Shown piece by piece: positions 1 through 32,484 of a DNA stretch of 32,484 bases. Numbering within the stretch: the stretch's first letter is position 1; every line of letters starts with the position of its first letter. The notes under the pieces were generated by a model. It saw only the letters and a program-made list of their open reading frames with translations, was not told where the DNA came from and ran no database searches. Position numbers and translations under genes: made by a program. The stretch covers positions 1 through 32,484 of the forward strand of contig JBGQGB010000006.1 in NCBI GenBank assembly GCA_041497195.1, written 5' to 3'. The DNA comes from Candidatus Doudnabacteria bacterium (GTDB lineage: Bacteria; Patescibacteriota; Doudnabacteria; UBA920; 2-01-FULL-46-14).

Positions 1-1
1 A

Positions 2-1501
2 ACCTTTACAAATCAAACCCCAGGTTCCTGGACCTTAAGCTACAACTCCGGCGGTCCAGGGGGAGCGAGCTTCAGCAATATCACCCCGTCGGCCACTCAG
101 TCTTTTGGCGCCGGGGGCAGCCTGACATTTAGCTTGAATTTCCTCACCTCAAGTTCAGGGCTGACGGTAATCAAATCCGGGAGTGGTTCTGGCACAGTCA
201 CTAGCGCTCCGGCTGGGATCAATTGCGGCGGTACTTGTTCTGCCACTTTCAATAATGGCACTAACGTGACTTTGACAGCCGCTGCCGCTGGCGGTTCGAA
301 CTTCACCAGTTGGTCTGGCTGTGATAGCACGAGCGGCGTGATCTGTAACGTGACCATTAATTCCGGCAGGTCTGTCACGGCACAGTTTGATTTGCCAGCC
401 CCGACTGTCACAGTTTCTGTTCCAGCTACAGCTCCGATCAACACCAATTTTACAGTTTCCTGGACTGCCACCAATGCCTCGGGCGGCAGCGTGGTCAGTT
501 CCAGTTTCCCCTGCGGCAGCGGTCCGGGGCCCGGTTCGGCGCAAGTCAGCGGTTCCACCTCTGTTTCCTGCGCCACGACTGGCAGCAAGACCTTTACGAT
601 TATTGTGCAGAACTCGGTCGGTCAACAGTCAGCACCGGGCAGCGGGACAGTGGTCATCAATCAGGTTATTCCCAATCCGCCGACCAATCTCCAGCTGGAC
701 AATGCCAGCCAGTGCGGCCAGATCGGTCTGACCTGGCAAGACAACTCCAACAACGAGGACGGTTTCCATGTGTGGCGCTACCAGGCTGTCGGCAACCCAA
801 CCCTGAGTTACCAAGGTAACACTTATCACCTTGTTGCGACCCTCGGCCCGAACGTTACGACCTATCTTTCCAATTCGTCTACAGATAACCCGACCCCGGG
901 CAATTCCTATTCCTATATAGTGACCTCGTACAACTCGGCGGGCGATTCCAGTGTTTCCGGCCAGAATGCGGCGGGACCGGTATTCGTGAATCAGTGCATT
1001 GCCAACCTCAATGCTTCCCAGAAATTCGTCCTGCGAGTAAATGGTTCACCTTACACTAACCAGCTCATCAAGAATGGGGATACTGTCACTTTCCGGATTA
1101 CCATTGATAACACCCAGGGGACGGCGCCGGCGACTGCGGTCTACGTGGTTGATACACTCTCTAGCAATCTCCAATATGTAGCCAGTAGCGCGCGGCTTAA
1201 CGCAAATTGCGTGAGTTCTGCTTCGGGTGCGCTCTTAAACAGCGAAACCGTGAGCGGCCAGACGATTACCTGGCCTCGCTCTGGAAACAATTTGGGCACC
1301 AAAGCTCAAGGCTTGCCCAACTGGTGTCTGGATTTCAACGCCACGGTCAATTCCTCTTCTCAACAGTCCATCGACTTTTTCCAGAATAGTGCTGCCATCA
1401 ACTTTGGCGGGGGCCCCAGTCCGGTGATCGTGAAAAGCCCTCTGACTCCGATTCAAATCAACCAAGCCAAGGTCCCGACCATTCATGAAGTGGCGCCTTA
1501 G
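2..1501 (+). CDS. Large Ser/Thr/Gly/Asn-rich surface protein, 5'-truncated (divergent InlB B-repeat-like, Fn3 and DUF11-like domains)
   Basis: The frame is open from position 2 (TFTNQTPGSWTLSY...). GSGSGTVTSAPAGINCGGTCSATF...GSNFTSWSGC is a divergent InlB B-repeat. PNPPTNL...LTWQDNSNNEDGFHVWR is Fn3-like. GDTVTFRITIDN...VVDTLSSNLQYVASS is DUF11-like. Confidence 0.8.
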   Translation, partial: TFTNQTPGSWTLSYNSGGPGGASFSNITPSATQSFGAGGSLTFSLNFLTSSSGLTVIKSGSGSGTVTSAPAGINCGGTCSATFNNGTNVTLTAAAAGGSNFTSWSGCDSTSGVICNVTINSGRSVTAQFDLPAPTVTVSVPATAPINTNFTVSWTATNASGGSVVSSSFPCGSGPGPGSAQVSGSTSVSCATTGSKTFTIIVQNSVGQQSAPGSGTVVINQVIPNPPTNLQLDNASQCGQIGLTWQDNSNNEDGFHVWRYQAVGNPTLSYQGNTYHLVATLGPNVTTYLSNSSTDNPTPGNSYSYIVTSYNSAGDSSVSGQNAAGPVFVNQCIANLNASQKFVLRVNGSPYTNQLIKNGDTVTFRITIDNTQGTAPATAVYVVDTLSSNLQYVASSARLNANCVSSASGALLNSETVSGQTITWPRSGNNLGTKAQGLPNWCLDFNATVNSSSQQSIDFFQNSAAINFGGGPSPVIVKSPLTPIQINQAKVPTIHEVAP

Positions 1502-1666
1502 ACCCCAAACACTTACGCAGAAGCGCATCGCATCGGGTTTGCGCGAGCTCCTGGATTGCAAATCAGTAGGATCGGAATTTTTATCGAAGCCCCCTGCTTC
1601 GAAAATAGCGGCGGCTTTTTATAATCAGTTATTTTTTTGGAAAGCCCGGCTTTCATTTCTGAATTT

Positions 1667-1695
1667 TTGCGAGATGCTGGATTTTGCAGTATAGT
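1667..1695 (+). promoter_or_regulatory. sigma70-type promoter for the pilin operon
   Basis: TTGCGA-17 bp-TATAGT, ending 23 nt upstream of ATG 1719. Confidence 0.55.
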
Positions 1696-1718
1696 TAAAG
1701 AGCAATCGTAAATCCTCA

Positions 1719-2396
1719 ATGACACAAAAGTTCCAATTGAAGGTGTTCCGAAGTAGCCGGGGTCAATCTCTGATCGAGACTATTGTTGCGATTTTTGTTT
1801 TGACGTCAGGGTTGGCGTCAGGGTTGGCTCTGGCGATTTTTTCGTTCGGGTCAAGTACGCAAATTACGACTCGGATCATTGCCACTGATCTTGCGCGCGA
1901 AGGCATAGAAGTCATACGGCGGATGCGGGATTCCAACTGGCTGGAGGGCAGTAAGGCCGGGGAATTGGTGGATTGCGGCGGGGGTCAGCCGTGTTTGACT
2001 GACTGGTTAAATGAGACTGACGTTGGTTATCATGTCATCACCCCGTCTGTCGGCAACGGGACCACGTATCGAGTGAATTTTGACCCCATATCAGCCGGCG
2101 ACAAATGGTCTCTTTTGCCAGCCGGAGATTATCGTTTGTATCTGCAACCCGGCGGGGGATTTAGTCATAATGGCGGGGCCGGGACGGTGACAACGAATTT
2201 TTTCCGCAAAATGGCCGTTATTACCGTGACCTCCGCCGCTCCTTATAATTTGACCAGTTCCCCGCTGATTCTGGTTCGTTCTACAGTCTGGTGGTGGGGT
2301 AAAAATTGTCCGCAGATTGCCGATCTGGTCAATCCCGCGCTCACTGCCTGCAAAATCATTGCGGAAGAAAATTTGAGCAATTGGCGAAACTACTGA
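1719..2396 (+). CDS. Minor type IV pilin (PilV-like), prepilin N-terminal cleavage/methylation motif
   Basis: RG|QSLIETIVAIFV class III signal with E5, followed by a hydrophobic helix and LAREGIEVIR. Confidence 0.8.
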   Translation: MTQKFQLKVFRSSRGQSLIETIVAIFVLTSGLASGLALAIFSFGSSTQITTRIIATDLAREGIEVIRRMRDSNWLEGSKAGELVDCGGGQPCLTDWLNETDVGYHVITPSVGNGTTYRVNFDPISAGDKWSLLPAGDYRLYLQPGGGFSHNGGAGTVTTNFFRKMAVITVTSAAPYNLTSSPLILVRSTVWWWGKNCPQIADLVNPALTACKIIAEENLSNWRNY

Positions 2397-2422
2397 AATC
2401 AGTAATGCCGTATGAACAAAAT

Positions 2423-3001
2423 ATGAAAAATTCCCAAACTAGCAAATCCTGGAAACATGCTCGGTCCCGAGCCAGTTCAGGCTTCACTATTATTGAGGCG
2501 GTCGTGGCGACCTCAGTGTTTGCTTTTGCCGCCGTCAGCATAGTCGGGGTGTATTTAGCCGTCCAGCGGCTCAATCAGGCCAGCGCAACGCTGCAGGCTT
2601 TGCAGCAAAATGGCCGGTTCGTGACCGAAGACATCACCAAGATTGTCAGAAATGGGCAAATCGATTATGCTAGCTACCCCGGAAGCCTAGTGAGCGAACC
2701 GTCGACTGGAGATTTGTATTTGATTGACCGGGACGGGGTGCATCTGCATATCTTTCAGTCTGGCACCGTTCTGGTCATCGGAAAAACTGGTTTTGGCTCG
2801 TCGAATTTGACGGGCGCGGAAGTCAAAGTTCTCAATTTTAAAGCTTTTGTCTGGCCTTCGACAGATCCTTTTGCGGGCGGCTCCGTTTTGCAGCAACCAA
2901 CCGTGACAGTGTATCTGCAGCTTCAGGGGAATGTGTACCCTCGGGACCAAACCTTGTTTTCCATCCAAACCACGGCAGTGACCCGGCAGTATCCCAAATA
3001 A
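2423..3001 (+). CDS. Minor type IV pilin (PilW/PulJ-like)
   Basis: SG|FTIIEAVVATSV prepilin motif. The start is more likely ATG 2423 (or 2405) than the track's 2306, which overlaps the upstream gene. Confidence 0.8.
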   Translation: MKNSQTSKSWKHARSRASSGFTIIEAVVATSVFAFAAVSIVGVYLAVQRLNQASATLQALQQNGRFVTEDITKIVRNGQIDYASYPGSLVSEPSTGDLYLIDRDGVHLHIFQSGTVLVIGKTGFGSSNLTGAEVKVLNFKAFVWPSTDPFAGGSVLQQPTVTVYLQLQGNVYPRDQTLFSIQTTAVTRQYPK

Positions 3002-3029
3002 ATTTTCTCATGGAATTTGCAATTTAACT

Positions 3030-3746
3030 ATGCGCAGCCCACGTCTCCAAATTGGTCAAAAGAAAAACAACCGGTCCACTCCGGGTACCCGGCAGGAGGG
3101 GGTCACTCTGGTCATCGCCTTGGTGATGTTGGCGTCGGTGACGTTTATTAGTTTTTCCCTTTCGACCATTATTTTACGCGAAATCGCGGCGGCGCAACTG
3201 ATCCTCAAGACCGAGCCGGCCATTAACGCGGCAGACGCGGGCGGGGAGGTTGGGCTTTATCAAGTGTTGCGCCAGACTGGCAATACCGTGACGACCGGGA
3301 CCTTGGCTCAAAGCGGGGCTAGCTATCAGGTCGTGGAAAATTTGTATGCCAATCCTTATACTGTCGTCATTGCAGCAGGTCAAGGAAGCCAAGTCGCCCT
3401 GTACGACCCGACCAATCCCAATAATCTCAATGCCAATTACAGCCGAGTCACAGTCACTGTTGACCACCCTTCCACTGTCACTATTTATTCTTTGGGTGAT
3501 TTGAGCAATCCGATATGCGGGACGCCGGTCAATGATAGCGGTACGTTTACCTGCAATCCGTTGACTCCCCAAAACGGAGACGGACGTTATTTTATAGTAA
3601 TTAACCCCACCGGCAACCAGGCAGTCAACGTACAGGTGACAGCATTACCCAACGGGGTCCCGGCAGTTTCTCCGAATCTGAACGTCACCGGGAACAACGG
3701 GAGCGTGCAGCGCAAAATCCAGATCGATCTCAATCCCGCGCCCTGA
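3030..3746 (+). CDS. Minor pilin, PilX-like
   Basis: EG|VTLVIALVML lacks E5, as is typical of PilX/GspK; AINAADAGGEVGL motif; third gene in V-W-X order. Confidence 0.75.
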   Translation: MRSPRLQIGQKKNNRSTPGTRQEGVTLVIALVMLASVTFISFSLSTIILREIAAAQLILKTEPAINAADAGGEVGLYQVLRQTGNTVTTGTLAQSGASYQVVENLYANPYTVVIAAGQGSQVALYDPTNPNNLNANYSRVTVTVDHPSTVTIYSLGDLSNPICGTPVNDSGTFTCNPLTPQNGDGRYFIVINPTGNQAVNVQVTALPNGVPAVSPNLNVTGNNGSVQRKIQIDLNPAP

Positions 3747-3783
3747 TGGTTCTTTTCCAAGTATTTGAGGAAATCTCCTCAAC

Positions 3784-3820
3784 AAAAAAACCGTCCCGAG
3801 CTTGTCGAAGGACGGTTTCT
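3784..3820. terminator. Bidirectional intrinsic terminator containing a REP-like palindrome
   Basis: AAACCGTCC-cgagcttgtcgaa-GGACGGTTT between convergent genes, with an A-run on the left. Confidence 0.7.
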
Positions 3821-3834
3821 GATTTGTAGTATTT

Positions 3835-4209
3835 CTATTTGGCCGGGCTTTGCGGAATTTTTATCTGTTGGCCGATTTTCAGGACATACGGTTCTTGCAA
3901 TCCGTTGAGGTCAGCCAGAGTCTGCCAGGAAACATTGAAGCGCTGGCTGAGATTGAACAGGGTATCGCCCTTTTTTACAGAATACATTTGGTATTCCGTT
4001 TTCGGATTTTGGGCCTGTTCACCCAAGATTTGTTTGGGTACGGCGGGGCTTGGCGCCTTGTGCGGGATCCGGGCGTAGAAGTAGATCCCGATCACGAGCA
4101 CCAGGACCAAGACGAACGCGCCGCGTTTCATCCAGCGCCCGGCTTCCGGGTACGGGGTGGTTTGAGCATGAAGGGAGCGGGATAGGTGGATTCTGTTTTT
4201 TGGAATCAT
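3835..4209 (-). CDS. Membrane-anchored LysM peptidoglycan-binding protein
   Basis: One TM helix, then the LysM motif YSVKKGDTLFNLSQRFNVSWQTLADLNGL...LKIGQQIKIP. Confidence 0.9.
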   Translation of the reverse strand: MIPKNRIHLSRSLHAQTTPYPEAGRWMKRGAFVLVLVLVIGIYFYARIPHKAPSPAVPKQILGEQAQNPKTEYQMYSVKKGDTLFNLSQRFNVSWQTLADLNGLQEPYVLKIGQQIKIPQSPAK

Positions 4210-4278
4210 TTTATTTCCCAGAGGTTTTTAATACCGCTCTTGTGGACAACTTCAATCTTGCGAATATTATAGCAAAAA

Positions 4279-6363
4279 ATGCCAAAAAAAACTATAATAA
4301 AATCAACAATGGACCAGAAAATTGCCACAATCAGAGCCCAAAAACTGCGGGAACAGATAAATGACCTGCGGTATCGCTATCACGTCCTCGACGACCCGAA
4401 GGTCACGGACGAAGTCTACGACTCCTTGACTGCAGAGCTGAAGCGGATTGAAGCCGCATTCCCGCAGCTTTTGACTGCAGACTCGCCTACCCAGCGGGTC
4501 GGCGGGAAGCCTTTGGCCAAATTTCACAAAATCCGGCACGACCAGCCCATGCTGTCCCTCAATGACGCTTTTAGCGAGGCGGAAATGCAAGAATGGGAGG
4601 AGCGCTTGCGCCGGCTGGAGCCGGATCGCAGTTGGGAGTATTTTGCGGAATTGAAGTTTGACGGCCTGGCCATCAGCCTCCGTTACGACGACGGTATTTT
4701 GCGCACCGCTGCCACTCGAGGCGACGGCGTGACGGGAGAGGACGTCACCAACAATCTTAAAACCATTGAAGCGGTGCCGCTTCGTCTGAATTTGGAATTG
4801 AAGCATACGGCCAGTTTCCCCAAAGCGTTGCGCGATAAACTGGCGAAAAATTTGGCCAATGTCCGGACAGTGGAAGTGCGCGGGGAGGCGCTCATGAGCA
4901 AGGCTGTCTTTGCTCGTCTCAATCGCGAGCAAAGCCGGGGAGGTAGCGCCACCTTTGCCAATCCCCGAAATGCGGCGGCAGGCTCCATCCGACAGCTGGA
5001 TCCGAGCATTACGGTTGCCCGTGACCTCGATTGGTATGCTTACCAATTGGTTACCGATCTGGGCCAGGCCACTCACGAGGAGGAGCATCTTATCTGCCAA
5101 ATGCTCGGGTTTAAGGTTCACAAGGAAAACCGGGTGGCCACAGGGCTTGCCGACATATTTATTTTTCACGAACAGGTCAAAAAGACGCGGGAGCGCCTGC
5201 CTTTTGAAGTGGACGGGGTGGTGGTGCAGGTCAATGAAAATGCCATAAGGCAGCGTTTTGGGGTCGTTGGCAAAGCGCCCAGAGGAGCGATTGCTTTTAA
5301 GTTTCCTGGGAAAAAGGCTACTACTATAATTGAAGGCATAGTGGTGCAGGTTGGTCGCACCGGAAAACTTACCCCGGTTGCGGTTTTGCGGCCAGTCCGA
5401 GTTGGCGGGGTAACGGTCAGTCGCGCGACCCTACATAATCTCGATGAGATTGAGCGTTTGGGGTTGCTCATTGGCGACACGGTGGTGGTCAGCCGGGCCG
5501 GTGACGTGATTCCCGCTGTCGAGGAAGTGTTGCCGAAGTTGCGCACAGGCAAAGAACGAAAATTTCATATGCCGAAAAATTGCCCGGTTTGCGGCGGGAA
5601 AGTCGAGAAAATCAAAGGCAGCGTTGATCAATTTTGCATGAATCCCAAATGTTTTGTGAAGACCCGCCGGGGGATTAGGCACTTTACTTCCAAGACCGCT
5701 TTCAACATTGAAGGCCTCGGCCCCAAGATTATCGAAAAGTTTGCGGATGAGGGCCTCATCACTGACGCGTCGGATTTGTTTGATCTCAAACCCGGCGATA
5801 TCGCTGCCCTTGAGCGGTTTGCCGAGAAAAGTGCGGACAATATCTATCAGGCCATTCAGAAATCAAAAGACATCTCCCTATCCCGGTTTATTTATGCGCT
5901 TGGCATCAAGCACGCTGGTGAGAAGACGGCTTTTGACCTGGCCGCTTATTTCGGCACTTTGGAAAGACTGCGCAAAGCTTCGCTCGAAGCTCTCAATCAA
6001 ATTGCAAACATTGGCGATATCGTCGCCAAAAGCATTAGTGAATTTTTTGCGGATAAACAAAACCAGAAATTTGTGGACCGGCTCTTGGACAAAGGAATTA
6101 AAATCAAAAGCGAGAAAGTCGAACACAAGAGCCAACGGCTGAAAGGGTTAAAGATCATCGTGACCGGCACGCTTGAATCCCTGTCCCGGGAGGAGGCCAA
6201 GCGAGCAATCATGGAAAACGGCGGAGATTTTGTATCGTCACTGTCAAAAAATACCGATTACCTGGTGGTCGGCGAGAACCCGGGAAGCAAATTGGATAAA
6301 GCGCAGAAGCTGGGTGTGAAATTGCTCAACGAAGCAGACCTTTTGAAATTATTGAGGAAGTGA
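4279..6363 (+). CDS. ligA: NAD-dependent DNA ligase
   Basis: ELKFDG adenylation motif, ATRGDG, EVRGE, FANPRNAAAGS, QVGRTG, C4 zinc finger, HhH and BRCT. An alternative start is ATG 4309. Confidence 0.98.
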   Translation: MPKKTIIKSTMDQKIATIRAQKLREQINDLRYRYHVLDDPKVTDEVYDSLTAELKRIEAAFPQLLTADSPTQRVGGKPLAKFHKIRHDQPMLSLNDAFSEAEMQEWEERLRRLEPDRSWEYFAELKFDGLAISLRYDDGILRTAATRGDGVTGEDVTNNLKTIEAVPLRLNLELKHTASFPKALRDKLAKNLANVRTVEVRGEALMSKAVFARLNREQSRGGSATFANPRNAAAGSIRQLDPSITVARDLDWYAYQLVTDLGQATHEEEHLICQMLGFKVHKENRVATGLADIFIFHEQVKKTRERLPFEVDGVVVQVNENAIRQRFGVVGKAPRGAIAFKFPGKKATTIIEGIVVQVGRTGKLTPVAVLRPVRVGGVTVSRATLHNLDEIERLGLLIGDTVVVSRAGDVIPAVEEVLPKLRTGKERKFHMPKNCPVCGGKVEKIKGSVDQFCMNPKCFVKTRRGIRHFTSKTAFNIEGLGPKIIEKFADEGLITDASDLFDLKPGDIAALERFAEKSADNIYQAIQKSKDISLSRFIYALGIKHAGEKTAFDLAAYFGTLERLRKASLEALNQIANIGDIVAKSISEFFADKQNQKFVDRLLDKGIKIKSEKVEHKSQRLKGLKIIVTGTLESLSREEAKRAIMENGGDFVSSLSKNTDYLVVGENPGSKLDKAQKLGVKLLNEADLLKLLRK

Positions 6364-6412
6364 GGGTAGCATAACCCTTTTTTGCCGTTAAATAATAAAC
6401 TAGCCGTTGGTT

Positions 6413-7936
6413 ATGCCAAAGTTTGGACTAAAACCTTTCTTGTATGTCATCGGGTTTGTGAGCGGAGTAGTGGTGATGGCCATGGAAATTTCTTTTTCTC
6501 GCCTGCTCGCCCCTTATTTTGGCACTTCCTTGTTTTTGTGGACCAATCTGATCGGGGCTATTTTGGTGGGCTTGGCCGTCGGATATTATCTTGGCGGTTA
6601 CCTCGCTGAACTGAGGCCACAGCTGGATTTGCTTCTCAAACTCCTGTTTGGTGCAGGCATTGTTTTTGCCTTGGTCCCAAGTCTAATAGACTGGTTGGGA
6701 GCTCAGGCGGCGACTCTTTGGCAAGCTAATCATGACTTGGGTTTATTTCTCGTCTGGTGGGGCATTGCTGTGACCATTTTAGTCCTCCCTATTGCGGTTT
6801 TGGGCATGGCCAGCCCGTATCTTATGAAAATTTATTCCCTCCAAAATTCCCAATTTGGTCGGGTTTCGGGCGGAATCTCTTTTGCCTTCACGGTGGGAAG
6901 TATTTTGGGGACTTATTTACCGACTTTTTGGCTGATTCCTAATTATGGGACCCACGCGACGATTCTCGGGTTTGCCAGCCTTTTGATCGTTATGGGAGCG
7001 GTTGGGTGGAGCGAAAATTGGCTGCGCGTAATTTTGCTTTTGGCGGGGATTGGATTGGTTGCCGCAGTTTGGGGGCAGCCGCTGTTGAATTTTGGATCTG
7101 GTTTGAAATTGCTCGTGCAAAAAGAATCCCTTTACAATTTTATCAGGGTCTTAGAAGACAAGTCTGGAAATCGCTATTTGATTTACAATGTGGGAATCGG
7201 GATTCAATCCTTGTATTCCCCCCAGCGGATTTTGACGGGTTTTTACTATGACTATTACAATTTGTTGCCCGCACTTGTGCCTGCGCACCAGCGACCTAAG
7301 GTGTTACTTTTGGGTCTGGCCGGAGGAACGATTTTACGGCAACTCCAGCATTTTTATGGGAATAATATCGAGCTTACTGCTGTCGAGATTGATCCCTCGG
7401 TCATCGTTTTGTCCCGGAGTTATTTTGGGCTCAACGATGTCGCGGTAAAAGTGATCAATCAGGATGCGCGCGTTTTTTTGCAAACTCAGCAGGGGCAGTA
7501 TGACATCATCATTGTCGATGCTTACCAGAACGAATTCGAAATTCCGTGGACGCTCGCCACCCAAGAATTTTGGCACTTGGTCCACTCCCGCCTCAGTTCT
7601 GACGGGGTTGTCGCCAGTAATGTAATCGGCAGTACTCAACAAAACAAGTTGGCGGAGGCGATTGCCAATACTCAGGCGAGCGTGTTTGCCAATACTTATA
7701 CGGGAGCGTTCTCTGAGGCTCATGGCCAGAATGAAATGATCGTCTCGGCCAACCACCCGGTGGATTTTTTGACTCTGCCGAGCGAGCTTGTTCCCCAGCT
7801 TCGCTCCCTGGCCCAGACCTGGGCCCGGGACCTGAACACTGTCGCGTATGACCCGCATCAACCGGTCTTGACAGATGACCGAGCGCCGGTCGAGATTCTC
7901 ACTAGCGCGATGGTTTTGGGCGGTGGCCGCCGCTGA
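6413..7936 (+). CDS. Fused membrane (MFS-like)/spermidine synthase-like SAM-dependent transferase
   Basis: About 7 N-terminal TM helices (SRLLAPYFGTS); LLLGLAGGT, VEIDP, YDIIIVDAY and LTDDRAPVE motifs. Confidence 0.85.
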   Translation: MPKFGLKPFLYVIGFVSGVVVMAMEISFSRLLAPYFGTSLFLWTNLIGAILVGLAVGYYLGGYLAELRPQLDLLLKLLFGAGIVFALVPSLIDWLGAQAATLWQANHDLGLFLVWWGIAVTILVLPIAVLGMASPYLMKIYSLQNSQFGRVSGGISFAFTVGSILGTYLPTFWLIPNYGTHATILGFASLLIVMGAVGWSENWLRVILLLAGIGLVAAVWGQPLLNFGSGLKLLVQKESLYNFIRVLEDKSGNRYLIYNVGIGIQSLYSPQRILTGFYYDYYNLLPALVPAHQRPKVLLLGLAGGTILRQLQHFYGNNIELTAVEIDPSVIVLSRSYFGLNDVAVKVINQDARVFLQTQQGQYDIIIVDAYQNEFEIPWTLATQEFWHLVHSRLSSDGVVASNVIGSTQQNKLAEAIANTQASVFANTYTGAFSEAHGQNEMIVSANHPVDFLTLPSELVPQLRSLAQTWARDLNTVAYDPHQPVLTDDRAPVEILTSAMVLGGGRR

Positions 7937-7980
7937 AACCAAAAAAATCGGACTTAAAGTAGTTTAGTTTTTCTAGAGTT

Positions 7981-8008
7981 AAAAAACTGCCTATTTGGCA
8001 GCCTTTTT
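7981..8008. terminator. Intrinsic terminator between convergent genes
   Basis: AAAAAA-CTGCC-tattt-GGCAG-cc-TTTTT. Confidence 0.55.
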
Positions 8009-8043
8009 ATAGTTCAAAATAGAACACTAATGAGCTTGCTCGT

Positions 8044-10002
8044 TTATTTACTTATTGTGACAGTGGCTTCGCTGCCCTGGTTCTTTGGCACTATTACTAT
8101 GCTCAAATATTCCGTTCCTTTTTGTTCGGAAAGTCCTTTCAATTCCGGTGAATCTGTTTCATTTGTTTGTTGCCAGTTGTTTTTTTGAGAATATGCTTTG
8201 TATTGGTCCAGCACCTGGGCGGGAGTCAGCCCGGAGGTAAAAATAGTTGTATATTGAGTGATTTTGTTCTCAGTTATGATATAACTTTGGCTGATCACCG
8301 CGTTCTGATCTAGAATCAGCTCTTTGGGAAATTCTGAGACCAATTGTCCAGAGGGGGCGTAGAATATAGGCTGACCGGTACTGGTCATCGAACTCGTATT
8401 TGTTTTCGACGTTTGATTGTAATCGACCGCGCCTTGCGGCTCCTCGATCTTGACTGATTTGTTTAGATTGGAAAAATTGATTTTGAGAGTAAGGGTCGCA
8501 CTGAAAGGAATATCGGTGAGTGAATAGGCTGTTTGTGTCGAGTTCCCGACAGGGCTGCCGAGGTTTCTTATGTCTTCTGGGGTGGTTTCTACACGGCCGG
8601 CTTTGAGCGAGGCGTTGCTTAAGTCCTGCCCAAGGCAAAAATCAATACTGTAAGATGTCCCGTTGTTGAGTTGCGTATAAGAGTAATAGTTATCAGTGGT
8701 GCCGCAGTTGCCGTCAGCCGGTATGGGCGCATGCGGAATCACAGCCATAATACTCGAAAATTTTGTGGGATTGCCGTCATTTGGATCAGGTAGTCCGTCT
8801 ATGGCTATTGGATAGCGGCCATTGGCATTGAAAAAAAGTTCCAGTGCAGTCTGCATTTGCCGGACATCTGAAATACGCTTTGCGTCTCGGGCTTTGGGGA
8901 AGGCGGATTTTTGAGCCGCCGCGATTGCTCCATAAACAGAGGGGAAATTGCTCTCGACGATGATTTGGTGAATCTCATGATCTGATTTTCCTATCCAGAC
9001 CTCGACTTTGCGCATGTCGAGTTTGTCAACCAAACTTTTGACATCCAAGCGGCTCTCCAATGCGATTCCGATGATTTTATTGACTTCATCGACATACAGA
9101 CTGAGCTGGGTTTTGTCCAGGGAAGCTTGGTAGTGCCAGGCATCCTGGTTGTCTATTTTTTCGCTTCCTAAAAGTTTGCCTGGTTTGACGAGAGTAACTT
9201 TTGTAAATGCATCAAGGATTTGTTGGATTTGCGCCTGGCTGAGTTTGGCCAGAGGGTTATTGAGGTTTGGGCTAGCGAGATCCAGTTTGACCCAATCCGC
9301 TTTTGCGGTATTAGCGTTTGCGTTACTGAGAAAATAACCGAGAATATTGTTGTTAAGTTTGTAGTAAACATTGTTTGCTATTTTCCGGCTCTCTCCGTCA
9401 ATGCTCAGTTTGATGCTTCCCAGTTGAATCGTACCGGTCGAAGTCAGGGAGTAATCGAGAGTTGGACTGGATGACGTTTGAAAATCTCCTTCAGCACTGG
9501 CTGATAAAGCCAGATCTCCCAGTCCGGCCAGGGTCGTGCCCAGGCCGCTAGTTTGGTTTGTTAGATCCGGGGGCAGCGGGTCTGAGTAATTTGCTTGGAT
9601 TTTGACATGGCCGCTTTTGATAGCGCGCGCATTGCTCGCAGTCTGTGGCCAGATCCGGTCAGGATTGTTGGCGTATTGGGCATAAGCGAGATACCCGCCT
9701 CCTCCTAAGATTATGATTGCCGCGCCAATGAAGATAAACAATTTAACCCTGCTCCATAGCGATGGCGGAGCGGGCATTTCCTCGCCTTCGGGAACTGCGG
9801 CTGGGTCGGCAGAAGGATTGAGTATTTCCAGTGGCCCCAGTTCACTGCTGCGAACTCTGGGCATCAGTGTTCTTTGCGTTTCCGTCCAGGCTTGGGAAAT
9901 CAAATTTTCATCCCAGCCGGCTTGCTTGAGCTGGGCCTTGATGTCCTGTTCGGATAGGCCAAGGTCCAAGCATTTCCGAATATATTCCAGGATTTCGTTC
10001 AC
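8044..10002 (-). CDS. Membrane-anchored exported protein: LppX/LprAFG-like beta fold with an inserted pilin/GspG-like domain
   Basis: N-terminal helical domain (GLSEQDIKAQLKQAGW), TM helix, GSEKIDNQDAWHY...VWIGKSD...FSNLNKSVKIEEP, and internal KARDAKRISDVRQMQTALELFFNANGRYP. Confidence 0.65.
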   Translation of the reverse strand: MNEILEYIRKCLDLGLSEQDIKAQLKQAGWDENLISQAWTETQRTLMPRVRSSELGPLEILNPSADPAAVPEGEEMPAPPSLWSRVKLFIFIGAAIIILGGGGYLAYAQYANNPDRIWPQTASNARAIKSGHVKIQANYSDPLPPDLTNQTSGLGTTLAGLGDLALSASAEGDFQTSSSPTLDYSLTSTGTIQLGSIKLSIDGESRKIANNVYYKLNNNILGYFLSNANANTAKADWVKLDLASPNLNNPLAKLSQAQIQQILDAFTKVTLVKPGKLLGSEKIDNQDAWHYQASLDKTQLSLYVDEVNKIIGIALESRLDVKSLVDKLDMRKVEVWIGKSDHEIHQIIVESNFPSVYGAIAAAQKSAFPKARDAKRISDVRQMQTALELFFNANGRYPIAIDGLPDPNDGNPTKFSSIMAVIPHAPIPADGNCGTTDNYYSYTQLNNGTSYSIDFCLGQDLSNASLKAGRVETTPEDIRNLGSPVGNSTQTAYSLTDIPFSATLTLKINFSNLNKSVKIEEPQGAVDYNQTSKTNTSSMTSTGQPIFYAPSGQLVSEFPKELILDQNAVISQSYIITENKITQYTTIFTSGLTPAQVLDQYKAYSQKNNWQQTNETDSPELKGLSEQKGTEYLSIVIVPKNQGSEATVTISK

Positions 10003-10040
10003 TTTTTTGTTTCTTTAGCAAGACGGATTTTTACCATTTA

Positions 10041-10069
10041 ATTATACCATAAAAAAATATGATTGACAA
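10041..10069 (-). promoter_or_regulatory. sigma70 promoter for the 8044-10002 gene
   Basis: On the minus strand, TTGTCA-17 bp-TATAAT with a TG extension. Confidence 0.7.
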
Positions 10070-10240
10070 TGGTTTTTTTATGTATCCGAATAATTCAGTA
10101 GCGATCAAATCATCAGGAAATCGTGATGGAAAATCAAAACACCGGGCTTTGGGCCAGTTGTGCTCTTCTCCGTTTTTTTTGGCGCAAAAAACATTATCCT
10201 CGCGCCCTGGGGAGGTGTATTATCGAGAGTTTTCAGAGTC

Positions 10241-10269
10241 TTGACAAAGTTTTTTTGAGAAACTAAAAT
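10241..10269 (+). promoter_or_regulatory. rRNA promoter P1
   Basis: TTGACA-17 bp-TAAAAT. Confidence 0.7.
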
Positions 10270-10289
10270 GGCCTATATAGCTTAAATAT

Positions 10290-10318
10290 TTGACATCCCA
10301 GTGGATTAGCGGTATAAT
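10290..10318 (+). promoter_or_regulatory. rRNA promoter P2 (perfect consensus)
   Basis: TTGACA-17 bp-TATAAT. Confidence 0.85.
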
Positions 10319-10364
10319 TGGGGTGAAAGTAGCTAAGCTTGAGGCTTAAGTCTAAGCCAAAAAT

Positions 10365-10409
10365 ATGAAAAACCAGACATTATCGTTAACAAAAACCAGG
10401 CGGTTATGA
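10365..10409 (+). CDS. Putative 14-aa leader peptide MKNQTLSLTKTRRL in the rRNA leader
   Basis: First ATG after P2, in A-rich context. Its 3' end (CAGGCGGT) is complementary to the 5' arm of the downstream terminator. Confidence 0.4.
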   Translation: MKNQTLSLTKTRRL

Positions 10410-10446
10410 GACACGCTTAGTATTTCTGTATCTTGTCGTAACCTGC

Positions 10447-10467
10447 ACCGCCTGTGAGGCGGTTTTT
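10447..10467 (+). terminator. Intrinsic terminator-like hairpin within the rRNA leader
   Basis: ACCGCCT-gtg-AGGCGGT followed by TTTT. Confidence 0.6.
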
Positions 10468-11482
10468 CATTCCTCTTTAAACCTAAAAATTTAGTCATTA
10501 TTCTCAGTTTGTTTATAGAATTCACCGCTTGAGGCAGCCTAATTTTATAGAAGGGTTTTGCCAAATTTTAAAGCGGTGGACTGTGTAAGTAAACGGTTTG
10601 CAGCTTAACAATTGAATATCGTCCATCAAATTTTGATCAGTCAATTTTGATGGATGGGAAAATGAGTGAAACCTCGTTAGTCCGCTCTATAGGCGGATTG
10701 ACGGGAGTCATTCCGTTAGTATCTCGTCTCAAGTGAGATGGCTAACGGGGTGAACGGCAAATTCTGTTTCGTTATTTGGGAAAAGACGAAACAAAACCTA
10801 GTAATTATAAATTGCTAGTCAATGTAGAGCCTCGACATCATAACCTTCGGGTTTGGTGAAGAGGTAAATCTAAAACACCGATAAGGGTATACGGTGGATG
10901 CCTTGGCACAAGAAGCCGACGAAGGACGCAGGAGCCGGCGATACGCCTCGGGGAGCTGGCAAACAAGCTTTGATCCGGGGATGTCCGAATGGGGAAACCT
11001 TTCTGAGTAAACCTCAGAAGTACTCATACGTGGTGTATGGGTAACGACAACCATGCGAAGTGAAACATCTCAGTAGCATGAGGAAAAGAAAACAATTGCT
11101 AGCTTTTTAATTCAGAGCCGCACCATCGGGCTTTGAATTTAAGAAGCTAGTGCATTCCCTCAGTAGTGGCGAGCGAACGGGGAACAGCCAAAACTTCATT
11201 TATGTTGGGAGTTGAGTTTCGATTTATCGAGACTTAACCTCCTTTAAAGGTTACAGCCGTTGTAAATGTGGTGTTGCAAGACCAGTCTATTCGCCCTGTA
11301 AAGGCGAAGGGAAAAATCTTTGAGCTGTCTAGTAGAACACGCCTGGAAAGGCGGACCATAGAAGGTGATAGTCCTGTACGCGAAAGACCTCAATTGTTTC
11401 CTGATTGGTTCTTAAGTACTACGAGACACGTGAAAGCTCGTAGGAAACTGGGTCGACTGCGATCTAAGGCTAAATACTTCTT

Positions 11483-11524
<42 letters not shown>

Positions 11525-13629
11525 CAGCCCGGTGAGGGCGATGAAATAGTATCTGAAACCGTATATCTACAACGAGCGGAAGCGCGCAAGCGCAACCGCG
11601 TGCCTATTGAAGAATGACCCAACGAGTTATCTTACATCTTTTGTCTAAGGGCCCTATACAAGCCTGAAGGCGAAGGGAAACCGAGTGTTAAAAGCGCGTT
11701 CTCTGATTTTTCGGAAAGATATGGCCGCAAGGCTGTTCTTTCCGAAATCTCTGAGAGGAAGGTGTGGGATAGACCCGAAACCCGGCGAGCTACTCATGGC
11801 CAGGATGAACCCAAGGTAACACTTGGGGGAGGTCCGAACTCACTATTGTTGCAAAAATAGGGGATGAGCTGTGAGTAGGGGAGAAATTCCAATCGAGCTG
11901 GGTGATAGCTGGTTCTCCTCGAAATAGCTTTAGGGCTAGCCTTGTGGCTTTGATTGCAAGAGGTAGAGCACTGGATGAGTAGCGGGAGAGCAATCTCTCG
12001 CATTCAACCAAACTCCGAATACTTGTAATTTAGCCCAGGAGTCAGACCGTGAGGTCTAAGCTTCATGTGTCCAAAGGGAAACAGCCCAGATCGTCGTTTA
12101 AGGTCCCTAAATCAAAGCTATAGTGTAAAGGATGTTTTTGTCCCCAGACAGGTAGGAGGTTGGCTCAGAGGTAGCCATCCTTTAAAGAGTGTGTAACAAC
12201 TCACTACTCGAGTCTTCAACTTCGGTTGAAGGGGGACAGGGGCGCCGACAATGTATTGGGGCTAAGCTTTGTACCGAAAACACGAATTGTTCCGGTTTTA
12301 CATCGGAACAGTGGTAGAGGAGCATTGTCAACAGCAGCGAAGTCTGACCCGCGAGGGCAGGTGGAGCGTTGACAAGAGAGAATGTTGGGATAAGTAATAT
12401 TTATGCAGGTGAGAATCCTGCACGCCGAAAGTCCAAGGTTTCCTGGGCAATGATTGTCAGCCCAGGGTTAGCCGGGCCTAACCGCGCTGCCCAAAGGTGG
12501 CGTGGGATGGAAAAGACGGTTGATATTCCGTCGCTACCGCCAAATTATCTCAGGAGTGACGCATCATAGTAGTGCAAGCGTATTCTGACTTATTGCGTTC
12601 CTAAATTTGTAGGAGTGATTTCCAGGTAAATCCGGAAATCGTCTCCCCGACTTGTCGGGGAGGACTTCGAGAGTTTGGGGAAATCTCGCAAGGGAAATTT
12701 GCATGATCCAAGGTGCCCAGAAAAACTTCGGAGTCATGTTTGGTGGTATCCGTACCGCAAACCGACACAGGTGGACGAGGAGAGAATCCTCAGGCGAACG
12801 AGCCAATACTCGTTCAGGAACTCGGCAAAAAAGCGGCCGTACCTTCGGTATAAGGCCTGCCCCGAATTTCTATTAGCAATAATAGTTTTATCGGGGTCGA
12901 AGCGACTGACCCCTCCCGACTGTTTATCAAAAACACAGGTCCCTGCTAAAGCTAAAAGCTGATGTATAGGGGCTGATGCCTGGCCAGTGTCAGAAGGTTA
13001 AAACGACTGGGGCAACCTGGTCGTCCAAGCCCTGATGAACGCCGGCGGTAACTATAACCGTCCTATGGTAGCGAAATTCCTTGTCGTGTAAGTTACGACC
13101 CGCACGAATGGCATAACGAGTGGGGGACTGTCTTAACGAGTAGCTCGATGAATTTGCATTATCGGTAAAGATGCCGTTTTCCCGCAGCAAGACGGAAAGA
13201 CCCTATGAAGCTTTACTATAGGGTGTCATTGGCTCAAGATTTATTTTGCTTAGCATAGGTGGGAGACTTTGAAGCTCTGCTTCCGGGCGGAGTGGAGTCG
13301 AAATATGAAATACCACCCTGAATGAATTTTGAATCTAACTGGTGATTTACCATCACTAGGACAGTGGCTCCTGGGTAGTTTAACTGGGGCGGTTGCCTCC
13401 TAAAAGGTAACGGAGGCGTTTAAAGGTCAGCTAGGCGCGGATGGAAATCGCGCTGGTCGTGCAAAGGCACAAGCTGGCTTAACTGCAAGGCTGGCAAGCC
13501 GCGCAGATGCGAAAGCAGAACTTAGTGATCCGACCATCCATAGTGGTATGGTGGAAGCTCAACGGATAAAAGCTACTCTAGGGATAACAGGCTGATCCGG
13601 TCCAAGAGTCCACATCGACGACCGGGTTT

Positions 13630-13662
<33 letters not shown>

Positions 13663-13666
13663 GTGA

Positions 13667-13703
<37 letters not shown>

Positions 13704-13729
13704 TGGCACGCGAGCTGGGTTCAAAACGT

Positions 13730-14446
13730 AAATTACATTGCGTCTTAGCACAGAAATGTGCTATGTTAATCTGACTAAAATCGGTGAAACCCTACTGGAT
13801 TTCCAAACTTTCCAGAGGGCAATACCGAGGGAAGATTAGATTGTGACCAACGAAGAAAAGTCATACATTGCAGGATTTTTTGATGGTGATGGATGCATTA
13901 TGGCTCAACTGGTAAAGCACAAAGATTATGTCTTTGGGTTTCAAATCAGAGTGAGCATAGTGTTCTATCAAAAGAACAGCCATCAAGAAATTCTTTCTTG
14001 GCTTAAAACTATTCTGAAACTAGGCTATATTCGTCAGCGTAATGACGGCATGACCGAGTACACGATAGTTGGGTTGCAAGAAGTAAAGGAAACTTTAGAA
14101 CTTCTCTATCCATTTCTTCGTTTAAAGAAAGTGTTGGCAAAAGAAGTTATTCAACTGATAAATTCTTACCCAACAAAAATGACAGTGAAAGATCTTGTTC
14201 GCTTGAGTAAAATAGTTGATAAGACAGCAAAGTTTAACTATTCGAAAAAGCGAACCAATACATCGGAAACAGTCATCACTTTCTTGAAAAGTCAAAATCT
14301 TTTCCCCGTAGAGACTTAAAGTTAGGACAAGAACTAACTTTGGATTCTCCGAGATTTGGAGAATAATACGTCAGCCCCTAATTCAGATCCCTTTCTGAAG
14401 AGGGTGAAGATATAGTCCATGCCATTAGTAATAATGGAATTACATG
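13730..14446 (+). mobile_element. Group I intron (IA3-like) at 23S position L2593
   Basis: Interrupts GGGTTCAAAACGT^CGTGAGACAGTTTG. The 5' exon ends in U and the intron ends in G. P/Q/R/S-like elements are AAATCGGTGAAAC, AATACCGAG, CCGTAGAGACT and AAGATATAGTCC, with two extra hairpins after P7. Confidence 0.93.
13843..14319 (+). CDS. Single-motif LAGLIDADG homing endonuclease, I-CreI/I-MsoI family
   Basis: YIAGFFDGDGCIMAQL...FQIRVSIVFYQK; intron-encoded at L2593; C-terminus overlaps the ribozyme core (PVET). Confidence 0.92.
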   Translation: MTNEEKSYIAGFFDGDGCIMAQLVKHKDYVFGFQIRVSIVFYQKNSHQEILSWLKTILKLGYIRQRNDGMTEYTIVGLQEVKETLELLYPFLRLKKVLAKEVIQLINSYPTKMTVKDLVRLSKIVDKTAKFNYSKKRTNTSETVITFLKSQNLFPVET

Positions 14447-14883
14447 CGTGAGACAGTTTGGTCCTTATCTGCTGTGGGCGTACGAAACTTGAGAGGGCTC
14501 TCCGATAGTACGAGAGGACCTCGGAGAATGGGGCTCTGGTGTACCGGTTGTGGTGTCAACTGCATTGCCGGGTAGCTAAACCCCAGTTAGGATAAGCGCT
14601 GAAGGCATATAAGCGCGAAGCCGTCCTCAAGATTAGGTTTCGTTGTTCTGCCGCAAGGCAGGATGAAAGGTTCGGGGAAGACTACCCCGCATATAGGCTG
14701 CAGGTGTAAGAGCCGTAAGGCTTTCAGCCGAGCAGTACTAATCAACCGAAAGTGTTTTAGACTCCTTCGACAGTCTTTGGCTTGCCAAAGACTGTCGAAG
14801 GTTTGACTAGCAATTTGTAATTGGTAGTCCGCCAGTTGGCGGATGTTTTCACTCATTTTCATTGGTAAGTTTCAGTCCTTTTC

Positions 14884-14998
14884 TAGGGTGACATTTGCGA
14901 CGTTGTACCACCCTGCTCCATTCCGAACCAGGTCGTGAAAGACGTCAGCGCCGATGATACTACCGCTAATGCGGTTGGGAAAGTAGGTCGTTGCCCGC
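14884..14998 (+). rRNA. rrf: 5S rRNA
   Basis: CCATTCCGAACC...GTGAAA...GCGCCGATGATAC...GGGAAAGTAGGTCG; terminal helix GGGTGAC/GTTGCCC; end positions are approximate. Confidence 0.92.
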
Positions 14999-15115
14999 TT
15001 TTTCACCCCAAAAATCTGTGGATTTTTGGGGAACCCCGCCCGCTCTTCGCAGTTGGGATACCCATTATGGGTCAATACCGACTGCGAAGAGCGGACTCTG
15101 GAAAAGGACTGAAAG

Positions 15116-15154
15116 AAAGAACCGTCAGCCGCGGCTGACGGTTCTTTTGTTTTT
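15116..15154 (+). terminator. rRNA operon terminator
   Basis: AAAGAACCGTCAGCC-gc-GGCTGACGGTTCTTT then TGTTTTT. Confidence 0.85.
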
Positions 15155-15214
15155 GTCTCTTGACAATAATACAAGATATGATAAAGTATGATTTAGCTCA
15201 GCTAAAGTAGCAAT

Positions 15215-16045
15215 ATGGCAAAAAAACGCTTAACTATCACGCTTGAGGAAGACATTCTCAAGCGGCTCGACAATACCATTGATCATTCCAAGATCCGCAA
15301 TCGCTCCCACGCGATTGAGTTTTTACTGACCTCCTCGCTCAAGCCGAAATCCACCAAAGTTTTGATTCTAGCCGGCGGCGAGGGAGTGAAATTTCGGCCG
15401 TTGACGAATGAGCTGCCAAAATCTCTGATCCCAATTGCGGGCAAGCCGCTCTTGGAACACACGCTGTTGTCTTTGCGGCAGCTGGGCCTTAGTGACATCT
15501 ACATCTCAGTCGGGCATTTGGGCCAAAAGATCAAGGATTATTTTGGTGACGGCCGCAATTTCGGGTTGCATATCACATATCTGGAACAAGCCCGGGCTAA
15601 GCCCGGCACAGCCCAGCCTTTGCTGGAGGCCAAAAAATATTTTGCCACTGAAACCTTTCTTTTGATTTACGCGGACGTGCTCACCAAGTTGAATTTTTTG
15701 GATTTGTTGGATTTCCAAAGTTCGTCCCGCGGGTTGGCTACCATGGCCTTGGTCTCGGTGGAAAAACCATCTATGTGGGGAGTGGCCACTATTCAGGGCA
15801 ACCGGATAATTGATTTTGTGGAAAAACCGAAAGTGAAAACCAAGTCCCATCTCATCAACGCCGGGGTATACGTTTTCAACCCTGAAGTGTTCAAATACAT
15901 TTCGTCAGACTCAGCGCGTCTGGAAAAAGATCTATTCCCGCGCTTGGCTCAAGAGGGCAAACTCAGCGCCTATCCTTTTGAATCAGAGTGGTATGATGTT
16001 TCGACCCCCGAGGTTTACTCGGAAGTTTTGAAAAATTGGAAATAG
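15215..16045 (+). CDS. Ribbon-helix-helix (CopG/NikR-like) fused to a sugar-phosphate nucleotidyltransferase
   Basis: KKRLTITLEEDILKRLD...NRSHAIEFLL is RHH; LILAGGEG...PKSLIPIAGKP, FVEKP, INAGVYVF and WYDV are NTP-transferase motifs. Confidence 0.85.
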   Translation: MAKKRLTITLEEDILKRLDNTIDHSKIRNRSHAIEFLLTSSLKPKSTKVLILAGGEGVKFRPLTNELPKSLIPIAGKPLLEHTLLSLRQLGLSDIYISVGHLGQKIKDYFGDGRNFGLHITYLEQARAKPGTAQPLLEAKKYFATETFLLIYADVLTKLNFLDLLDFQSSSRGLATMALVSVEKPSMWGVATIQGNRIIDFVEKPKVKTKSHLINAGVYVFNPEVFKYISSDSARLEKDLFPRLAQEGKLSAYPFESEWYDVSTPEVYSEVLKNWK

Positions 16046-16173
16046 TATTCAAGGGTTGAGTTTTGCGGATTTTTCCCCCAAAACCCAGCCCTGGAAAGTA
16101 ATCGGAGTAGAAAAGATAGGGCTGGAAAGTAAGCTTTCCAGGGTAGAAAATTTTCAAAATCTGAGGAGGAATC

Positions 16174-17205
16174 ATGCTGACTAGCTTGGTACCAGAGGAG
16201 ATTTTGCAATCTTTCTTTGGCGATAAGCGTCATCATCTGGAACTGATCTCAACCGCTCGTTTCGGAGCTTCCGGTCCCAAAGTTGTTTTCTTGCGAAACG
16301 GCGGGCCAGCCATGCTGGCACTGAAATACGGCAATACCCGAGTACCGATTTCCAAGCAGTTCAACAACCGGATGATCTTGGCGGAGTATCTCCACAACCG
16401 TCTCCCAAAGATCCGTGATTATTGTCGGTACTCCGAGGGAGAGGCCATGCTCATGGAGGCCATCGATGGACCCAATCTGCACGAGGCCGTCATGCTCGGA
16501 AGTCTACCAGACGAGCAGATCCTGGAGGTCCTCAAAAGCATTATCGATGATTTCCATTTGATGTGGCAACAGACCAAATCCACGGCCCAGGCAATCACCT
16601 CACGTGATCCAAAAGCGCGATTGGAGCGGGTGCGGGCAGCAGTTGTGGCTTTTCTTTCCGAAAAAGATATCCAGCTTGATGATCGGTTGGTAGTCAACGG
16701 GAAGGAGCTGGGTACAGCCAGAAGTTTGCTCGGCCGTTTTGACCGCTACTCCGCTCCACAGTTCTCCGTTATCTGCCATTCCGATCTCAATGCGGACAAC
16801 ATCGTAGTTATTCCCAATAACGGCGTGAGTTGGTATATCGTCGATTGGGAGTGGGTCGGCCGACATGATTGGCGGCTATCCTTGAGTCATCTGTATGGCT
16901 GGTGGAGTTCCAACGCAACCCGCCTTGAAACGACCTTTTCCATCCTCAGGGGGCGAAACCGAGTCGAGTTCGTTTACGAGCTTTCAATGCCCCAAGTATG
17001 CCTCCAGATCCAGGATTCATGTCTCAAGGCTGGGGAGAAGATCGCGCTATCGCTTGGGGACGAAAAAAATTGGCGGCAGCAATTCGATATTCTAGTTGCC
17101 GCGTTACTCCTGGGCGACATCCGTTTTGCCAAGGAGCGAGGGCGCAACCAGTATACCATCCCGCTAATTGGCGAGGGATTCCGCCTCCTCGCAAACCAAG
17201 TCTGA
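16174..17205 (+). CDS. APH/choline-kinase-family phosphotransferase
   Basis: CHSDLNADNI catalytic loop and IVDWE metal-binding motif; strong SD GAGGAGG. Confidence 0.75.
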   Translation: MLTSLVPEEILQSFFGDKRHHLELISTARFGASGPKVVFLRNGGPAMLALKYGNTRVPISKQFNNRMILAEYLHNRLPKIRDYCRYSEGEAMLMEAIDGPNLHEAVMLGSLPDEQILEVLKSIIDDFHLMWQQTKSTAQAITSRDPKARLERVRAAVVAFLSEKDIQLDDRLVVNGKELGTARSLLGRFDRYSAPQFSVICHSDLNADNIVVIPNNGVSWYIVDWEWVGRHDWRLSLSHLYGWWSSNATRLETTFSILRGRNRVEFVYELSMPQVCLQIQDSCLKAGEKIALSLGDEKNWRQQFDILVAALLLGDIRFAKERGRNQYTIPLIGEGFRLLANQV

Positions 17206-17243
17206 ACAGGCTAGTCTGTAGAGTGGTAAGCTTCTCCAAGGGC

Positions 17244-18005
17244 TTACCACTTTTTTATTTTTTTCAGCAAGCGGAAAAATGTTTTAGTCAGAAGGGGATT
17301 TGCCGCAATTTGTAATTTTGGTTTTTTTGATATTAATAGTTTTGCCCCTGCTTCACTTAAAATAATCTGCGAAGCGGCGTAGTCCCAGATTTTCATGCTT
17401 TTATCTATAAAAAAATCGTAAGCGCCTTCTGCGACGTAGCAGAGTCCCAAGGCGACGGAGCCAGGGACACGCATTTTCCGGATTTTAGGCAAGAGCTTGG
17501 GAAACAATTTTCTAGCAAATTCTGTATCTCGCCCCCATCCCATTGAGCCGAATGCCTTGGCCGGTTTACGCACGTTTGAGGTTGTGATCTTTTTGCCGTT
17601 GAGTGTTGCTCCGCCATGATATCGCGCAGAATAAAAACGGAAGACAAAAGGCGCGGACACTACGCCCACAACCGGATTATTTTTTTTCAGCAAGGCGAGG
17701 GATATGGCGCAATCGGGAAGACCTTGTAGGTAGTTGGTTGTTCCGTCGATCGGGTCAAACGCCCAGACGTATTCTGCTTTTTCGTTGGTGTTTCCATATT
17801 CCTCCCCGATAAAGCCGTAACGAGGGAACCGTTTGAGGAGGAATTTTTTGGTATCAGCCTCGATTTTTTTGTCTGCGTAAGAAACAAGATTGAGATAGCT
17901 GCCTTCTTTCATCTCAACCTTGGTTTTGGTGCCATGATATCGCCGAAATGTCTTTTCGGCTTTTTTTACGGCTTGGATGGCAATTTTCAGTTCTTTTTCG
18001 TACAT
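17244..18005 (-). CDS. Inositol monophosphatase family protein (SuhB-like)
   Basis: GEE, WAFDPIDGTTNY, GSVALGLCYVAEG and WDYAA motifs. Confidence 0.9.
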   Translation of the reverse strand: MYEKELKIAIQAVKKAEKTFRRYHGTKTKVEMKEGSYLNLVSYADKKIEADTKKFLLKRFPRYGFIGEEYGNTNEKAEYVWAFDPIDGTTNYLQGLPDCAISLALLKKNNPVVGVVSAPFVFRFYSARYHGGATLNGKKITTSNVRKPAKAFGSMGWGRDTEFARKLFPKLLPKIRKMRVPGSVALGLCYVAEGAYDFFIDKSMKIWDYAASQIILSEAGAKLLISKKPKLQIAANPLLTKTFFRLLKKIKKW

Positions 18006-18077
18006 TGTAGATGATTACTTGACAATTAAATAGCCTTAATATACCCTTATTATAAACAAAATTAAGAAGTAGTCAAT

Positions 18078-18827
18078 ATGATTGTAGAAAATCTTCTACA
18101 GTTTGGACTGAATGATAAAGAGATTTCCGTATATCTAAGCCTTATTTCTTTGGGCCCCTCTCCGGTCCGGCTGATTGCCAAACAAGCAAACGTCAACCGC
18201 GGTACTACCTATGATATCTTAAAAGGCTTAGTTGAGCTAGGTTTAGTCAGTTATTACAGGCATTACGGCAAGGAGGACAAGCGCCAATACTTCGTGGCAG
18301 AGCCGCCACAGAAGCTTTTGGATGCGATAGAGAACAAAAAGCGCGGACTCGATACCCTAAAGGTCCATATCGGTAAATCCCTGCCCGAGCTGGAGAGTAT
18401 GTATGAAAAATCCGGGACCAAGCCAGTAGTGAAATATTATGACGGCAACAGCGGGATCAAAACAATTTTGCAGGACGTGCTCAGTACAGTAGCCAAAGCC
18501 AAAGAGCACTCCTACTATGTCTACTCCTCAGCTGACATCAGGGATTATTTGTACAAAGCTTACCCGCACTTCACACCCGAGCGGATCAAGGCCGGCATCA
18601 GGGTCAAAGCTATTGCCATCGGCGAAGGTGGGGAGCTGGCCGGACTGGATGAACGCAAATGGCTCTCCCATGAAGAAAGCTCACCCACTTATGTCCTCAT
18701 CTATGCCGGCAAACTGGCCATGATCTCCATTGACGCGACCAAACAGCCGGTCGGCGTGATTGTGGAGGACAAGGGTTTGTATCGCACGCAGGAAATGGTC
18801 TTTCAAAAGATTTGGTCAACACTGTAG
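18078..18827 (+). CDS. TrmB-family transcriptional regulator
   Basis: GLNDKEISVYLSL...IAKQANVNRGTTYDILKGLVELGLV winged HTH; KPVVKYYDG; IYAGKLAMIS. Confidence 0.88.
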   Translation: MIVENLLQFGLNDKEISVYLSLISLGPSPVRLIAKQANVNRGTTYDILKGLVELGLVSYYRHYGKEDKRQYFVAEPPQKLLDAIENKKRGLDTLKVHIGKSLPELESMYEKSGTKPVVKYYDGNSGIKTILQDVLSTVAKAKEHSYYVYSSADIRDYLYKAYPHFTPERIKAGIRVKAIAIGEGGELAGLDERKWLSHEESSPTYVLIYAGKLAMISIDATKQPVGVIVEDKGLYRTQEMVFQKIWSTL

Positions 18828-18919
18828 GTTTTCTTCAGGCACCTGCACTGCATCAAACAGGAGAAGTGCAGGTGTGTGGAGGAAAGTGGATAGCAGTTTT
18901 GCAATTTTGAGGAGGGTAG

Positions 18920-19855
18920 ATGAGAGAACCAAAGGTTGTAGTGGGTTTTTCGGGCAATTTGGAATTTCTGGTGCACCTGGATGGCCCACACCATTCGGAG
19001 AAAGCCGATCTCCGTTCGTTTGAGGAACGCATTGGCGGAACGAGCGTGAATCTCGGGTTTTCGCTGGGAGCTCTTGGGGTGCCAGCCCATCTGATCATCA
19101 CTACTGGGATGGACAAGAGGGCGGACTATATCCAGGAAGCCCTCAAACGACACTCGTTGAGCCATACGATGTTGTCCTGTCGAGTCGAGACTTCTTTCGG
19201 TTACGTTCGGATAGCTCTGGGCGGCCAGAGAGGAATCGATTCTTACAAGACAGCGTACGCGCGTTTTCCGGCAGCTGAGGTTGCTGAGATCGTGAGACGC
19301 GAGTCACCAACTGCGGTCGTGGCGACTGGTTGCACTATCGAGGAGGAGCCTCTGATTTCAGCCATGTTTTCAGCGGCTCCGAATGATTGCATTTGCGTTC
19401 TCAATCCCCGGGAGAGTCTTTGCCGGGATCGAGGCGTGCTGCAGCGGCTGCTGGAGTATGCTGATATACTCTGCATCAACGAAGGAGAGTATGAAGCTAG
19501 GGCAGGGCGTGACAGCCGTTCGTCAACAGATTTTTATTTGCAAGTTCTGCATGGCCAAGGCCCGGAAATCATCATCGTCACCAAAGCTGGTCAGGGAGCA
19601 CTGATTTCCGATCGCAGTGGGCGTTCATTCCACGTAGAAGCCTACCGCGCGGGAGAAGTGGTCGACGAGACCGGAGCGGGAGACGCCTTTCTCGCCGGTT
19701 TCTTGCGCGAGTTTCTTCTGGGCCGAGACTTGCATGATTGCGCCGAAGTAGCCAGACGAGTTGCTGGCATCAAGGTCACCAAGCTCGGTGGCTCCAATGT
19801 CGCAACGAGCGAAGAGATAAACAAACATTGCAATAGCATCACCGCTGTATGGTAG
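18920..19855 (+). CDS. PfkB-family carbohydrate kinase
   Basis: GGTSVN, NEGE, VTKAGQGA and VVDETGAGDAFLAG PfkB signature. Confidence 0.9.
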   Translation: MREPKVVVGFSGNLEFLVHLDGPHHSEKADLRSFEERIGGTSVNLGFSLGALGVPAHLIITTGMDKRADYIQEALKRHSLSHTMLSCRVETSFGYVRIALGGQRGIDSYKTAYARFPAAEVAEIVRRESPTAVVATGCTIEEEPLISAMFSAAPNDCICVLNPRESLCRDRGVLQRLLEYADILCINEGEYEARAGRDSRSSTDFYLQVLHGQGPEIIIVTKAGQGALISDRSGRSFHVEAYRAGEVVDETGAGDAFLAGFLREFLLGRDLHDCAEVARRVAGIKVTKLGGSNVATSEEINKHCNSITAVW

Positions 19856-19895
19856 TAGCAGTTCGCATTTCACTTCAATTTTTTAAGGAGGCAGC

Positions 19896-20159
19896 ATGAC
19901 GAGAGTAGAGAACGGGCATTTCCACGTACCAGTTTTGAGTTTAGTTCAGCCAGTAAGATTTCGCATCTGCCCAGTTTGCAAGGCTGATGCGCGTGTCCAT
20001 TTGGGCGGAGACGGGCAAGGGTACGCGGTCTGCGCGAGCGACCTTTGCGAGTCGACGTATCCCGAGCATTTGCTCGAGACGCCACCAACACCAGCGTTTG
20101 CCGATCTGGTCAGGCAGCGCATGGACTATCTGCAAGCCACAGTACCTACCACCCGGTGA
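19896..20159 (+). CDS. Small putative Zn-ribbon protein
   Basis: CPVC...CASDLC; strong SD AAGGAGG; co-oriented between pfkB and yvcK. Confidence 0.6.
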   Translation: MTRVENGHFHVPVLSLVQPVRFRICPVCKADARVHLGGDGQGYAVCASDLCESTYPEHLLETPPTPAFADLVRQRMDYLQATVPTTR

Positions 20160-20242
20160 GCGGCAGTAGGGAAGCGTTTTTTCGGGGGCGGCGCAGACGC
20201 GCTTGCCCCCTCGGATTTTTTCTTGCCAAGGAGGTGAGGAAA

Positions 20243-21214
20243 ATGAAGCGCAAGAAGATCACTGTAATCGGTGGCGGAACTGGCCCCACAGCTATTCTGC
20301 GGGGACTGGTCCAGCTCGGCGGCCGCAAGCGATTTGAAATCAATTCGATCGTTACCGTCTCCGATTCGGGTGGATCCTCGGGAATGCTGCGCGACGAGCT
20401 CGGTGTTTTGCCTCCAGGAGATCTTTTGAAATCCCTGGTGGCGTTATCACCCAAGGTCTATGCCCGCGAGCTGTTGCAGTTCAGGTTTACGGAAGGGAAT
20501 GGCCTGCCACGCCTAGCGGGACACACTTTCGGCAATCTGTCGATGGTGATGTTCGGATTGCGGACAGGTAATGATCTAGAAGCGGTTCTTGCTATGGAGC
20601 AGCTTCTGGATTGCCATGGCCACGTCCTGCCAGTGAGCTTGAACAAACGGGTTGAGCTCGTTGCTGAGACTAACCGGAGATTTATAGTGGGCGAAGGCAA
20701 GATCGAGGAATGGATTTACGCGGAGAAGAAGGTCGGCCTTCGGGAACAGCTCAGGCGCGTCTTTCTGAAGCCTCAACCCCAGATTTTGCCCGAAGCCATG
20801 CAAGCCATTCGTAGTGCTGATCTCATCGCCATCGCCCCGGGAAGTTTTTACACATCCTTGATGGCGGTCCTTGGCGTGAAGGGCATGGTCGCCGCACTGC
20901 GCCACAAGCGCCTGGCCTATGTGGTCAACATCACCACCCACCCAAAGGAAACTCCGAGGTGGAAAGCAAGCGACTTCGTTACCCACCTCGAAGCTGCCAT
21001 TGGCCGACAAGTCAATTTTGTCTTGTGCAACACTGCTCTGCCCACAAAACTCAAGGAGAAATACAGGGCAGAAAAGTCGCGCACAGTAGAGGTTGACATC
21101 CCGGCAACCTGGAACGGTCGGTTCGTGATTGGTGCTAGGTTTGTGCCTGAAGGGGCGCAGCTGGCTCGTCACGATCCGAATCTGCTCGCGAGCATCATCG
21201 CGAGTTTGGAGTGA
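20243..21214 (+). CDS. yvcK: YvcK/GlmR (CofD-related) UDP-GlcNAc-binding gluconeogenesis factor
   Basis: IGGGTG, TVSDSGGSSG, PPGD, GHTFGNL, PGSFYTS and RHD motifs; start reassigned to ATG 20243 after SD AAGGAGGTGAGG. Confidence 0.9.
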   Translation: MKRKKITVIGGGTGPTAILRGLVQLGGRKRFEINSIVTVSDSGGSSGMLRDELGVLPPGDLLKSLVALSPKVYARELLQFRFTEGNGLPRLAGHTFGNLSMVMFGLRTGNDLEAVLAMEQLLDCHGHVLPVSLNKRVELVAETNRRFIVGEGKIEEWIYAEKKVGLREQLRRVFLKPQPQILPEAMQAIRSADLIAIAPGSFYTSLMAVLGVKGMVAALRHKRLAYVVNITTHPKETPRWKASDFVTHLEAAIGRQVNFVLCNTALPTKLKEKYRAEKSRTVEVDIPATWNGRFVIGARFVPEGAQLARHDPNLLASIIASLE

Positions 21215-21270
21215 GTTTTCGTAAAACTTTGCATGCATTTGCAAAGAACGAATCCTCACTCCCTTTTTTT
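21208..21270 (+). terminator. Long hairpin terminator after yvcK
   Basis: GAGTGAG...CTTTGCA/TGCAAAG...CTCACTC followed by cc and T7. Confidence 0.55.
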
Positions 21271-21340
21271 ATCCACAAAAAAGTTTGAATTTGTTAAAAA
21301 CCGGAATATAGTAGTGATAAAGCAGTTGAAGGAGGGCGTC

Positions 21341-21622
21341 ATGATTTTAGAGGGCCCAGTGGTGTACGCTGAGTTTAAAGATGCCAATTGGGCAGCACAG
21401 GTGCTTCAAAAAATTAAAACGCAGCTGTATGAGGAGTGCGCCCATCCCGATGGGTGTTTGTATTCTGGCTGCGGCCCGGATAATCCCGGTCCGCATTTCA
21501 GTGCAGTTGTCGTGCAAGTGCTGCTTCGCGATGTCACCCCGGAGAATATCAGACTTTTGGCCAAAGAAACCGGCGCGCGCCGCATCACCAGGGACTACAA
21601 GCAGCTCTACCCGGAGGTTTGA
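21341..21622 (+). CDS. Hypothetical protein, 93 aa, with a Cys/His cluster
   Basis: SD AAGGAGGG before ATG 21341; followed by a CCGAGCG...CGCTCGG-TTTTT terminator. Confidence 0.65.
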   Translation: MILEGPVVYAEFKDANWAAQVLQKIKTQLYEECAHPDGCLYSGCGPDNPGPHFSAVVVQVLLRDVTPENIRLLAKETGARRITRDYKQLYPEV

Positions 21623-21738
21623 CCCGAGCGTTTTCCTGTTCTCGATTTTTGAGGACCAGAGAGCGCTCGGTTTTTATTAAGTACAAAACGACTCCTGCAA
21701 AGGAGTCTAGCCAAGGATAAAGGTTTGTATCCGATGTT

Positions 21739-22029
21739 TCAGGCGGCTTTTTTCAATTCTCCATTACCTTTTTCATTTTCGCGAGCATGTCTTTCTGCCT
21801 CGGCCTGAACAATTTCTTCAGAGGTGGCTTTCCGCAGCGAACCTGGCACCAAGTGACTCTCGTGCCGGATACTGCCATCGCTATTTCGCTTGTCAACCTC
21901 GTCATATTCGCCGTAGTAATACGAAGGGCCGTAGCCGTCTTCTTTCGTCGTTGCTTTGAAAACGTTGCGCGTCCTTTTGGGCGGCCGCTCGAACTCTATG
22001 AGGTTTTGGTCTGATTCAGGATTGCCCAT
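21739..22029 (-). CDS. Hypothetical charged protein
   Basis: Fills the gap between genes with protein-like composition; ends in LKKAA; start is ATG 22029 or GTG 22035. Confidence 0.6.
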   Translation of the reverse strand: MGNPESDQNLIEFERPPKRTRNVFKATTKEDGYGPSYYYGEYDEVDKRNSDGSIRHESHLVPGSLRKATSEEIVQAEAERHARENEKGNGELKKAA

Positions 22030-22170
22030 AGCCACAGCGTATCAAAATGGGGTTTGTCGAGTCAATCATCGGAGTTTAAAGTGACTAATGTTTTTATTGC
22101 CGGTTTTCTGATAAACTATAGAAAATATGCTTAGAAAAAAAGAATAATTAATCCAATTTCTACTACCTGG

Positions 22171-23442
22171 ATGAGAGTGATATCCGACATCCATATTCAT
22201 TCCAAATATTCGCGCGCTTGTTCAAAGGATTTGATCCCGCAGAATCTTGATAAATGGGCCAAAATCAAGGGTGTTGATCTCATCGGCACCGGGGATTTTA
22301 CCCATCCCTTATGGCTGGGGGAATTGCGCTCAAGCCTTCAGGAGGCTGAGCCAGGATTTTATCAATTAAAAGGCTCGACCACGGGGACGCGGTTTGTTTT
22401 GTCGTCCGAAGTCGCCTGTATTTATTCCCAAGGAGAGCGGTTGCGGCGGGTGCACTACGTCTTGCTCCTGCCGTCGTTTGCCGCAGTTGAGAAATTCAAC
22501 AAAACTTTGGCCGACCACGGCGGCAAGCTCGCGGGAGACGGCCGGCCAATACTGGGCATGAAGTCGCAAGAAGTTTTGAAATATCTGCTGGATGCGTCGC
22601 CCCAGGCGCTGATGATTCCGGCTCACGCCTGGACCCCGTATTTCGGCATCTTTGGCAGCAAGTCCGGATTTGATTCTGTTGAGGAATGTTTCGGGGACAT
22701 GACCAAATACATTTATGCGTTTGAGACCGGGCTGTCGTCTGATCCGGAAATGAATTGGCGATTTTCCGGGACGGACAAATTTACCATAGTCTCTGCCTCG
22801 GACGCGCACTCCCTGCCGCGCATCGGGCGGGAAGCCAATGTCATGGAGATCCCGGAGGCGGAGATGAATTATGCCGAGTTTTTTCGCATCATCAAAGAAA
22901 AGGACACGGAGCGTTTCAAATTTACGATCGAGTATTTCCCGGAAGAGGGCAAATATCACCTGGATGGGCACGCCACTTGCAAAGTCTGCATGACGCCTGA
23001 GCAGACCCGCAAACACCACGGCGAGTGCCCGGTCTGCGGCCGCAAATTAGTCATTGGCGTGGTCTCGCGCGTGGAGGATCTGGCAGACCGACCGGCAGGG
23101 TTTGTCCCGGCCAAGGTTCCCGGGCAGCGGCACCTGGTGCCCCTGGAGGAAGTCTTGGCGGATTGTTTTGGGGTGGGTGCAAAGAGCAAAAAAGTCCAAG
23201 ATTTGTACTGGAGGCTGATTGCCGCCGCGGGCAATGAATTTGCCGTGATTCTGGATTTGCCAGTGGGAGAAGTCGAGCGCATCGGCGGTCTCGTGGTGGC
23301 TGAGGCGGTCAAACGAGTCCGGGACGAGGCTGTGCATAAAGTCCCTGGCTATGACGGAGTATATGGTATAATCAAAGTGTTCACTGACGGAGAGCGTCAA
23401 AAATTCGAGCGTGATATCGTGAAACAAAAGACCCTATTTTAA
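22171..23442 (+). CDS. Endonuclease Q family protein (PHP domain plus Zn finger)
   Basis: DIHIHSKYSRA, GTGDFTHP, HAWTPYFG, ETGLSSD, SDAHS, GKYHLDGH, CxxC/CPVC and GYDGVYG. Confidence 0.9.
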   Translation: MRVISDIHIHSKYSRACSKDLIPQNLDKWAKIKGVDLIGTGDFTHPLWLGELRSSLQEAEPGFYQLKGSTTGTRFVLSSEVACIYSQGERLRRVHYVLLLPSFAAVEKFNKTLADHGGKLAGDGRPILGMKSQEVLKYLLDASPQALMIPAHAWTPYFGIFGSKSGFDSVEECFGDMTKYIYAFETGLSSDPEMNWRFSGTDKFTIVSASDAHSLPRIGREANVMEIPEAEMNYAEFFRIIKEKDTERFKFTIEYFPEEGKYHLDGHATCKVCMTPEQTRKHHGECPVCGRKLVIGVVSRVEDLADRPAGFVPAKVPGQRHLVPLEEVLADCFGVGAKSKKVQDLYWRLIAAAGNEFAVILDLPVGEVERIGGLVVAEAVKRVRDEAVHKVPGYDGVYGIIKVFTDGERQKFERDIVKQKTLF

Positions 23443-23453
23443 AAACAAAACCC

Positions 23454-23482
23454 TTGACTGGACGGCTATTTTGTCGTACTTT
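23454..23482 (+). promoter_or_regulatory. sigma70-type promoter
   Basis: TTGACT-17 bp-TACTTT upstream of ORF 23573. Confidence 0.55.
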
Positions 23483-23572
23483 TTAGTTTATACCTAATTT
23501 CCGCATATCCTTAATCCGGCCTTTTCCAAAGAGGCACCCCGGCCCACACCTTACCAAGTCTGAGGAGGACGT

Positions 23573-23872
23573 TTGAAAGCACAACTGAGGAAGGTTGTTA
23601 GGGTTGTCGATGAACCGGTAGAGAAACATAAGACCTTCTGGCTCGTACTAGCAGCCGGATCCCTTGCAGGTTGCGGGCTTCTGTTGACGTATAAAGGACT
23701 CCGAGTCGCAGTCAGAGCTTTGAGGACGACAAAAACCGATTGGCAACAAGCGCGGCGAGTAGCAAATAAGGTACACAAGCCCTTTCATGAGGTACTTCGC
23801 AGGCTTCGGCAGACAAGAGAACAGCCAGCCCTACCTGATTCAAACATGCCAATGTCGGCTTTGCCAAACTGA
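23573..23872 (+). CDS. Hypothetical single-TM basic protein
   Basis: SD GAGGAGG before TTG; hydrophobic segment FWLVLAAGSLAGCGLLLTY. Confidence 0.55.
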   Translation: MKAQLRKVVRVVDEPVEKHKTFWLVLAAGSLAGCGLLLTYKGLRVAVRALRTTKTDWQQARRVANKVHKPFHEVLRRLRQTREQPALPDSNMPMSALPN

Positions 23873-23976
23873 TCACTCCTGACCCACCCACTTGCAACGC
23901 GCAACAAACGCCAACCCCCTTCCAGCGGGTTAAATTTTTGGCCCGCCAGGCCCAAATCTCATTCCTGGAGGGATGG

Positions 23977-24291
23977 ATGAGGAGTCACTCTTTGCTACAG
24001 GCATTAACGACAATCATGCGCAGTGGTGGTTTCCGGTTCACTGAGCATCATGTTGTCAGTCTGCGGCGGCAGCTTCTTCCCGGTGAACTTTCAGAACTGT
24101 TCTGTGCTGGTTTTGCACTGAGCTTTTTGTCAGAGTCACACAACGGAACATGGCATCGATACGCGGTTACCCCTGCACCCAGAATCGCGGTGACCGCAAG
24201 AGCGACCGCAAGTCGACCGGGGAAGTACCCAAGTGGTACAACTTCATCGCCTTACCGTCGCATCAGTCCTTCAGCCCCCAGTTTCCGCTAG
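23977..24291 (+). CDS. Hypothetical protein
   Basis: GGAGGG SD before ATG 23977; no recognisable family. Confidence 0.35.
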   Translation: MRSHSLLQALTTIMRSGGFRFTEHHVVSLRRQLLPGELSELFCAGFALSFLSESHNGTWHRYAVTPAPRIAVTARATASRPGKYPSGTTSSPYRRISPSAPSFR

Positions 24292-24485
24292 CCTATCCCC
24301 ACAACGGCCCCAAGGTGCGAGCAATGTCATGTTTTTCGACATCGCCCGCACCTTTTAATTTTGCCCGATTTTTGGTATAATCTGTTGGCAAATGAATTTT
24401 TGGGGAGGCGGGATCCGAGCGAAGATTGCAGAAACCCGCTTCACGGGGTTGCGGAAATCGCAGCTTCGGAATCACGCGAGGACGA

Positions 24486-24572
24486 GGAGAGGTGGCCGAG
24501 CGGTTCAAGGCGCACGCTTGGAAAGCGTGTGGGCGCAAGCCCTCGCAGGTTCGAATCCTGTCCTCTCCGCCA
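24486..24572 (+). tRNA. tRNA-Ser(GGA)
   Basis: Acceptor stem GGAGAGG/CCTCTCC + G + CCA; anticodon arm CACGC-TTGGAAA-GCGTG; long variable arm GGGC-GCAA-GCCC; GGTTCGAATCC. Confidence 0.97.
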
Positions 24573-25429
24573 GTTAGGAAATGAAGTCATTGGCTCGCCC
24601 GCTACGCGGGCTCGCCAGCCGTTTTTCGGGGAAATTTCAAGCCGTTTTGAATTCAGCATAAAGTTCGAGCCGACATTTTTGACAGGTTCTTTGGCAGTTT
24701 GCCTTTCCGCTCCGGTTCAAGGCGAGGCGGGCGGAAGGGGGGTGTGGGGGGAATTCCGCCCGCCGAGCCCAGCCAGCTCCGTTCGGATATTTTCAAACAG
24801 ACACCGCCAGAAAGAAATTTTCGCCAAGTCTAGTTTTTGAAATGCGCCCCCATCATAATTTATGCATAAAGATTTGGAATCAAACAGCACTTTAATTATT
24901 GGCATTATCGCTTTAACCACCTCAATCGCTTCTTTACTTTGGAATATAATTAGAGATTTAATTCTTGATAAGGTAAGCATTCACGTTGAAGCCGAAGCTG
25001 GTACTGTACTACCTATTGCGGGCATAACTAACCGCACTATGTTTAGAAGCTCAGACGCCGATAAAGAAATACAAATAAAGGACCCTAAGGTTGTTTTCTT
25101 TATTACAAATATGGGAAGAAGATCAATTTTGGTCTCGAAAATTGGCGGTGAATTTAAAAAGAAGGCCCAGACTAATATAAAAACAAAACCCTATTGGATA
25201 CTTCATACTAGAGAGCTGCCTAAAATGCGTGAACCATACGAAACTCTGGGTGAGTACTGTGATGATAAGGTTTTTATGAAGGACGTTAAAAATAATGAAC
25301 TTGAAAAAGTCTTTGCCGAAGATAGCAAAGGAAAGCGTTGGTATATAAACAAGAAAGGTATGCAGCGATTATATCTTACTGTAAGTAAGCTAGATGTTTA
25401 AATAGCAAAAAGCCATTTACAAAACTAGA
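24573..25429. mobile_element. Probable degenerate integrative element/cassette at the 3' end of tRNA-Ser
   Basis: Minus-strand peptide remnant running into the tRNA, a GC hairpin with a G-rich loop, and an AT-rich gene bounded by 16-bp inverted repeats. Confidence 0.45.
24862..25401 (+). CDS. AT-rich hypothetical protein with an N-terminal TM anchor
   Basis: LIIGIIALTTSIASLLWNII TM helix; FFITNMGRRSILVSKIG motif; A/T-ending codons unlike its neighbours. Confidence 0.75.
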   Translation: MHKDLESNSTLIIGIIALTTSIASLLWNIIRDLILDKVSIHVEAEAGTVLPIAGITNRTMFRSSDADKEIQIKDPKVVFFITNMGRRSILVSKIGGEFKKKAQTNIKTKPYWILHTRELPKMREPYETLGEYCDDKVFMKDVKNNELEKVFAEDSKGKRWYINKKGMQRLYLTVSKLDV

Positions 25430-25452
25430 TTACTAAATATTGAAGTTTGACC

Positions 25453-27282
25453 ATGCTCCCCTCGGAAGAAATTAAAGACAAAATCAATATCGTTGACCTC
25501 ATCGGCGAGTATGTGCCTTTGAAGAAGGCCGGGGTCAACTATCGGGCGGTGTGTCCTTTCCACCAGGAAAAGACCCCGTCGTTTATGGTCTCATCCACCA
25601 AGCAAATTTGGCATTGTTTCGGCTGTGGCTTGGGCGGGGATATTTTTGAGTTCGTGAAGCAGATTGAGGGAGTGGAGTTTCCCGAAGCTTTGCATATTCT
25701 CGCCACCCGCGCTGGCATCACTTTGCAGCGGCCGACCGTGGAGTATCAGCAACAGACTGACCAGAAGAAAACCCTGCTGGCCATCAATGAACTGGCAGCC
25801 AAATTTTACGCCAAAATTTTGGCTGAATCGCAAACAGCGCAAGGCGCGCGCGACTACCTCAAAAAGCGCGGCTTTCGGCCGGAAACCATTAAAGCCTGGC
25901 AGCTCGGCTGGGCGCCTGAGGATTTCCATACTTTCGAAAATTTTATCGCAAAGAAAGGATACCAGCGCAGCGAAGCCGTGGAAGCTGGGTTGCTCTCGGA
26001 AAAGCCTGCCTCGTCGGCAGGCAGGGATGGCGGGTCCTTCGATAATGCTCAGGACATGTATTTTGACCGGTTCCGCGCTCGGGTGATGTTTCCACTGTTT
26101 GACGTACACGGGCGCGTGGTCGGCTTCACCGGGAGGGTACTCGTCGAGACCGAAGGTTCGGCCAAATACGTGAACAGCCCGGAGACTGCAATATACTCCA
26201 AAAGCCATTTGATTTACGGCCTCAATTTTGCCAAAACAGAAATTCGTAAACTTGGGAGTGTGGTCGTGGTCGAAGGCAATGTGGACGTGATTACTTGCCA
26301 CGAAGCCGGATTTCGCAACGTGGTCGGTTCCTCCGGAACTGCTTTTACCGAAGCGCAGCTGGAGTTGCTGAAGCGGTTCACGGACAATGTTAGTTTCGCC
26401 TTTGACGTGGACGAAGCCGGACTCACGGCCACCAGGCGGGCCGTCGAACTGGCGTTGTCGCTGGGGTTCAATATCCGCATTATTTCCATGCCCAAAAGCC
26501 TGGCCAAAGACCCGGATGAGCTCATCCGGCTCGACCCCAAGCTGTGGGAACAGGCTGTGGCGGAGGCGCAGAATTACTTGGACTTTTATTTTGCCGGGAT
26601 TTTTGCTAATCTAAACCTAGAATCCAGTGTCGACAAAAAGCAGGCAGTGGCAGAATTGCTGCCACTTTTGTCTTTGTTGCCGGATCCGCTGGACAGGGCG
26701 CACTATTTGCAGAAGCTCGCCCTCAAGCTCGGGGTGGACGAGAAGCTGCTTCTCGAGCTTCTCAACAAAAATTTCGCCACCCGCCGCGGCGGCACTGCGT
26801 TCCCAGCGGCCGCCACCCGCCCGGTGGCGCGTAAAACTCGCCAGGAGCTTCTAGAGAGACAAGTGCTGGGCTTGTTGCTGAAATACGGCAAAAATTTCCG
26901 GGACGAGTGGATGAGCCTGACGGCCGAGGATTTTACCTTTCCGGTATTGCGCGAGATTTTTTTGACCGCAGTGCCCATGGTCGAGATGAACATGTTTGAA
27001 CTCGAGCAGTTCACCGCCGACCACGAGAAAATGGCCCCGGACATCCAGCTGTTGCAGTTTGCTCTGGAAAATGAACTCAGTTTCAATCCAGACGTGAACC
27101 TGGACGAGCTCAAAAAACATTTCATGACTGAACTCAAATTCGCCACCACGAAACGGCGCATGCAGCAAATCGAGATGCTCATCAAAGCCGCGGAGCTGGG
27201 CGGCCGCGCGGAAGAAGCCAAAACCCTGTCCTCAGAGTTTAATAATCTTACTCAAGAGTTAGTCAAATACCATGTCAGCTAA
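25453..27282 (+). CDS. dnaG: DNA primase
   Basis: [11 protein letters not shown]...WHCFGCG CHC2 Zn finger, [24 protein letters not shown] Toprim and KDPDE. Confidence 0.97.
26005..26055. repeat. Two adjacent short palindromic (REP-like) elements inserted in frame in dnaG
   Basis: CCTGCCTCGTCGGCAGGCAGG (26005-26025) and GTCCTTCGATAATGCTCAGGAC (26034-26055); the second matches the reverse complement of 3793-3813. Confidence 0.6.
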
Positions 27283-28492
27283 AACCAAAAAGGACCGCAA
27301 AAAAACCAGCCTCAAAAAATTCGCCAAGAAAAAGCAGAAATCCGTGAGTAGGTCGCGGCAGACGGCGAGAAAAGGGCGCCCGGAAAGTGCTCCGGTTTTT
27401 GATTGGGATAAAGCAGTCCGCGACCTGGCGGAGAAAGCCAAGACCCGGGGGTTTGTGACCGAAGCGGAAATCATCAACGTCATGCCCGATCTGGAAGACA
27501 ATCTCGCGGCCGTCGAGCAGCTCTTCGACAAGCTCGAGGGTTTGGGCGTCGAGGTAGTGGATCAGGAAGTCGCCTCCATCTGGGAGCAGGCCAAGGCCGA
27601 GCCGGAAGGGCCGCGCAGCAAATCCGTTGCCGCCACACCCGAGAGTTACGACCTGGGCGATATTTACGATGATTCGATCCAGATGTATTTGCGCGAGATC
27701 GGCAAAGTCCCGTTGCTGAAGGGACCGGAAGAAGTGGATCTGGCGAAAAAAATTACCAAAGGGGATGTGGCCGCGCGGAGAAAGTTGACGGAAGCCAACT
27801 TGCGGCTGGTGGTGTCCATTGCCAAAAAGTACATGGGCCGCAATTTGGGCCTGTTGGATCTCATTCAAGAAGGCAACTTGGGACTGTTTCGGGCAGTGGA
27901 GAAATTTGACTGGACCAAGGGCTACAAATTTTCGACTTATGCGACTTGGTGGATCAGGCAAGCGATTACGCGCGCCCTCGCTGACCAGTCTCGGACTATC
28001 AGAATCCCAGTGCACATGGTGGAAACCCTCAATAAATACGCCCAGGCGGAACGGTCGCTGGTGCAGGAACTGGGCCGCGAGCCCACGGCCGAAGAAATTG
28101 CGGCCGAGATGGGCGTGGAGGTGAGCAAAGTTTTGCAGCTGCAAAAAATTTCCCAAGAGACCGTGTCGATTGATACTGCTGTCGGCGATGAGGGAGACGA
28201 GGAAGACTCCAGGCTTGGCGATTTCATCGTGGACGAGCAGACGACCATGCCGGCGGACTCCGCCGGCCGGCAGTTGTTGCACGAATACGTGGGCGAGGTC
28301 CTCAAAGACCTTGATCCCAGAGAACAAAAAATCCTGAAGATGCGGTTTGGGCTGGAGGACGGGGTTACTCATACTCTGGAGGAGGTGGGCAAAGAGTTTG
28401 GCGTCACCCGCGAGCGCATCCGGCAGATCGAGGCCAAAGCCCTGGAGCGGATCAAAGAGCACAAAGATATTCAGAAACTTAGAGACTATTAG
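27272..28492 (+). CDS. rpoD: RNA polymerase primary sigma factor
   Basis: [65 protein letters not shown] and TLEEVG...[14 protein letters not shown]; dnaG-rpoD synteny. Confidence 0.98.
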
Positions 28493-28552
28493 GAATTAGC
28501 TTGTAGCTTGTAGGGGATAGTAAAGGGATTATTGAACCGCATCAGTAAAAGG

Positions 28553-28582
28553 AAAATCCTGGCAAAATTTGCCGGGGTTTTT
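28553..28582 (+). terminator. Intrinsic terminator after rpoD
   Basis: AAAATCCTGGCAAA-a-TTTGCCGGGGTTTTT. Confidence 0.7.
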
Positions 28583-28587
28583 ATGTA

Positions 28588-28616
28588 TTGACCTTAGGCT
28601 TTTTTTATGATACTAT
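28588..28616 (+). promoter_or_regulatory. sigma70 promoter giving a near-leaderless transcript
   Basis: TTGACC-17 bp-TACTAT with a TG extension, ending 9 nt before TTG 28626. Confidence 0.65.
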
Positions 28617-28625
28617 CGCGAGTTC

Positions 28626-29294
28626 TTGCCAAAGATCTTGGTAGTCGTAAACGAGCGGCAAGATCGCGGTGCGACCAAGGCCTGGCTGGAGGAAGCCAAT
28701 CTCCTCAATAACCTCCAAGTGGAGCTCTTGCCCATGAGTGAGGGGTACACTTGGTCAAATGCCCTGAATCGCGCCCTCGGCCAGATCGACACCATCAATG
28801 CCCAACGGGTTTCCCGAGCAGTCAACCCTCTAGAATATGTATTCGCAGTTTCAGTCGAGGCGAATTTCGTTCATGAGACTGCTCAGGCAATGGTTTCAGC
28901 TTTCGAGGAAAATGTCGGCATTGTGGGGACGAGTTTCCGCGGCCTCTTGCACGGGAACGAAGTTTCGCTCGGGGAATCTTACCGGCATCCGCGGAACACC
29001 GGGATGATGATCCGCACGAGCGTGTTCACCAACCGATTTGTCCGCGATTTCGACAATGTCTGCGACAAGCTTGGAGGCATGGAGGACATCGATCTGCTCA
29101 CGAGAATGCTCGCTTTCACGGACTTCCGCTACAGGATGCTTGATTTGCGAGTCCCTCTTGTGGTCGGAGTCAACCATAACCAAACACAGAAAGAAGAGCG
29201 GGAACAGGCTGCGATGAGAGAGATCGCGCAGCTGCGCTGGGATCAGATTGAGCGTTGGCGTAAAGCCTGGCAGGAGATGGGGCTGACGGTGTAG
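28626..29294 (+). CDS. Divergent glycosyltransferase family 2-like (GT-A) protein
   Basis: WSNALNRAL, EYVFAVSVE (DxD position), VGIVG, GMMIRTSVF and GGMEDIDLLTRM. Confidence 0.55.
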   Translation: MPKILVVVNERQDRGATKAWLEEANLLNNLQVELLPMSEGYTWSNALNRALGQIDTINAQRVSRAVNPLEYVFAVSVEANFVHETAQAMVSAFEENVGIVGTSFRGLLHGNEVSLGESYRHPRNTGMMIRTSVFTNRFVRDFDNVCDKLGGMEDIDLLTRMLAFTDFRYRMLDLRVPLVVGVNHNQTQKEEREQAAMREIAQLRWDQIERWRKAWQEMGLTV

Positions 29295-29318
29295 CCTCAG
29301 CAAACGTTTTTGGACATC

Positions 29319-29353
29319 ATACGGGGTCGCCTTTTGGCTGCCCCGTATTTTTA
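29319..29353 (+). terminator. Intrinsic terminator
   Basis: ATACGGGG-tc-GCC-tttt-GGC-tg-CCCCGTAT-TTTT. Confidence 0.7.
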
Positions 29354-29385
29354 TTGGTTTTTGTGCTATAATTTTCTTAAAGTCT

Positions 29386-31818
29386 ATGGCTCAAACTAAA
29401 ACTTCCTGGGTCGGTCTGACAACGCGGGAAGCGAAACAAAGATTAGTAAAATTTGGTCCCAACGAAATCGTCCAGGGCAAAAGATTTTCCGGCTTGTGGT
29501 CGTTTTTGCTTTTATTCCGCAACCCGCTGGTATTTATTTTGATCTTTGCCGCTGTCGTCTCCGGTTTTTTGGGAGACCGGATCAGCGCGGCCATTATCAT
29601 CACGATCGTCCTTTTGAGCGTCGCTCTGGACTTTTTCAACACCTACAAATCCCACAAGGCAGCTGAGGCGCTCAAAGCGCGGGTCATGATAACGGCGAAA
29701 ACCCTGCGGGACGGGCAGTGGGTGGAGCTGTCGCTTGCGCAACTGGTGCCCGGCGACATCGTCGAACTATTTGCCGGCGATATTGTCCCGGCTGATGGCG
29801 TCATCCTCGAGGCCAAGGATTTTTTCTTGAATGAATCCGCACTCACCGGCGAAGCTTTTCCCGCGGAAAAACTCCCCGGTGAGCCGATCCTTCTGGGGAC
29901 CAATGCCGTCACCGGCAATGGGCTCATGCGCGTGGACCAGACGGGGGCGCAGACGAAATTCAGCAAAATCGCGCGGGATCTGAACATCAAGCAGTCCACT
30001 GAATTTGAGCGGGGGATCAAGGATTTCAGCTATCTGATCATGAAAATTACCTTTGCTCTGGTGATTTTCATTTTTTTGGTGAACGCGCTTTTGAAAAACA
30101 CTATTCTGGAGTCCTTTCTGTTTTCCGCCGCCCTGGCCGTGGGCCTCACGCCCGAGCTGTTGCCCATGATCATTACCTTGAACTTGTCCAAAGGCTCGCT
30201 GGCCATGTCCCGCCACGGCGTCATCGTGAAAAAACTTTCCTCTATCCAGAATTTTGGGGCCATGGACGTGCTCTGTACGGACAAGACCGGCACTCTGACC
30301 GAGGACCAAATCATTTTGGTCAAGTATGTGGACGCCGAAGGGAAGCCCTCCGAAGACATTTTCGCTGCGGCCTATATCTCCAGTTCCTTCCGCACCGGTT
30401 TTGCCAATCCTTTGGATGTGGCGGTGAGGCATTATAAGACTTTGGACGTCAGCGGCTACCGCAAAATCGACGAGATCCCGTTTGATTATTTACGCAAGCG
30501 CGACTCTGTAGTGGTCGAAGCCCAAGGGAAGCGGGAGCTCATTGCTAAAGGCGCGCCTGAGGAGATGCTGAAAGTCAGTGGCAGTTACAAAACCAAGCAC
30601 CAGCCGCTGACAGCCAAGCTGCTGGAGCTTCTCAGTGCAGAGTATCAAAGCTTGAGCAGGGACGGTTTTCGGGTTTTGGGAGTGGCGACCAAGCCAGTTC
30701 CGGCGGATTTGTCAGTTTATACTAAAGTTCTGGAAGAAGACCTGGTTTTTCTCGGTTTCATCGCTTTTTTGGACCCGCCGAAGAAATCAGTCTCGGAGAC
30801 CCTGGGTCGTCTGGAGCATTACGGCATTGAGATAAAAATTCTTACCGGAGACAATCAACTCGTCACGCAAAAAATTGCCAGCGAAATAAAATTGCCGGTC
30901 AAGGGAGTGTTGCTCGGCCCGGAAATCGAGAAAGCGACGGATCACAAGCTCCGAGTATTAGTCGAAGGCATGACCATCTTTGCTCGGGTTTCCCCGGAGC
31001 AGAAACGGCGCGTTATTCAGGCTCTGCAAAAAAACGGGCACGTGGTCGGGTTCCTCGGAGACGGCATCAACGACGCCCCGTCTCTGCAGACGGCTGATGT
31101 GGGCATTTCCGTGAACAATGCCGTGGACGTGGCCAAAGAATCCGCTGATTTGATTTTGCTCCAGAAAAATTTGCGGGAGCTGGTGGACGGAGTGATCCAG
31201 GGGCGCAAAACCTTCAGCAACACCCTGAAGTATCTGATGATGGCCCTCAGCTCCAATTTCGGCAATATGTTTTCCATGGCCGGGGCGTCTTTGTTTTTGC
31301 CGTTTTTACCCATGCTGCCGACCCAGATTCTGTTCAACAATCTTTTGTACGACAGCTCGCAGTTTGCCATCCCCCTCGATAATGTCGATGAGGCCGAACT
31401 GCAAAAACCGAAAAAACTGAATATCCATTTTTTGCGAAAATTCATGCTGATTTTCGGGCCGCTCAGCTCGGTATTCGATTTTTTGACGTTTTTCGTGTTG
31501 CTGTTTGGATTTCATCTAGTCGGCTCGCAATTTCAAACTGGCTGGTTTTTGGAATCACTCTCTACGCAGGCCCTGGTAGTCTTTGTGATTCGCACCAAAT
31601 TGTTTTTCCACAAAAGTACCCCGAGCCGATACGTGGTCTACTCGGTTTTTGCCGCCATCACCATCGGCTGGGTCACGGGTTTGAGCTTTTTGGGCAAAAT
31701 CATGCACTTCACCCCCCTCCCTGCTTCGGTTCTCATGAGCCTCATAATTATTACCGTTTTTTACCTTTTCGGTGTGGAATTTGTCAAAGACAAATTTTAT
31801 CAAAAAGTTTCAGGCTGA
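29386..31818 (+). CDS. mgtA: Magnesium-translocating P-type ATPase
   Basis: TGEA, AVGLTPELLPMI, IQNFGAMDVLCTDKTGTLT, PFDY, KGAPEE, GDGINDAP, SSNFGNMFS, NNLLYD and FQTGWFLES. Confidence 0.95.
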   Translation: MAQTKTSWVGLTTREAKQRLVKFGPNEIVQGKRFSGLWSFLLLFRNPLVFILIFAAVVSGFLGDRISAAIIITIVLLSVALDFFNTYKSHKAAEALKARVMITAKTLRDGQWVELSLAQLVPGDIVELFAGDIVPADGVILEAKDFFLNESALTGEAFPAEKLPGEPILLGTNAVTGNGLMRVDQTGAQTKFSKIARDLNIKQSTEFERGIKDFSYLIMKITFALVIFIFLVNALLKNTILESFLFSAALAVGLTPELLPMIITLNLSKGSLAMSRHGVIVKKLSSIQNFGAMDVLCTDKTGTLTEDQIILVKYVDAEGKPSEDIFAAAYISSSFRTGFANPLDVAVRHYKTLDVSGYRKIDEIPFDYLRKRDSVVVEAQGKRELIAKGAPEEMLKVSGSYKTKHQPLTAKLLELLSAEYQSLSRDGFRVLGVATKPVPADLSVYTKVLEEDLVFLGFIAFLDPPKKSVSETLGRLEHYGIEIKILTGDNQLVTQKIASEIKLPVKGVLLGPEIEKATDHKLRVLVEGMTIFARVSPEQKRRVIQALQKNGHVVGFLGDGINDAPSLQTADVGISVNNAVDVAKESADLILLQKNLRELVDGVIQGRKTFSNTLKYLMMALSSNFGNMFSMAGASLFLPFLPMLPTQILFNNLLYDSSQFAIPLDNVDEAELQKPKKLNIHFLRKFMLIFGPLSSVFDFLTFFVLLFGFHLVGSQFQTGWFLESLSTQALVVFVIRTKLFFHKSTPSRYVVYSVFAAITIGWVTGLSFLGKIMHFTPLPASVLMSLIIITVFYLFGVEFVKDKFYQKVSG

Positions 31819-31844
31819 CCACTAGCTCCCTGTTTCTGCAAACA

Positions 31845-31885
31845 AAAACCCCTGCGTTGGCTCGCATGCCGATGCAGGGGTTGTT
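31845..31885. terminator. Bidirectional terminator between convergent genes
   Basis: AACCCCTGCGTTGGC...GCCGATGCAGGGGTT. Confidence 0.7.
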
Positions 31886-31919
31886 GATTCGAGATTGCTG
31901 GTGGAGGATCTTTTGGAGT

Positions 31920-32483
31920 CTACGGTGTCACTGTCAAGGTGGCTCTTTTTCTGACGCCGAGATAAGTGCCGGAAATACTGACTGAAGTAGTTTGTGAGAC
32001 GGTTTTCGTGGTGATGGTAAAAGTCGCGGTCTTGAATCCAGCTGGCACCGTCACACTTCCTGTAACCGTGGCTACCGAGGTTTGGTTGCTAGAAAGAGTG
32101 ACAATAGCGCCTCCGGCTGGAGCAATCCCGCTGAGCTTCACTGTTCCTTGCGAGGTATTGCCTCCTTTGACAGTGCTCGGGCTCAAGCTGACCGAGGACA
32201 TGGCCGGGGGATTGATGGTCAAGGTTGCGGTCTGTTGCGCGCCGCCTGAGGCGCCCGTAATCGTCACTATCGTGGCACTAGCCACACCGGTCGTGGTGAC
32301 GGTAAACGTAGCACTTGTGACGCCCTGGGCCACAGTGATACTGGCCGGCACGACGGCAGCGGGCGTATTACTACTCGATAGCGTCACCACTGCTCCGCCC
32401 GCAGGCGCAGCCGCAGTCAGGGTCGCCGTCCCTTGGGAAGTATTGCCGCCCACCACGCTGGTGGGGTTGAGGCTGACTGCAGA
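31920..32483 (-). CDS. C-terminal part of a Ser/Thr/Val-rich Ig-like repeat surface protein (truncated by the window edge)
   Basis: Two tandem repeats of about 95 aa, SVSL(N/S)P..V.GGNTSQGT...APAGGA.VTLSS...SATFTVTT; frame open to the window end. Confidence 0.8.
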   Translation of the reverse strand, partial: SAVSLNPTSVVGGNTSQGTATLTAAAPAGGAVVTLSSSNTPAAVVPASITVAQGVTSATFTVTTTGVASATIVTITGASGGAQQTATLTINPPAMSSVSLSPSTVKGGNTSQGTVKLSGIAPAGGAIVTLSSNQTSVATVTGSVTVPAGFKTATFTITTKTVSQTTSVSISGTYLGVRKRATLTVTP

Positions 32484-32484
32484 C

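Follow-up and report, generated by a model that had tools for sequence, protein, structure and literature searches.

The locus described here lies in a window of 32,484 nucleotides (the whole stretch of DNA that was analysed) from a Candidatus Doudnabacteria genome, where a 23S and a 5S rRNA gene are preceded by tandem promoters, a short leader open reading frame (ORF), a predicted intrinsic terminator and an upstream strand that can compete with it (Table 1). Downstream of this element are the 23S and 5S rRNA genes and no protein genes of a sensed pathway, and the operon likely ends at the strong hairpin 3′ of the 5S gene. No 16S gene was found in any retrieved 23S locus, the 23S-5S genes are unlinked from 16S, and the leader-ORF module was not found in the 16S leader of the source genome. 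In Rfam 15, the window gave no gathering-score match except for rRNA and tRNA genes, and no match at E ≤ 1 in 10200-10900.

Table 1. Coordinates of features in and around the leader of the 23S-5S transcription unit.
Feature	Position	Strand	Remarks
Upstream tandem promoter (P1-like)	10241..10269	+	TTGACA-17-TAAAAT, scored 11/12; absent from the earlier note
Promoter (P2-like)	10290..10318	+	TTGACA 10290-10295, 17-nt spacer, TATAAT 10313-10318; 12/12
Leader ORF MKNQTLSLTKTRRL, 14 codons plus stop	10365..10409	+	ATG 10365, TGA 10407-10409
Antiterminator 5′ strand CAGGCGGTTAT, within final ORF codons	10397..10407	+	Aligns with helix P1 of covariance model R2; pairs covary
Inner hairpin inside the antiterminator, GACA...TGTC plus small apical stem	10410..10437	+	Predicted fold
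Antiterminator 3′ strand GTAACC...ACCGCCTG	10438..10454	+	10447-10453 doubles as terminator 5′ arm
Predicted intrinsic-terminator hairpin plus T run	10447..10467	+	ACCGCCT 10447-10453, loop GTG, AGGCGGT 10457-10463, T run 10463-10467
boxA-like TCCTCTTTAAAC, peculiar to source genome	10471..10482	+	9/11 match to GYTCTTTAANA
Leader stem CACCGCTT...AAGCGGTG with variable insert	10523..10578	+	Just 5′ of the boxA-like motif at 10600-10618; conserved by eye among family leaders
Conserved boxA-like GCAGCTTAACAATTGAATA	10600..10618	+	3′ of terminator; in 7/7 family 23S leaders
23S rRNA gene, first gene under putative control	10876..13788	+	RF02541, 2072 bits
5S rRNA gene	14884..14999	+	RF00001, 66 bits
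Strong terminator-like hairpin 3′ of 5S gene	15115..15148	+	15 pairs, then T-rich tail

An earlier note on this DNA had described a perfect promoter, a 14-codon ORF and a terminator hairpin with a T run, and all three are present as described, the promoter with the full score. The hairpin has seven pairs in the source genome, five of them G-C, and CAGGCGGT (10397-10404) is, as the note had it, an exact complement of ACCGCCTG (10447-10454). An inner helix proposed to hold these partners together, GGTTAT..GACA/TGTCGTAACC (10402-10413/10434-10443), is present but shares G10402-T10404 with the 8-bp pairing, and the two cannot be fully simultaneous. The P2-like promoter is the top-scoring promoter-like site within 9000-16000, with its -10 element ending 46 nt before the leader ATG; tandem promoters are also visible by eye in several family leaders. 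The statement that no second strong promoter separates the terminator from the 23S gene was borne out, the best plus-strand site there scoring 9/12 (10492-10521), and no conserved promoter that could provide a downstream start was found 3′ of the terminator in the source leader or the family leaders. Among 24 listed public RNA runs, those with the best match contained 5-11% of the sampled words; contigs from four RNA runs covered only conserved 23S stretches, from ~10870 onward, and no part of the leader.

Distribution and placement among relatives

Of 146 genomes of the order, 100 contain the element according to the covariance model R2, always as a single copy. In 100 of the 146 the assembly includes a 23S 5′ end, and 88 of those 100 carry a copy; in 11 of the other 12, weaker variants were found upstream of the 23S gene with search filters off, seven of these 11 loci having been inspected by script and the last four being known only as cmsearch matches. 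Of the 59 copies aligned, 57 lie on the 23S strand, 114-915 nt upstream of the gene (median 427), and the remaining two are at contig ends. All of the 58 aligned copies examined for promoters have one with a score of 10/12 or higher, whose end is 25-81 nt (median 37) 5′ of the ATG. The element is a strong single-copy marker for the 23S leader in the order. That the pattern is more than chance is argued from this conservation, with a single copy in each of 100 relatives out of 146, and not from folding of the source sequence alone, which did not differ significantly from shuffles (z = -1.35). Comparison with relatives, which the earlier note had proposed as a check, found both the ORF and the alternative pairing kept across the order, and this order-wide conservation supports the note's proposal that 23S-5S is preceded by a terminator/antiterminator switch in which the 3′ end of a leader ORF serves as the antiterminator strand. 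A 24-nt match of 10472-10495 in G010 was attributed to chance, since it lies inside a coding-like region.

Outside the order, 4 of 144 genomes of the phylum match R2, each 114-236 nt before its own 23S gene. A crude scan of the phylum for a terminator, an upstream duplicate and an ATG frame upstream of 23S genes was positive at 6 of 25 loci outside the order, compared with 0 of 30 reverse complements and 0 of 150 shuffles, against a background of 6 in 1920 1-kb windows of the source genome; the scan is insensitive, having missed three of five known in-order copies. It provides a hint of possible wider occurrence, and the element seems to recur elsewhere in Patescibacteria in differing sequence forms.

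The leader open reading frame

An aligned ATG is shared by 58 of 59 copies and opens a frame of 14 codons in 40 of these 58, of 16 in 11, of 15 in three, of 10 in three and of 13 in one. Measured from where the antiterminator 5′ strand begins, the stop lies at -3 to +15 nt. Read from the ATG, the frame stays open as far as this strand in 57 of 58 copies, compared with 5 and 33 of 58 for the other two frames, and the mean probability of staying open was 0.46 when frame interiors were shuffled. Among 26 representatives less than 60% alike, 25 are open, for which the product of shuffle probabilities is ~10^-8.7. The frame is also retained in G007 and G008, where AGGCGG has a -1 indel on one side and a +1 indel on the other.

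Signals for initiation are sparse. A core Shine-Dalgarno (SD) sequence precedes the ATG in 7 of 58 copies, a loose one in 25 of 58 and none in the window, with the anti-SD intact; across the genome, SD use also appears low, at 16% of 866 long ORFs vs. 8% background in a rough count. Leu is rarely encoded by TTA in this genome of 49% G+C (roughly 7% of Leu codons in long ORFs), a rarity absent from the earlier note. The block containing the stop codon is conserved as nucleotides, yet is read in three frames by different families, whose ATG-to-strand distances are 29/32, 33 and 34 nt; the C-terminus of the peptide is therefore dictated by the RNA, and the conservation of the ORF is in part that of the RNA. 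As a sequence, the peptide is poorly conserved, with a C-terminus that varies with the frame, and none of the 58 peptides has a repeated residue suggesting a regulatory codon run or a sensed amino acid.

The peptide of the source genome contains K-T-R, which had been proposed as a '+X+' macrolide motif and would make the leader a drug-sensing arrest peptide, on which macrolide-carrying ribosomes stall and thereby alter read-through. This reading is scarcely credible. A +X+ motif is near the C-terminus in only ~19 of 58 peptides (an approximate figure, counted by eye from the peptide list), and the R of the source-genome motif is the CGG of the RNA-constrained strand, making the motif a by-product. 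Stalling would moreover hide the antiterminator and reduce 23S output, whereas a useful response would do the opposite, and rRNA rather than a resistance gene lies downstream.

The predicted terminator and its competing strand

The pairs of the antiterminator covary. Its cells are paired in 75.1% of cases vs. 65.1% in shuffles (0/500 as high), and 86 cells are changed on both sides vs. 38.8 in shuffles (0/500), counts that lean towards the tested structure, to which the alignment was fitted; the covariation score is 0.271 vs. 0.06-0.11 for slid controls. Helix P2, which corresponds to the inner hairpin in Table 1, has both-side changes in six of six pairs across the order, and the unpaired bases between the two antiterminator helices are conserved. 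The terminator core CCGC/GCGG is invariant or nearly so in the 59 copies, with 87% of its cells paired and a U run 3′; being invariant, it contributed no covariation. Distances are narrowly held: the stop precedes the terminator arm by 27-47 nt and the end of the U run by 47-68 nt, and the ATG precedes the end of the U run by 89-104 nt.

Median predicted energies are -18.8 kcal/mol for the antiterminator hairpin and -8.5 for the terminator, and in 42 of 59 copies the antiterminator is within the minimum-energy fold of the naked RNA. For the source genome and five of six family relatives, naked RNA at equilibrium prefers the inner hairpin plus the terminator, with a terminator probability of at least 0.96, and default read-through in the source genome would therefore depend on co-transcriptional folding order. 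When the ORF was masked to ~14 nt past its stop, a fold that the earlier note had suggested, the terminator was the minimum-energy fold in the examples shown. The footprint of a ribosome is taken as large enough to cover the antiterminator 5′ strand from the last codons. As judged from the predicted folds and distances, then, the antiterminator would be mutually exclusive with the terminator, and its 5′ strand would fall within the footprint of a ribosome on those codons. RNAduplex comparisons of the leader with the 23S trailer and of the element with the 23S-5S spacer returned long permissive duplexes and no usable signal.

The same hairpin could instead be a Nus-factor loading site, with 10447-10463 as a boxB analogue and TCCTCTTTAAAC as boxA, which the earlier note had put forward as its alternative. 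Against the boxA consensus GYTCTTTAANA (10.1101/091223), TCCTCTTTAAAC matches 9 of 11 positions, the critical C4 among them; NusB is encoded in the source genome. Such a site is nevertheless highly improbable here. TCCTCTTTAAAC is absent from six of seven family leaders and lies inside an insert peculiar to the source genome, and in 59 of 59 aligned copies the hairpin precedes a U run and has an upstream competitor strand. The other boxA-like motif is conserved, lies 130 nt downstream and has a resembling counterpart in the 16S leader of the source genome.

Another possibility is that the promoter and terminator bound a separate small gene, whose ~140-nt RNA and/or 14-residue peptide acts in trans while the 23S gene is transcribed through leak-through or from an unrecognised promoter. 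The strong promoter and terminator do enclose a short unit, and there is a precedent in the Sinorhizobium trp leader, whose attenuator RNAs and leader peptides are said to act in trans. We find this improbable, given the poorly conserved peptide with its frame-dependent C-terminus, the position of the unit ahead of 23S on the same strand (57/59) and the lack of a conserved promoter downstream of it; the competing antiterminator, too, would have no role.

The switch could also operate through RNA alone, with a protein (e.g., NusA/NusG, a ribosomal protein or an assembly factor), a small ligand or folding kinetics deciding the outcome, and with the frame untranslated or its translation irrelevant. 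This would suit the well-supported terminator/antiterminator pair, the weak or absent SD, the conservation of the stop-codon block as nucleotides whatever the reading frame, and the conserved unpaired bases between the antiterminator helices. We regard it as rather unlikely, as it leaves unexplained why the ATG keeps one place in 58 of 59 copies, why the ATG frame alone is free of stops (57/58 vs. 5/58 and 33/58), why the stop always falls in the same narrow interval around the antiterminator strand, and why the indels in G007 and G008 form a frame-restoring pair; nor does the element match an Rfam family, even at E ≤ 1.

A proposed attenuator and its relation to known systems

Our preferred reading, held with slightly better than even confidence, is that the 23S-5S transcript begins with a ribosome-mediated (leader-peptide) transcription attenuator, and that leader translation lowers pre-23S transcription. 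What the sequences show directly is how the element is built, that it is conserved, that its frame is kept open, that its antiterminator covaries and that its geometry is fixed. From these we infer that the frame is translated and that the hairpin terminates transcription, and likewise the sign of control and the physiological signal. Transcription would start from the two strong tandem promoters, placing the ATG of the 14-codon frame ~40 nt into the RNA. With no ribosome on the leader, the antiterminator 5′ strand would pair with ACCGCCTG once the latter is made, hiding the terminator 5′ arm, and RNA polymerase would continue to the boxA-like site, 23S and 5S. With a ribosome at or near the leader stop, the footprint would lie over the antiterminator strand, and the terminator and U run, ~50-60 nt downstream, would end the transcript. 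Active, initiation-competent ribosomes would then mean less 23S-5S rRNA and poor translation capacity more, and ribosome supply would set rRNA output, as the earlier note supposed.

Two features of the genome bear on termination at this point. The Rho RNA-binding domain was not found in the source genome (98.65% complete), and intrinsic terminators therefore matter. In addition, the conserved boxA-like site is 3′ of the terminator, and polymerase would thus meet the terminator before a Nus complex could protect it. The source genome also has a RelA/SpoT homologue, and the proposed sign, by which poor translation gives more rRNA, is contrary to stringent-control logic.

More tentatively, and at somewhat less than even confidence, each pre-23S transcript may carry the 14-codon frame as a test message, whose timely translation by a complete 70S ribosome would abort the transcript. 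Spare translating capacity, specifically that of 50S subunits, might in this way feed back on 23S-5S synthesis and balance the unlinked 23S-5S and 16S operons, so that these reduced bacteria would have ribosome homeostasis built into the rRNA transcript.

Leader-peptide attenuation is a textbook mechanism for amino-acid operons, and rRNA genes are not translated; full-text literature searches found no earlier description of leader-peptide attenuation of rRNA genes. The presence of the element ahead of 23S-5S in this ultra-small bacterium and almost all of its sequenced relatives suggests that working ribosomes directly throttle new rRNA. If true, a cis element would let translation capacity determine rRNA transcription, a mechanistically simple way of matching rRNA to need in organisms whose rRNA operons are single-copy and unlinked and whose regulation is minimal. 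The closest named relatives of the order are Saccharibacteria MAGs. Saccharibacteria are described as cultivable on hosts, naturally competent and genetically tractable (PMC10633639), which makes the attenuator reading testable.

Several known leaders invite comparison. With the boxB-boxA-boxC Nus leader of rrn operons, the locus has in common a boxA-like motif in an rRNA leader and the presence of NusB; unlike in that leader, the hairpin here precedes a U run, has a competitor strand and lies upstream of the conserved boxA-like site. The arrest-peptide leaders of erm, cat and msr likewise tie a short leader ORF to alternative RNA structures, whereas here there is no conserved arrest motif and no downstream resistance gene.

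The trp, his, leu, thr, pheA and ilv leaders of E. coli are leader-peptide attenuators of amino-acid operons. Like them, the element combines a short leader frame, here presumably translated, with an intrinsic terminator and an overlapping antiterminator, and, as proposed, a ribosome at the leader stop would cover the antiterminator and allow the terminator to form under kinetic, co-transcriptional control. Unlike them, it precedes rRNA rather than protein genes, has no codon run for a sensed amino acid and has a weak or absent SD. It also lacks the upstream '1:2' pause/anti-antiterminator segment, and an untranslated leader should therefore read through and not super-attenuate.

In the ampC and pyrBI attenuators of E. 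coli, the outcome is set by how closely or how often ribosomes engage the leader and not by one amino acid, and the ampC attenuator has been proposed to report growth rate and ribosome supply. Ribosome engagement would be the input here as well. However, in ampC and pyrBI, which precede protein genes and not rRNA, engagement prevents the terminator, so that more ribosomes give more read-through, whereas the geometry here predicts the opposite.

In the ribosome feedback model of Nomura and co-workers, translating capacity reportedly exerts negative control on rRNA synthesis. Feedback in E. coli was later ascribed to initiation at rrn P1 (NTP, ppGpp/DksA), with no cis-acting translated leader. 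The proposed attenuator would likewise be a negative feedback of translating capacity on rRNA; unlike the E. coli case, it would be a post-promoter element in cis, acting by termination. On the more tentative test-message reading, the leader of the 23S-5S operon would give a direct and cis-acting form to the feedback by ribosomes that was proposed in the 1980s for E. coli.

The 23S-5S leader in its locus

The window is contig C6 of the genome under study (G000; 966 kb in 13 contigs, 98.65% complete, 49% G+C), whose sole 16S gene is on a different contig, behind its own promoter. None of the 23S loci fetched from the genomes compared contains a 16S gene. The parts described in the earlier note ahead of the 23S gene were all present where it had placed them when 9900-10900 was read. 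The 23S-5S operon has tandem promoters, as an 11/12 site lies upstream of the 12/12 site; on the + strand 3′ of the terminator hairpin, the best promoter-like site reaches only 9/12. Positions 10397-10404, in the last codons of the frame, are exactly complementary (8 bp) to 10447-10454. Folded as a single sequence, the region was nothing unusual relative to shuffles (z = -1.35), and comparison with relatives was therefore needed to settle the question.

Features of the window (first ten rows) and of other contigs of the same genome (C1, C2, C5)
Feature	Position	Strand	Basis or remark
652-aa ORF	8044-10002	-	divergent neighbour of the rRNA promoters; no Pfam match
Promoter-like site of 652-aa ORF	10069-10041		TTGTCA-17-TATAAT, TG extension
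Second promoter	10241-10269	+	11/12
Promoter	10290-10318	+	12/12; top promoter-like site within 9000-16000
ATG frame, 14 codons	10365-10409	+	sequence reading
Hairpin ACCGCCT-GTG-AGGCGGT + T run	10447-10467	+	terminator-like
Hairpin CTAGTAATT-ATA-AATTGCTAG, then TCAA	10798-10822	+	~55 nt 5′ of 23S 5′ end
23S rRNA gene	10876-13788	+	rRNA gene match
158-aa ORF	13843-14319	+	LAGLIDADG endonuclease domain, E = 7.9e-12
5S rRNA gene	14884-14999	+	rRNA gene match
16S leader with hairpin ACACGC-loop-GCGTGT + T6	C5:23714-23782	-	hairpin terminator-like
Crude-pattern site	C1:310633-310760	-	pattern script
Crude-pattern site	C1:133144-133256	-	pattern script
Crude-pattern site	C1:10647-10819	-	pattern script
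Crude-pattern site	C2:8123-8188	+	pattern script
Crude-pattern site	C2:210347-210471	+	pattern script

The LAGLIDADG ORF occupies the 1.1-kb spacer from the end of the 23S match to the 5S gene. The hairpin nearest the 23S gene is conserved in 7/7 family leaders with altered stem bases (e.g., AGCAGT...ACTGCT), and is probably a piece of a pre-23S processing structure.

The earlier note had offered a boxB/boxA Nus site, formed by the terminator hairpin and TCCTCTTTAAAC (10471-10482), as an alternative. This motif agrees at 9/11 positions with GYTCTTTAANA, the gamma-proteobacterial boxA consensus (10.1101/091223), but it is confined to an insert present in one of seven family leaders, whereas another boxA-like motif (10600-10618) is kept in all seven and resembles that of the 16S leader; the Nus-site reading is thus very unlikely.

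Conservation of the module among relatives

Leader homology was found in 6/8 genomes of the same family, and all six relatives have, 5′ of the 23S gene and in identical order, a promoter, an ATG mini-frame with a copy of AGGCGGTT in its end, and (A)CCGCCT-loop-AGGCGGT followed by a T run. A covariance model built from these six and the present genome (R1) matched 56/146 genomes of the order; a second (R2), for which 41 hits and the antiterminator structure were used, found exactly one copy per genome in 100 of the 146. A sample drawn at class level comprised the same 146 genomes. The 23S 5′ end is assembled in only 100 order genomes, 88 of which have an R2 match. Upstream DNA was fetched for 11 of the remaining 12, and in all 11 the best unfiltered match lies there, in the correct orientation (E = 0.0011-0.62). 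The seven of these that were inspected have a promoter and a terminator, with an ATG frame of 7-16 codons and a shortened antiterminator between them. The 23S 5′ end was missing in 5/5 element-negative genomes checked. With 88 of 100 assembled loci matched and weaker variants in 11 of the other 12, the element is close to universal among genomes in which its locus could be assembled. In the rest of the phylum, 4/144 sampled genomes gave an R2 match, each time 114-236 nt 5′ of the 23S gene, and a crude pattern script was positive for 6/25 further 23S leaders (controls: 0/30 reverse complements, 0/150 shuffles, 6/1920 1-kb windows of this genome).

Among 59 aligned R2 copies, 57 share the strand of the 23S gene and precede it by 114-915 nt (median 427), and the other two are at contig ends. 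In 58/58 copies the ATG follows a promoter of at least 10/12 whose end is 25-81 nt away (median 37). Given this spacing, the same-strand placement and the lack of 16S genes in these loci, the 23S-5S operon is unlinked, and the module is what its rRNA promoters transcribe first.

The 16S operon of this genome lacks the leader-ORF module. Its leader has a terminator-like hairpin 5′ of boxA-like GTTCTTTGGCAACTGAATAG, and its 5′ arm comes directly after an ATG and a conserved SD-like AGGGGG; this arm could also pair with a copy of CGTGTGT lying upstream. The frame from that ATG is unconserved in length (5 to >60 codons) and passes through the hairpin. This arrangement, conserved in 8/8 family genomes and matched by a family-level model (R3) in 13/146 order genomes, may be another attenuator with different wiring. 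The crude pattern script also picked out five further sites in this genome where an ATG mini-frame ends on a copy of a terminator's 3′ arm; these may be chance or further attenuators.

The alternative pairing and the open frame

Alignment of rrl leaders across relatives, as the earlier note had proposed, showed that the short ORF and the alternative pairing are conserved and that the antiterminator covaries. In the 59-sequence alignment, which was fitted to the same structure and therefore favours it, the 15 antiterminator pairs (three helices) were paired in 75.1% of cells versus 65.1% in shuffles (0/500 as high), changed on both sides in 86 cells versus 38.8 (0/500), and scored 0.271 for covariation versus 0.136 in shuffles and 0.06-0.11 in slid controls. 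For example, GCGGTT/AACCGC is replaced by GCGGCA/TGCCGC, and in one genome (L085) all three strands are altered together. No variation is seen in the terminator core CCGC/GCGG, pairing holds in 87% of terminator cells, and every copy has a U run after the hairpin.

The antiterminator is the stronger hairpin (median -18.8 versus -8.5 kcal/mol for the terminator), and of the 59 minimum-energy folds of the naked RNA, 42 contained the antiterminator and 10 the terminator, while seven were ambiguous. The exceptions include the window and 5/6 family relatives (terminator probability at least 0.96), where the inner helix is predicted to shift register, freeing the terminator arm. Masking from the ORF to ~14 nt past the stop, a check also suggested earlier, made the terminator the predicted minimum-energy fold in the examples printed. 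Because naked RNA here favours the terminator, ribosome-free read-through in this genome must depend on co-transcriptional folding in which the antiterminator forms first. The same order of folding is necessary in the classical trp attenuator.

An ATG occupies the aligned place in 58/59 copies, opening frames of 10 (n = 3), 13 (1), 14 (40), 15 (3) or 16 (11) codons. Relative to the point where the antiterminator strand starts, the stop codon begins at -3 to +15 nt. Stops lie 27-47 nt from the terminator arm and 47-68 nt from the U-run end, itself 89-104 nt from the ATG. Up to the antiterminator strand, the frame set by the ATG has no stop in 57/58 copies, whereas the other two are open in 5/58 and 33/58; shuffled interiors have a mean probability of 0.46 of remaining open. 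Representatives <60% alike in the interior were open in 25/26 cases (product of shuffle probabilities ~10^-8.7, a rough value as relatives are non-independent), and openness was already apparent in an earlier set of 40 sequences. In one genus, -1 and +1 indels flanking AGGCGG restore the frame. An RNA-only switch, in which translation would play no part, leaves the ATG, open frame and stop position without explanation and is unlikely; a separate small gene, which would account for neither the antiterminator nor the fixed place ahead of the 23S gene, is decidedly improbable.

Conservation of the peptide is loose (initial M; K/N at position 3; L at positions 6 and 8), and its C-terminus differs by family (RFM*, RRL*, GGSMN*) because one conserved RNA block is read in three different frames. 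As judged from these alignments, the conserved trait is an open frame ending on the antiterminator strand, rather than the peptide, and sensing the passage of ribosomes would require just that. The macrolide-sensing "+X+" arrest motif noted earlier in the peptide occurs in only about 19/58 peptides; it is not conserved, and that reading is very unlikely. All three Leu codons of the window frame are TTA, rare in this genome (roughly 7%), but TTA is conserved at the nucleotide level in A+T-richer relatives and so need not be a rare-codon device.

Proposed attenuation and comparison with known systems

The anatomy of the leader tips the balance slightly towards leader-peptide attenuation of pre-23S transcription by a translating ribosome. 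A ribosome initiating on the nascent leader and arriving at the stop would cover the antiterminator strand, allowing the terminator to form and end the transcript; with the ribosome absent or late, the antiterminator would form first and polymerase would carry on past the boxA-like site into the rRNA genes. Translating the leader would thereby reduce 23S-5S output. As no codon run singles out one amino acid, the quantity sensed would be general translating capacity, and the weakness of the initiation site would make initiation sensitive to how many ribosomes are available. Since the response would require a complete 70S ribosome and the module is missing from the 16S operon, the element could also balance 50S against 30S production. 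The 16S 3′ end retains CCUCC, and SD motifs precede roughly 16% of long ORFs versus 8% in background. The genome carries NusB and a RelA/SpoT homologue; the Rho RNA-binding domain (PF07497) was not found in this 98.65%-complete assembly.

No Rfam family matched the element, and a search of openly available full texts found no paper on rRNA genes preceded by an attenuator or a translated leader, in these bacteria or others. The proposed type of mechanism is already known, being that of the classical leader-peptide attenuator; what is new in this element is its rRNA target, the absence of regulatory codons and its two-state design.
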